Below, piece by piece: positions 1-64,000 of a stretch of 64,000 nucleotides of DNA. Position numbers and translations under genes: made by a program. Position 1 is the first letter of the stretch. Every line of letters begins with the position of its first letter. This DNA is from Carpediemonas membranifera BICM (Eukaryota; Protista; Fornicata). The stretch is from assembly GCA_019828565.1 (NCBI GenBank), contig JAHDYR010000016.1:62001-126000 (forward strand), written 5' to 3'. Under the pieces are notes generated by a model. That model was not told where the DNA came from, did no database searches, and saw only the letters and a list, made by a program, of their open reading frames with translations.

Positions 1-30
1 GAATGAATGAACGAACGAACGAATGAATGA
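1..30 (+). repeat. Short (GAAY)n tetranucleotide microsatellite
   Basis: GAATGAATGAACGAACGAACGAATGAATGA at the window edge. Confidence 0.6.
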
Positions 31-50
31 GGACTGACAAGAACTCGCCC

Positions 51-971
51 TCACAGCACATGTCTGCCGCTGGTCAGACACACCAGCGCCCTCAGTCGGG
101 CGAACAACGGATCGACCACTCCCTGCATCGCCTCCACACCGGGCACCGGGTCCTCATGCACCGCCAGGGCCCTCAGCACGGCCGCCCTGCGCTCGACCAG
201 CGGTTGTCTGTCGGTGATCTCCATCTCCACCTCGTAGTGCGGGTCGTCCCAATGTTCAGCGACAGTCTTGTCTCGCGTCTCCGGCACCCAATCCTTGACA
301 AGCGAGAGGTCCCACACAACGTCGCCGTCACGGTACGAATACCGCTCCTTGTGCCGCTTCTCTACCACCTTGGCCTTCTGATCCGGACTGAAGCACTCCT
401 CTTCAATGGACGCGCTGATCCTCAGGTCGTACTTAAAGTGCGGCATGGAGACTGTGAGAGAGTCAATGCGGACCTTCCGCATTGTCTCGAAGCTGGTGGA
501 CTGCAACTGATTCTGGTCCGGTGGCCCCAGCTCTGTGATACGGCTGACACGAATATGGTCGGTCCCGTCGGGGTCCTCGTAGAAAGAGTCGACTATCTCA
601 CGGGGTGGGACGAGCTCAATCTTATTGGTAAAGTCGGCGAGCTTGCCGGTCTCTAGCTGGTTGGATAGCAGGAGGAGGATGCCGTTGAGCGTCTTGAAGT
701 CGGACAAGTCGATGGAGGTGTCGAAATAGCAACGCGTGTCGCTGATGATGGATTCGTCGGAGGTAGTCTCATTCAGGAAACGAGGAAGCGGAGTCGATGG
801 CTCAATATCATGCAGCTCCTCCCACTCGCCCTTGATTAATCCGGTCATTTCAGTTTTCTTCCAGCGGAGGATACCTAGCTTCGCCTCAATCTCACAGTCG
901 TCTATATTGGCATATTTGTATAGGAAATTGGCTATCTCTCGGTAGATAGGGTCGAATACAAGCCGGTTCAT
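51..971 (-). CDS. CET1: Cet1-like mRNA 5'-triphosphatase (CYTH / triphosphate tunnel metalloenzyme)
   Basis: Motif A EIEAKLG, DLRISASIE, RHKERYSY, WDLSLV, motif C YEVEMEI. Confidence 0.8.
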   Translation of the reverse strand: MNRLVFDPIYREIANFLYKYANIDDCEIEAKLGILRWKKTEMTGLIKGEWEELHDIEPSTPLPRFLNETTSDESIISDTRCYFDTSIDLSDFKTLNGILLLLSNQLETGKLADFTNKIELVPPREIVDSFYEDPDGTDHIRVSRITELGPPDQNQLQSTSFETMRKVRIDSLTVSMPHFKYDLRISASIEEECFSPDQKAKVVEKRHKERYSYRDGDVVWDLSLVKDWVPETRDKTVAEHWDDPHYEVEMEITDRQPLVERRAAVLRALAVHEDPVPGVEAMQGVVDPLFARLRALVCLTSGRHVL

Positions 972-1148
972 GAAGAAGCGTTGGACGTGCAGTTTATGTA
1001 ATTTGTGCCCAGGCCACTCAAAATGCCAGGAAATGCACTATTAAGATGATAAATCGGGTGCCCAGTGCTCGTTATGCATCAGTTCGTCTGGATTTGACCC
1101 TCGATCTTTTTTTCGCAGAAGTGAACGCCTTTCGTCAAACAAAGAGAT

Positions 1149-3458
1149 ATGGCCAGCTCTTGCTTCGCCGGTGCGCTTGACTTGTTCACGAATGAGTATC
1201 CCCTCCGCCTTGAGGTCGAGGAGGGCGATAAGAAGCCCGTTGTGACTCTGAAGAGTTCCGACGTCTCTCGGCAGTTCGGCATGGTTCTCAAGGACAGTGG
1301 CCGCTTTGTCTTCCCCGGTTTCGAGATCTACGGCGGTTGCGCTGGTCTGTACGACCTTGGCTACGTCGGCACAATGCTGGAGACCAACATTCTTTCCCTC
1401 TGGCGCGACCACTTTGTGAAGCACGAGGGCATGTTCGAAATCAAGTCCACCAGCATCACCCCCCGCCCCGTATTTGTGGCGTCCGGCCACGCTACGAAGT
1501 TCCACGACGTCATGGCGCAGGACTCCAAGACGGAGACTTTCTATCGTATGGACCAGGAGATCGAGAAGTACTGCGATCGCGTCGTAGAGGAGTGCCAGGC
1601 CAAGCTCGATAACCCCAAGACCCCTCTTGAGGACGAGAAGCGCCAGGAGATTGAGGCCAAGGTCGCCCGGCTTGGCAAGATCCGCAACATGGTCGACGGC
1701 ATGACCTGCGCCGAGATCCAGAAGATCATGGACGAGCTCCAGCTGCTCTCCCCCGAGGGCAATGCTTTCCTCCCCGCCGAGGACCACAACCTGATGTTCG
1801 GCGTCCGTATCGGTCCCACTGCCAAGGACGTCAACGGCTACCTTAGACCCGAGCTCGCCCAGGGCATCTTCGTCAACTTCCTCAACATCAAGTCCGCTGC
1901 CAACGAGAAGCTCCCATTTGCCGGTGCGACGGTCGGTCTCGCATACCGTAACGAGATCGCCCCCCGCGGCGGCCTCCTTCGAGTCCGAGAGTTCACCCTC
2001 GCCGAGATCGAGCACTTCTTCGACCCCCTGGATAACACGCACCCCGGCTTTGACGAGATCAAGGACGTCGAGCTTTCGATGTGGTCCTCTCCTCTCCAGA
2101 TGACCATGGCCGAGCCCGTCACGATCACTGCCGCACAGGCCCTCGAGGGCGTGGAAGTGACAAACGGCGATGGTACCAAGTCAACGCTGAAGATCGACAA
2201 CGCCACCCACGTCTACTTCATCGCTCGTGTCCAACTCTTCCTCGAGTCCCTCGGCATCGGTTCGGAGTTCATCCGGTTCCGCCAGCACCTGCCGCACCAG
2301 ATGGCCCACTACGCCACTGACTGCTGGGACGGGGAGATTTACATGGCGTCGGGCTGGGTCGAGTGCATCGGTCTCGCCAACAGATCAGCCAACGACCTCA
2401 AGTGGCACGCGGACGCCACCAAGACCAAGCTCGAGATGTTCAGGCCCTACGCTGAGCCCAAGACGGTCCACTACACCCGTGCTCTCCCCATCAAGGCTGT
2501 CATTGGAAAGATGTACCGCAGGGAGGCCGGCATCGAGAAGAAGTTGAACCCCAAGGAGGTCATCGGGTTCTTCGAGGGCGTCTCGACTGATGAGGCACAG
2601 GCTCTGAGGGCGTCCATCTCGGACGGTAAGCTCACTGTCACCATCAACGGCGTCGAGGAGACCGTGGCGGCCAAGGCGGACTTCAAGGACGTCACCAAAA
2701 AGGACAAGGAGACTGTGGTGGCCTTCCAGGACGTCACTGAGCTCGTGCATGGCGAGTACTTTACCCCCAACGTCATTGAGCCTTCATTCGGGGTCGGCCG
2801 TATCCTCAGCGCAGTCATGGAGCATGCATACAAGATCCGCGTCCCCCACGGCACCAGCATCCTTGCTGGCCCCACGGACCCCGTCGATAAGAAGGCCAAG
2901 AAGGTCAAGCTCGACGATCACTTCGACATGAAGCGCTCCTTCTTCTCCTTCCCACCCGAGATCGCCCCGTACAAGGTCTGCATTGTAGACCTGCTCGCCC
3001 TGCCCAAGATCGACACCACCGCCACCCCCGAGGAGCAGGCTGCCCTCAACACGCGCAGGGATGGCATGAACGCCGTCCCCCGCCGTGTGGCCCGTGGTCT
3101 GAAGGGCGCCGGCATCGCCCACGTGCTCGACAACACCAGCATCTCCATCGGCCGGCGGTATGCCCGTAACGACGCCATCGGCATCCCCTTCGCCGTCACT
3201 GTCGACGGCGACACGGTCGACTCCGACTCTTCCATGTTCGCCACCGTCACCGTCCGTGAGCGTGACTCCGGCGAGCAGATCCGGGTCCCCCTCGCTGAGG
3301 ATGCCGCTGCGGCAATCACCACTCTTCTTGAGACCGGCAAGGGCGCCATGCCCTCGTCTGCTCTGACCGGCCTCCTCGTCGACCTCACGGAGGGCCGCCG
3401 TAGCTGGGCTGAGGTCCGCGAGCAGTACGGCCTGTGGAGTGCGGGCCAGCAGGAGTAA
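1149..3458 (+). CDS. GARS1: Glycyl-tRNA synthetase, eukaryotic homodimeric type
   Basis: FEIYGG, GYLRPELAQGIF, RNEIAPRGGLLRVREFTLAEIEHF, VIEPSFGVGR, anticodon-domain IGRRYAR. Confidence 0.97.
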   Translation: MASSCFAGALDLFTNEYPLRLEVEEGDKKPVVTLKSSDVSRQFGMVLKDSGRFVFPGFEIYGGCAGLYDLGYVGTMLETNILSLWRDHFVKHEGMFEIKSTSITPRPVFVASGHATKFHDVMAQDSKTETFYRMDQEIEKYCDRVVEECQAKLDNPKTPLEDEKRQEIEAKVARLGKIRNMVDGMTCAEIQKIMDELQLLSPEGNAFLPAEDHNLMFGVRIGPTAKDVNGYLRPELAQGIFVNFLNIKSAANEKLPFAGATVGLAYRNEIAPRGGLLRVREFTLAEIEHFFDPLDNTHPGFDEIKDVELSMWSSPLQMTMAEPVTITAAQALEGVEVTNGDGTKSTLKIDNATHVYFIARVQLFLESLGIGSEFIRFRQHLPHQMAHYATDCWDGEIYMASGWVECIGLANRSANDLKWHADATKTKLEMFRPYAEPKTVHYTRALPIKAVIGKMYRREAGIEKKLNPKEVIGFFEGVSTDEAQALRASISDGKLTVTINGVEETVAAKADFKDVTKKDKETVVAFQDVTELVHGEYFTPNVIEPSFGVGRILSAVMEHAYKIRVPHGTSILAGPTDPVDKKAKKVKLDDHFDMKRSFFSFPPEIAPYKVCIVDLLALPKIDTTATPEEQAALNTRRDGMNAVPRRVARGLKGAGIAHVLDNTSISIGRRYARNDAIGIPFAVTVDGDTVDSDSSMFATVTVRERDSGEQIRVPLAEDAAAAITTLLETGKGAMPSSALTGLLVDLTEGRRSWAEVREQYGLWSAGQQE

Positions 3459-3684
3459 TAGCAATAAATTGCAGAGGATAGTGTGCTGCTAAACCTGCGG
3501 AGACCTAAAAGCAAAGGCAATCGCTACTCTGGTCGGCAGATCGCTACCGCCAACAGTATGAGTAGTGGCAGGCTATTATCGGTCATCGATTACTGTTTCT
3601 GGCGTCAAATAGAAGGTGCATTTTAACCACTTTTTTTCATGGCACAAAAAAAGTAGGCTGCGCTCCCTTCGTTCCACATCCCAA

Positions 3685-4108
3685 ATGGTTTGTTTCAAGT
3701 TCTTTTACCGTTATATAGGCTTTCAAGCGTTTCGTTCAGGTTGGTCGCCTCTGTGTTGTGAACTATGGTGCCGAGGTTGGCAAGCTTTGCGTGATTGTTG
3801 ATATTGTCGATGCTTCCCGCGTTATTGTTGACGGCCCCACCACTGGCTTCGAGCGCAAGGTGATGTCTCTCAAGGCCCTTTCCCTCACCAAGGTTGTCGC
3901 CGACGTTTCCCGTGGTATCCGCCAGCAGAAGCTCGCCAAGGCCCTCGAGGAGCAGAAGGTGATCGAGAAGTTCAACGAGTCCACCTGGGGCCAGAAGAAG
4001 CTCGCCGCCGCCAAGCGTGCCTCCCTCAACGACTTTGATCGCTTCAAGGTCATGCTCCTTAAGAAGGAGCGTTCCCTCGCCATCAAGAAGGCCATCAAGG
4101 CTATGTAA
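3685..4108 (+). CDS. RPL14: 60S ribosomal protein eL14; exons 3685-3687 and 3719-4108
   Basis: Removing a 31-nt GT..AG intron (3688-3718) gives MAFKRFVQVGRLCVVNYG..KLCVIVDIVD..LNDFDRFKVM. Confidence 0.95.
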
Positions 4109-4358
4109 AGGGGTTTATGCTGCATGTATTGCAGAGTTGATGGAACTGCGTGTGGATAGGCTGTTAGTGGGCCTGATGTGCTGATGAAGAAGTGATACTT
4201 GCATGATAGCATCTCACGCCAGACTATGCCCGGGTGAGATCGACAGGGTTGGACTGATCTCACAGCCCAGCGACCCAGAGCTGATGATGGCCCAGAGAGA
4301 TCTGAGATCGGGTGTGGAATGTGCAGTTTTGGATCATTTGAGTTCGATAGCTGCTCCC

Positions 4359-5456
4359 ATGTCGTTAAGCTCGGACATGACGACACGGGAACTCATTGTT
4401 TGGGTGTGTAGAACGCTACAGGAGACGGATAATCTCACCTTCTTGTTCTCACTCCTCGTAGCCGGTGGTATTCTCCTATACATCCCCGCATACTTCTCAG
4501 CGGCGAAGGATTACAGACAAAAGGCGTACTTTGCTCGTGTGAATCTCCTCATCATCATCTTCACGGTGATGCAGGTGATAGTCACGGTCGTGTGGCCGTT
4601 TTCCCAGGTCATGCTCATCCAGTTCCTCCTGTGCTCATTTGGTGTACCTTATAGCTGTTACCTGCCCAAAACCATCCCCTACATACTGTTCAATCAGGTC
4701 CGGGTCCGGCTGTACCCCTATCTCTCGGGCGTGTTCTTCTATGCATTCATCGGCTACACTTTTACGACCTCGATATTCTTCACAAGACTTGTACGCTGTA
4801 CCTCACTCGTCCAGGGTGCCGAGCTGACAGCCAAGAAGCGTCTGATCGTTCCTCTGTGGGAGCACGCGGTCGTCTGGTCGTTCGCCGTCATCCTCACGCT
4901 CATCAGAGTGACCGCCTCCGTACTCATCGAGCTTTCCTCCTTCGTCCTCCCGTCCCCCGCTGTGATGGTTCTCTCCTTCTTGAACGCCATGTTCCGCATG
5001 CTCGTGCTAGCTGTCGTGTTTGCCGCCGAGTGGGTCCTATTCGTCTTCGTCGTTAGGAGCATGCGGGACGCCTCGGCGGGTAACCGTAAGCGGCCAAACT
5101 ACACTGCCCTGCTTCTCTCATTCGTTCTTCCATTTACCTTTTACGTGATCTTCCTCGTTATTTACGTCGGCCTCTCTCTCGTGGTGTCCGTGCTCAACGT
5201 TGTCTACCTGATGAGCCCCTCTGTCCTGCTCGACACAGTCATCGTAGAAGTCCAGACGGTCGCCCACCTCACGTACTCGGTCGTCTCAGTCATTCTCTAC
5301 CTTCAGCAGGCAGTCATCGTCCTGTCCCACGTGGCTATGCTGGCCGGCGCCTCGATACGTCGGCGGAAGGCTGCGAGGAGGGAGAAGTCTGATGTCCCTC
5401 GTGGGATGGAGATGACGACGATGTACCGCAGCACCGCCGTGAACTATAGGATTTAG
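4359..5456 (+). CDS. Hypothetical polytopic membrane protein with about 7 TM helices
   Basis: Seven long hydrophobic segments and a basic C-terminal tail; start codon uncertain (4203, 4359 or 4377). Confidence 0.7.
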   Translation: MSLSSDMTTRELIVWVCRTLQETDNLTFLFSLLVAGGILLYIPAYFSAAKDYRQKAYFARVNLLIIIFTVMQVIVTVVWPFSQVMLIQFLLCSFGVPYSCYLPKTIPYILFNQVRVRLYPYLSGVFFYAFIGYTFTTSIFFTRLVRCTSLVQGAELTAKKRLIVPLWEHAVVWSFAVILTLIRVTASVLIELSSFVLPSPAVMVLSFLNAMFRMLVLAVVFAAEWVLFVFVVRSMRDASAGNRKRPNYTALLLSFVLPFTFYVIFLVIYVGLSLVVSVLNVVYLMSPSVLLDTVIVEVQTVAHLTYSVVSVILYLQQAVIVLSHVAMLAGASIRRRKAARREKSDVPRGMEMTTMYRSTAVNYRI

Positions 5457-5702
5457 TCTAGACTCCCGGACCTGTGTGCCCGTGGTGTGTTGCTGGCCAT
5501 GGTGTGCTGGCTGAGTAAATACTCGATGATGAGCTCGGTCCCCCTGGAGAGTTCAGGGGCTGTGCAGTAATTTCGACTTATGTCCCAGCCGAGGTATAAC
5601 GAGATAGGATCAGTGAGAGGTGTTGCGCAGTAGTATAAACACATTTTTCGAACCTTCAATAGCACAAGAGGGCAGTTCGTAACCTGCGTTTTTCGGAACA
5701 AA

Positions 5703-6689
5703 ATGGTCGAGGAGAACCAGGCAGCGGAGGCCCATACGCTGGATAGATACGGTTTCATTGTTAGCAGTGATGAACATGGGCCTCTTAGGCAGCCAACACG
5801 CCAATCTATTGAGAAGGAGCACGAACGCATCCAAAAATGGACCTGGATGCTCAACCACTGGCAGGGGTTTCACCATACACGAAAATTCAGACAAAGAGTG
5901 CGCAAGGGCATCCCCGAGCAGTTCCGTGGTGTTGTGTGGCAAAAGCTGCTCGCCTCCAGGGTGCTGTACGAGCACCATGAGCTCGAGAACCCGTTCAAGA
6001 GCGTCTACAGTGCCCTGTTGACCCAGACAAACGAGGAGGCGGCAATCACAATCGAGAAGGACATCACGCGCACTTTCCCATCTCACGCCATGTTCCGCAG
6101 CGACAACACGGCGGGCAAGGACGCGCTCGAGCACAACCTCAACGCCTTCGCATGCTATAAGCCAGAGGTTGGGTATTGCCAGGGTATGGGCTTCATTGAC
6201 GGCGTGCTCCTCATGTACATGTCCGAGAAGGAGGCCTTCTGGGCCCTGCGCCAGATAGTCGTCGATAGGATGCCTGGCATCTTCAACACAGGCTTCCCTA
6301 TGCTCCAGGTGCGCTTCAAGCAGTGGAACAAGCTCTTGAGCAAGCGGGAGCCGGCCATCTTCAAGGCCTTGGCCCGGCATAACATCGACGCGTCCTTTTA
6401 CACGACCCAGTGGTTCATGACGCTCTTCATATACGCTGCCCCGTTCGAGGTGGCCGTGCGGATCTTCGATTGCTTCTGCTGCGAGGGCGTCAAGATCGTC
6501 TTCCGTGTGGGCCTGACCTACATTGCTGCTCTGAAGAAGACCATTCTTAAGGCCCCGTTTGAGCAGGTCATGGTCGCCATCCAGCGAACACCTCTGACGC
6601 TGGAGTTGTTTGAGTCGGCGATTGACCTGAAGTTGAAGTCTGCCGAGTTTGCTCTTCCAGACGAGGGAAGGAAGGTCATGGTCAGGTGA
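5703..6689 (+). CDS. TBC-domain Rab GTPase-activating protein
   Basis: DRYGF, RVRKGIP, IEKDITRTFP (R finger), GYCQGM (Q finger). Confidence 0.95.
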   Translation: MVEENQAAEAHTLDRYGFIVSSDEHGPLRQPTRQSIEKEHERIQKWTWMLNHWQGFHHTRKFRQRVRKGIPEQFRGVVWQKLLASRVLYEHHELENPFKSVYSALLTQTNEEAAITIEKDITRTFPSHAMFRSDNTAGKDALEHNLNAFACYKPEVGYCQGMGFIDGVLLMYMSEKEAFWALRQIVVDRMPGIFNTGFPMLQVRFKQWNKLLSKREPAIFKALARHNIDASFYTTQWFMTLFIYAAPFEVAVRIFDCFCCEGVKIVFRVGLTYIAALKKTILKAPFEQVMVAIQRTPLTLELFESAIDLKLKSAEFALPDEGRKVMVR

Positions 6690-6834
6690 GCGAGGGATAG
6701 GTTGTAGATAGTGTAAAGCAGGCAGCGCCGCGTTGTCATCGCTGTGATTGTGGCGTGCGACGTTTCTAGACTTCGCAGGCTACGCGGCAAAAGTGAAGCG
6801 CTCATTCTTGACGGCGCAAAGGACGTGACAGCGG

Positions 6835-7389
6835 ATGGAGTCGTCAATACCTCAATGTACACAGGATAACACACAGGTGGCAGCTGTGTCGGACGCCAAA
6901 GTTTTCGGGAGCTTGCCCCCGATTGTGAATTTCGGCGATGCAACGACACAGCCAGCAAAACCAGTTCCCCCAATACAGAAGAAGAAGCATAAGCGTGTAG
7001 TTACCGGCAAGCGAGGTGTAGCGTTCTCCCCGTACCAAATCAGCGTCCTCGTCCACTGCTTCCAAGAACAATCCTACCCCTCCAGAGATGAGTTCGACAA
7101 CCTTGCACGCTATATCGGGCTAGACACAGACAGGGTCCGCGGCTGGTTCCAGAACTCCCGCACCAGAGGTGTCCCCTCCAAGGCAAAGGTCAATGAGGTC
7201 TCCATCCCCGCCCAGGCAATCATGGACGGCCTGGCGACTAGGGGGACCATCATGCCCTTGCCCGACCATCCTGTCGTGGGTCTGCCGCGCGTGAGGACAT
7301 CTGACAAGAGTTGCCAGTGCACAAACCTGCCGCTTGACGTGCAGGATCTGTACTTCACCGGGGCCTTTGACGAGCTGCTGGAGCGGTAG
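6835..7389 (+). CDS. Homeodomain protein
   Basis: FSPYQISVLVHCF..YPSRDEFDNLARYIGLDTDRVRGWFQNSR; helix-3 WFQNxR signature. Confidence 0.85.
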   Translation: MESSIPQCTQDNTQVAAVSDAKVFGSLPPIVNFGDATTQPAKPVPPIQKKKHKRVVTGKRGVAFSPYQISVLVHCFQEQSYPSRDEFDNLARYIGLDTDRVRGWFQNSRTRGVPSKAKVNEVSIPAQAIMDGLATRGTIMPLPDHPVVGLPRVRTSDKSCQCTNLPLDVQDLYFTGAFDELLER

Positions 7390-7500
7390 GAGTCTGGGTA
7401 TAGTGGCCACTGGCACAATCAGTTGCCCGAAGCGGCATGTATTAAATAGCAGTTCACAGCAGGTGTCTAGGGCGGCGTCTGAATAGGTGGGCTAGGCTCG

Positions 7501-9039
7501 ATGGAACAGTCCGTGCTAAGCAGCCCCGATGAATCTGGAGCACCGTCCTTTGCCTGCGAAAAACGGGCACGACGAAATCCGATGGGCGCAGGTGCTGGAC
7601 GCCCACGGGAGAAATATGAGACGCAAGATGATGGAAATGGGCCAGGGGAGGACCCCAACACGATCCTGATGACGGACACAGCACCACATCCACCAAAGGG
7701 CCCCAAATCCAGGGTTAAGAGGCGCATCGAGCAGAAATTAGGGAAACACACCAGTCACGACAGCTCTCACTTCCAGTGCCACGACAACTACTACCGTGAC
7801 GACCGCGATAGCCGGGAGCAAACGCTCCTAGACATTGTGAATCCCCTTCGTCGGCCGCCGATCACCCGCTGGCAGCTCGCCAGCCTCATCGGCCAGGGGG
7901 CGTTCGGGGCGGTGTACCTGGGTATGAACCAGGACACCGGGAGCCTCATGGCGGTGAAGCAGGTGGTGTTCAATGGAGAGGAGTGTGAAGAGGTCGCCGC
8001 ATTCGAGTACGAGATCGGGCTCATGCAGAACCTCAACCACCGCAACATCGTCAAGTACCTCGGCTTCGACCGGACCGAGACGACGCTCAACATCTTCATG
8101 GAGCTCGTTCCCGGCGGTAGTATGTCGGCCTTCGTGTCACCCAAGAAGTTTGGGCCGCTCCAGGAGAGCCTTATCCGGATCTACACGAAGCAGATCCTGC
8201 TGGGGCTCAAGTATCTGCATGACCACCAGATCATCCACCGCGACATCAAGGGCGCTAACATCCTCGTCAGCAGCAACGGCGTCATTAAGCTGGCTGACTT
8301 CGGAGCGTCTAAGAAGCTGTCGACAATCGCCACGAAGAGGGACGACAAGGCCTCGTTGAAGGGCACGCCCTACTTCATCGCCCCCGAGGCCGTCACCGAT
8401 CCCCAGCACGTCGGCCGGCAGAGCGACATATGGAGCGTCGGGTGCTGCATCATCGAGATGGCCACGGGCAAACCGCCGTACTACGATGAACACGAGAACG
8501 CGTCCTTGGCCGCGGTGTTGTTCAAGATCGCGTCCCTCAAGACCGGCCCCGACCCTCCCGACTACTTCACCCCAGAGGGCAAGGCCTTCCTCAAGAAGTG
8601 CTTCCAGCTCGACCCCGCGAACAGGCCGACCGCTAAGGCGCTGCTCGCGGACGTCTGGCTCAGAGGCGTGCCTGTTCCCGAGGGAGACCCCGAACCCGCC
8701 GTGGTGGCCGAGAATCAGGCAGAAGTCGACCTACCTGGGCCCGCCTTCGACTTCACCGACTGTGGGGTGACCGAGCTCGATGAGTCGACCGACGGCAGCC
8801 TCAAGGGCAGCCTGACGGACACCCTGGGGCTGACGGAGTTCAACCCCGTGACCGAGCCGAGCTACCAGGTCGACATCAGGGTCAAGTTCGATGCTGTCGA
8901 CTCGCCCGCGGCCGGGCCTGGAGGGCGGCCTCGGGACGACAGCGACATCTTCGGCGGAGGGGAGAAGCTCATCCATAACTTGACTGCCGAACTCAGCGAC
9001 GAGAGGTGGAGCCAGCTGCGGGAGGAGGCAGGCACATGA
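7501..9039 (+). CDS. STE11/NPK1-like MAP kinase kinase kinase
   Basis: IGQGAFGAVYLG, MAVKQV, HRDIKGANIL, DFG, GTPYFIAPE; true start may be a downstream ATG. Confidence 0.92.
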   Translation: MEQSVLSSPDESGAPSFACEKRARRNPMGAGAGRPREKYETQDDGNGPGEDPNTILMTDTAPHPPKGPKSRVKRRIEQKLGKHTSHDSSHFQCHDNYYRDDRDSREQTLLDIVNPLRRPPITRWQLASLIGQGAFGAVYLGMNQDTGSLMAVKQVVFNGEECEEVAAFEYEIGLMQNLNHRNIVKYLGFDRTETTLNIFMELVPGGSMSAFVSPKKFGPLQESLIRIYTKQILLGLKYLHDHQIIHRDIKGANILVSSNGVIKLADFGASKKLSTIATKRDDKASLKGTPYFIAPEAVTDPQHVGRQSDIWSVGCCIIEMATGKPPYYDEHENASLAAVLFKIASLKTGPDPPDYFTPEGKAFLKKCFQLDPANRPTAKALLADVWLRGVPVPEGDPEPAVVAENQAEVDLPGPAFDFTDCGVTELDESTDGSLKGSLTDTLGLTEFNPVTEPSYQVDIRVKFDAVDSPAAGPGGRPRDDSDIFGGGEKLIHNLTAELSDERWSQLREEAGT

Positions 9040-9221
9040 ACATAGCACTGCGAATAGAATACACACACTAATCTGATGATGAGGCAGACATAAAGCGGAC
9101 ACCTGCCATGCTTGTCTGGCCCCCAGCGACCAGGGGCATGGTCATGACCGGGTGTCATCGTTTTGGATGCTGGCGAGACTAAACTCCGGATCATTTCACA
9201 ACATTTAATGGAGGCATTGAA

Positions 9222-10436
9222 TTAAGCCAGCATGACCAGGGCGAGCAGGATGGCGAGCAGGCCAGCGCGGACCCAGGCGGCAGAGTCAGCGTAGTGGAAC
9301 TTCAGGATGGTGGTCTCGGTGTTGTCAGTCTCGCTGGACTTCATGTCAACGTACATGAGCACATCCTCGTAAACGCGGTTGATGCCCTCGATGTTATCCA
9401 GGGTGCCGTCGAGGCTGTAGCTGAAGCCACCCATCTCGGTGCCGTCGATGGGGTTGAGCTCGGCGTCGGTGAGGCTGGTGCCGTAAGTGAGCACCATGTT
9501 GTCGAGGGAGGTGCCGGTGGCCACCGTGGTGGTCAGAGCAACAACACCGTTGAGATGGTCGTCGGAGATGGAGATAGAGGCGCTGGGGACGTCGGTGTTC
9601 TCGTAGTACGCCTCGTGGGTCCAGACCCAAGTGTTGGAGTCAGCGTCGTAGTCGATGACGCCGTAGTGGACCTTGGTGTCGGAGACTTCCTTGGTCACCA
9701 TCAGCCTGCTCTCCATGTCGGTGATGTCGATCTCCTCGATGTCGGTGGTGGTGTAAGTAGAGACGATGGCCGAGAAGGCGGTGTTGACGCTGGTGATGGC
9801 GACAGTCTCAGAGCTATCGGACCCGACCGCGATCATCGAGACGCCGTTCTTGTTGTAGGGCAAGACACCAGAGTAGGTGTAGCCGGAGGTGCCGATGGAG
9901 ACGTTGGCCTGGAGCTCGAGGTTGAGGTTGTACTTGAGCATCTCAACCTGGGTGCAGACGTAGAGGTAGTCATCGAGGCAGAACATGGGCATGGACGACG
10001 TCCGGTCGGTGATGGTGGTCTCGGCGAGCTGGGTGCCGTCATAGTTGAGCGAGACAATCTTGTCCACAGCAGAGCGAGCGAAGACGTGAGCAGTGGCGGC
10101 AGCCTTGTCGGACTTCGTGTTGACGGCGCCCGTCATGGCGTTGTAAGCGTTGGAGATGACGACGGTCTTATCGACGTCGAGGACCTTGGTCTCGTCACTG
10201 TCGATGTCGTTGAAATTGGCAGAGTAGTAGTACATCGTGACATCGTTGGTGGCGATAGTTCGAACGCCCATCATCATCTCAAAAGCCTTGTGCTCGCTCC
10301 CGGTCGGAAAGAAGAAGTAGCTGAACTCGTCATCGCTGTAGGCGCTGGTGTCGCTGTTGACCATGTTGACTTGGGCAGTGCGGTAAGCAAGGACTGTAGC
10401 GAGCAGCAGGAAGAGGAGAAGGGCGCTTTTTGTCAT
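9222..10436 (-). CDS. Secreted/surface protein, putative GPI anchor, copy 1 (404 aa)
   Basis: Signal peptide MTKSALLLFLLLATVLA; S/T/D-rich; ends in a hydrophobic tail ADSAAWVRAGLLAILLALVMLA*; strong codon bias. Confidence 0.85.
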   Translation of the reverse strand: MTKSALLLFLLLATVLAYRTAQVNMVNSDTSAYSDDEFSYFFFPTGSEHKAFEMMMGVRTIATNDVTMYYYSANFNDIDSDETKVLDVDKTVVISNAYNAMTGAVNTKSDKAAATAHVFARSAVDKIVSLNYDGTQLAETTITDRTSSMPMFCLDDYLYVCTQVEMLKYNLNLELQANVSIGTSGYTYSGVLPYNKNGVSMIAVGSDSSETVAITSVNTAFSAIVSTYTTTDIEEIDITDMESRLMVTKEVSDTKVHYGVIDYDADSNTWVWTHEAYYENTDVPSASISISDDHLNGVVALTTTVATGTSLDNMVLTYGTSLTDAELNPIDGTEMGGFSYSLDGTLDNIEGINRVYEDVLMYVDMKSSETDNTETTILKFHYADSAAWVRAGLLAILLALVMLA

Positions 10437-10863
10437 TATTGTGTGACAGTTGGAATTGTGCGTCTTGAGATTTCCTGGGATTTGCTGGTGAAAAATCGCC
10501 CGTTCTGGAGATTTGTTTTTGGTTGACCTTGTCGGATGGGTTGCAGCCAGCGGAGAGATGTTCTGGAGATTGATGAAGATCCAGTCACATCGAATCTCGG
10601 AAATCAAACTCAAGCATGACTTGACAGTATGGCCGCCTGAGCGCATCCAGACGTTAGCTGCGGGAGGAGGCAGGCACATGAGCATAGCACTGCGAATAGA
10701 ATACACACACTAATCTGATGATGAGGCAGACATAAAGCGGACACCTGCCATGCTTGTCTGGCCCCCAGCGACCAGGGGCATGGTCATGACCGGGTGTCAT
10801 CGTTTTGGATGCTGGCGAGACTAAGCTCCGGATCATTTCACAACATTTAATGGAGGCATTGAA

Positions 10864-12078
10864 TTAAGCCAGCATGACCAGGGCGAGCAGGATGGCGAGC
10901 AGGCCAGCGCGGACCCAGGCGGCAGAGTCAGCGTAGTGGAACTTCAGGATGGTGGTCTCGGTGTTGTCAGTCTCGCTGGACTTCATGTCAACGTACATGA
11001 GCACATCCTCGTAAACGCGGTTGATGCCCTCGATGTTATCCAGGGTGCCGTCGAGGCTGTAGCTGAAGCCACCCATCTCGGTGCCGTCGATGGGGTTGAG
11101 CTCGGCGTCGGTGAGGCTGGTGCCGTAAGTGAGCACCATGTTGTCGAGGGAGGTGCCGGTGGCCACCGTGGTGGTCAGAGCAACAACACCATTGAGATGG
11201 TCGTCGGAGATGGAGATAGAGGCGCTGGGGACGTCGGTGTTCTCGTAGTACGCCTCGTGGGTCCAGACCCAAGTGTTGGAGTCAGCGTCGTAGTCGATGA
11301 CGCCGTAGTGGACCTTGGTGTCGGAGACTTCCTTGGTCACCATCAGCCTGCTCTCCATGTCGGTGATGTCGATCTCCTCGATGTCGGTGGTGGTGTAAGT
11401 AGAGACGATGGCCGAGAAGGCGGTGTTGACGCTGGTGATGGCGACAGTCTCAGAGCTATCGGACCCGACCGCGATCATCGAGACGCCGTTCTTGTTGTAG
11501 GGCAAGACACCAGAGTAGGTGTAGCCGGAGGTGCCGATGGAGACGTTGGCCTGGAGCTCGAGGTTGAGGTTGTACTTGAGCATCTCAACCTGGGTGCAGA
11601 CGTAGAGGTAGTCATCGAGGCAGAACATGGGCATGGACGACGTCCGGTCGGTGATGGTGGTCTCGGCGAGCTGGGTGCCGTCATAGTTGAGCGAGACAAT
11701 CTTGTCCACAGCAGAGCGAGCGAAGACGTGAGCAGTGGCGGCAGCCTTGTCGGACTTCGTGTTGACGGCGCCCGTCATGGCGTTGTAAGCGTTGGAGATG
11801 ACGACGGTCTTATCGACGTCGAGGACCTTGGTCTCGTCACTGTCGATGTCGTTGAAATTGGCAGAGTAGTAGTACATCGTGACATCGTTGGTGGCGATAG
11901 TTCGAACGCCCATCATCATCTCAAAAGCCTTGTGCTCGCTCCCGGTCGGAAAGAAGAAGTAGCTGAACTCGTCATCGCTGTAGGCGCTGGTGTCGCTGTT
12001 GACCATGTTGACTTGGGCAGTGCGGTAAGCAAGGACTGTAGCGAGCAGCAGGAAGAGGAGAAGGGCGCTTTTTGTCAT
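10864..12078 (-). CDS. Secreted/surface protein, copy 2
   Basis: Same protein as copy 1; one synonymous change near 11191. Confidence 0.85.
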   Translation of the reverse strand: MTKSALLLFLLLATVLAYRTAQVNMVNSDTSAYSDDEFSYFFFPTGSEHKAFEMMMGVRTIATNDVTMYYYSANFNDIDSDETKVLDVDKTVVISNAYNAMTGAVNTKSDKAAATAHVFARSAVDKIVSLNYDGTQLAETTITDRTSSMPMFCLDDYLYVCTQVEMLKYNLNLELQANVSIGTSGYTYSGVLPYNKNGVSMIAVGSDSSETVAITSVNTAFSAIVSTYTTTDIEEIDITDMESRLMVTKEVSDTKVHYGVIDYDADSNTWVWTHEAYYENTDVPSASISISDDHLNGVVALTTTVATGTSLDNMVLTYGTSLTDAELNPIDGTEMGGFSYSLDGTLDNIEGINRVYEDVLMYVDMKSSETDNTETTILKFHYADSAAWVRAGLLAILLALVMLA

Positions 12079-12505
12079 TATTGTGTGACAGTTGGAATTG
12101 TGCGTCTTGAGATTTCCTGGGATTTGCTGGTGAAAAATCGCCCGTTCTGGAGATTTGTTTTTGGTTGACCTTGTCGGATGGGTTGCAGCCAGCGGAGAGA
12201 TGTTCTGGAGATTGATGAAGATCCAGTCACATCGAATCTCGGAAATCAAACTCAAGCATGACTTGACAGTATGGCCGCCTGAGCGCATCCAGACGTTAGC
12301 TGCGGGAGGAGGCAGGCACATGAGCATAGCACTGCGAATAGAATACACACACTAATCTGATGATGAGGCAGACATAAAGCGGACACCTGCCATGCTTGTC
12401 TGGCCCCCAGCGACCAGGGGCATGGTCATGACCGGGTGTCATCGTTTTGGATGCTGGCGAGACTAAGCTCCGGATCATTTCACAACATTTAATGGAGGCA
12501 TTGAA

Positions 12506-13720
12506 TTAAGCCAGCATGACCAGGGCGAGCAGGATGGCGAGCAGGCCAGCGCGGACCCAGGCGGCAGAGTCAGCGTAGTGGAACTTCAGGATGGTGGTCT
12601 CGGTGTTGTCAGTCTCGCTGGACTTCATGTCAACGTACATGAGCACATCCTCGTAAACGCGGTTGATGCCCTCGATGTTATCCAGGGTGCCGTCGAGGCT
12701 GTAGCTGAAGCCACCCATCTCGGTGCCGTCGATGGGGTTGAGCTCGGCGTCGGTGAGGCTGGTGCCGTAAGTGAGCACCATGTTGTCGAGGGAGGTGCCG
12801 GTGGCCACCGTGGTGGTCAGAGCAACAACACCGTTGAGATGGTCGTCGGAGATGGAGATAGAGGCGCTGGGGACGTCGGTGTTCTCGTAGTACGCCTCGT
12901 GGGTCCAGACCCAAGTGTTGGAGTCAGCGTCGTAGTCGATGACGCCGTAGTGGACCTTGGTGTCGGAGACTTCCTTGGTCACCATCAGCCTGCTCTCCAT
13001 GTCGGTGATGTCGATCTCCTCGATGTCGGTGGTGGTGTAAGTAGAGACGATGGCCGAGAAGGCGGTGTTGACGCTGGTGATGGCGACAGTCTCAGAGCTA
13101 TCGGACCCGACCGCGATCATCGAGACGCCGTTCTTGTTGTAGGGCAAGACACCAGAGTAGGTGTAGCCGGAGGTGCCGATGGAGACGTTGGCCTGGAGCT
13201 CGAGGTTGAGGTTGTACTTGAGCATCTCAACCTGGGTGCAGACGTAGAGGTAGTCATCGAGGCAGAACATGGGCATGGACGACGTCCGGTCGGTGATGGT
13301 GGTCTCGGCGAGCTGGGTGCCGTCATAGTTGAGCGAGACAATCTTGTCCACAGCAGAGCGAGCGAAGACGTGAGCAGTGGCGGCAGCCTTGTCGGACTTC
13401 GTGTTGACGGCGCCCGTCATGGCGTTGTAAGCGTTGGAGATGACGACGGTCTTATCGACGTCGAGGACCTTGGTCTCGTCACTGTCGATGTCGTTGAAAT
13501 TGGCAGAGTAGTAGTACATCGTGACATCGTTGGTGGCGATAGTTCGAACGCCCATCATCATCTCAAAAGCCTTGTGCTCGCTCCCGGTCGGAAAGAAGAA
13601 GTAGCTGAACTCGTCATCGCTGTAGGCGCTGGTGTCGCTGTTGACCATGTTGACTTGGGCAGTGCGGTAAGCAAGGACTGTAGCGAGCAGCAGGAAGAGG
13701 AGAAGGGCGCTTTTTGTCAT
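12506..13720 (-). CDS. Secreted/surface protein, copy 3
   Basis: Same protein as copy 1. Confidence 0.85.
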   Translation of the reverse strand: MTKSALLLFLLLATVLAYRTAQVNMVNSDTSAYSDDEFSYFFFPTGSEHKAFEMMMGVRTIATNDVTMYYYSANFNDIDSDETKVLDVDKTVVISNAYNAMTGAVNTKSDKAAATAHVFARSAVDKIVSLNYDGTQLAETTITDRTSSMPMFCLDDYLYVCTQVEMLKYNLNLELQANVSIGTSGYTYSGVLPYNKNGVSMIAVGSDSSETVAITSVNTAFSAIVSTYTTTDIEEIDITDMESRLMVTKEVSDTKVHYGVIDYDADSNTWVWTHEAYYENTDVPSASISISDDHLNGVVALTTTVATGTSLDNMVLTYGTSLTDAELNPIDGTEMGGFSYSLDGTLDNIEGINRVYEDVLMYVDMKSSETDNTETTILKFHYADSAAWVRAGLLAILLALVMLA

Positions 13721-14147
13721 TATTGTGTGACAGTTGGAATTGTGCGTCTTGAGATTTCCTGGGATTTGCTGGTGAAAAATCGCCCGTTCTGGAGATTTGT
13801 TTTTGGTTGACCTTGTCGGATGGGTTGCAGCCAGCGGAGAGATGTTCTGGAGATTGATGAAGATCCAGTCACATCGAATCTCGGAAATCAAACTCAAGCA
13901 TGACTTGACAGTATGGCCGCCTGAGCGCATCCAGACGTTAGCTGCGGGAGGAGGCAGGCACATGAGCATAGCACTGCGAATAGAATACACACACTAATCT
14001 GATGATGAGGCAGACATAAAGCGGACACCTGCCATGCTTGTCTGACCCCCAGCGACCAGGGGCATGGTCATGACCGGGTGTCATCGTTTTGGATGCTGGC
14101 GAGACTAAGCTCCGGATCATTTCACAACATTTAATGGAGGCATTGAA

Positions 14148-15362
14148 TTAAGCCAGCATGACCAGGGCGAGCAGGATGGCGAGCAGGCCAGCGCGGACCC
14201 AGGCGGCAGAGTCAGCGTAGTGGAACTTCAGGATGGTGGTCTCGGTGTTGTCAGTCTCGCTGGACTTCATGTCAACGTACATGAGCACATCCTCGTAAAC
14301 GCGGTTGATGCCCTCGATGTTATCCAGGGTGCCGTCGAGGCTGTAGCTGAAGCCACCCATCTCGGTGCCGTCGATGGGGTTGAGCTCGGCGTCGGTGAGG
14401 CTGGTGCCGTAAGTGAGCACCATGTTGTCGAGGGAGGTGCCGGTGGCCACCGTGGTGGTCAGAGCAACAACACCGTTGAGATGGTCGTCGGAGATGGAGA
14501 TAGAGGCGCTGGGGACGTCGGTGTTCTCGTAGTACGCCTCGTGGGTCCAGACCCAAGTGTTGGAGTCAGCGTCGTAGTCGATGACGCCGTAGTGGACCTT
14601 GGTGTCGGAGACTTCCTTGGTCACCATCAGCCTGCTCTCCATGTCGGTGATGTCGATCTCCTCGATGTCGGTGGTGGTGTAAGTAGAGACGATGGCCGAG
14701 AAGGCGGTGTTGACGCTGGTGATGGCGACAGTCTCAGAGCTATCGGACCCGACCGCGATCATCGAGACGCCGTTCTTGTTGTAGGGCAAGACACCAGAGT
14801 AGGTGTAGCCGGAGGTGCCGATGGAGACGTTGGCCTGGAGCTCGAGGTTGAGGTTGTACTTGAGCATCTCAACCTGGGTGCAGACGTAGAGGTAGTCATC
14901 GAGGCAGAACATGGGCATGGACGACGTCCGGTCGGTGATGGTGGTCTCGGCGAGCTGGGTGCCGTCATAGTTGAGCGAGACAATCTTGTCCACAGCAGAG
15001 CGAGCGAAGACGTGAGCAGTGGCGGCAGCCTTGTCGGACTTCGTGTTGACGGCGCCCGTCATGGCGTTGTAAGCGTTGGAGATGACGACGGTCTTATCGA
15101 CGTCGAGGACCTTGGTCTCGTCACTGTCGATGTCGTTGAAATTGGCAGAGTAGTAGTACATCGTGACATCGTTGGTGGCGATAGTTCGAACGCCCATCAT
15201 CATCTCAAAAGCCTTGTGCTCGCTCCCGGTCGGAAAGAAGAAGTAGCTGAACTCGTCATCGCTGTAGGCGCTGGTGTCGCTGTTGACCATGTTGACTTGG
15301 GCAGTGCGGTAAGCAAGGACTGTAGCGAGCAGCAGGAAGAGGAGAAGGGCGCTTTTTGTCAT
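14148..15362 (-). CDS. Secreted/surface protein, copy 4
   Basis: Same protein as copy 1. Confidence 0.85.
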   Translation of the reverse strand: MTKSALLLFLLLATVLAYRTAQVNMVNSDTSAYSDDEFSYFFFPTGSEHKAFEMMMGVRTIATNDVTMYYYSANFNDIDSDETKVLDVDKTVVISNAYNAMTGAVNTKSDKAAATAHVFARSAVDKIVSLNYDGTQLAETTITDRTSSMPMFCLDDYLYVCTQVEMLKYNLNLELQANVSIGTSGYTYSGVLPYNKNGVSMIAVGSDSSETVAITSVNTAFSAIVSTYTTTDIEEIDITDMESRLMVTKEVSDTKVHYGVIDYDADSNTWVWTHEAYYENTDVPSASISISDDHLNGVVALTTTVATGTSLDNMVLTYGTSLTDAELNPIDGTEMGGFSYSLDGTLDNIEGINRVYEDVLMYVDMKSSETDNTETTILKFHYADSAAWVRAGLLAILLALVMLA

Positions 15363-15789
15363 TATTGTGTGACAGTTGGAATTGTGCGTCTTGAGATTTC
15401 CTGGGATTTGCTGGTGAAAAATCGCCCGTTCTGGAGATTTGTTTTTGGTTGACCTTGTCGGATGGGTTGCAGCCAGCGGAGAGATGTTCTGGAGATTGAT
15501 GAAGATCCAGTCACATCGAATCTCGGAAATCAAACTCAAGCATGACTTGACAGTATGGCCGCCTGAGCGCATCCAGACGTTAGCTGCGGGAGGAGGCAGG
15601 CACATGAGCATAGCACTGCGAATAGAATACACACACTAATCTGATGATGAGGCAGACATAAAGCGGACACCTGCCATGCTTGTCTGGCCCCCAGCGACCA
15701 GGGGCATGGTCATGACCGGGTGTCATCGTTTTGGATGCTGGCGAGACTAAGCTCCGGATCATTTCACAACATTTAATGGAGGCATTGAA

Positions 15790-15885
15790 TTAAGCCAGCA
15801 TGACCAGGGCGAGCAGGATGGCGAGCAGGCCAGCGCGGACCCAGGCGGCAGAGTCAGCGTAGTGGAACTTCAGGATGGTGGTCTC
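15790..15885 (-). pseudogene. Truncated fifth copy retaining only the last 31 codons and the stop
   Basis: Identity to the repeat unit ends abruptly at 15885. Confidence 0.8.
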
Positions 15886-16035
15886 CATTCCATCTCTTCA
15901 TCTTGAAACTGCGGCCGTGTGGATGAGTCGTTCAGAAACAATTACAGGCAACAACCCGGCACACGCCACGGAAGCGTGAGTCGAGCACACAGCTGATTTA
16001 CGGTCGCATAAATCGTCAACAACACCACACAAACG

Positions 16036-16746
16036 ATGGGCAAGATTGATCAGCTTCCCGCACCTATTAAGGATCCATACATTGATAACAGTAGCGATAG
16101 TAGCGTTTGGCAACGCGCGCGCTCCTTCTTCAGCAGTGCCAGCGAGTCCGTGGCATTCAAGGGCTCACAGACGATGCTCTACCTCCAGAAGGGCCTAACC
16201 GCTACAACTGGCCGGTCTGCAGCAGTGAGTTACCAGCGGAACTTCAACCTACCAGACAGCGAGCTCCCCGTCGCGGAGTTCACGTGTCGTCTATTCTCTG
16301 CCAAGGAGAACGTCGTCCGGGGTATCCTCAGCATGTCTGAGAACTACGTATGCTTCCAGGCGACGTCTCCGTTTGAGCAGTACCGGTTCAAGGTCCCGAT
16401 GTCTGAGATTGTGGGCGTGTGCCCGACATATTCCAAGTCGGTGCTTCTGAGGACGAAGAAGGCCGTGCCCATCTCGCTGGGCGAGTTCAGTGGGTACAAG
16501 GCGGCGTTACAGAAGATATGGGCTGTGTGGTGCTCGTATAGGAAGCTGAACGACCCGAGCAAGCCCGTGAGCCCGCAGCCCGCCAAGCCGAAAGAGGTGG
16601 AGAGGCCAACGATGCTGACCATCTCAGAGCATGGCGACGATGTCGAGCAGGTGACCTCTGACTCCATCCCCAGGCAGCAGGCCCCGGTCGAGGAGCTCGT
16701 CGCCGAGGGCACGGATAGAGAGGAAGAGCTGGGCGCGGTGGAGTAA
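16036..16746 (+). CDS. GRAM-domain protein
   Basis: FNLPDSELPVAEFTCRL..RGILSMSENYVCF resembles the GRAM consensus. Confidence 0.75.
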   Translation: MGKIDQLPAPIKDPYIDNSSDSSVWQRARSFFSSASESVAFKGSQTMLYLQKGLTATTGRSAAVSYQRNFNLPDSELPVAEFTCRLFSAKENVVRGILSMSENYVCFQATSPFEQYRFKVPMSEIVGVCPTYSKSVLLRTKKAVPISLGEFSGYKAALQKIWAVWCSYRKLNDPSKPVSPQPAKPKEVERPTMLTISEHGDDVEQVTSDSIPRQQAPVEELVAEGTDREEELGAVE

Positions 16747-16977
16747 AGGGTGTGCCGGTTTGGCACGGTGTGGCGTTGTCTCCATTGCTTCAATGCTCAA
16801 TTCCAGGCTCGGCTATCCGAGTGCGGGGAGAAAATACAAATCAACTGGGCATTGAGCCGCTTCCACGAGCTAGGGTATGGCAAGACTAGTGCACTTCGGC
16901 TCGTGCCCGCCCAAGTGTCGGCTCCCTTGCTGGTCTTCCAGTCCTGCGCGGTCTCGGCGAATGGAAAACGGGTTTTG

Positions 16978-18939
16978 ATGCCACGCCGTTCCCACCATGC
17001 GAAGCTGAAGCCACGAAAGAGCCAGGCACGACCTCATACTCTCCTATCTCGGCTGAATCCTCTTCATTTTAGGAAGCACATTCGAATTTGGGTATTTCTC
17101 GCTCTTTTCTGCGCCCAGGACTTCCTCACGAGCTTTGCCAACGACTCCTTCTATGCTCTATCCGCCTACTATCGCGAGAGCTACAACATGAGCCCCCTCC
17201 AAATCTCTGTCCTTTCATCGATCTACTCCCTTCCAAACATGATCATGCCCTACCTGTTCGGAATCCTGGTCGACAAGCTCGGCGGTTCCAAGCTCTACAT
17301 CACGAGTGGGGCCTTCATCATCATCTCCATGGTCATCTCCGCCCTCAGTGGGCTCCCCTCCTCCTCCACAGTCGCCTTTGCCCTGGTGTTCATCTCTCGG
17401 GTCATTCTTGCCATCGGCGGCCAGTCCATCTACACATCGCACGACGTTCTGCACGTGAAAGTGTTCGGCCCACTCGTCTCACTGACCCTCTCCCTCGGCA
17501 TTTCATTCGGTAAGATCGGATCAACTTCCGTCTTCCTCGTCAACTCCGCAGTGGCCGACAGGTTTGGTCTGGGTGCTGCATGCATGCTTACTAGCCTCCT
17601 TACCATGCCCGTGGCCGTGGTAATAATCCTCATCGTCGCCCTACACGCCAGCGACACGAGGAAGAAGAAACACTGCATGAAAACCACTGGCCAGGTATCA
17701 GTGGTCATCACTGCCGGCTCCATCCCCGTCCGGGTCGACGAGTACGCCACCGAGGACGAGGACGACTATCTTTTCCTCTCCTCGTACCCCCAGACACCGG
17801 CAGAGTTCCGAAGCGACGTCGAGATGGCCCAGGACGCTGTGCTGCAGCGATCGCCCAGAACAGACTACCCCCAAGTCATGGGCCCTGAGCCTGACGTCAC
17901 TGAGACCGCCCCTGCCGCTGCTGCTGATGAGACGGCCGCCGAGTACATCTTCACTGAGACGATGGAGTCGAGGCTTGAGGTAGCAACAATGGACGGCACA
18001 CTAGAGTACGCCGAGGCGCCTGTAGAGGAGGGCGGGGCCTTCATTGATGAGTACGGCAGCGCCCTGGCCGGCGATGCTACGTTCGAGACCGTCCCGATCG
18101 ACCCCTACTCGGAGGAGAAGATCGAGGACGCCGAGACCTACCCCGTCGGCGGTCTCCCCGAGAGTGATACGGACGCCACGAACTCTGGTGACGACGCCCC
18201 CATGCCGTTCGGGTCGTCTCTCATGACGGCGCTGATGGAGCAGCTCGAGGGCGGGGCAGACAGTGACAGCGAGGTCGAGGCTAACGTTGCCATCGCACTC
18301 CGGTCCCGTCTGGGGTCATCCCCCTTTGCCTCGCCCTTCTTCTGGGTGCAGGCGCTATCCTGCACTATGGCATACCTGCTCTTCTACACGTTCCCCTCCG
18401 TCAGCCCGGTGATATTCATGGCAAGGAACGGGATCTCGTCCGGGGAGGCCAGCACGGCGACGTCGTTCTTCTACGGCGGCATGATTATCACCCCCGTCTG
18501 GGTCATCTTCACCACGAAGATTGGGCACAGGGTCACACTCACCATCGCCTCGTGCGTCCTATCGTGCATTGTCTTCCTGCTCCTCCTCTTCACCACGCTC
18601 TCGCCCTCGTTCATGGCCCTCCTCCTCGGCATCGGCGCCTCAGTGCTCGGCTCGGCCGTCTACAGTGCTTTCACCCTCACCGTGAAGACGTCGGCGACGG
18701 GCAAGGCATTTGGCCTAATCAACTCCCTCATCAACGCCGCCTACTTCATCTCCATGTTCCTGCTCAGCATGGTCGCCAGTGCCAGCTGGAGGCTCTGCTT
18801 GCTGCTGTACGTCGGGATGAGCGTCATCAGCGCCGCACTCGCCGTGGCCCTGTTCGCCATGGACTTGCAGTACGATGCGAGGCTGGCGCTGCCCCAGAAG
18901 AAGGCCGTCGCCAAGAAGCTCGAGCAGGAAAACAGATAA
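16978..18939 (+). CDS. Major facilitator superfamily transporter (MFSD1-like) with a long acidic central loop
   Basis: SIYSLPNMIMPYLFGILVDKLG (MFS motif A); two hydrophobic halves. Confidence 0.85.
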   Translation: MPRRSHHAKLKPRKSQARPHTLLSRLNPLHFRKHIRIWVFLALFCAQDFLTSFANDSFYALSAYYRESYNMSPLQISVLSSIYSLPNMIMPYLFGILVDKLGGSKLYITSGAFIIISMVISALSGLPSSSTVAFALVFISRVILAIGGQSIYTSHDVLHVKVFGPLVSLTLSLGISFGKIGSTSVFLVNSAVADRFGLGAACMLTSLLTMPVAVVIILIVALHASDTRKKKHCMKTTGQVSVVITAGSIPVRVDEYATEDEDDYLFLSSYPQTPAEFRSDVEMAQDAVLQRSPRTDYPQVMGPEPDVTETAPAAAADETAAEYIFTETMESRLEVATMDGTLEYAEAPVEEGGAFIDEYGSALAGDATFETVPIDPYSEEKIEDAETYPVGGLPESDTDATNSGDDAPMPFGSSLMTALMEQLEGGADSDSEVEANVAIALRSRLGSSPFASPFFWVQALSCTMAYLLFYTFPSVSPVIFMARNGISSGEASTATSFFYGGMIITPVWVIFTTKIGHRVTLTIASCVLSCIVFLLLLFTTLSPSFMALLLGIGASVLGSAVYSAFTLTVKTSATGKAFGLINSLINAAYFISMFLLSMVASASWRLCLLLYVGMSVISAALAVALFAMDLQYDARLALPQKKAVAKKLEQENR

Positions 18940-18990
18940 TTAGCGGATACAGTATTAAAACTCACCTTAAGTTAACTGCACCCCATATAT

Positions 18991-20502
18991 TTACAGTCCC
19001 CAGGACCCGAGGGCCTTCATCTTCGTCGTATCGACCAAGTCGTTCTGCAGCAGCGTCGTCGTGCCCTCCAACTCCGCGGACCCGAGCGACTGGACCTTCG
19101 CCGACAGGAGCTCTCTCAGCTGGTCAAACTGACTCCGCTGGGTCTGCAGGGTCTCGTAGTTGTCCTTCATCGCCTTCTGCTCGTGCCGCGCGGCCTTGAG
19201 GTCAGCCTCGCGAGTGGATGCCTGGGCCTCCAGCAGTGCTAGATGCGGGCCGTACTGCTTCCCGTCAACAAAGGCGCCCCTGATGCCGTCGATGTGCTGC
19301 ATGGCCGTCAGTCGGTGCACCTCGGCCTCCATCTGAGCAACTGCCCGCTCACCAGCTGCCACCTCCCGCTTGAGTGCAAGCGTCTCCTCCTCCTCCCCGG
19401 CCGTGACTCGCCTGTACGCCGTCTTTGCCTCCTCGACGACGCGATCCAGGTCCTTAACCTGCACTCTCTTATCCCTGAGCGCGCGTACGTCTGGGGCGAG
19501 GCCCTGCTTGACGTGTTGGACGGCGGTATCGACCTCGGCAAGGACGTTCTGGATGTTGGCGGATTCCTCAGCGCTGAGTGCTCCCGCGTTGAGTCCGAGC
19601 TCCATCGGCAGGCCGTCCAGGATCTCTGCCGTCCTTGCCCTGATGCGGTGCTCCTTTGACTGGTCAGCGAGGGCGGCCTTGTGGGAGCGGAAGAGGCCTT
19701 GCTCCTTCTTGGCGACGGCCAGCGCCCTCTTGTAGTTCAGCACGGAGAACTCACCTGCTTGCTTGTTGTCGAGCTGCGAGTCGATTGCTGTGATCTGCCC
19801 GACCGTTTCCGACTTCTGCTCCAACTGCTCGCGACGGCGGTTCTGGAGCCCCTTCAGCATCGTCCGCTGCATCGCCAGGGCCCTGTTCTCGTGCTCCTCA
19901 GCTGCCCTGGCCTCCTTCTCGGCCTTGCGGCGTCTGACATCCTCCTGGCGGTCGAGCAGCGCCGCCTGGGTCCGACGGAGGTCCTCGGCCTCGGTCTGGA
20001 CGTTGATCATGTTCTGCTCGACGTCCTTGCTGGAGAGTTCGGCCACCTGCGCCTTGAGGGAGGCGAGGAGGGCGGGGAGGTCCTGTTTCACCCGCTGGCG
20101 CCGTTCCACGGTGTGCTTCTGACGCATCGTGAAGAGCTGCTCGGAATCGCGCTGCTCCTTGAAACGGCGCATCTCCTGGCAGCGGCGCTTCAGCTCCTTG
20201 GCCGTCGCGGCGTGCTGGGCGCGGACTGCACGGGAGGATTCGATGGAATTTCCACGGGATTCCACCTCGTTGCGGCTCTCGCGGTGGTCATTCATGATGT
20301 TAAGGTGCTGTTGAAGATTCTGTTCCGATACATCAGAGAGTTTCGCCCTCAACGTCTCTGCTTGCTGGGCAAACTTGCTGTGGCTATGCTGCAGGCTCCT
20401 GAAGTGCGAAGCAACAGCATCGTATGCACTAGCTTGGCTACTGGCAACACTATGAGCTTCCTGGACTTCACGCAGCTGCTGTTCGATCGAGTCTGCGTTC
20501 AT
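18991..20502 (-). CDS. IFT81: IFT81-like intraflagellar transport coiled-coil protein without an N-terminal CH domain
   Basis: LAPDVRALRDKR..EAKTAY, RTAEIL and QLRELLSAK align by eye with the IFT81 C-terminal half. Confidence 0.65.
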   Translation of the reverse strand: MNADSIEQQLREVQEAHSVASSQASAYDAVASHFRSLQHSHSKFAQQAETLRAKLSDVSEQNLQQHLNIMNDHRESRNEVESRGNSIESSRAVRAQHAATAKELKRRCQEMRRFKEQRDSEQLFTMRQKHTVERRQRVKQDLPALLASLKAQVAELSSKDVEQNMINVQTEAEDLRRTQAALLDRQEDVRRRKAEKEARAAEEHENRALAMQRTMLKGLQNRRREQLEQKSETVGQITAIDSQLDNKQAGEFSVLNYKRALAVAKKEQGLFRSHKAALADQSKEHRIRARTAEILDGLPMELGLNAGALSAEESANIQNVLAEVDTAVQHVKQGLAPDVRALRDKRVQVKDLDRVVEEAKTAYRRVTAGEEEETLALKREVAAGERAVAQMEAEVHRLTAMQHIDGIRGAFVDGKQYGPHLALLEAQASTREADLKAARHEQKAMKDNYETLQTQRSQFDQLRELLSAKVQSLGSAELEGTTTLLQNDLVDTTKMKALGSWGL

Positions 20503-20655
20503 TCTCTGTGAGGTTTTCTTGTGGGGCGCGGGCTAACTCGCATTGAACCAAACGAAGGCTCCGCCACCGCTTCTGGTGCATGTAACGTCCATCCTGTCTT
20601 AAAGCCTCGTTTTCAGGACGCCGCAGTTTTGCCGGGTTGGCATCGCAAGGTCGAG

Positions 20656-21837
20656 ATGGAGGGATTAGAGATCGAGCTTTGCTGGCCAGTAGAACTCTCT
20701 GCAGCGCAAATTAATCTCTTAACACAGTGTATCTCAGACGCACTTCATCGTAACAAACTTGTAGCCTATGAATCGCCGCTTATTGCTATAGCTCTTCAGG
20801 AAAAGATCCTCATCGGCCGTATAGAGGAAGGGAGTGTTGTCCAGTTCACTTTAGCCGATCTCCCGCCGTCATCGACCGGCGATGTCTCCGCTCTGAGGTG
20901 GCATCATCGCCGTGACAGCAAAGCTGCTGAGCCGGCCGTGCAGGTCGAGGGCCGCCGCAGACGCCGCCAAGCCGTGATTGACGTTGACTACGATGACTAC
21001 ACACTCTTTGCTGGCTACTCAGGCGGCCACATCGCGATCTTCTCCGCCAGTGGCACCCTGAAGCCGACGAGCCCCATGCGCCTCCACCACTCCCCCGTCA
21101 TCGGTATCAGCTTCAGCAAGTGCTATCGTACTGCTGTCTGCTACCACCAGACGGGCCTTGTCATCCGACTTCACCTCGACTCGGACCCGTCGATGGTCAC
21201 CGAGTACGACAAGTGGATGCCTGGCCGTAATGAGCGTGTCGAGGATTCCATGGCTTTCGGGAGGCAGGACCGGGTGGCAACGGTGGGTATGCGGCCCTCG
21301 CTGTGCGTGTCCGAGCTGGACCCATCAGTCGAAACAGAGTCGGTCGCCTCTCGGATCGGGAGGTCGATGCTGTCATTCGCTAAGAAGCTCATACACGAGG
21401 AGGACGCTTTTAGTCTGCCCGACGGCACTCAACTGGGCCGAAAGAAGAAAGAAGAGGCACAGGGCGTCCGGCCATCGGTCGTTCGCTGGTACAACGACGC
21501 CTTCACCCACATCGCCGGTGCCCACTGCTGGTGTGGCGGCGGGGCAGACACCATCGCTGTGTGGGGCGTGCTCGAGGGCTCTGGGCCGGCGGTCGGTCTC
21601 GCCGATGGGCAGACTGGTGATCTCATAGACCTCCACGAGACCCAGGAGACAGTCGACCTCGCCTTCGCAATCAAGGATACAGTCATCGCGGAGTCATCAG
21701 GCAAAGTGTTCACCGTGCGACACGGCACACGGTCCCTCGTGGAGGGGGCGGCGGGCTTGTTCGCGGTCGACGGGGCAGACGCGTTGCTGCTGAGGGGGAG
21801 CAGTCCGGCTGTGTTGTGGAAGATGAACGTCGGCTGA
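20656..21837 (+). CDS. Rab3GAP non-catalytic subunit N-terminal-domain-like protein
   Basis: YTLFAGYSGGHIAIFSASG..LHHSPVIGI and TVGMRP resemble the RAB3GAP2 N-terminal region (recalled similarity). Confidence 0.45.
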   Translation: MEGLEIELCWPVELSAAQINLLTQCISDALHRNKLVAYESPLIAIALQEKILIGRIEEGSVVQFTLADLPPSSTGDVSALRWHHRRDSKAAEPAVQVEGRRRRRQAVIDVDYDDYTLFAGYSGGHIAIFSASGTLKPTSPMRLHHSPVIGISFSKCYRTAVCYHQTGLVIRLHLDSDPSMVTEYDKWMPGRNERVEDSMAFGRQDRVATVGMRPSLCVSELDPSVETESVASRIGRSMLSFAKKLIHEEDAFSLPDGTQLGRKKKEEAQGVRPSVVRWYNDAFTHIAGAHCWCGGGADTIAVWGVLEGSGPAVGLADGQTGDLIDLHETQETVDLAFAIKDTVIAESSGKVFTVRHGTRSLVEGAAGLFAVDGADALLLRGSSPAVLWKMNVG

Positions 21838-22140
21838 GGGCAGCTTGACGTGCTCTGGGTCTTTCTAAATAGTTATCACGTCTTTCGTCTCCGAAATCAG
21901 CCATAGTCGGGCCAGGGGAGGCATGGGAGTTACCATGCGGGTTGTTGTCAGTGTATAGAGGATGAGGAGATGCAGTGAAGCATCCTAACTTCCCGTGGAG
22001 AGCCTTTCATTCCTCTTTTCTGTGAGTGAAGTATCATAGAGTGCACAGTGCAAGCAGTAAAGTAACTCTCAATCGTCAGCAGACTTCTGTGAGTCAATGT
22101 GCAGTTTAGGACACATCAGAGTCATCAGGCTCCAGAGCTT

Positions 22141-22755
22141 ATGAGCGATCAAAAGTATGCAAACATTGCTTCCGTTAGTTCCTTACATAGAATTGTCCTT
22201 AAAATTGGTATGGTTGGAGACAGCCAGATCGGAAAAACCTCGCTTATGGTGAGATATGTCGAAGGGACTTTCGACGAGGACTATATTCAAACTCTTGGCG
22301 TGAACTTCATGGAGAAGGTCGTGAATGTGAAGAGCAACGAGATCACCTTCTCAATTTGGGATCTTGGAGGCCAGTCGGAATTCATTAACATGCTTCCACT
22401 TGTGTGTAACGAGGCCGTCGCAGTTCTCTTCATGTTCGATCTCAGCCGCAAGGCCACGCTTAATAGTGTTCGCGAGTGGTACAAGCAGGTGCGGGCGCTC
22501 AACAAGAAGGCTGTCCCCATCCTGATTGGGACAAAATACGACCTGTTCGCGGCAATGAGCCCAGAAGACCAGGAAGACATCTGCAAGACTGCCCGGAGAT
22601 ACGCGAAGGCAATGAAGAGTCCGCTTATCTTTAGCTCGACCTCCCATAGCATCAATGTCCAGAAGGTTTTCAAGATCATTCTCAGCAAGGTATTCGACCT
22701 CAAGTGCCCAGTGGCGAAGATCGAGACTGTCGGGGACCCGCTGATCGAGTACTAG
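22141..22755 (+). CDS. SPG1: Spg1/Tem1 septation-initiation/mitotic-exit GTPase; probable frame-preserving 36-nt intron 22155-22190
   Basis: GDSQIGKTSLM, DEDYIQTLGVNFMEK, WDLGGQ, FINMLPLVC, IGTKYD; no CAAX motif. Confidence 0.93.
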   Translation: MSDQKYANIASVSSLHRIVLKIGMVGDSQIGKTSLMVRYVEGTFDEDYIQTLGVNFMEKVVNVKSNEITFSIWDLGGQSEFINMLPLVCNEAVAVLFMFDLSRKATLNSVREWYKQVRALNKKAVPILIGTKYDLFAAMSPEDQEDICKTARRYAKAMKSPLIFSSTSHSINVQKVFKIILSKVFDLKCPVAKIETVGDPLIEY

Positions 22756-22921
22756 TGTAAACACAGTGTAAGCTGGGGGTGGCGGTGATTGGGATGCGGT
22801 GGCGTCATTGCGCAACGTTTGAGTGGTGTTTATGTGCTAATTGGGTTGGATTGAGTTGATTGATACATGAGGAAATGTAACATGTAACAGGATCAATCCT
22901 CCTGACACAGCCTTGTCTCTT

Positions 22922-25900
22922 ATGGCTGAACCAGGCGCTGGAACCAAGCGCGTGGGCCAATATGTTGGCCAAAGCAAGCGTATTGACCACATCGCGCTTC
23001 TGAAGAAGAAGAACATCCTTGTGCGCTTTGATCTGTTCATCTTCCTCCTGACCTACGCTGCAATGGCATATTTCTTCGTCGTCCTCCTCATGGACGGCCT
23101 TGAGCACCGTCTCTCGCCTGATGATCTCCTTGCCCTCCTCGCTAAAGAGGAGACGGATGCAGTGGAGGTGGATGCTGGCGTCTCGTTCGAAGCAGCCGAC
23201 GACGACCTTCTCCTCGACCGGTCCGTCGGCCCTACACAGCTTCTAGTCCTGGACCCGGCCTTCCACAAGCTCTTCATGTTCATCATCGGCTCCGTCATTA
23301 TCGTGGCCATCCACACATGCATCCTCCTCTTGGAGTATTGGAACCTCAACGTCCGCAGACGCATGGTGTTCACTCAGTGCTCCATGGATAAGGCCACGCA
23401 CGTCTTCCTCAAACCCAGTGCCACTAACGGCAACACGTGCATCATCCCCTTCGACTCGACCAAGTCTGCCTTTGAGTGGAAACGACGCATATTTACCTAC
23501 TCCAAGAAGAAGGACGCCTTCGTCAAGCGAGCCTACCCCACCGGCAAGCATATCAGCGAGTATGCCTCGTCCATGACCACCGGGCTGACCCGGAAGCAGG
23601 TTAAGGACGGCCAGACCAGGTACGGCGGCAACACCCTCGATATACCCCTCCCCACGTTCGCTGAGCTGTACAAGGAGCACGCGGTCGCCCCGTTCTTCGT
23701 GTTCCAGATCTTCTGCTGCCTTCTCTGGATTATGGACGACTACGGCGTCTTCTCCTTCTTCACGCTCGCCATGCTTGTCGGTATGGAGGGCGTCACCGTG
23801 ATGCAGCGGATCAAGACCATGCGGGAGATCCGCACCATGGTCCCCAGTCCCATACAGGTCTTCGTCAAGAGGGAAGGCGTCTGGTCGTCGGTCCCCTCTG
23901 ACAAGCTCGTCCCCGGTGACATCGTCTCGGTCGCCGCGCGGTCGAAGCCGGTCACACGCAGGGCGAGCAAGAAGGCAGGTAAGACGGAGAAGACCATCGT
24001 CTTCGCTGACATCCTTGCACTCGACGGCACGGCCGTACTGGACGAGGCTTCCCTCACGGGCGAGTCCATCCCCCAGCTCAGAGAGCCTTGGCGTGGCGAT
24101 GAGACCCTCGACTCCCTCAAGAAGTTCAAGACGAGCGTCCTTTTCGCCGGTACGAACGTCATGCAGGTCGAGTCCGCCTCAGACCCTGCCCCGGACCGCG
24201 GCATGGTGGGTTACGTCCTTAGGACTGGGTTCGAAACGGCCCAGGGCAAGCTGGTGCGGGCCATCGGTTGGGACACTGACCGGTTGACCGGTAACTTCTG
24301 GGACAGCCTCATATTCATCACGGCGTTGCTCATCGTTGCCATTATCGCCGCTGTGTACACTTTCCGGAGAGGCATGGAGGGTAAGGTGGCTTCGAGCCCA
24401 AAACTGCTCCTGACTTCTCTTCTGATCATAACATCGGTTGTCCCGCCCGACCTGCCGATGCAGCTGGCCCTCGCTGTCAACACCGCCATGTCTGGCCTGC
24501 GGAAGAAGGGCATATACTGCACGGAGTCGTTCAGAATCCCGCTGGCCGGTGCACTCACCGCCGCATGCTTCGACAAGACGGGGACCATCACGACCGACAC
24601 GCTCGAGCTCGTCGGCGTTGTCACTGAGCCCAACACGCGCGTCATCAAGCCCGTCGACACGCTGCCCCAGTCATCCCCTGCCCGCACCGTCCTGGCCGGC
24701 TGCCACACTCTGTTCAGGGCCGACGGGGAGCTCAACGGCGACCCTATGGAGGTTGCCGCGTTCAAGGCGATGAAGGGCACGCTGTCTGGAGCCGTCGCGA
24801 CCATCGGGAAGACCCGCGTCGAGGTACAGCACCGTTTCCAGTTCAACTCCACGCTGAAGCGGATGACCGTAGGGGCCAGGGTCGATAATCAGCAGATGAC
24901 GCTCACCAAGGGCGCCCCTGAGGTCCTCAAGACCTTGTTCAGGAAGATCCCCTCCGGCTACGACGATGCTGTCCGTGCTCTTGCATCTGAGGGCTTCCGA
25001 GTCATCGCCCTCGCTCACTCATCGGGCAAAGTCGACAAGAACAAGGAGCGCGCGGCCGTCGAGAAGGACCTCGTGTTCGCCGGACTCGCCCTGTTCAGAG
25101 CCCCGGTGCGCCCCGAGGCCGCCGAGATGGTGCGGCAGCTGACCGGTTCGTGCCATAAGGTCATCCTCATCACCGGCGACAACCTGCTGACCTGTCTTAG
25201 CGTCGCGGGTGAGGTTGGGCTCACTGGAAAGCCCGTTCTGACCCTGACTGCTGTCTCTGAGTCATTTGCGTCGTTCGTGGATGAGTATGGCGCCGTCCTC
25301 GAGGTCACTGCAGGCACGGTGAAGAAATTCGCACAAGAGTACATCTTTGCAGCTGAGGGCGCCATTGTCGGCGAGCTCCTGGCATCCCCCGCCGCCCTCC
25401 GCACCGCCATAGTCCCCCGCATCACCGCCTTCGCGCGGACATCGCCTGACAACAAGGCCAGCATCATAGCGACGCTCCAGGAGGCCGGCCACTCCACCCT
25501 CATGACCGGTGATGGCACGAACGACGTCGGTGCCCTCAAGCGTGCTGACGTCGGCGTGGCCATTGTCAACAAGCACATGACTGAGGCCGCGCTCGAGGAC
25601 GCCCGCAAGAAGAAGGCGGTGCTCGATGAGCGGATGAAGAACGCCCCTGCATTCCTGGCCAAGCGGCTCGAGGCGATGCAGCAGGCCACGGAGGACATGG
25701 CCGGCGAGGTTCAGCTCGGTGACGCATCAATCGCTGCCCCGTTCACCCTCCGTCGCGGCGGCCTCACCGCAGTTCTCGAGGTCTGTCGCCAGGGTCGGGC
25801 CACGCTGATGCTCACGGTGATGATGTACAAGACCCTCGCTCTCGAGTGCCTCGTGCAGGCGTACTCGCTCTCTGTCCTGACACTCGACGGGGTCCGCTTC

Positions 25901-26464
25901 TCCACGCCCCAGATGATCGCCAAGCAGTTCTTCCAGACGGCATTGATGATGAGCCAGACCAAGATTGAGCCCCTGCAGACACTCTCACCGCGTCGTGCCC
26001 CCCGCAGGGCTGTAACCCTCCCCACAGTCGTCAGCACGGTGGGCCAAGGCGCCGTCCACATGGGCGTCATGTTCCTGAGCGCCAGGTTTGCCCGGGCGTA
26101 TGTGGGACCGCCGAAGACCTTTGCCCTGGACCACGAGTTCGAGCCCGGCCTCGTGAATACGGTGGTGTTCCTGTCGGATTGCGTCATTTCAGTGAGCACC
26201 GCCTTCTCGAACTATGTCGGCAACCCGTTCATGGTAAGTTTGTGGAAGAATAAGAAAGTCCGTAACATCCTGTTGGCCGCTGCCTTTGGTCTTTTCATTC
26301 TTATCAGCCAGAGTCAGCCTGAGTTGAACAAGCTGCTCGAGATGGTCGAGATACCGGAAGCCCTCATCAGCAAGCTCACCGTGCTGTACGTTGCTGATGT
26401 TATCATCACCAAGAGCCTGGATGTCGCGTGCTCGAGGTTTTTGGGTAGCAAGATGGATGAGTAA
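22922..26464 (+). CDS. ATP13A1: P5A-type ATPase (Spf1/ATP13A1)
   Basis: EHAVAPFFVFQIFC, LTGES, VVPPDLPMQL, DKTGT, GDGTNDVGALK, LGDASIAAPFT. Confidence 0.95.
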   Translation: MAEPGAGTKRVGQYVGQSKRIDHIALLKKKNILVRFDLFIFLLTYAAMAYFFVVLLMDGLEHRLSPDDLLALLAKEETDAVEVDAGVSFEAADDDLLLDRSVGPTQLLVLDPAFHKLFMFIIGSVIIVAIHTCILLLEYWNLNVRRRMVFTQCSMDKATHVFLKPSATNGNTCIIPFDSTKSAFEWKRRIFTYSKKKDAFVKRAYPTGKHISEYASSMTTGLTRKQVKDGQTRYGGNTLDIPLPTFAELYKEHAVAPFFVFQIFCCLLWIMDDYGVFSFFTLAMLVGMEGVTVMQRIKTMREIRTMVPSPIQVFVKREGVWSSVPSDKLVPGDIVSVAARSKPVTRRASKKAGKTEKTIVFADILALDGTAVLDEASLTGESIPQLREPWRGDETLDSLKKFKTSVLFAGTNVMQVESASDPAPDRGMVGYVLRTGFETAQGKLVRAIGWDTDRLTGNFWDSLIFITALLIVAIIAAVYTFRRGMEGKVASSPKLLLTSLLIITSVVPPDLPMQLALAVNTAMSGLRKKGIYCTESFRIPLAGALTAACFDKTGTITTDTLELVGVVTEPNTRVIKPVDTLPQSSPARTVLAGCHTLFRADGELNGDPMEVAAFKAMKGTLSGAVATIGKTRVEVQHRFQFNSTLKRMTVGARVDNQQMTLTKGAPEVLKTLFRKIPSGYDDAVRALASEGFRVIALAHSSGKVDKNKERAAVEKDLVFAGLALFRAPVRPEAAEMVRQLTGSCHKVILITGDNLLTCLSVAGEVGLTGKPVLTLTAVSESFASFVDEYGAVLEVTAGTVKKFAQEYIFAAEGAIVGELLASPAALRTAIVPRITAFARTSPDNKASIIATLQEAGHSTLMTGDGTNDVGALKRADVGVAIVNKHMTEAALEDARKKKAVLDERMKNAPAFLAKRLEAMQQATEDMAGEVQLGDASIAAPFTLRRGGLTAVLEVCRQGRATLMLTVMMYKTLALECLVQAYSLSVLTLDGVRFSTPQMIAKQFFQTALMMSQTKIEPLQTLSPRRAPRRAVTLPTVVSTVGQGAVHMGVMFLSARFARAYVGPPKTFALDHEFEPGLVNTVVFLSDCVISVSTAFSNYVGNPFMVSLWKNKKVRNILLAAAFGLFILISQSQPELNKLLEMVEIPEALISKLTVLYVADVIITKSLDVACSRFLGSKMDE

Positions 26465-26719
26465 AGTTTGTTTCGTGCAAGTGGTATCAGGCAGTCAGTG
26501 ACAAGGGCAGTCTTGGGATGGCGTGGTCGCGATCACCCAGTCTCTGGCATCCGCGACTGAGGAGAATTTGATCGAGATTGAGTCATCCCCATCCCTGCTT
26601 CACCCAATCGTCTCATCTGTGCCGTTACCGCTGAGCCAAGAGGGCCCAGCTGATCCAGCTGGAAGCTACACAGGGAGCCTAACCGTCCAAGGTTCACCCA
26701 GGTTCACGATTCCGGAAGT

Positions 26720-27910
26720 TTATGATAGAGGGATCGTGTTGATGTCGACTGGGATGATGCGTTTCAACGACCATCTGGGCGCCTCGCACCCGACCATCTC
26801 ATCCGCCCCATCTGACACTCTTGCCACCCTAAACCACTGGCCGGTGGGGTCGCGGGCTGAGGGAACAATTCTTGCCCCGATGAATGTCGTGCCATTGCCA
26901 GTTGCCTCAAAGGGAATCCTGCAGAGGTTGTTGTTGTCACACAGATATGTCTGGCCCTCGGTCACCCAGACTATCTGGTCCAAGTCACAGAAGAACCCCT
27001 TGACTCGCTCTGGGAACCGGAGCGGGGTGGGTGTGAGGCACTTGTCGCTCTTGTTGTGCTCAGGTAGCAAGCCCGAAAGAGCAATACTAGAGGAAACTCG
27101 GCCGGCGAAGAGAAGCTGGCGGCCGCTGAGGAAGATGATAAAGATATCTACAGAGAGGTCATGATCCGGTCGACCCTGACGGGCAGGTCGACGAAGCCAC
27201 TCATCTCATTATCGTGCCCGAGTCCCAGCTGGCCATATTCTCCTCTCCTCCTCGAGGGCCCTTGGGTGTCCTGGCGATGTGGGTGAACTTGCTGATGTAG
27301 ACCTCGAGGGCCCTGGGCATTCTGGCTCTACTGAGAGTGCTATGATAGTAAGTGTCGAGCATGAAGAGTCGGCCCATGTACATGCGGTGGTGGTAGCATC
27401 TATCGTACAAAGTGAGCTGATAGCTCTCGCCATCCTTATCGGCGACGTTCCAGGTGAAGAAGAACTTGCGGCAGAGGAACCAGAGGCACTTGGCCTCGGG
27501 GGTGAGAGCCTTGCGGATCTTGTTTTGCATCTCGTTCCAGTGCCCTGGTTCAGCGTGTGCAGCGCGGCCGGGAGCTCCTCTCCATCCGCGAGCTCGGCGT
27601 TCATGGACATCGGGGGGCCGCTGGTGAGGATCGAGCAGGCGCGGTCGAGGAGGGCTTGCGCGGATGGTTGGAGAGGGGGGAGCTTGGAGAGCGTGGCAAG
27701 CAGGGATTCGATAGACGCGGCGCTTGTCGGTGCAGAAGTGCTTTCTACATTGTTGATTGAGGTCATTTGCTCGCCAAAGTGCCTTGAGTAGACGTGCTGG
27801 AGCAAGGAGGGGATGTCCCCGGGGATGGAGGCGGTGACGGCAACTGAAAGACGGAAAGCGGAGATAAGCGCCTCTTTCACAGCGACTGGCGCGGAATCAG
27901 CGCTGCTCAT
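26720..27910 (-). pseudogene. Frame-broken RCC1-repeat-like gene
   Basis: Four coding-like pieces separated by frame breaks; hidden piece 27240-27148 reads EYGQLGLGHDNEMSGFVDLPVRVDRIMTSL*. Confidence 0.55.
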
Positions 27911-28343
27911 CGCTTTCAGCGGTCTGTTCGGTTTGGTGGTCAATAGTGTGACGACTCGCCGACCGCCAGCCGCGAAGTCGAGGTGGAGCTACCTTCACAT
28001 ACTGCCGAAGTATGCCCTCTTCACTCAGCCCACCGGCTGTTTACGAAGATCAGCCAGTCTCTCCCACTCGTCCACTGCCAAGGAGCACTGTCTGTGGCAT
28101 GCTCATCGACGTAACTGCCCCGGTACACGGGTTCTACTGCCCGGGTCTACCCGCAAAAGACACTCCCGGTCTCAGCTGCACACGGCATCGAAACCCTGAC
28201 TGATTCGTGAAAAACTCACTCTGGGCCAAGACACTGACGCTATGATGGATGGCCCGGCAAGGGGTGGAATGGAACGAATGCGTGGTTCATGCTGACCGAT
28301 CAGATCGAGCATTTGATGACGCAGCGACGATCGGCACACCAAG

Positions 28344-29963
28344 ATGCAGGTGGGGAAACGATTCATATTTGGAACAGACATCGGAACTATACGGTACATT
28401 GGGCCAATCAAGTCCGCTAAAGCTGCTGATGTTGATTATGTGGGCGTAGAATGGGACGAAGACTCCAAGCGGAAGACCACGTACGATGGAAGCTTCGACG
28501 GCGACAGATACTTCACTTGTGATCCGAAACGTGGCTCATTCTTCAAGAGGAGCGCTGTAGAGGGGAAATTCGCCTTTGCCACCCCGTTTTTCGCCGAGAT
28601 CCAGGACAGGTACGAGAAAAACACGCTCACAGACGCCGACAGGGAGGGTATGTTCCTCAACACAGGCAACAGGACCATCCAGATCGAGTTTGTGGGCGAG
28701 GAGAAGATCAGTGCCCGCCAGTCGATGACGGAGCACATCACGGACTTCTGTCTCAAGGAGTCTGCCCTCGGCCGCCCCTACCCTGCAGACATCGCTGAGG
28801 CCGACATCTCGGCCCACATCTCTGCGGTTCAGGCCAAGACGGCGTCCCTGGTGAGCCTGGACATCTCCCGCTGCCTGCTGACGTCCTGGGCCGACCTGGG
28901 CAGTATCCTCGCCATGTGCCCTGCGGTGGAGACCGTGCGGGTCGACGGCAACCATATGGGCCCTGTGGCAGAGGGTGACCCGGCCCTCATCGCCCAGGCC
29001 GCCCCTAAACTGCGGGAGCTGTTCGCCTCGAACTGCGGGCTGAGGGGCGAGGATATCGCTCGGCTAGCCGCGGTACCAGGCCTGAGGGCGCTCCATGTCG
29101 CTGAGAACTCCCTGGGCACGGTCACTGCCCCGCCCTCGTCCCTCAGCCTGGTCCGGCTCGGGCTCGAGCGGTGCGGCGTCGACTCATGGGCGACTGTGCA
29201 GGATATGACCAAGGGCCTGACAATACTGGACTCTCTTGCACTCGAGGGCAACCCGCTGGGGGACCACCAGTTCACGGGGGAGTCGTTCCCGCAGTCACTC
29301 CGGCACATCACAGTTTCCGGCACCGCCATCAACTCCTGGACGACTCTGGAGTCGATGGGGCAGACTTCCGTTGACTCTCTCCGGACCGGGGCGGAGCAGG
29401 TGGAGACCGACGTCAGGCCGGTCGCCGTGCTCGAGGGTCTGACCGCCCACAAGGCGCGGCTGCTGTGCATCGCCCGGCTCGGATGGCTGAGGCTCCTCAA
29501 CGGGGCGCCGGTCAACCAGCTGGAGCGGCAGGATGCGGAGAGGTCGTACGTGCGGTCCGTCGTCCAGTCCATGCCGGGGTCGACCCTCGCCGAGATCGAG
29601 GCCGCCCACCCCATGGTCCCAGTACTCATCGACCGCCACGAGATGCGGCCTGAGTTCCCGGCACTATTCGGCAAGGCCGCCAAGACTACTGTCCTGGTGC
29701 ACTTTAAGGTCATGTCTGGAGACGACGAGATTTTCGCCGAGGACCGCGATGTTCCCCTCAGCATCACCGTGTCTGAGCTCCTCAAGCTGGTTCCAATCCC
29801 AGCCGGTCATGCGGCGGTGCGAGACAGGGCTGCGTGGGTCGACCCTGCGAGCGGGCGGACGGAGGAGCTGACGAAGGAGCTGCTGCTGGTGAGGGACATC
29901 GGGCTGGACGACGGCTACGAGGTCCGTATTCCTGTGACTGCCGTCAAGCGGCGACGGAGGTAG
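28344..29963 (+). CDS. TBCE: Tubulin-folding cofactor E (CAP-Gly + LRR + ubiquitin-like)
   Basis: GTIRYIG..GVEWD..YDGSFDGDRYFTC CAP-Gly domain, LRRs, ERQDAERSY. Confidence 0.88.
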   Translation: MQVGKRFIFGTDIGTIRYIGPIKSAKAADVDYVGVEWDEDSKRKTTYDGSFDGDRYFTCDPKRGSFFKRSAVEGKFAFATPFFAEIQDRYEKNTLTDADREGMFLNTGNRTIQIEFVGEEKISARQSMTEHITDFCLKESALGRPYPADIAEADISAHISAVQAKTASLVSLDISRCLLTSWADLGSILAMCPAVETVRVDGNHMGPVAEGDPALIAQAAPKLRELFASNCGLRGEDIARLAAVPGLRALHVAENSLGTVTAPPSSLSLVRLGLERCGVDSWATVQDMTKGLTILDSLALEGNPLGDHQFTGESFPQSLRHITVSGTAINSWTTLESMGQTSVDSLRTGAEQVETDVRPVAVLEGLTAHKARLLCIARLGWLRLLNGAPVNQLERQDAERSYVRSVVQSMPGSTLAEIEAAHPMVPVLIDRHEMRPEFPALFGKAAKTTVLVHFKVMSGDDEIFAEDRDVPLSITVSELLKLVPIPAGHAAVRDRAAWVDPASGRTEELTKELLLVRDIGLDDGYEVRIPVTAVKRRRR

Positions 29964-30127
29964 TCATCAGGGTGTGTGGTGATGAAGGTGCAGTGTGAAA
30001 TGACAGACGAGCTTATACCGGCAGTAGCGCGGTCTCTGGCCGATTTACGTTATCATAAATCAGTTTTTGGTCATTCACGTTTTGGCGCAGTATTCGTTCT
30101 TCCGCGCCCACACTAAAGAACGCAAAC

Positions 30128-30754
30128 ATGGACTTCGGAGGATCAATAACGCTCGTATTCGGGCCAATGTTCAGTGGAAAGACGACAGAGCTGATGAGAT
30201 TGTGCGATAGGCAGCAACTAGCTGGACGAAAGGTCCTCGTCATCAAGTACTCCAAGGATACGCGCTACACAGCAAACGATGAGATATCAACACATGTAGG
30301 GCACACGTTGTCGGCGATTCCGACGGACAAGCTGTTCTCAGTCTCCGATGCAGCCCTTGACGCCGAGGTCATCGGCATCGACGAGGGCCAGTTCTTCCCC
30401 GACATTGTCCAGTTCGCAGACGACATGGCCAACGCCGGCAAACACGTCATCGTGGCCGCGCTGGACGGTACCTTCCGCCGCGACCCCTTCCCGTCGCGTG
30501 TGATTGACCTTCTTCCCCGGGCTGAGCATGTCACGAAGCTCAGCGCCGTCTGCCACATCTGCGGGAGGAACGCGCCCTTCTCCAGACGTATCACGGCAGA
30601 CACCGACGTCGAGGTGATTGGCGGTGCGGACATGTACGTCGCCGTCTGCCGCCGCTGCTTCCACGCGGACGTCGCCGAGAGCTTCAAGGTCGACCCCAAG
30701 AGCAGGAGTCCGGTGAGGAACATGACTGTCCCGGAACCCCCCAGGTCGTGGTGA
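30128..30754 (+). CDS. TK1: Thymidine kinase, TK1 family
   Basis: GPMFSGKTTEL, IGIDEGQFF, ALDGTF, CxxC zinc pairs, VIGGADMY. Confidence 0.97.
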   Translation: MDFGGSITLVFGPMFSGKTTELMRLCDRQQLAGRKVLVIKYSKDTRYTANDEISTHVGHTLSAIPTDKLFSVSDAALDAEVIGIDEGQFFPDIVQFADDMANAGKHVIVAALDGTFRRDPFPSRVIDLLPRAEHVTKLSAVCHICGRNAPFSRRITADTDVEVIGGADMYVAVCRRCFHADVAESFKVDPKSRSPVRNMTVPEPPRSW

Positions 30755-30910
30755 GACGAGTAGCGAGACTCCGTTGCACGTGGTCTCCGTGATAAAGTTG
30801 AAGAAGTGTTGGTATAGAGGGGCGCATGGTGAGAGAGGGGGCATTCGATCGCAAGGATAGCCGGGCCAGGGGCGACTGCAGCGAGTCGGATATTTCGGTG
30901 ATTTTCGGCG

Positions 30911-31531
30911 ATGGCCACTGCGCAAGCAACGAAGAGCTGCATAACACTTCAGGGATCAGCTCAGATCGTGTCTGAGTATCTTGAATGCGCTGTTGAGAAC
31001 ATTCTTTTCCTTCGAGGTGTTTTCCCTGACGATTATTTCACAAGGAAGCGCTTGTACGAGCTCAACGTCGTTACAGCCTCCGATGAGTCACTCAAGAAGT
31101 ATCTGAAGGCCAATCTCGCCACCATCTCCTCGTGGATCGAGAGCAACAAGGTCGAGCGTCTTGTTCTCGTCCTCGCGAACTCGACCAACGACGAAACGAT
31201 CGAACGCTGGGAGTTCGACATCAAGACAGACGCCCAGGCAGAGGATGACGAGGATGCTACATCTGACAAACCACTGAAGGAGATCCAGAAGGAGATCCAG
31301 GCAGTCGTCCGCCAGATCACGACCTCGTCGACGTTCCTGCCGATCATTGAGGTGCCGTGCAGCTTTGACATCATCCTCCACACCAAGCAGGGCCTCGAGA
31401 TGGGCAACGAGTGGGAGATCAGCGCCCCCAAGACCATTGACGGTGCAGTCGAGGTCAAGTTCAAGAGCTTCGACACCAAGCTCCACAGGGTGGAGACCGG
31501 CGTGTGCTACAAGCCCTCGGAAGACTTGTAG
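30911..31531 (+). CDS. MAD2: Spindle checkpoint HORMA protein Mad2
   Basis: ITLQGSAQIVSEY, ILFLRGVFP, ERWEFDI, EIQAVVRQIT, FLP, SFD. Confidence 0.93.
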   Translation: MATAQATKSCITLQGSAQIVSEYLECAVENILFLRGVFPDDYFTRKRLYELNVVTASDESLKKYLKANLATISSWIESNKVERLVLVLANSTNDETIERWEFDIKTDAQAEDDEDATSDKPLKEIQKEIQAVVRQITTSSTFLPIIEVPCSFDIILHTKQGLEMGNEWEISAPKTIDGAVEVKFKSFDTKLHRVETGVCYKPSEDL

Positions 31532-31884
31532 GCGGGGCTGTGCCACTCGCACTACCCTTCTCGATAAACCTAACGGTGCGGAGTTCAGCTCATCTCATGT
31601 TTGGGGCATAAGAGCTGCGTCGCCCACAGCGACCGACTCGGGCAGGGGAGTTGGAGGTGATGTCGTGGGGGATTCAGGAGCCTTTTATGAGCTCGCGCTT
31701 GGGATAAGCAGAGATTTAGTTGAACGGACGACCCTGTGACGATGAGAATGCCGCAAGGCTGGATACATCGGTTGACGACAGAGCCAGCGCCAGCAATCTG
31801 AGGGATTGAACCTGCTTCTGTCATAACTGACGTTAAACAGTCGTTTACGTGGAAGTAAAGGCAGTTTAACCGTGAGACGGTGCA

Positions 31885-32847
31885 ATGGCAGTATTACACG
31901 ACACAGTGGAGCCTAGCGACTGTATAGACTCAATACAACTGTCAGATGGGCGCTGGATAGTTGCTATTGGTACATATTTGCTCAATAAGAGCGATGGGAC
32001 GCGCAGTGGGCGGATATACCTCGGCATTGGCGACCTGTTCGATGCAACGGACTATACAGCCGTGGATGGCGTCTTTGATCTCCGTTTCTACCGTATCAAT
32101 GGCATCATTCGGCTCGTGGTTGCCGACTGCCTCGGCCGCCTCACCATCTACACCATGGCCGAGGCCCCACTCGCTCTGCACAAGGAGAGCTCGGTCCAGA
32201 TGCACGAGGGTCTCGCCTTCCACATCTCATTCGATGGAAACACCTTCATCACCACCGGCTCGGATGGCTGTGTGGCTATTGCTGCCCTCGACAAGCAGAC
32301 CCTCGCCCTCGAGCGACAGGCATCGTGGAAAGCCCACGACTATGACCCGTGGTGCTGCATCCACAGCGAGGCTGACCCGAATCAGCTACTCACCGGTGGC
32401 GACGATTGCGCACTCAAGGTTTGGGATCAAAGATGTCCGGAAGTAGTTTTGAAGTCGTCAATGGCCCATGGAGCCGGGGTAACCTGCATGACGTGGGTTG
32501 GCGGTGAGCTCGTGACCGGCAGCTATGACGGTGTCATCCGGATCTTTGATATCAGGAGGATCGGATACGAGAGGGATTCCATCTCCACGGAGGCCGGCGT
32601 CTGGCGGTGTCGGCCCAGCCCGACTGACCCGAGTACCCTGGCTGTAGCTAACATGCATGCGGGGTTCAGCAAGGCGAGTCTGGCCTCGATGTCCGTTGTC
32701 TCCCAGTACAAAGCCCATGGTGTCGGTGTGGAGGGCGCCGAGGTTGGCCTGGGCTATGGTGTGGCGTGGCTGGGGGAGATAGTGGGGTGCGTGTCGTTTT
32801 ATGACCATACATTCTCACTGTGGGATGAGTGTGGGCAGGATTGTTGA
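31885..32847 (+). CDS. DPH7: WD40 protein, diphthine methylesterase DPH7/WDR85-like
   Basis: IGTYLL..RSGRI, WKAHDYDPW, TGGDD, HGAGVT, TGSYD, GVWR, ANMHAGF, SFYDH. Confidence 0.82.
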   Translation: MAVLHDTVEPSDCIDSIQLSDGRWIVAIGTYLLNKSDGTRSGRIYLGIGDLFDATDYTAVDGVFDLRFYRINGIIRLVVADCLGRLTIYTMAEAPLALHKESSVQMHEGLAFHISFDGNTFITTGSDGCVAIAALDKQTLALERQASWKAHDYDPWCCIHSEADPNQLLTGGDDCALKVWDQRCPEVVLKSSMAHGAGVTCMTWVGGELVTGSYDGVIRIFDIRRIGYERDSISTEAGVWRCRPSPTDPSTLAVANMHAGFSKASLASMSVVSQYKAHGVGVEGAEVGLGYGVAWLGEIVGCVSFYDHTFSLWDECGQDC

Positions 32848-32960
32848 TAAATAGTTCCGGTGGGTTTGAAGGACCGTGTTGGGCAGGGCATGGACTGATA
32901 TGGAATCTGGGACAGTGTGGAATGATTGGTTCATTTCCACCGGCCAGTGGGAGGACGGAC

Positions 32961-33611
32961 ATGAACGAGAGCGACCTTTTCGCTGACCTTGAACAAGAAG
33001 CGAACGCTTTCGACGATTATTTCGGCAATGCGCATTTCGGAGGCACGCCAGTGACGAACATGGAGCAGCAATCAGCCAAGACGCCCAAAAGCCAAGCAAC
33101 AAGCAAGCCGTCCAAGACTCCCGGGACCATTTCCCACTCCCTGAATGCTCGTATGGCCACGCTCACTTCCGCCATCGAGAAACACGGCATCAGCGGCATC
33201 TCTCTCGACGGGACGCTGGCCTCCCAGCGCAGCCTCGTCGACGCCCTCGACCTCCTGTGCAACCTCGCTGTGGGCAGCCAACGGGCCGAGCGGCAGATGA
33301 ACGACCGCGTGACGCAGCTCGAGGCCGGGAATGCCCGGTCATCCCGGGACATCTCCCACATCCAAGAGGAGCTCAAGAAGGAGAGACTCAAGAGCAGTGC
33401 CAGGGATAGCCAGCTGCTCGACCAGCGTGATGTCCAGGCCCGGGAGATGGACACCGAGGCCCATGCCCGCGAGCTGGTCGACCTTGAGTGCAGGAGGATG
33501 GGGAGGAGGGAGCAGCAGTACAAGCACAAGCTCAAGAGGAAGGATACCGAGCACGCCAAGCTCAGGGAACAGCTCCTGAGCATCCAGAAGAAGAGCTCGA
33601 TGCCGGGGTGA
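32961..33611 (+). CDS. Coiled-coil protein, ADIP/SSX2IP/Msd1-like
   Basis: QYKHKLKRKDTEHAKLREQL resembles the ADIP-family conserved motif. Confidence 0.5.
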   Translation: MNESDLFADLEQEANAFDDYFGNAHFGGTPVTNMEQQSAKTPKSQATSKPSKTPGTISHSLNARMATLTSAIEKHGISGISLDGTLASQRSLVDALDLLCNLAVGSQRAERQMNDRVTQLEAGNARSSRDISHIQEELKKERLKSSARDSQLLDQRDVQAREMDTEAHARELVDLECRRMGRREQQYKHKLKRKDTEHAKLREQLLSIQKKSSMPG

Positions 33612-34164
33612 CCTCGACAGTCGCGGTAGAGTTAGAAACGCTGCTTGTTGGTATAAACAGTATAGTATTGCGTTTGGAGTGCAGACATGGTTGTATTAAA
33701 TCCTCGTCTAACCATGTGAGCCCGGGGCAACTTCAGTGTTTATCAAAAGGCAAGCGGCGAACCCCTCGCTGCAGCAACTGCCTAACTAACCTCGCAGCCG
33801 CCTTGCTCACCGAAGGCAGCAGCAATAGCCACTGGCAAACCCCATGTAAATACACCATGTCGAGAAGACAGCAGCGTTCGACACAGACGATGGACGACAG
33901 ACGACGCATCTTTTCGTGCAGACCGACGACTGAAAGCACGAAAGCCCGATTGTACAGACGAGGGCTGAAGTGGGTGAGTGGAGGTAGTGTGCCGCGCAGG
34001 ATTAGAATTGTTGAGTCTACGCTTCACCACTCATAACATAACCTGCACCGACAAAGAAAGTCAGCCCAGACATGTGGCGATAGAATACGCAGCTCTATTA
34101 GGCGGCTTTTGCACATTGGAGCACACTCGATGAACCTAAAACTGCACCTTGGCCAAAATTTCCG

Positions 34165-34698
34165 ATGGGGCTGTTAGACATCATCCGCAAGCTTAAGAAG
34201 AGCGACAAGGAGCTCCGAATCCTTATGCTCGGCCTCGATAACTCTGGCAAGACCACGGCCCTGAAGCAGCTCTCTGATGAGGATCCCTCGTCTGTTTGCC
34301 CCACACAGGGCTTCATGCTCAAATCCATTGTACACAACAGCTTTAATCTCAATGTTTGGGATATTGGAGGCCAGAAGACCATCCGGCCATACTGGCGCAA
34401 CTACTACGAGGGCACCGATGCCCTGATCTACGTTGTCGATTCCGCGGATCGCAGGCGCATGGAGGAGTGCGGTTTGGAACTGTCGCTCCTGCTCGAGGAG
34501 GAGAAGCTCGCCGGTGTTCCCGTCCTCGTCTTCGCCAACAAGCAGGACCTGCTGAACGCCCTGCCTGCCCAGGACATCGCCGACTCCCTCGAGCTCAACG
34601 GCATCAGGGACCGCCAGTGGCAGATCCAGCCGTGCAGTGCTAAGACCGGAGAGGGCCTCCAGAAGGGTCTGACGTGGATTCTCAAGTCTATTCGTTAA
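34165..34698 (+). CDS. ARL3: ADP-ribosylation factor-like GTPase 3
   Basis: [48 protein letters not shown]. Confidence 0.95.
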
Positions 34699-34882
34699 AA
34701 AAAGACAAACGGCAATTGGTGCGATCAGAGTGAATTGACAGATTTGCACAAAAGGGTGCTGGGGATGTGGTCTTAAGATCTGGTCTATAGGGACACGCAT
34801 ACGTATCCTTACGTATCCCCACACCACGCCACATGACATAAACTGCACCATCATCATACGGTGAAAAGAACCATGGACTGTT

Positions 34883-36916
34883 ATGAAGACTGTGACGATT
34901 ACTAACGTCCGTTATTCACAGAGTAAGACGAGTATCTCAAAGAACATTTTCAATGAGGCAGTTTCTGCCGAGATTTTACTCCAAGCTCCCTTCTTTCGCG
35001 GTGCCCTGTGCTCTGGCTTCCGCGAAGAACATACTAAGACAGTTTTCTTCCCATCTCTCCGCGCTTCCGGTCTCCATGACGTCATCACCCTTCTGCTAAG
35101 CCCGATGTCCGCCTATGTCCCCATCGAGGACGTCCCCTCCTCCGTCCATGCCCTCAGCGCCGCCCACTACATGGGGCTGGACGGAATAGACCATGTTATT
35201 GCCAAGTACATTGCTGAGAATTTGGTGTTCTCCCCAATTGTCCTGGTCGGGCTCCCCGAAGATTGCCTCGCACTTGTCATCCAGTACTGCTCGCCGATAG
35301 CGCTGCTGCTGGTCGAGTTCGAGGTCGAGAACACCGAGTTTGTCATCGAGACCCTGGCCCGGGCTTGGAGGGGGTGGGACAGACGCGGATCGTCTCGACA
35401 CGACTTGGTTGGGGCCGACCTTGCCATTATCGCCCAGTCGGGATCAGAATCTGCCATGAACCGCGTGCTCTTAGCGTGCTCGACCCTCGTCACAACGTTC
35501 AGCCCACGCCCCCGCACGCCCCTGCCCAACCTCGCCCTGATCTTTGCCCGCTGCACCCAACTCACAAGGGTCGACCTGTCGAACGTCGACGATGAGGCCG
35601 TGCCTGTTATAACCCAGCCCTACCCTACCAGTCGACGGACACCGCCAACGGTGGTCCTGCGGGGGGCTGGTTCGAGTCTATCCGGGTCTGATCTTCGACC
35701 GCTATTGTCATTGAGTCAGCGCAGTCAAAGCTCAGACAGGGCACGATTGCCCATGTCTCCCGCCCGACATCCGACACAGATCTTGACCGCCCGCCGGAGA
35801 TCCATGCCGCCCACCCCGCGGCTCATCCCCCAGTCGACCGCCGACCCGCCTCTTGTCATAGACATGGGCATCATGTCACGTGCCTTAGCCTGCCCACTGG
35901 CCAGCTGGGCTCTCACCACTCTATCCGCTGTGGTCGACCTCGACCTGTCTTCATGCGTCGCCTTGGGTGACACGGGCGGGTCTCTCCTCGCCATGATCAT
36001 ACCTAATCAACAGATTAGATCACTCAATGTTAGCCGTTGTGGACTGCAGTCCAAGGGTGTCAGAATGCTGCTCCAGGCAGCCAGTAAGTCCCGGTATCTT
36101 AATGAGCTCGTGCTCGACCACAACACGTTCTCAAACTCAGACCCACACGCGATAAGCAATGAGTGTCAGATGCTAGCCGCTGCGGTCAAGACGTCCAGAC
36201 TGCAGCTGCTCCATCTGGGCGATATGAGCGCCTCCAGGGACCACGGTGCGGCCCTGTTCGAGGCCCTGGGAGAGTCGGGTCTCGCCACCTTGGCCGACCT
36301 GTCCGTCGCGGGGTGGCCGCTCACATCCTCTAGTGCCACGGCACTGAAGCAGTCGCGGGTATTCCGGCATTTGCAGCGATTGGACATTTCCGGCGTCAGT
36401 CTCATTTCTACTGGGTCCGATCCCCTTAATATTATCATGTCTGCCATATCTCAATCCGATATACGAGATCTATTCTTTGAATCCATGGGCGAGCTTTCCG
36501 TGGACGCCGGACGCCTCCTGGGCGCCCTTCTGTACAACACCCCCGCCCTGGAGCAGCTGTCTATCGCCCACACCGAGCTCTCGGCCTCAGTGGTGCGGAG
36601 CATCGTCAAGGGGCTCCAGCCAAACCCCCGTATCGGATTCTGTGCGGTGCGGCGGCTGGATCTGTCCTGGTGTGGGCTCAGGTTTTCTGGTGCTAGCTTT
36701 ATATTCTCGGTAATGCGGATGCCGGCGAGTCGACTGAGCACGCTTGTGTTACGGGGTAACACTCTCGGGCCTGCGACGGTGCGGGCCGCCGCGGACTTGG
36801 TGCGGCATCTGCGGGGCGTGGACTACGGTCGGTATCAGCAGCTTGACCTGGACCTTCGCGACGACGTTGAGGGGCTCGGGGTTGTCCCGGACTTGCCCGG
36901 TTGTATCCATATGTGA
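34883..36916 (+). CDS. BTB/POZ-like plus RNI-type leucine-rich repeat protein
   Basis: PFFRGALCSGFREE..LSAAHYMGL (BTB-like); LDLSSC, LNVSRCGL, LDLSWCGL, LVLRGNTLG. Confidence 0.75.
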   Translation: MKTVTITNVRYSQSKTSISKNIFNEAVSAEILLQAPFFRGALCSGFREEHTKTVFFPSLRASGLHDVITLLLSPMSAYVPIEDVPSSVHALSAAHYMGLDGIDHVIAKYIAENLVFSPIVLVGLPEDCLALVIQYCSPIALLLVEFEVENTEFVIETLARAWRGWDRRGSSRHDLVGADLAIIAQSGSESAMNRVLLACSTLVTTFSPRPRTPLPNLALIFARCTQLTRVDLSNVDDEAVPVITQPYPTSRRTPPTVVLRGAGSSLSGSDLRPLLSLSQRSQSSDRARLPMSPARHPTQILTARRRSMPPTPRLIPQSTADPPLVIDMGIMSRALACPLASWALTTLSAVVDLDLSSCVALGDTGGSLLAMIIPNQQIRSLNVSRCGLQSKGVRMLLQAASKSRYLNELVLDHNTFSNSDPHAISNECQMLAAAVKTSRLQLLHLGDMSASRDHGAALFEALGESGLATLADLSVAGWPLTSSSATALKQSRVFRHLQRLDISGVSLISTGSDPLNIIMSAISQSDIRDLFFESMGELSVDAGRLLGALLYNTPALEQLSIAHTELSASVVRSIVKGLQPNPRIGFCAVRRLDLSWCGLRFSGASFIFSVMRMPASRLSTLVLRGNTLGPATVRAAADLVRHLRGVDYGRYQQLDLDLRDDVEGLGVVPDLPGCIHM

Positions 36917-36998
36917 TAGTGCCGGCTATGTCACGTGGACACCACTGAACTGAAGTCCACGGAAGTAGCGAGTGAACTCATTTTTACGCGCCCATCAT

Positions 36999-38411
36999 TT
37001 ACCTGAGCTTGAGTGCAATTGACATCAGGGGGACAACTCCGAGGCCGCACACTGTCGCGCTGAGCCCCAGTTGGGGGAGCAGGTCGACGTCTGCCCTGCT
37101 TATTGCTGTAGCCGCACCGCCCAGCAGCGCAAGCACAGCCAGGCCGCGGAGGTCGACCATGGCTCGGAGTGCGTCCATGACGCGGCCAGACTTGGTGAAC
37201 CAGGCCGCGTTAGTCCCCAACCTTAGCGTCAGTGGGCCCAGCCCCAGAGCAATACATGCTGCCGGAGAATAGTGCGACCCAACCCACACCGTACCGATCG
37301 ATATAAGTCCTATCATAAACATGAGAGCGTTATTGGTGCGGAGTTGAGCGGGGTTCAGCGTCGACGCCGCAATATTCTCAAACGGCCCGTTTAGGGCGAA
37401 CAGGGGTAGTGCCAGCCATGAAAGCTGGACCGCCCGCACAACGTCCGGGCCCGAGGTCGGGAACACGACAGACATGGCCAGCGGGGTCAGCGGGCATCCG
37501 AGGGCAACAGCAGCAAAGGCAATGTAGGTCTCGAGTCGCGCCATTCGAAGCAGACCCAGCTTGTCGACGCCACTGTCTCTGGCGGCACGGAGGGCGACCT
37601 GCTCGTCGATGGGAGCGAAGATGAACTTGACAGGCATGCCTGATAGTGTTGCTGAGAGTGCCCAAGCCCCGCTGAACGCACCGGAGGGTGCTGCAAATGC
37701 CATGACAGCCCTCTCGCCCTCGGCCAGCACCAGACGTTGGGCGGAGTTGAGCGTGTATTGGGTCATAAACTGCGAGTCGACTCTGCCCCACTGGGCACGG
37801 GGCTGGGGCTTGACTGAGCGGGACACAGTGGCGAACACGGCGAGGAGGGTGAGTGAGGCGGCTAGTTGCGTGGCGGCCAAGCATGCAGGGGTCCAGGCGG
37901 GAGTGATGGCCTTGGCACTCACCCCAATCGCCACAGCGACTGTAATCACGCTCCTGACGGTTTCAGCGAGCGAGTCGGCGTGTGTCTTGACTTCAATCGA
38001 GTCGGCCAGGAGACAACGGCCCAGGAAGGGTTCGGCCGCCGCCTCGACCAGTGCGGCCATCATGATGATACCGCCGGCTATGGCACCACATGTAAAGGGG
38101 ACGGACTCGGTCATGAGGAGTTCGGGCTTGCTGACAACCAGCATGACAGCCACAACAGCCACCACAGCTGTTATGAGGAAAGGTATGGTCTTGTATGCTG
38201 GGGAGATACGGTGTTCTGTCGAGAATACCCGCATCTGGGTTGTTCGTACGTTCTCGAGAGCTAGGAGCGTGCATACGGTCGTAATGATCTGAAACTGGAC
38301 GGCAGAAAGACTGAAAGCATCTGTAGGTAATCTAGCAGTAATATACATGTTTGATGCGAATGATATGGCGTTTGCAGCCACCTGGCCGCTGAGGATGGAC
38401 AGTAGCCCCAT
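36999..38411 (-). CDS. RFT1: RFT1-like lipid-linked oligosaccharide translocation protein, copy 1
   Basis: Polytopic membrane protein; VEAAAEP, QRLVLAEGER, FIFAPIDE, FALNGPFE. Confidence 0.75.
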   Translation of the reverse strand: MGLLSILSGQVAANAISFASNMYITARLPTDAFSLSAVQFQIITTVCTLLALENVRTTQMRVFSTEHRISPAYKTIPFLITAVVAVVAVMLVVSKPELLMTESVPFTCGAIAGGIIMMAALVEAAAEPFLGRCLLADSIEVKTHADSLAETVRSVITVAVAIGVSAKAITPAWTPACLAATQLAASLTLLAVFATVSRSVKPQPRAQWGRVDSQFMTQYTLNSAQRLVLAEGERAVMAFAAPSGAFSGAWALSATLSGMPVKFIFAPIDEQVALRAARDSGVDKLGLLRMARLETYIAFAAVALGCPLTPLAMSVVFPTSGPDVVRAVQLSWLALPLFALNGPFENIAASTLNPAQLRTNNALMFMIGLISIGTVWVGSHYSPAACIALGLGPLTLRLGTNAAWFTKSGRVMDALRAMVDLRGLAVLALLGGAATAISRADVDLLPQLGLSATVCGLGVVPLMSIALKLR

Positions 38412-38555
38412 CTTGTCTTGATGAGAGCTCGATCCAATCTCGACTCAGGCCCAGTCAAGACTGTAAGGAACAGCATAGAAGGTTTTGGATGTCCAAAGGA
38501 CACGTACTCTTGCACATACAGCCTTCCCAGTCGCCGCCTGACCTAATCTGGCAAT

Positions 38556-39143
38556 ATGAACGCCACGCCCAGTTATGTGGTCCATGTGCATGGACAGGAT
38601 CCACAGTTCCTCGTAGACAAGATAGTTCGTCGGAAGATCTACGATTGCAACTTCTGGAAGGTGTACTGCACCTCGTTGGAGCAGGACACCGTGATCCACC
38701 GCGTTCTCGAGCTGTTCTACGTCGGAGGCACATTCGGCGCATATGAAGAGCCCTCTCCCTTTCTCTGCCTTCTCTTGAAGCTCCTACAGGTTCAGCCACC
38801 GCTCGAACTCGTGACTGGCATCTTCACCCGCTCAACGAACCCTCACGTCCGCGTCCTCGCGGCCATGTACACACGGATGGTCGCCCCGTCCGCCGTGATC
38901 TATGAGACGCTGGAGCCGTTGCTGTTTGACCGAGCCCCCGTCCGAACGAGGGCAGGGATCGAGTGGGGCGAGAGCACCGTTGACACCATCGTCGGGGACC
39001 TCATCGATGACCAGTTCGTGTTCAACATCACCCTGCCCCACCTCGTCGGGCGGCGGTTGCTGGTGGCACGGAATGAGCTTGGGCCGATGGAGTGGCCGGA
39101 GGGCGTCGAGGCCGAAGCCAGGGCGGTAGTCGAGGGCGAGTGA
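38556..39143 (+). CDS. PRP38: Pre-mRNA splicing factor Prp38, copy 1 (intact)
   Basis: HGQDPQFLVDKIVRRKIY, PSPFLCLLLKLLQVQP, YETLEPL. Confidence 0.93.
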   Translation: MNATPSYVVHVHGQDPQFLVDKIVRRKIYDCNFWKVYCTSLEQDTVIHRVLELFYVGGTFGAYEEPSPFLCLLLKLLQVQPPLELVTGIFTRSTNPHVRVLAAMYTRMVAPSAVIYETLEPLLFDRAPVRTRAGIEWGESTVDTIVGDLIDDQFVFNITLPHLVGRRLLVARNELGPMEWPEGVEAEARAVVEGE

Positions 39144-39244
39144 GTGTGGCTCGGCCGTTATGGGGTATATACGCACAGTAAGACATGTCGGTAAATCTCA
39201 ATATCGAGTGACCGTCCGTAACCCGCGTGCCTGCACCGGCGATA

Positions 39245-40089
39245 ATGTCCAATTCAGCAGCAACAAGAGATTGGGCGAAGAGCACGCTCAAACAGCTTCC
39301 TATTAATATAATAATCTCCCTTACCTTCTTTGTAATCACGTTTTTGCTTGAAAGACCAAAGATTTCGGCTGACATCGTTCCCAAGCGCGATTTCAGCCTC
39401 ACAGACGCATCAATATCATTTGTTGCTAAGTCATCCATTGTCCCGTACACAGTAGTCATCGTCTTCATGGTCTCCGTCGTCCTTCTTGCCCCCCTCCTCG
39501 CCCTGCCCGTCAGCCCCGTCCTCTCCGCCGAGATCCTGCTCTCCTCGGCCGTCTGCATCTCAGTACAAGTGTGTCACACCCACCCCGCTCACACAGTACC
39601 TGCTCGTCTCCTTCCTCAAGGTGACGACGGGTCGACTCCGCCCGGACTTCATTTCCCGCTGCGGGTGGGATGCGGTAGCTGACCAGTGTACGGGCGACCC
39701 CAGCACGGTGTTTCAGGGTCGACTTTCGTTCCCCCTCTGGTCATGCGGGGGCGTCCATGTGTGCTAGCATGCTCCTCAGCGCGTCCTTATTCACCGTCTT
39801 CGTCGTCCACCGCAACGACTGGCATCCCAAGGCCCTCAGCACCGCCGTCGGTGTGATCAGCACCCGGGGGTGGGTCGGGGTCAGCTTCTTGCCCGTCCTC
39901 TTCGGCCTCTTTGTCGGACTTACCAGAACCCTGGATCACCACCACCACCCAGGCGACGTGGGAGTCGGCATGGCAATCGGCGCGACCTTCGCAGTGGCAG
40001 CAGTGGCGCTGGCCGAGAGGAGGTTCGACAGATACCAGGCCCAGTGCAGGGCTGGGCGCCACAAGAAGAGCCTGCCGTTGTACACTTAG
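39245..40089 (+). CDS. PAP2 lipid phosphate phosphatase, copy 1; 28-nt intron 39569-39596; extra C near 39731-39735 breaks the frame
   Basis: KVTTGRLRPDF, SFPSGH (shifted in this copy), RTLDHHHHPGDV. Confidence 0.85.
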
Positions 40090-40718
40090 GCGATGGTGTC
40101 ACGTTCATGTCATGTCGCTGTGACTGTGACTGGGCGATAAACAACTGCTGAGGCAGGTATGGCGGCACAGTAAATGTGACATGTCGTTGCAACATGTTTT
40201 AGTGGATTGGGGGTCTGCCCACGATTGCTCGGAAATATCGCCGCGAGATTCTCGCCCCACAAACTGATGACTAGGACATACAAATGCACTCCCGCGATCC
40301 GCTGACCCTACCAGCGATTGCACGTCTTCTGGCTCATCCCCAGTGTGCCGTGCTAGGGCCCAGAATTATGATAAAGACTGTTTACGACTTCCGCAGGTTA
40401 AGGGCACACCAGTTCAGTTTTTCAATTCCAAATTTTGGACGACGAAATGAGTCCCCGCTCTACCCGGACTAGACTAGACCTAGCCAATACGCCATAGTTA
40501 CACAACAAACGGCTAGTAGCGATCGTGGCTCAGGTATGCCAAGGCGAGGGCACGGTCTCAATCAAATGCCGTCAACAGGTCATGAATCTGACAGAGAACA
40601 AGATCAAGACGGTTATTGACACATTTCGAGCAATCATCATTTCTGTCAGGCAACAGCCAATTTTTGTGTGAGAAAAATGGGACGAGTGAAAAAATGTGAT
40701 TGGATCATTTTTTTGGTC

Positions 40719-40877
40719 ATACTTACCATTGGAGGCCATATGTCCCTCAAGAACGACGTTGGCGATCTAGGAGTGCTACACGTTTGTGGTTGGTGCACCT
40801 AGGTCCTCGCTGGCTGGTCTAAGGCCTGGCGAGATCCTCTTATTTGTTCCAGCGGAGAAGGCGTTCGCGCCGCTCCT
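40719..40877 (+). ncRNA. U1: U1 spliceosomal snRNA, copy 1
   Basis: 5' AUACUUACC; four-way junction with SL1-SL3; Sm site AUUUGU at 40842; terminal hairpin GGCG-UUCG-CGCC; about 159 nt. Confidence 0.88.
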
Positions 40878-41313
40878 ACCCCCCAACTAACAACATCAAA
40901 ACGACGGTATTGTGGTGTAAATTTCTTGTTTGGTCGTTCTCATGTGCATGATGATGTACAGAACTGGTCAGATCACTAATGCAGGGTAAAGCAACCGAGC
41001 AGGAAGAGGAGACCCCTGACCAGGCCTGCAAGCTCAACCACCCAGAATCCCAGGTAAACGATATGTGTCAGCCACATTCTCGTGGATAGAATGTCCTTTT
41101 GGCTTTGCAATCGGCACTGTTTGAGTAGATCTTCGCTCCCACCTTCTCTTCCTAATCGGTCTAATTAGAGCACAAAAATAGCCGCGCAATACATGGTGTA
41201 TGCGTGCTAGAGTCAACACCTTACCCAACACTTGACAATATCCCCAGTGACAACCCGCCATTCAATTTCGCAGATTATGTCACGACGCCGCGGGCAAGCT
41301 TCAACTCGGGATT

Positions 41314-42621
41314 ATGAGCTCGGCCTCCCCTGCTTCGAAGCGAACAGTGTCATTCTTCCATGATCCCGACTTTGGGCAGCACTACTTAGGCCCTGAGCAT
41401 GCGATGAAGCCGTTCCGGTTCGCCTTGACGTGTGAGCTAGTAATGAGCTACGGACTGCATGAACAGATGTCTATATACAGCCCACGACTGCTTTCTAGCA
41501 TGGAGATGACCAAGTTCCACACCGAGGAGTACGTCAGCTTCCTGCAGCAAGTCGCCCCCGACGGCCCCGTCTCACAGTCCGAGCCCAACCCATTCAACAT
41601 CGGGGAAGACTGCCCGTCGTTTGTGGGGCTCTTCCCGTACTGCCAGCGCTCCTGTGGCGGCAGTGTGACTGGCGCGGCCCATCTTATCGCGGGGCACTCC
41701 GACATTGCCGTCAATTGGATGGGTGGCATGCACCACGCCAAGAGGAACGAGGCCAGTGGATTCTGCTACGCTAATGACATTGTCCTGGGCATCCTGGAGC
41801 TGCTGAAGTTCATTCCGCGCGTGCTCTACATCGACATCGACATCCACCACGGCGACGGCGTAGAAGAGGCCTTCTACACTACGGACAGGGTCATGACAGT
41901 ATCCTTCCACAAGCACGGCAACTCCTTCTTTCCTGGCACGGGCGCAGTGTCCGACGCGGGTGTCGGTCCCGGACTCGGCTACGCCGTGAACGTGCCGCTC
42001 AACGACGGCATGGACGACGAAAGCTACACCACGCTGTTCAAGGCCGTCATCCGGGACGTCATGGAGCACTTCAGGCCCGGCGCTATCGTGCTTCAGTGCG
42101 GCGCTGACTCCCTCGCGAACGACAGGCTCGGTTGCTTCAACCTGACCATCGGCGGACATGGCGAGTGCGTGGATTTCGTCAAGTCCCTCGGCCTGCCGCT
42201 CATGGTGCTCGGCGGGGGCGGCTACACGCTGCCCAATGTTGCCCGCTGCTGGGCTTATGAGACGGCTTTGTGTGTGGGCGCGAGGATTCCAGAGGAGGTG
42301 CCCAAGCATGAGTTTTACGAGTACTACGGGCCCGATTACTGTCTTAACATTGTCAAGAACAACCAGCAGAACATGAATACGCGCGAGGACTTCGATCGGC
42401 TTTATCAGAAGGTATACACCCAGCTCCGGTCGATACAGCCGGCGCCAGGGGTCGGGTTGACCTCCATGCCGGCTGGGGTGGGCCTGGACCTTCAGGCGGA
42501 CATCGACATGGGCGAGGATAGTGCGGGCAACTCCAGGGTGACGGCCACAGCGGCGGACCTGGGCCGGACACTGGATGCCGAGGACAGGCGAGGGCTCAGG
42601 CCAAGTGAGTTTGTAGATTAA
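41314..42621 (+). CDS. HDAC1: Class I histone deacetylase (RPD3/HDAC1), copy 1
   Basis: HAMKP, GGMHHAK, SGFCYAND, DIDIHHGDGVEEAFY, CGADSL, GGGGY. Confidence 0.96.
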   Translation: MSSASPASKRTVSFFHDPDFGQHYLGPEHAMKPFRFALTCELVMSYGLHEQMSIYSPRLLSSMEMTKFHTEEYVSFLQQVAPDGPVSQSEPNPFNIGEDCPSFVGLFPYCQRSCGGSVTGAAHLIAGHSDIAVNWMGGMHHAKRNEASGFCYANDIVLGILELLKFIPRVLYIDIDIHHGDGVEEAFYTTDRVMTVSFHKHGNSFFPGTGAVSDAGVGPGLGYAVNVPLNDGMDDESYTTLFKAVIRDVMEHFRPGAIVLQCGADSLANDRLGCFNLTIGGHGECVDFVKSLGLPLMVLGGGGYTLPNVARCWAYETALCVGARIPEEVPKHEFYEYYGPDYCLNIVKNNQQNMNTREDFDRLYQKVYTQLRSIQPAPGVGLTSMPAGVGLDLQADIDMGEDSAGNSRVTATAADLGRTLDAEDRRGLRPSEFVD

Positions 42622-42773
42622 AGCTAGTAGGCTGGGAGAAAGGGGTGGGGACGCATTGGGGTTTCAATGACGTGGCGGCATCACTCTGCTAGTGGTCTGT
42701 GCAGCTTTGAGCATTCGTTCCACTTAAGATCGCCCAGTTTGCGCGTGTGCACTTTAAGGCTAACTGGAATCCC

Positions 42774-43427
42774 ATGGTCTCGGAGACGGAGCAAGCCACC
42801 ATCAGGAGACCTGTTGTGCTCAATGGTCCTAGCGGAGTTGGGAAGAGCACCATCATCAAGCAGCTCATGAGGAAGTATCCTGGCGAGTTCGTTTTCGCCG
42901 TCTCTCACACTTCCAGGCCAATGCGGGCCGGTGAGGAGGACGGAAAGGACTACCACTTCAAGACTCGCGAAGAGATAGAGGATCTCCGCGCCCGTGGCCT
43001 TATGCTGGAGACTGCTGAGGTGCACGACAATATCTACGGGACCAGTGTCCAGGCTGTCGAGTCCGAGCTCGGTACCAGTGTCTGCATCCTCGATGTCGAC
43101 TACCAAGGCGCCCTGTCGTGCAAGCGGTACTACTCAGACAAGCCGGTCCGCCCGTTGTACATCTTCGTCGGGCCCTCTGACCTCGACCCGGAGACCGTCT
43201 GCCAGACCATCGAGAAGCGACTGAGACTCCGCGGGACAGAGAGTGAAGAGACTATCCAGAAACGGCTGACGACTGCCGGCCGTGAGCTGGAATTCTTCCA
43301 CTCGAACCCCGGGTTTTACGATCACGTCATCATCAACAAGGACGGGGCCCTCGACGAGACTGTGGCGAAGGTCGAGGAGATCTTCATGCAGGAGACCGTC
43401 CTCCTCGCTAGCCCTGTGCAGGCTTAG
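42774..43427 (+). CDS. GUK1: Guanylate kinase, copy 1
   Basis: GPSGVGKST, VSHTSRPMRAGEEDGKDYHF, YGTS, RLRLRGTE. Confidence 0.95.
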   Translation: MVSETEQATIRRPVVLNGPSGVGKSTIIKQLMRKYPGEFVFAVSHTSRPMRAGEEDGKDYHFKTREEIEDLRARGLMLETAEVHDNIYGTSVQAVESELGTSVCILDVDYQGALSCKRYYSDKPVRPLYIFVGPSDLDPETVCQTIEKRLRLRGTESEETIQKRLTTAGRELEFFHSNPGFYDHVIINKDGALDETVAKVEEIFMQETVLLASPVQA

Positions 43428-43654
43428 GCACTTTGTCATCACTTTATCATAAAAGTCGGATGAAACGGGCCGACCCTGGGCGTTGGTGGGCACTGAACCT
43501 GTGGCCTCCTGCCGTCTTTATGGCTCGCAACATCGCCCCCTCCGCCTTGAGCTGATCTCGCCGAAGATCGCGCGATCTCTCACATCTACTTGGGGCTTTG
43601 AAGTTCGAACCGTGTCTGTCCAGGAGACGATGACGATGACAACTACTGAATCAT

Positions 43655-45451
43655 CATCGAGGACGTCCCCTCCTCCGTCCATGCCCTCAGCGCCGCCCAC
43701 TACATGGGGCTGGACGGAATAGACCATGTTATTGCCAAGTACATTGCTGAGAATTTGGTGTTCTCCCCAATTGTCCTGGTCGGGCTCCCCGAAGATTGCC
43801 TCGCACTTGTCATCCAGTACTGCTCGCCGATAGCGCTGCTGCTGGTCGAGTTCGAGGTCGAGAACACCGAGTTTGTCATCGAGACCCTGGCCCGGGCTTG
43901 GAGGGGGTGGGACAGACGCGGATCGTCTCGACACGACTTGGTTGGGGCCGACCTTGCCATTATCGCCCAGTCGGGATCAGAATCTGCCATGAACCGCGTG
44001 CTCTTAGCGTGCTCGACCCTCGTCACAACGTTCAGCCCACGCCCCCGCACGCCCCCTGCCCAACCTCGCCCTGATCTTTTGCCCGCTGCACCCAACTCAC
44101 AAGGGTCGACCTGTCGAACGTCGACGATGAGGCCGTGCCTGTTATAACCCAGCCCTACCCTACCAGTCGACGGACACCGCCAACGGTGGTCCTGCGGGGG
44201 GCTGGTTCGAGTCTATCCGGGTCTGATCTTCGACCGCTATTGTCATTGAGTCAGCGCAGTCAAAGCTCAGACAGGGCACGATTGCCCATGTCTCCCGCCC
44301 GACATCCGACACAGATCTTGACCGCCCGCCGGAGATCCATGCCGCCCACCCCGCGGCTCATCCCCCAGTCGACCGCCGACCCGCCTCTTGTCATAGACAT
44401 GGGCATCATGTCACGTGCCTTAGCCTGCCCACTGGCCAGCTGGGCTCTCACCACTCTATCCGCTGTGGTCGACCTCGACCTGTCTTCATGCGTCGCCTTG
44501 GGTGACACGGGCGGGTCTCTCCTCGCCATGATCATACCTAATCAACAGATTAGATCACTCAATGTTAGCCGTTGTGGACTGCAGTCCAAGGGTGTCAGAA
44601 TGCTGCTCCAGGCAGCCAGTAAGTCCCGGTATCTTAATGAGCTCGTGCTCGACCACAACACGTTCTCAAACTCAGACCCACACGCGATAAGCAATGAGTG
44701 TCAGATGCTAGCCGCTGCGGTCAAGACGTCCAGACTGCAGCTGCTCCATCTGGGCGATATGAGCGCCTCCAGGGACCACGGTGCGGCCCTGTTCGAGGCC
44801 CTGGGAGAGTCGGGTCTCGCCACCTTGGCCGACCTGTCCGTCGCGGGGTGGCCGCTCACATCCTCTAGTGCCACGGCACTGAAGCAGTCGCGGGTATTCC
44901 GGCATTTGCAGCGATTGGACATTTCCGGCGTCAGTCTCATTTCTACTGGGTCCGATCCCCTTAATATTATCATGTCTGCCATATCTCAATCCGATATACG
45001 AGATCTATTCTTTGAATCCATGGGCGAGCTTTCCGTGGACGCCGGACGCCTCCTGGGCGCCCTTCTGTACAACACCCCCGCCCTGGAGCAGCTGTCTATC
45101 GCCCACACCGAGCTCTCGGCCTCAGTGGTGCGGAGCATCGTCAAGGGGCTCCAGCCAAACCCCCGTATCGGATTCTGTGCGGTGCGGCGGCTGGATCTGT
45201 CCTGGTGTGGGCTCAGGTTTTCTGGTGCTAGCTTTATATTCTCGGTAATGCGGATGCCGGCGAGTCGACTGAGCACGCTTGTGTTACGGGGTAACACTCT
45301 CGGGCCTGCGACGGTGCGGGCCGCCGCGGACTTGGTGCGGCATCTGCGGGGCGTGGACTACGGTCGGTATCAGCAGCTTGACCTGGACCTTCGCGACGAC
45401 GTTGAGGGGCTCGGGGTTGTCCCGGACTTGCCCGGTTGTATCCATATGTGA
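43655..45451 (+). pseudogene. 5'-truncated duplicate of the BTB-LRR gene with two +1 homopolymer indels near 44052-44080
   Basis: Lacks the first ~80 codons; joined out of frame to the first codons of GPAT. Confidence 0.75.
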
Positions 45452-45533
45452 TAGTGCCGGCTATGTCACGTGGACACCACTGAACTGAAGTCCACGGAAG
45501 TAGCGAGTGAACTCATTTTTACGCGCCCATCAT

Positions 45534-46946
45534 TTACCTGAGCTTGAGTGCAATTGACATCAGGGGGACAACTCCGAGGCCGCACACTGTCGCGCTGAGC
45601 CCCAGTTGGGGGAGCAGGTCGACGTCTGCCCTGCTTATTGCTGTAGCCGCACCGCCCAGCAGCGCAAGCACAGCCAGGCCGCGGAGGTCGACCATGGCTC
45701 GGAGTGCGTCCATGACGCGGCCAGACTTGGTGAACCAGGCCGCGTTAGTCCCCAACCTTAGCGTCAGTGGGCCCAGCCCCAGAGCAATACATGCTGCCGG
45801 AGAATAGTGCGACCCAACCCACACCGTACCGATCGATATAAGTCCTATCATAAACATGAGAGCGTTATTGGTGCGGAGTTGAGCGGGGTTCAGCGTCGAC
45901 GCCGCAATATTCTCAAACGGCCCGTTTAGGGCGAACAGGGGTAGTGCCAGCCATGAAAGCTGGACCGCCCGCACAACGTCCGGGCCCGAGGTCGGGAACA
46001 CGACAGACATGGCCAGCGGGGTCAGCGGGCATCCGAGGGCAACAGCAGCAAAGGCAATGTAGGTCTCGAGTCGCGCCATTCGAAGCAGACCCAGCTTGTC
46101 GACGCCACTGTCTCTGGCGGCACGGAGGGCGACCTGCTCGTCGATGGGAGCGAAGATGAACTTGACAGGCATGCCTGATAGTGTTGCTGAGAGTGCCCAA
46201 GCCCCGCTGAACGCACCGGAGGGTGCTGCAAATGCCATGACAGCCCTCTCGCCCTCGGCCAGCACCAGACGTTGGGCGGAGTTGAGCGTGTATTGGGTCA
46301 TAAACTGCGAGTCGACTCTGCCCCACTGGGCACGGGGCTGGGGCTTGACTGAGCGGGACACAGTGGCGAACACGGCGAGGAGGGTGAGTGAGGCGGCTAG
46401 TTGCGTGGCGGCCAAGCATGCAGGGGTCCAGGCGGGAGTGATGGCCTTGGCACTCACCCCAATCGCCACAGCGACTGTAATCACGCTCCTGACGGTTTCA
46501 GCGAGCGAGTCGGCGTGTGTCTTGACTTCAATCGAGTCGGCCAGGAGACAACGGCCCAGGAAGGGTTCGGCCGCCGCCTCGACCAGTGCGGCCATCATGA
46601 TGATACCGCCGGCTATGGCACCACATGTAAAGGGGACGGACTCGGTCATGAGGAGTTCGGGCTTGCTGACAACCAGCATGACAGCCACAACAGCCACCAC
46701 AGCTGTTATGAGGAAAGGTATGGTCTTGTATGCTGGGGAGATACGGTGTTCTGTCGAGAATACCCGCATCTGGGTTGTTCGTACGTTCTCGAGAGCTAGG
46801 AGCGTGCATACGGTCGTAATGATCTGAAACTGGACGGCAGAAAGACTGAAAGCATCTGTAGGTAATCTAGCAGTAATATACATGTTTGATGCGAATGATA
46901 TGGCGTTTGCAGCCACCTGGCCGCTGAGGATGGACAGTAGCCCCAT
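45534..46946 (-). CDS. RFT1: RFT1-like, copy 2
   Basis: Translation identical to copy 1. Confidence 0.75.
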   Translation of the reverse strand: MGLLSILSGQVAANAISFASNMYITARLPTDAFSLSAVQFQIITTVCTLLALENVRTTQMRVFSTEHRISPAYKTIPFLITAVVAVVAVMLVVSKPELLMTESVPFTCGAIAGGIIMMAALVEAAAEPFLGRCLLADSIEVKTHADSLAETVRSVITVAVAIGVSAKAITPAWTPACLAATQLAASLTLLAVFATVSRSVKPQPRAQWGRVDSQFMTQYTLNSAQRLVLAEGERAVMAFAAPSGAFSGAWALSATLSGMPVKFIFAPIDEQVALRAARDSGVDKLGLLRMARLETYIAFAAVALGCPLTPLAMSVVFPTSGPDVVRAVQLSWLALPLFALNGPFENIAASTLNPAQLRTNNALMFMIGLISIGTVWVGSHYSPAACIALGLGPLTLRLGTNAAWFTKSGRVMDALRAMVDLRGLAVLALLGGAATAISRADVDLLPQLGLSATVCGLGVVPLMSIALKLR

Positions 46947-47090
46947 CTTGTCTTGATGAGAGCTCGATCCAATCTCGACTCAGGCCCAGTCAAGACTGTA
47001 AGGAACAGCATAGAAGGTTTTGGATGTCCAAAGGACACGTACTCTTGCACATACAGCCTTCCCAGTCGCCGCCTGACCTAATCTGGCAAT

Positions 47091-47679
47091 ATGAACGCCA
47101 CGCCCAGTTATGTGGTCCATGTGCATGGACAGGATCCACAGTTCCTCGTAGACAAGATAGTTCGTCGGAAGATCTACGATTGCAACTTCTGGAAGGTGTA
47201 CTGCACCTCGTTGGAGCAGGACACCGTGATCCACCGCGTTCTCGAGCTGTTCTACGTCGGAGGCACATTCGGCGCATATGAAGAGCCCTCTCCCTTTCTC
47301 TGCCTTCTCTTGAAGCTCCTACAGGTTCAGCCACCGCTCGAACTCGTGACTGGCATCTTCACCCGCTCAACGAACCCTCACGTCCGCGTCCTCGCGGCCA
47401 TGTACACACGGATGGTCGCCCCGTCCGCCGTGATCTATGAGACGCTGGAGCCGTTGCTGTTTGACCGAGCCCCCCGTCCGAACGAGGGCAGGGATCGAGT
47501 GGGGCGAGAGCACCGTTGACACCATCGTCGGGGACCTCATCGATGACCAGTTCGTGTTCAACATCACCCTGCCCCACCTCGTCGGGCGGCGGTTGCTGGT
47601 GGCACGGAATGAGCTTGGGCCGATGGAGTGGCCGGAGGGCGTCGAGGCCGAAGCCAGGGCGGTAGTCGAGGGCGAGTGA
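47091..47679 (+). CDS. PRP38: Prp38, copy 2; extra C near 47470-47475 breaks the frame
   Basis: Matches copy 1 except C6 versus C5. Confidence 0.8.
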
Positions 47680-47780
47680 GTGTGGCTCGGCCGTTATGGG
47701 GTATATACGCACAGTAAGACATGTCGGTAAATCTCAATATCGAGTGACCGTCCGTAACCCGCGTGCCTGCACCGGCGATA

Positions 47781-48624
47781 ATGTCCAATTCAGCAGCAAC
47801 AAGAGATTGGGCGAAGAGCACGCTCAAACAGCTTCCTATTAATATAATAATCTCCCTTACCTTCTTTGTAATCACGTTTTTGCTTGAAAGACCAAAGATT
47901 TCGGCTGACATCGTTCCCAAGCGCGATTTCAGCCTCACAGACGCATCAATATCATTTGTTGCTAAGTCATCCATTGTCCCGTACACAGTAGTCATCGTCT
48001 TCATGGTCTCCGTCGTCCTTCTTGCCCCCCTCCTCGCCCTGCCCGTCAGCCCCGTCCTCTCCGCCGAGATCCTGCTCTCCTCGGCCGTCTGCATCTCAGT
48101 ACAAGTGTGTCACACCCACCCCGCTCACACAGTACCTGCTCGTCTCCTTCCTCAAGGTGACGACGGGTCGACTCCGCCCGGACTTCATTTCCCGCTGCGG
48201 GTGGGATGCGGTAGCTGACCAGTGTACGGGCGACCCCAGCACGGTGTTTCAGGGTCGACTTTCGTTCCCCTCTGGTCATGCGGGGGCGTCCATGTGTGCT
48301 AGCATGCTCCTCAGCGCGTCCTTATTCACCGTCTTCGTCGTCCACCGCAACGACTGGCATCCCAAGGCCCTCAGCACCGCCGTCGGTGTGATCAGCACCC
48401 GGGGGTGGGTCGGGGTCAGCTTCTTGCCCGTCCTCTTCGGCCTCTTTGTCGGACTTACCAGAACCCTGGATCACCACCACCACCCAGGCGACGTGGGAGT
48501 CGGCATGGCAATCGGCGCGACCTTCGCAGTGGCAGCAGTGGCGCTGGCCGAGAGGAGGTTCGACAGATACCAGGCCCAGTGCAGGGCTGGGCGCCACAAG
48601 AAGAGCCTGCCGTTGTACACTTAG
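47781..48624 (+). CDS. PAP2 lipid phosphate phosphatase, copy 2 (intact); intron 48105-48132
   Basis: After splicing, KxxxxxxRP, PSGH and RxxxxxH motifs are all in one frame. Confidence 0.9.
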
Positions 48625-49253
48625 GCGATGGTGTCACGTTCATGTCATGTCGCTGTGACTGTGACTGGGCGATAAACAACTGCTGAGGCAGGTATGGCGG
48701 CACAGTAAATGTGACATGTCGTTGCAACATGTTTTAGTGGATTGGGGGTCTGCCCACGATTGCTCGGAAATATCGCCGCGAGATTCTCGCCCCACAAACT
48801 GATGACTAGGACATACAAATGCACTCCCGCGATCCGCTGACCCTACCAGCGATTGCACGTCTTCTGGCTCATCCCCAGTGTGCCGTGCTAGGGCCCAGAA
48901 TTATGATAAAGACTGTTTACGACTTCCGCAGGTTAAGGGCACACCAGTTCAGTTTTTCAATTCCAAATTTTGGACGACGAAATGAGTCCCCGCTCTACCC
49001 GGACTAGACTAGACCTAGCCAATACGCCATAGTTACACAACAAACGGCTAGTAGCGATCGTGGCTCAGGTATGCCAAGGCGAGGGCACGGTCTCAATCAA
49101 ATGCCGTCAACAGGTCATGAATCTGACAGAGAACAAGATCAAGACGGTTATTGACACATTTCGAGCAATCATCATTTCTGTCAGGCAACAGCCAATTTTT
49201 GTGTGAGAAAAATGGGACGAGTGAAAAAATGTGATTGGATCATTTTTTTGGTC

Positions 49254-49412
49254 ATACTTACCATTGGAGGCCATATGTCCCTCAAGAACGACGTTGGCGA
49301 TCTAGGAGTGCTACACGTTTGTGGTTGGTGCACCTAGGTCCTCGCTGGCTGGTCTAAGGCCTGGCGAGATCCTCTTATTTGTTCCAGCGGAGAAGGCGTT
49401 CGCGCCGCTCCT
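49254..49412 (+). ncRNA. U1: U1 spliceosomal snRNA, copy 2
   Basis: Same sequence as 40719-40877. Confidence 0.88.
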
Positions 49413-49847
49413 ACCCCCAACTAACAACATCAAAACGACGGTATTGTGGTGTAAATTTCTTGTTTGGTCGTTCTCATGTGCATGATGATGTACAGAACTG
49501 GTCAGATCACTAATGCAGGGTAAAGCAACCGAGCAGGAAGAGGAGACCCCTGACCAGGCCTGCAAGCTCAACCACCCAGAATCCCAGGTAAACGATATGT
49601 GTCAGCCACATTCTCGTGGATAGAATGTCCTTTTGGCTTTGCAATCGGCACTGTTTGAGTAGATCTTCGCTCCCACCTTCTCTTCCTAATCGGTCTAATT
49701 AGAGCACAAAAATAGCCGCGCAATACATGGTGTATGCGTGCTAGAGTCAACACCTTACCCAACACTTGACAATATCCCCAGTGACAACCCGCCATTCAAT
49801 TTCGCAGATTATGTCACGACGCCGCGGGCAAGCTTCAACTCGGGATT

Positions 49848-51155
49848 ATGAGCTCGGCCTCCCCTGCTTCGAAGCGAACAGTGTCATTCTTCCATGATCC
49901 CGACTTTGGGCAGCACTACTTAGGCCCTGAGCATGCGATGAAGCCGTTCCGGTTCGCCTTGACGTGTGAGCTAGTAATGAGCTACGGACTGCATGAACAG
50001 ATGTCTATATACAGCCCACGACTGCTTTCTAGCATGGAGATGACCAAGTTCCACACCGAGGAGTACGTCAGCTTCCTGCAGCAAGTCGCCCCCGACGGCC
50101 CCGTCTCACAGTCCGAGCCCAACCCATTCAACATCGGGGAAGACTGCCCGTCGTTTGTGGGGCTCTTCCCGTACTGCCAGCGCTCCTGTGGCGGCAGTGT
50201 GACTGGCGCGGCCCATCTTATCGCGGGGCACTCCGACATTGCCGTCAATTGGATGGGTGGCATGCACCACGCCAAGAGGAACGAGGCCAGTGGATTCTGC
50301 TACGCTAATGACATTGTCCTGGGCATCCTGGAGCTGCTGAAGTTCATTCCGCGCGTGCTCTACATCGACATCGACATCCACCACGGCGACGGCGTAGAAG
50401 AGGCCTTCTACACTACGGACAGGGTCATGACAGTATCCTTCCACAAGCACGGCAACTCCTTCTTTCCTGGCACGGGCGCAGTGTCCGACGCGGGTGTCGG
50501 TCCCGGACTCGGCTACGCCGTGAACGTGCCGCTCAACGACGGCATGGACGACGAAAGCTACACCACGCTGTTCAAGGCCGTCATCCGGGACGTCATGGAG
50601 CACTTCAGGCCCGGCGCTATCGTGCTTCAGTGCGGCGCTGACTCCCTCGCGAACGACAGGCTCGGTTGCTTCAACCTGACCATCGGCGGACATGGCGAGT
50701 GCGTGGATTTCGTCAAGTCCCTCGGCCTGCCGCTCATGGTGCTCGGCGGGGGCGGCTACACGCTGCCCAATGTTGCCCGCTGCTGGGCTTATGAGACGGC
50801 TTTGTGTGTGGGCGCGAGGATTCCAGAGGAGGTGCCCAAGCATGAGTTTTACGAGTACTACGGGCCCGATTACTGTCTTAACATTGTCAAGAACAACCAG
50901 CAGAACATGAATACGCGCGAGGACTTCGATCGGCTTTATCAGAAGGTATACACCCAGCTCCGGTCGATACAGCCGGCGCCAGGGGTCGGGTTGACCTCCA
51001 TGCCGGCTGGGGTGGGCCTGGACCTTCAGGCGGACATCGACATGGGCGAGGATAGTGCGGGCAACTCCAGGGTGACGGCCACAGCGGCGGACCTGGGCCG
51101 GACACTGGATGCCGAGGACAGGCGAGGGCTCAGGCCAAGTGAGTTTGTAGATTAA
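49848..51155 (+). CDS. HDAC1: Class I histone deacetylase, copy 2
   Basis: Translation identical to copy 1. Confidence 0.95.
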   Translation: MSSASPASKRTVSFFHDPDFGQHYLGPEHAMKPFRFALTCELVMSYGLHEQMSIYSPRLLSSMEMTKFHTEEYVSFLQQVAPDGPVSQSEPNPFNIGEDCPSFVGLFPYCQRSCGGSVTGAAHLIAGHSDIAVNWMGGMHHAKRNEASGFCYANDIVLGILELLKFIPRVLYIDIDIHHGDGVEEAFYTTDRVMTVSFHKHGNSFFPGTGAVSDAGVGPGLGYAVNVPLNDGMDDESYTTLFKAVIRDVMEHFRPGAIVLQCGADSLANDRLGCFNLTIGGHGECVDFVKSLGLPLMVLGGGGYTLPNVARCWAYETALCVGARIPEEVPKHEFYEYYGPDYCLNIVKNNQQNMNTREDFDRLYQKVYTQLRSIQPAPGVGLTSMPAGVGLDLQADIDMGEDSAGNSRVTATAADLGRTLDAEDRRGLRPSEFVD

Positions 51156-51307
51156 AGCTAGTAGGCTGGGAGAAAGGGGTGGGGACGCATTGGGGTTTCA
51201 ATGACGTGGCGGCATCACTCTGCTAGTGGTCTGTGCAGCTTTGAGCATTCGTTCCACTTAAGATCGCCCAGTTTGCGCGTGTGCACTTTAAGGCTAACTG
51301 GAATCCC

Positions 51308-51961
51308 ATGGTCTCGGAGACGGAGCAAGCCACCATCAGGAGACCTGTTGTGCTCAATGGTCCTAGCGGAGTTGGGAAGAGCACCATCATCAAGCAGCTC
51401 ATGAGGAAGTATCCTGGCGAGTTCGTTTTCGCCGTCTCTCACACTTCCAGGCCAATGCGGGCCGGTGAGGAGGACGGAAAGGACTACCACTTCAAGACTC
51501 GCGAAGAGATAGAGGATCTCCGCGCCCGTGGCCTTATGCTGGAGACTGCTGAGGTGCACGACAATATCTACGGGACCAGTGTCCAGGCTGTCGAGTCCGA
51601 GCTCGGTACCAGTGTCTGCATCCTCGATGTCGACTACCAAGGCGCCCTGTCGTGCAAGCGGTACTACTCAGACAAGCCGGTCCGCCCGTTGTACATCTTC
51701 GTCGGGCCCTCTGACCTCGACCCGGAGACCGTCTGCCAGACCATCGAGAAGCGACTGAGACTCCGCGGGACAGAGAGTGAAGAGACTATCCAGAAACGGC
51801 TGACGACTGCCGGCCGTGAGCTGGAATTCTTCCACTCGAACCCCGGGTTTTACGATCACGTCATCATCAACAAGGACGGGGCCCTCGACGAGACTGTGGC
51901 GAAGGTCGAGGAGATCTTCATGCAGGAGACCGTCCTCCTCGCTAGCCCTGTGCAGGCTTAG
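51308..51961 (+). CDS. GUK1: Guanylate kinase, copy 2
   Basis: Translation identical to copy 1. Confidence 0.95.
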   Translation: MVSETEQATIRRPVVLNGPSGVGKSTIIKQLMRKYPGEFVFAVSHTSRPMRAGEEDGKDYHFKTREEIEDLRARGLMLETAEVHDNIYGTSVQAVESELGTSVCILDVDYQGALSCKRYYSDKPVRPLYIFVGPSDLDPETVCQTIEKRLRLRGTESEETIQKRLTTAGRELEFFHSNPGFYDHVIINKDGALDETVAKVEEIFMQETVLLASPVQA

Positions 51962-52163
51962 GCACTTTGTCATCACTTTATCATAAAAGTCGGATGAAAC
52001 GGGCCGACCCTGGGCGTTGGTGGGCACTGAACCTGTGGCCTCCTGCCGTCTTTATGGCTCGCAACATCGCCCCCTCCGCCTTGAGCTGATCTCGCCGAAG
52101 ATCGCGCGATCTCTCACATCTACTTGGGGCTTTGAAGTTCGAACCGTGTCTGTCCAGGAGACG

Positions 52164-53447
52164 ATGACGATGACAACTACTGAAGCAGCGCCGAGTACTA
52201 TGGAACAAAGCTCTTCTTCGTCATTGAGGTCTGATTCCAGCTCTATGTCAGCTGATGAGAAGAACGAAGCTTCATTGCGGCGAGATGCAATGATTTCCGA
52301 CAGCATTACCTCCCCAATCAGCATTTCTGCGCCTGATGCAGCCAAGATGCGTGCCTACATTGAACAGAAGATTCTCGATGAGGACAAAGCCCGCGACAGA
52401 TCCCTGCCATCAGATGTCTCCGCCCTCACGCTAGTAGCTGCCCTTGCCCTCAACCAGGCCTTCGAGGGCGCACAGGCACTTGTCACTGACGACTTTTCCT
52501 CCTGCTTCAGCTCAAACCGCAGCCGGGCATGGAACTACAACTTCTACCTCCTCGTGCTGTACCTCATTGGCTGGGTTGTGCGGGTCGTCATGTTCCCAGT
52601 CCGGGTCGGCATCTTCATCGGTTCCGCCCTGATCTTTGTTCCCGTGTTCTACGCCACAACTCTGCTCCCACTCGAAGAGCACCTCAAGTTCGCCCTCCTG
52701 CGCCGCATGGTCCAGTTCGAGGCTCGTGTCATCCTGTTCTCCTGGCTAGCCGTAGTACAGTATCATGGTGTGATTCCTTCTCGGCGGCCCAACCAGATTT
52801 ATGTCGCGAACCACACCTCTCTCATGGACTTCGTACTGCTGGAGGCCCTCATGCCATTCGGTACGGTCGGGCAGAAGCAGCCGGGATGGATCGGATTCAT
52901 CCAGAACAGGATCCTAGCATGCATGGAGAACTTATGGTTTGACCGGCAGGCATCGAAAGAGCGCGCCCTGTTGACGACGCAGCTCAAGGAGAGAATCAGT
53001 GACGACACCAAGACGCCAATCCTCGTCTTCCCAGAGGGCGTCTGCACCAACAATACAAGCACTGTGCAGTTTAAGCGCGGGGCCTTCGACGCCGCCACTG
53101 AAATCTGTCCAATCGCCATCAAGTACAACAACCTCTTCAGTGACTGCTTCTGGAACAGCCGCCGCGAGTCATTCTGGTCCTACTGCTGCCGCATATGGGG
53201 CTCCTGGTGCGTTGTCGCGGACGTCTACTATCTCCGGCCGCACCACATGCGAGACGACGAGACTGTCGAGGAGTTCGCCAACAGGGTACAGCGGCTCATC
53301 AGTGACAAGGCCGGGCTGAAGTTCACGACACACAATGGGTACCTGAAGTACTTCAGACCCAGCCAGAGGTTCGTCGAGGCCCGGCAGGCCACACTGAGCA
53401 AGGAGTTCGAGAGATTCGTCCAGTCGGAGGATAAGAAGGAGAAGTAG
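52164..53447 (+). CDS. ER glycerol-3-phosphate acyltransferase (GPAT3/4, GPAT9-like)
   Basis: VANHTSLMD (HX4D), FPEGVCTNN, FKRGAF, PIAIKY. Confidence 0.92.
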   Translation: MTMTTTEAAPSTMEQSSSSSLRSDSSSMSADEKNEASLRRDAMISDSITSPISISAPDAAKMRAYIEQKILDEDKARDRSLPSDVSALTLVAALALNQAFEGAQALVTDDFSSCFSSNRSRAWNYNFYLLVLYLIGWVVRVVMFPVRVGIFIGSALIFVPVFYATTLLPLEEHLKFALLRRMVQFEARVILFSWLAVVQYHGVIPSRRPNQIYVANHTSLMDFVLLEALMPFGTVGQKQPGWIGFIQNRILACMENLWFDRQASKERALLTTQLKERISDDTKTPILVFPEGVCTNNTSTVQFKRGAFDAATEICPIAIKYNNLFSDCFWNSRRESFWSYCCRIWGSWCVVADVYYLRPHHMRDDETVEEFANRVQRLISDKAGLKFTTHNGYLKYFRPSQRFVEARQATLSKEFERFVQSEDKKEK

Positions 53448-53707
53448 AGAGTGTACATATCAATAGTACGTTCGTGTAAATGGCATGCAAGGTTGCGATC
53501 AATGTGCAGCTTCCGGACTTCTGGATTGTTTTAGAAATTTACCTCTGGATTCTGGCAGGATAGCTTGCATCACTGACTTGCCAGACTGCAACAACATCAG
53601 TCACGGCTCAAGAGCGCTGATCTCTCGTCATCATCTTTTTTCACAGAAAAAGTTTTTCCTGAAAAAAAGCTGAGTTCGTGAACCACCGTCTAGTTCCTAG
53701 TACTGCG

Positions 53708-53953
53708 ATGCCCGTGCCCGTTACTGAGATCAAGCAGTTTATCGAGATCGCCAAGGAGCGTAACGCCAGCGAGCTCCGCGTGAAGCGCCTTACTAACGGC
53801 CAGGCTAAGCTCAAGCTTAGAACCGCTCGCCGCCTCTATACCCTTACTCTTAAGGACGGCAAGCGCGCGGACAAGGTTGTTGCGTCCCTTAAGTCCAGTT
53901 TGTAGCCCTCTATGTGCCCTAATACAGCTGTCAAGAAGACCGTCAAGCTCTAA
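53708..53953 (+). CDS. RPL38: 60S ribosomal protein eL38; 30-nt intron 53898-53927
   Basis: EIKQFIEIAK..KLKLRTARRLYTL..KRADK; splicing restores KSTVKKTVKL*. Confidence 0.9.
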
Positions 53954-54240
53954 ACGAGTTCCCGGGATTAAATACAGTGCACCACGCCTTTGCTGCGTGC
54001 AGTTGTCGAGTGTGAGCCGCTCAGACCAGAGAGTCAGGCAATATTATTGGTCCCTGAGTGCTGGGCGACCTGTCCTCTGATGGGAGTCGGCAAGACGTAA
54101 AACAGCGGAAATGAGGAGCTATCGGCTGTCAAGTGGCTGCTCCCTTATCTTCAAGCCGAGATACCACATCATACCCAAACCCGACCGCCGCACCCAACTC
54201 TCCACAACTAAACTGCCACCTTGCTCCCCATTTATAATGT

Positions 54241-55589
54241 TCAGTACCTGATCTGGTACGTGCCCGCCCTCGACACGTACCGGACCCATCTAGTGGGCTT
54301 GTACCCACTCTTCTCGTACAGATGAAGGAACCGCACCTGCATCCCCGACGCCGTAAACATGGGGACGTTGAAGTCCATCGTCAACGGCGGCCGGCTCCAC
54401 GTCTTCGCCTTAGTCGTCTGTGCTAGCTCGATCATGCCCTCGATGGTGCATGACGTGCCGCCGGGGAACAACCGGATCCGCCAAGCAATGGCCTCCTTCT
54501 CGGGCTCATACTTCGCCTTGCCCGCTGAGCATGTCAGCTTGGTGCTGGCAGTGTTCGATGGGCACGGAATCCAGAGAATAACGTTCGAGGCGTCGAGGTT
54601 TGAGGCGTACTTCGAGTAGACCTGGATCTTGACCTCGACGCGGGAGTTGCCATGCTCGGTGATGAGCGGAACAACGCGGAATGGGAGCTCAACGTTGTCG
54701 CTGATGGTGTATTTCATCAGATCAAACTCGCCGTCGGGGGGGATGAACGAAATCGTCCGATCGACATCAAACTGAGCAAGTTTGACGCACTGGTGAAGCG
54801 TCACGCCATCTAGCTCGATGTTCTTGGCGGGCTGGCGCTTTTTGTATGCACTGTTCTTGTCATTATCGATAACCAGCTTGTCGTTGAGTCCAAACTTGCA
54901 TTCCGGCATGCCGGAGAGGAATGACTTCATGTGGACCGTCCCGGAGACGTCAGACCGCAGCACATTGCCCTGGGCGGACAGCAGCAGGTTCACTTGCTCG
55001 ATGATGTCGATGAAGACCTCGTTCTTGGCATATTTGATGCCGGGCTGCCTGTGCGAGACGACACCGGTAGCCTGGATGGTCACCTCCTTCTGATCCTTCT
55101 TGTCCAGCTTCTTGAGGCCCTTGGTGGTGATGATGGACTTGAGGACCTCGAGATCAGTCGTCTGGGGGAACCCGAAGTCGCAAACCTCGTCCAGCACCTC
55201 CTGGAAGACGACGCAGTTAGACTTGACGAGGTCCGGGGTCAGGGTGGAGCCGCAGTAGGACTCCATCACCTGGCCGAGTGTGTGCAGGAACTCTAGGACG
55301 AGGGCAGCGTTGGGGTTCAGCTCAGTTACGGCGACGATAAAAATCTGCCCAGTCTTGACGACGAAGTATGACTTGTTGCCAGCATGAATGATAGGCTTCT
55401 CAATGTTCTCTTTCTTCATCAGGAGCTGCTTGAAGAAGGTACCAGCGGAACGATCGATGACATCTTGAGTGGAAAGCCTGTGTGAGGACGAGATGACTGG
55501 AAAAGTACTCACCTAGATAGGGAATCCCGATATTCGCGTGTGAAGATCACGTTCCCACGCTGTTCAACGATAACCACGGCCTGAATCAT
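54241..55589 (-). CDS. AP2M1: AP-2 complex mu subunit; exons 55589-55513 and 55477-54241 (35-nt intron)
   Basis: MIQAVVIVEQRGNVIFTREYRD; TIQATGVVS, KNEVFID, LSGMPECKFGLND, VPMFTASG, RWVRY. Confidence 0.92.
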
Positions 55590-55823
55590 CGCGTTTTGTG
55601 TTTGACCCGTGCACTTTAACCGATTTATGGTTTTCACATAAAGGCGCTAATGAGTTGTCTACGCACATGTTAGGCCTCCTACCTCCATCATACACCTAGT
55701 GTAGGCTGTCATTTCCTTGCACCGCTCGTGACAAATCCAAGACAGGCGCTCCGCATTTAGATCGCTCAACCAAGACTATTTTACACCTAGTGTCGCATAT
55801 GCACAGCAAGAATCGCCGCCAAT

Positions 55824-56414
55824 CTAGAGGAGCGGCGGGGGGTCCAGCAGCGGCGGGGGCTCCAGGGACGGCATCTCGAGTGAGGGCGGGTCGCTCAGCA
55901 TGGGGGCGTCGAGGTCCGGGGGGAGGTCGGGGATCTCGTCCAGGTCGGGTATCTCCTCGTCGGGGAGGTTCATCGTGCGGCCAAGGCTGGCGACATCGAC
56001 GTCAGTCATGGTGAATGGGAGAGCGGCGAACTGGGGGCGGTCGACCGACTCGGGCGCCGTCCGGGGCTGGATGAACGGGGCATTCGGATGCAGGGCGATG
56101 GATGGATCAGCCCGTGCAACTTCCGCTTGCCTCGCTTTGAGGCTTGCAATAAGCTCGGTCAGCTCAGCCTCAGTTTTCTCGGCAATGGCGAACTGTTGAT
56201 CAACAGCCGTCATTGTATGATGGAAGAGACTATCAACGTGCTTGCCGAGGATGTCATAAGCCATCCTGCAGTATTCTTTCGTCCGTGCGAAGCCTTCCTC
56301 GGGCTTGGACTTGTATGTGTTGGTGATAAAGGCGCGAACCTTCTCTAGCTTCTCTTTGTTGTTTGCTAGCTCATCAATGGCCCTCGGGATCTGCTCCCGG
56401 ATCAGTTCGGCCAT
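55824..56414 (-). CDS. Abi-like (SCAR/WAVE complex subunit) protein with a proline-rich tail
   Basis: EQIPRAIDEL..LEKVRAFITNTY..FARTKEY resembles the Abi N-terminus; no SH3 domain. Confidence 0.6.
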   Translation of the reverse strand: MAELIREQIPRAIDELANNKEKLEKVRAFITNTYKSKPEEGFARTKEYCRMAYDILGKHVDSLFHHTMTAVDQQFAIAEKTEAELTELIASLKARQAEVARADPSIALHPNAPFIQPRTAPESVDRPQFAALPFTMTDVDVASLGRTMNLPDEEIPDLDEIPDLPPDLDAPMLSDPPSLEMPSLEPPPLLDPPPLL

Positions 56415-56962
56415 CAGAGTGCGAAAATGTGGTGCAGATTAGTAATCATCGCTCTTAAGAAGGTTTGTGAAGTCTTGCTGGATGTGAAGAAGGGCGCTAC
56501 GGCGAGATTCTCCGAATTGGGACCTGCCAGTCTCCTGTTCTTTCTTAGCAGCTGCACGGAGGCGGAGCATGGACGTCCAGCAGGGTGCACTTTATGAAAC
56601 GACACTTGTAGAGGTATTATTATTTAGAGATGTTTACTGGGGGTTCATATGAAGAAGGCTTAGGCTGTCAACCCCCCCGGGATGAACTCCAGGGGACTAA
56701 ACAGGTTCAGCCTGACTGCCCACCTGTCATACACCAAAAGGGTAGCGGACATGAGGCGTCGGCGGTGATGGTGGCCCGACCAACGTGAACTTGACGCACA
56801 ACCATATCCAGTCTGCTAGAGGCATCGAGACCGTTGACCAGGGTCCTCAGTGTCGAGCCGAGCCTGCCATCCTGATGGGGCGACCATGATTCCACATCTC
56901 CACTAAACTCCCAACCCATAGTAAAAATTTATCGTGTGAAGCCGGTGGTCCAAACGCCAGCC

Positions 56963-59900
56963 TCAGTTGCCGAGGATCCTCGCCTTCTCCTCCTCGAGCT
57001 GCCTCACCATCCTAATCGCCTCCCTCTTCGCCTTGACCTCGTCCTGCAGCTGCATCACCAGCTCATTGATCTTATGGCGTTTGTCCGAGATCTCCTTACT
57101 CATCGCCTTCATCTTCTCCGTGAACTCGGCCTTCCGCCGCCGCACACTCGCCTCGATCGCCTTGTTCCCCTCCTTGATCCGCTCACGGTACATGTCCCGC
57201 TCGTCCCGATAGTGGTCCCGTTCCTCTAGAGCAGACTCGAGCTCCGTGCCGAGTCGGGCCAGCTCTGCCTGGGCTTCGTCGTCGGCACGGCTGGCACGGG
57301 CGTCCGTCAGCTGCTTGTAGTTGTCCTGCAGCTTGTCGTGGCTCGACACAAGCTTCTCGTACTTCGACTCAGCGGCAGCCAGCTTGGTCTCCAGCTCGGC
57401 TCTGACCCGCAGCGTCTCGTCGTGCTCGTCGGCAAGACTGTCGTAGTCGCCCTCGAGCCCGTGGAACTCGGCCAGCAGCATACTGTGGAGCCGCGCCTTC
57501 TCGTTGGACACAACTAGGATGGTGCCAGCCTCTTGCTCGAGCCGGGCGACAGTCGCGGTCAGCTCCTTCAGCTGCTGCTGGAGACCATCACGAGTGGACT
57601 CAAGCTCAGCGATCTCCTCGGGCTTTGGCATGTTGGCGTTCAGCTCAGCAACTATGGCGTCGAGCTCGGAAACACGGGCCTGAGCGGCGTCCCGATCAGC
57701 TGTGAGTTCGTCAACGGTGGACTTGAGGTCGAACTTGGCCCCGGTGAGCTCTGACTCCAGCCCGACGACCCTGTCCTCGAGCTCCTTGACGGTGATCCTC
57801 AGCCCCTCGGCCTCCGCCTCCTTCCTGCCGATCTCCGCGGCGCACTGGGCGTCGACCGAGTGGTGCTCGCTCTTGACCCGACTGAGCTCCTCCTCGAGTG
57901 CAGCCTTGTCCCTGATCGTCTCCTCCAGCCCCCTATTCATGCCCCGCACAGAGTCGTGCAGCTCCTCGAGCCGCACCTGGCCATCACGGACAGTCCGCTC
58001 AGCGGTGTCGGCCCGCGCAGTCTCGTCAAAGAGTCTGCTCTCGAGCTCGAGCAACCTCTCCTTGGCCGCAGCTAGGTCCTGCCGCAACCCAGCCTCTGCC
58101 TGGGTGACTGCGTTGAGGTCGACCCTCATGCGACCTATAGTCTCCTCGTGGCCGTCGCACACGGCCTGCAGCTCGGTAGTGCTCGCCTCAAGTCGGGTTA
58201 CGTCGGCAGTGGCTTTGGTCAGACTTGCTTCGAGCGTGACATTCTTCTTGATCGTCATAAAGGTCGCTAGCCGCTCATCTCTGAGCTGGCCCCGCAGGAA
58301 GTCCGCCTCCCTCGCCAGCCCATGGGCCTTGGCCCCGCTGGCAGTAGCCTCCGCCGTGGATGACGCCAGTTGGGTCGTCAGCCGCGCGTTCTCCTCTGAT
58401 AGTGCGGCGACCCGCGCTGACGAGGCGGCGAGCTCCTTCTCGAGGGTCACAGCCTTCTCGTGGTCAGACTCAGCCTCGCCCTTGAGAGTGGCTAGTGCCT
58501 CCTCGGCCTTGACCTTGGCCTCGGTCGCCGCGGCCAGCCCAACCTCAGCCCGCTCGAGCTTCTTATGCTCGTCCTTGGCCTCCCTCGTTGCCCGGGCGAG
58601 GTTCGTCTTGATCTCGGTCTGCTTCTCGAACTGAGCACGAACTCTCTCCATCTCCTTCACGGCCTTGTCGCGTGCCACGATAGCCTGCCGAGCTTCCCGT
58701 CTGATGTTGTTGCGGTCCTTCTCTAGCTCCGTCGTCTCTATGTTGAATCCCTCCAGCACCTGCACCAGCTCTGTCTCCAAGGCGGCCTTTTCTTCGTTCA
58801 ACCGCTCGACCAGCCTCTCCAGGGCGAGAATCTGCTCGCGGTTGACAGTAGACAACTTCCTAAACTGCTCGAGGCTACCGACCAGTCTGTCATGGCTCTG
58901 CTGGATGGCCTGGGAGTCTTCCTCGAGGATCCGGGCGGCAGTGAGGTCTCGGTTGAGCTCCTCGATGGTCACGGCATACCGCGCCCCCTCAGCCTTCGCG
59001 TCGGCCAGGGCGCTGTGGAGGCGGTCGACGTCCTGACGAAGTACGCCGAGCTCCTGTCTGAACGCGGTGAGGACACCGTCGTCGTCCCTGGCTATGTTCA
59101 CGCGGGCGGCGTTCTTGACGTTACGCGCACTAGTGGCGAAGGTGATAGTCGATCGCGATGCCTCGATCGCGTTCCGAGCGGGAGTTATGTTGCATATGAG
59201 CGCCGTCCTGCTATTCCCTCCGAGGGCGGGCTCGAGGAGGCGAGTCAGCTTCGAGTTGCGGTACGGCATGTGCACGGCCACCCGACCCTGCTCCTGGACT
59301 TTCACCAGCTCGTTGATCACTTGCGACAGCACACTGAGGCTTTTGTTGATGTTTCCGGCCTCCCTCAGCCCGATGCCGCTCACGTCGCTCTCCTTGACCC
59401 GTTCAGACCCGGCAAGGTCGACGAGATTGAGGTGGGCAATGCGGGTCGACCCACTGGCAGTCCCGTTGATGAGCTCGGTACTCTCGATGTACACTCGGAA
59501 GATTGCGTGAGACCTGGACGACTCTGTGTTCATCTTGGTCTCAGCAACGGCCCTGCCGGCGAAACCCAGCTCTGAGAACTCCAGGGCCTCTGCGGCCGAG
59601 TATACTGTGCGTTCAGTGCAGTTGGTGAGGCGGACGATCGTCTCGGTCGATGATTGCGGCTGGCCCTTCTCGTCGCGCCCCTTCTTGATCGTCTGGGAGT
59701 GCGTGTGGATGTTGATGCGGGAACTCTTCTCCGTGCGGCCGAACTGGTCCTTGTCATCCGCGCTTAGGAGGTCGCGGAGGACTTCGTTGTAGATCTCGAC
59801 GCAGGAAACACGGATCGAGTACTCGCGGTCCTTGGCGTTGGCGATACTGTTGAAGATATACTCCAGCGCCTGCGGGATGATGCCAGGGGAGTGGGTATCG

Positions 59901-60190
59901 CCCTTCATCGTGTGAGTTTTGCCCGAGGAAGTCTGGCCGTAGGCCATGATGGCACCGTTGATGCCTTCGAGCGTCCCGTCGATGATAGGCTTCGCAATAC
60001 TGTTGAATACATCGGTATTTGTGGAGTTTGTATCGAACAGGAGATCGAAACAGTTGTACTGGTCCCGTTCGCACGTCAGCACCTTAGGATGATCGGTATT
60101 CGCCTGCTGGATGTTCCAGACGATTGATTGACCATCTTCTCGCGCTATTAGGGGCCTAATGCGAATGGCAACTTTGATATTGTCGGCCAT
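56963..60190 (-). CDS. Kinesin, probably kinesin-7/CENP-E-like, with a long coiled-coil stalk
   Basis: NIKVAIRIRPL, AYGQTSSGKTHTM, SSRSH, LNLVDLAGSE, PALGGNSRT. Confidence 0.9.
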   Translation of the reverse strand: MADNIKVAIRIRPLIAREDGQSIVWNIQQANTDHPKVLTCERDQYNCFDLLFDTNSTNTDVFNSIAKPIIDGTLEGINGAIMAYGQTSSGKTHTMKGDTHSPGIIPQALEYIFNSIANAKDREYSIRVSCVEIYNEVLRDLLSADDKDQFGRTEKSSRINIHTHSQTIKKGRDEKGQPQSSTETIVRLTNCTERTVYSAAEALEFSELGFAGRAVAETKMNTESSRSHAIFRVYIESTELINGTASGSTRIAHLNLVDLAGSERVKESDVSGIGLREAGNINKSLSVLSQVINELVKVQEQGRVAVHMPYRNSKLTRLLEPALGGNSRTALICNITPARNAIEASRSTITFATSARNVKNAARVNIARDDDGVLTAFRQELGVLRQDVDRLHSALADAKAEGARYAVTIEELNRDLTAARILEEDSQAIQQSHDRLVGSLEQFRKLSTVNREQILALERLVERLNEEKAALETELVQVLEGFNIETTELEKDRNNIRREARQAIVARDKAVKEMERVRAQFEKQTEIKTNLARATREAKDEHKKLERAEVGLAAATEAKVKAEEALATLKGEAESDHEKAVTLEKELAASSARVAALSEENARLTTQLASSTAEATASGAKAHGLAREADFLRGQLRDERLATFMTIKKNVTLEASLTKATADVTRLEASTTELQAVCDGHEETIGRMRVDLNAVTQAEAGLRQDLAAAKERLLELESRLFDETARADTAERTVRDGQVRLEELHDSVRGMNRGLEETIRDKAALEEELSRVKSEHHSVDAQCAAEIGRKEAEAEGLRITVKELEDRVVGLESELTGAKFDLKSTVDELTADRDAAQARVSELDAIVAELNANMPKPEEIAELESTRDGLQQQLKELTATVARLEQEAGTILVVSNEKARLHSMLLAEFHGLEGDYDSLADEHDETLRVRAELETKLAAAESKYEKLVSSHDKLQDNYKQLTDARASRADDEAQAELARLGTELESALEERDHYRDERDMYRERIKEGNKAIEASVRRRKAEFTEKMKAMSKEISDKRHKINELVMQLQDEVKAKREAIRMVRQLEEEKARILGN

Positions 60191-60330
60191 CGTGTCCCGG
60201 CGTGCACGATTTTTCCCAAAAATGCACAATGAGACCACGATCATCCTGGGCTGGCCCAGCTGGGCCCTGCCACCGGCCGTGATAGTCGGTAATAGCCAAG
60301 TTACGTCTGTACATAAGCCATTTATTCACA

Positions 60331-63098
60331 TTATGCCGCCTCGATGAAGGCGACGAGTCTGTTGATGAGCACCTCAACGTAGTCGCCAGCTCCTCCAACG
60401 ACGATGGTAGTCTCCCCATCTACTGAGGAGATCACTGTCTTCCATTCAGTCGTCCTGACCCTAAACTGCCCAGTCACCATCGGATTGTCCTCGCCGACGA
60501 CAGTGAACCCGGGCGGGAGTCGTTTCATCGCCTCATCTACCGTGAGGAACTTGGTGATTGTCCTCGACTTCAACTCCGACTGTGGGATCTTCTCGACCGA
60601 GTCCGAGGGCCGCATGAAGCTGGCGATGGATATGGGCACAACAACAGTGATACCGGCGCCGAGCCCGTCGCCGCTCATCTTGCAAATGGGCGGGGGGTCG
60701 GTGTTGTGCGGCTCGTCTGACAGGTCGAGTACATACTCGGCTGAGGCGTGGGCTTCGAAGGAGAATGGGAACTGCCGCCCCACCTTCACCCTCGCCCAGG
60801 TGCTCTCCGGCACGCTGACGGCAGCGTAGAAGTTACACACGGGATGGGCGACCTCGAGGTCGAGGGTGACCATAATCTGCGTCGTACTAATCTGCTGACT
60901 CGTCATAACCATCGACGACTCTGCTTCAGACCATATGAGCCCCTCGCCCCGCCGCATCACGTCTCTGATCGAGATCTTAGGCTGGGCAACTGTTGCTGGT
61001 TCCTCGGGGGAGTTGGATACGGCAACGACTGCAGTCAAGTCAAATGTCTCGTCCATCAGGCCGGCGTTCTCGGGAATATCGTCGGTGATTGCAGGCCCGA
61101 ACGCTGCAAGGAGGTCTTCCTCAACCCCCTCTGCTATGGGAGATATTGCTGGGTCCGGTAGCTTGCACAACACAGACGGGGTTGACGTCGGCAACTTGTC
61201 TGTCCCAGCAGGCGTGGCGATCATACGAACCCGTCCGGTGGTCTCAATGCTGGTGCTCAGCTCGGTCTGCTCGAACCTGGGCACGGAAAGGAACTCAGCG
61301 GGTCGGATTCCGAGGTCGAGCATGGCGTGTAGTTGCACGAGTCGGTCGCAGACCTCTGAGTCGACGCACCGGTCAACCTCGTCAGCTAACAGTCGCTCTA
61401 TCGCACGGTCGTCGCAAGCTAGACGTGAGAGGGCGGTGAGAGCAACGTTCGCCACCGGCTGGGGACGATAGACCGAATCTATTATGAGATTAAGCTGCTC
61501 ATCCTCGACATACACCTGAGTCCACTTTCCAATGAGGTAGAGGGCTAGACAGCGGGCCGCAGGAGCGTCTGCCTCCTCCTCCTCGAGCAGCTTCCATGCC
61601 AGCTGAAGCACATCCGGCCGCTCCTCCTTGGAAATCTCGTCGCAGAGTCGCGCAGTTTTGTACCAGTCCTGAGCAACTGTGCAGTGAACAAGGATCTTAA
61701 AGGCCTGCTCGGCGAACAACATGGAGCCGCTCAACGTCCGGTGGACGAGGTAGAGCAGCCTGGCAGTCACGGCATCTCCATCGGTCAAGGCCGCGGGAAG
61801 GACCGCTTCCACGACCTCAGCGGTGCGGTGCTTGGGTGAGACGGAGCAGAGCAGCCGTATGGCCACGCCTCGCACGGCATCGTCTGCACTGGCCGCGAGC
61901 TCAGCCACCCCGTCAAATGACTCGGCGATCTTCTTCCGGGCGAGTGGTATAGCTGCGGCCTCTAACAGCCACATGAGACCGATGTACTTGCTGCGAGGGC
62001 ACTGCTCAGGCTGGATCAGATGGGTCACCTTCACAACGCACTGGAGGAGAAGCTCGTCAGTGTGACGCAGGGCGGGGGTCGCGATCACTAGGGAAACGGC
62101 CTCGAGCATGGCTGCGGCCCTGCTGTTGCTGTAGTTGACGTCCTTCTTAGTCGTGCTCCCCATCCGATACCGGGTCTCGAACTTGTCCCGCAGCATCTGT
62201 ATAGCCGTTTCCTGTAGGATCCTCAGTTGCTCGGAGGTGGGGGTGGGTGGCGCTACCACAGTAATGACTCGGAACGCTGTCGCCATGAGCCAAGGTGGGA
62301 CGACTGAGTGGTAGAGCCGGTCCTGCGGGATCCGGCGGTTGATGAAGCACTGAGTGAGGGCGATGAGTGAGGTAAACATGGGTCGGGTCAGCTCGATGTC
62401 GACCTCGGCGGCCTTCTCAATAAACCGAAGGGCTGGGAGCAAGAAGGGCCACTGGTACGACGAGACGACCCCTGAGGTATGGATCATGCCGTGGACGTAC
62501 GTAATCCAGTTCTTGTCGATCAACTCGAGCGGGCATCGGGCCAGGGTTCCCAAGGCCAGCGCCGTGATGGAGGAGGGCATGTCCTTGTCAAAGGCGATGG
62601 ACGACAGGGGATCGATGGCTTGCTGAGAGATGAGGGAGGCCTCGTCGCTCTGCTGCATGGCGACCATGTTCGACACGGTTCGCAGGGCAAGCCGCATGGT
62701 GGTGAGGTCCCTCTTGGTCGCCAGGTGCTGCATGATCGAGTTCATCAGGATGATGGGGGTCACCTCTACAAGGTCCCGACGCTTCTGGATATGCGACAAT
62801 AGTATGTACCCGGCGACATGGTCCGACACGCTCTTGCTACTGAGGAGCGAGGCGATCATCACATGGCTCGGGTCGATGTCGCAGCCCCAGAGGTGAAGGA
62901 GGATGATCTTGTACGCTGCAGAGCTGTGTTAAGATTGATATATGGAGCGTACCGATGCTTGGATGTTGGGACCGTTGCTGACGGCGCGAGGACGTGTTTT
63001 CGTATTTGATAGATTGCCTCTTGTGTTACCTTCTGTTGGAGGTGAGGATAGTCACTGACAGCGTTATAGCTCTTCAATAGCTTTGAAACGCCCCTCAT
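60331..63098 (-). CDS. Divergent AP-2 alpha-adaptin-like protein; exons 63098-62953 and 62923-60331 (29-nt intron)
   Basis: MRGV start; after splicing KIILLHLWGCDID..LLSS; YHSVVPPWL; VNYSNSRAAAMLEAVSL; hinge plus ear-like C-terminus. Confidence 0.7.
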
Positions 63099-63287
63099 GC
63101 TTCGGGAATAGCTCTGTTCATGTCATCGATCATGACATGCCGGCGGGTTTTGCCGGGAAGACATGAGGAATGTTTGCATGTATATCCACTAGTGGTAGTT
63201 CATGTACCCTCTTGCGATGCTTTATACGTATTACGGCCCAGCCAGCATGTAAAAATCACCCAGGTCCCCCAGCCAGCCAGATCTCAC

Positions 63288-63947
63288 TCACTCACCACCA
63301 GCCAATGGCTTGCCCCCTCCCAGGAAGCGGGGTAGGGTCCCGAACAACATCTCCTTCAGCCCCTCTGCCGTGGGCCGCATGAGTCTGGTGTACAGGATGT
63401 ATATGGCCGAGAACGCGAAGAGGAAGAAGCAGACAAACACCAGCAGACGCTCTCGCACGTCGGCCCACCGCACTGCAGCCATAGCTTTCCGCCCCAGCCC
63501 CACTTCCTCGTGGACCATACTGTGCTGAGTGATCGTCGCCCTCATGACATCAGTGGACGCCACCAGAGAGCTCGCGGCACCGTCCTGCTCGGAGACGACC
63601 TCGTTGAGGATGTCGTTAGTGCTGTGCAGGATGGCTTCCAGTGGGTCATTGATCTGTGCACGGTGCCCACCCAAAAGACTCTCGCGGCCCTTGGTGAAGA
63701 GCTTCTTTTGCGCATTCTTGTATGCATGAACGTATTCCTCAGATAAAATATCAATCTTCTTTCTTTGCTCGTCCACAGGAAAGCCTATAGCCGCTTGCTT
63801 GTCCACATTATGCCGAATCTTTCGGATGGACCGCTGACACTGGCTAGCGGCAGATTGAAGCTCATTAACAGTTGCTGTTATTCTTATAAGCCCGATGCTT
63901 TTTTCTAGATTCTCAAGACTCGCCTTAATACTGTTTGCTGTGATCAT
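63288..63947 (-). CDS. SEC20: Sec20-like Qb SNARE
   Basis: RESLL motif, SNARE-like heptads, C-terminal TM RERLLVFVCFFLFAFSAIYILYTRL. Confidence 0.65.
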   Translation of the reverse strand: MITANSIKASLENLEKSIGLIRITATVNELQSAASQCQRSIRKIRHNVDKQAAIGFPVDEQRKKIDILSEEYVHAYKNAQKKLFTKGRESLLGGHRAQINDPLEAILHSTNDILNEVVSEQDGAASSLVASTDVMRATITQHSMVHEEVGLGRKAMAAVRWADVRERLLVFVCFFLFAFSAIYILYTRLMRPTAEGLKEMLFGTLPRFLGGGKPLAGGE

Positions 63948-64000
63948 CGTTGTGCCGCAGGATAAGAATACTTGAGTCCAAAACACACAGTGATCCGAGC

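Follow-up and report, generated by a model that had tools for sequence, protein, structure and literature searches.

The window analysed here is the whole 64,000-nucleotide stretch of Carpediemonas membranifera DNA. Carpediemonas is a free-living, intron-bearing relative of Giardia, an organism with an extremely reduced spliceosome. A divergent U1 snRNA gene occupies a non-coding spacer of the window, as the original prediction had proposed; the spacer is overlapped by chance open reading frames only, none longer than 75 aa. The gene at 40719 and a further gene at 49254 are two of three near-identical U1 copies in the genome. The second copy had been recognized beforehand and has a body identical to that of the first, but the total of two did not stand: a DNA search of the genome (24,237,836 bases, 69 contigs, approx. 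57% GC) adds a third at G000:C68:292487-292668 (L017 1319-1500). Each U1 element listed in the original prediction is present where it had been placed. The features of the locus are as follows.

40708..40714, forward strand: run of seven T residues (-11 to -5), possibly an AT-rich initiator region
40719..40878, forward strand: U1 snRNA gene, copy 1, approx. 160 nt (Rfam U1 model over positions 1-166; cDNA start)
40719..40727, forward strand: 5' splice-site recognition sequence AUACUUACC, predicted single-stranded (identical to the U1 consensus; unpaired probability above 0.93 per base)
40731..40734 with 40837..40840, forward strand: helix H, GGAG with CUCU (sequence reading)
40735..40763, forward strand: stem-loop 1 (SL1), with the 10-nt loop CCUCAAGAAC at 40745-40754, putative U1-70K site
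40764..40805, forward strand: stem-loop 2 (SL2), closed by GAUCUAGG/CCUAGGUC, a predicted long helix with a GUUU tip
40806..40833, forward strand: stem-loop 3 (SL3), CUCGCUGG/CUGGCGAG (folding prediction)
40841..40848, forward strand: Sm site UAUUUGUU
40854..40876, forward strand: stem-loop 4 (SL4), GCGUUCGCGC with a UUCG tetraloop (covariance model alignment and fold)
40888..40899, forward strand: 3' motif TAACAACATCAA, candidate 3'-end processing signal, starting 10 nt after U1 copy 1
49254..49413, forward strand: U1 snRNA gene, copy 2, within an 8.5-kb tandem duplication
49422..49433, forward strand: 3' motif TAACAACATCAA after U1 copy 2 (sequence match)

The Rfam U1 model RF00003 is matched end to end by 40719-40878. 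With reporting by E-value, the alignment covers all 166 model positions at 36.4 bits (E 8.5e-8 locally, 1.2e-6 genome-wide), and its full length bears out the U1-like order and size of the elements. U1 is the sole significant Rfam family in the region. The model search that had been suggested as a check thus returned a match, but one below the gathering score: 36.4 bits is about half of the 69.5 set by Rfam, so annotation at standard thresholds leaves the locus uncalled. Application of the gathering thresholds to the whole window yields zero matches. The gathering threshold is an annotation rule and no biological feature.

Conservation is unevenly distributed along the RNA. AUACUUACC constitutes U1 positions +1 to +9, and the unusual A expected at position 10 is confirmed, positions 10-11 being AU, not UG. 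The SL1 loop is unpaired at a predicted probability above 0.9. This loop had been described as unusual. The description holds for three flanking bases, which deviate from the consensus GA and G, but not for the core UCAAGAA, which agrees with the Rfam consensus GAUCAaGAAG at 7/7 positions; the oddity of the loop was therefore overstated. The Sm site, with the core AUUUGUU, is aligned to the Rfam Sm region AUAAUUUgUG with high posterior probability, and the SL4 sequence is conserved relative to the Rfam consensus. SL2 and SL3 align poorly to that consensus, and the SL2 portion of the alignment is of low posterior probability. That SL2 lacks an AUUGCAC loop was correctly foreseen: the UGGUGC bases are predicted to be paired with a probability above 0.95, and a U1A-type heptamer is nowhere exposed in the predicted U1 fold.

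Folding was a further check attached to the original prediction. The unconstrained minimum free energy (MFE) structure contains SL1, SL2, SL3 and SL4, with an MFE z-score of only -1.72. It pairs part of the Sm site in place of helix H. The cloverleaf with helix H has an energy of -55.3 versus -59.5 kcal/mol for the MFE structure and is 4.2 kcal/mol costlier. A four-way junction of helix H and SL1-SL3, followed by the Sm site and a 3' hairpin, is the predicted architecture, and the evidence for it is of two kinds, thermodynamics and model alignment. The sole variant among the three copies (A51 to U) breaks, and does not compensate, a predicted pair. A scan of metagenome contigs for U1 relatives with the pattern ATACTTACCAT-N14-20-CCTCAAGAAC gave 10 matches, none with U1 features; eight of them represent one repeated family.

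Expression was assessed with contigs from four small public runs (X1-X4) of one sample and one study, for which the library type is a guess. Contigs of this kind yield neither a 3' end nor abundance, nor phased variants. Together they cover 40719-40900. Over the spacers 39870-40704 and 41039-41205 the depth is zero, neighbouring genes in the interval examined (38200-43200) are also covered, and a 28-nt GT..AG intron at 39569-39596 is spliced out. With spacers uncovered, genes covered and an intron removed, the contigs behave as cDNA. In three runs contigs start exactly at A40719, directly behind CTCTGGACCTTGGCTGTCACTCAAA, a sequence absent from the genome. CTCTGGACCTTGGCTGTCACTCAAA is the 3'-terminal portion of the RNA adaptor GAATTCCTCTGGACCTTGGCTGTCACTCAAA, which published cDNA protocols attach by ligation to the 5' ends of RNA (PMC1838911); a primer related to this adaptor appears in PMC2889816. 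Because a ligation adaptor that the genome does not contain is joined exactly at 40719, the 5' end of the U1 RNA is A40719, the transcript start that had been predicted. This 5' end counts as one independent observation. A role of CTCTGGACCTTGGCTGTCACTCAAA as a spliced leader was considered and rejected: it is absent from the genome, no AG precedes either junction, and the sequence is identical to the published ligation adaptor. The same adaptor also marks an mRNA 5' end at window position 42762, immediately behind CTTTAAGGCT. The ATG follows after 12 nt, at 42774, which points to a very short 5' untranslated region, as in other metamonads.

T or A runs occur shortly upstream of most U2 copies and one U4 copy; they are absent upstream of the C68 U1. 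Beyond such runs, no shared promoter motif was found in the upstream regions of U1, U2, U4 and U6. A GTGA(G)AAAAATG repeat is absent from the C68 copy. A scan for bacterial promoters and terminators was uninformative.

The third copy raises the question of which gene supplies the RNA. The C68 copy differs from the window copies by one substitution, A51 to U, equivalent to window position 40769 and disrupting one A-U pair in the SL2 stem. Contigs of X1-X3 carry this variant (T at 40769) and then run for at least 250 nt into the C68 flank, which fits either a 3'-extended precursor or a read-through transcript of the C68 copy. Evidence for expression of the window copies consequently comes from X4 only, in which a contig with a depth of 390 has A at 40769; an A at this position is specific to the window copies in the assembly. 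One could argue from this distribution that the C68 copy is the only working U1, the window copies being duplicates from the 8.5-kb tandem duplication that are transcribed poorly or not at all. In keeping with such a view, none of the contigs extends into the 3' flank proper to the window (40901-41205), and the C17 and C68 copies have unrelated upstream regions. The X4 contig opposes it, as do the intact bodies and retained 3' motifs of the window copies. Moreover, mature RNAs of copies one base apart are poorly separable by contigs. We consider silence of the window copies unlikely.

The C17 and C68 genes are homologous over -2 to +182 only, a span that opens at the transcript start and closes shortly beyond the 3' motif; outside it, their flanks are unrelated. 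The U2 copies are likewise homologous only from AGTCTTCTTCGA to the 3' motif. Judged from sequence, this limitation to the transcribed unit suggests RNA-mediated copying or gene conversion. The two window copies themselves differ in a homopolymer of the trailer, which has six C residues in copy 1 (40879-40884) and five in copy 2 (49414-49418).

Restricted homology of this type is what an RNA-mediated copy would leave, and all three loci might then be retrocopies or pseudogenes of a functional U1 located elsewhere or in unassembled sequence. The first-look Rfam search missed the C68 copy and is thus not exhaustive. A genome pattern scan speaks to the contrary. The combination of the U1 5' end and the SL1 loop core is found at the three U1 loci and at no other; the pattern ATACTTACC-N14-26-TCAMGAA has three matches in 24 Mb and none in the reversed control. 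This restriction makes a more canonical U1 elsewhere, a possibility raised with the original prediction, unlikely. In addition, the published assembly is reported to be approx. 99% complete (PMC8516963), expression of the U1 copies begins at a precise 5' end, they have no poly(A) tails, and their decay amounts to one substitution. The pseudogene explanation is very improbable. Chance resemblance or membership of another RNA class, such as U11 or the snoRNAs, draws on the sub-threshold score and on weak snoRNA matches that overlap the region (E 5-9), but is negligible against a full-length match to the only significant family, a U1-type (ACUUACC) and not U11-type 5' end, an Sm site, SL4 and SL1 loop core in U1 order, and three conserved, expressed copies.

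The preferred reading is that 40719-40878 and its copies form a genuine, transcribed U1 snRNA gene family of C. membranifera, with a probability of roughly nine in ten. The genome paper of this organism does not mention snRNAs (PMC8516963), and no report of Carpediemonas snRNAs was found in the literature searched.

Other spliceosomal RNAs of the genome were identified by their Rfam models. U2 is represented by six loci at 57-68 bits, above the gathering score. Two U4 loci and one U6 locus were found, all below their Rfam gathering scores, and the U4 5' end is complementary to U6 CCCUGUGCAAGGUC. With U1, U4 and U6 below threshold, annotation at standard settings would overlook the majority of the snRNAs here. 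U5 was not found in the whole genome by the Rfam model or by a pattern combining loop I with the 3' motif. In the U2 genes the branch-site region is AAGUGAAGU instead of GUGUAGUA (L003-L008, e.g. G000:C63:801904-802087). Conservation in U2 also reaches approx. 13-19 nt further upstream than the Rfam match, and the true U2 5' end thus probably lies near AGUCUUCUUCGA.

The 3' motif is a feature common to several of these genes. In 11/11 copies (three U1, six U2 and two U4), the predicted 3' end has a core AAYATCAR, with TAA before it, no more than 15 nt away, against a chance expectation of 0.017 per locus for a core near a gene end. No such motif is present in the 150 nt that follow U6, whose end, T5, is of the kind expected for a Pol III gene. 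Genome-wide, TAAYAAYATCAR has 425 matches compared with 27 for the reversed control; many of these are in repeated small units, which partly inflates the excess. Twenty loci bearing TAAYAAYATCAR matched no known Rfam family. Many TAAYAAYATCAR matches terminate units of approx. 55-60 nt that are themselves preceded by a T-run and a conserved GGCTTCGTTSGCGAGTTCTCG-like element (e.g. L074, L082, L089, L091, L083, L076; G000:C1). These units could represent either a repeat or the members of one large, unannotated small RNA gene family. On this analysis, TAACAACATCAA is probably an snRNA 3'-end processing signal. Contigs pass through the motif into the C68 flank, and the U1 3' end would probably be formed in a longer precursor, at TAACAACATCAA or close to it, in a manner like that of Giardia and with another sequence.

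Introns in the vicinity are consistent with the small size anticipated in the original prediction. Five local introns measure 28-40 nt, and cDNA confirms one of them (window 39569-39596; L012 1461-1500 and 1576-1606; L049, minus strand). Two start with GTATGT, two with GTTCGT and one with GTGTGT. All five end in CTNAYNCAG, a fused branch and 3' site, which we take to resemble the Giardia and Trichomonas motif of the ACTAACACACAG type. Their invariant positions +1, +2, +5 and +6 are complementary to C8, A7, C4 and A3 of U1. The single-stranded ACUUAC of U1 would accordingly be expected, from complementarity, to pair with these four positions of short GTDYGT introns.

The protein partners of U1 were sought in the genome, with U1C and U1A-like proteins searched exon by exon, by reference. 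Of the three proteins named for this check, U1C and one U1A/U2B''-type protein were recovered, but U1-70K is probable only and very divergent. The U1C gene is clearly present, with a zf-U1 domain at 32 bits and two gene copies that have introns of 40 and 31 nt. The U1-70K candidate, P0001 (233 aa), matches U1snRNP70_N (PF12220) at 18.8-20.7 bits, under the cut-off of 23, and is 98% identical to the NCBI hypothetical protein J8273_3490 [Carpediemonas membranifera]. A single-sequence search of P0001 against the PDB gave no match, and an exhaustive HMMER search found only one homologue. With a two-sequence profile of P0001 and this homologue, the top five of 177,635 PDB sequences are human and yeast U1-70K and U11/U12-35K. 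These matches have E-values of 0.006-0.02, and their alignment takes in RNP1 as well as the ...G(F/W)xPxRLGGG tail. The protein atlas describes the C-terminal half of P0001 as RRM-like and adds nothing further. P0001 is thus a probable U1-70K, although the assignment is a weak one.

One of 48 RRM matches is of the U1A/U2B'' type (C11:472521-472685, minus strand, with RGQAFIVF). Among its single-domain PDB matches, U2B'' and U1A score best, with E-values of 4e-13 to 1e-12, and the gene appears to encode a single RRM in a protein of approx. 110 aa. A perfect AUUGCAC is found in U2 stem-loop IV, not in U1. The single U1A/U2B''-like protein may therefore serve U2 only, a proposition to which we give about even odds; that U1A binding has been lost from U1 stands at a similar balance.

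These elements can be combined in a model of the particle. The U1 RNA would fold as the predicted cloverleaf with a 3' hairpin. The Sm ring would be loaded on the Sm site, U1-70K would be bound via the UCAAGAA core of SL1, and U1C would join. SL2 would have lost its U1A-type loop and been remodelled to a closed helix. The combined proposal has two parts: a U1 snRNP with U1-70K and U1C and without U1A, the lone U1A/U2B''-type RRM acting on U2; and Sm-class snRNAs that are finished by a lineage-specific 12-nt signal, TAACAACATCAA, which marks hundreds of loci. Taken as a whole, it is tentative and may well not hold in full.

A U1 RNA is expected in an intron-bearing organism. More noteworthy are the remodelled SL2 and a 3' signal common to the U1, U2 and U4 genes. 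With the 5' end mapped and a 3' motif in common, there are handles for annotating the small RNAs still missing here. They would also make it possible to ask whether 3' processing that depends on a motif predates the diplomonads. To our knowledge, a motif-driven pathway of ncRNA processing has so far been described only in Giardia; if the present proposal is true, the TAACAACATCAA signal would be its counterpart in a free-living organism.

Human U1 is 164 nt long. Canonical U1 (RF00003) and the Carpediemonas RNA share the same order and size, with 5' AUACUUACC, helix H, the UCAAGAA core, SL2, SL3, Sm AUUUGU and SL4 GCGUUCGCGC. The main departure from the family norm is the SL2 AUUGCAC loop, present in canonical U1 and missing in Carpediemonas; this loop is treated here as a typical, not a defining, feature of U1. 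Lesser differences are the SL1 loop flanks (CC..C in Carpediemonas, GA..G in canonical U1) and positions 10-11 (AU versus UG). The SL2 U1A site is also divergent in the U1 of Giardia and yeast (PMC3510501).

The U1 of Giardia lamblia, a fornicate relative, is a divergent cloverleaf, the ACUUAC 5' end of which pairs with a GUAUGU-type 5' splice site (PMC3510501). It is without SL4 and the U1-70K loop sequence and keeps a yeast-like U1A site, CGCAUAC (PMC3510501); neither a U1-70K nor a U1A protein was found in Giardia (Hudson et al. 2012, PMC3510501). In Carpediemonas, by contrast, SL4, the 70K loop core and the proteins are kept, whereas the U1A-type loop is lost. With SL4, the 70K core and the U1C and U1-70K genes retained, Carpediemonas U1 would offer an intermediate state from which the order of U1 snRNP losses in fornicates might be read.

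In Giardia, AT-rich sequence lies before the U1 gene and a conserved 12-nt 3' motif lies after it (PMC3510501). The 3' motifs of the two organisms are alike in position, and both occur at many other loci of their genomes. Their sequences are unrelated (Giardia TCCTTTACTCAA, Carpediemonas TAACAACATCAA), and the Carpediemonas motif TAAYAAYATCAR does not conform to the Giardia consensus [TAC]C[CA]TT[TC]NNT[CTA]AA. The metazoan 3' box/Integrator and yeast Nrd1-Nab3 systems likewise use signals downstream of Pol II snRNA genes, which have no sequence similarity to the Carpediemonas motif. As with those Pol II signals, the Carpediemonas motif is confined to genes other than the Pol III-type U6.
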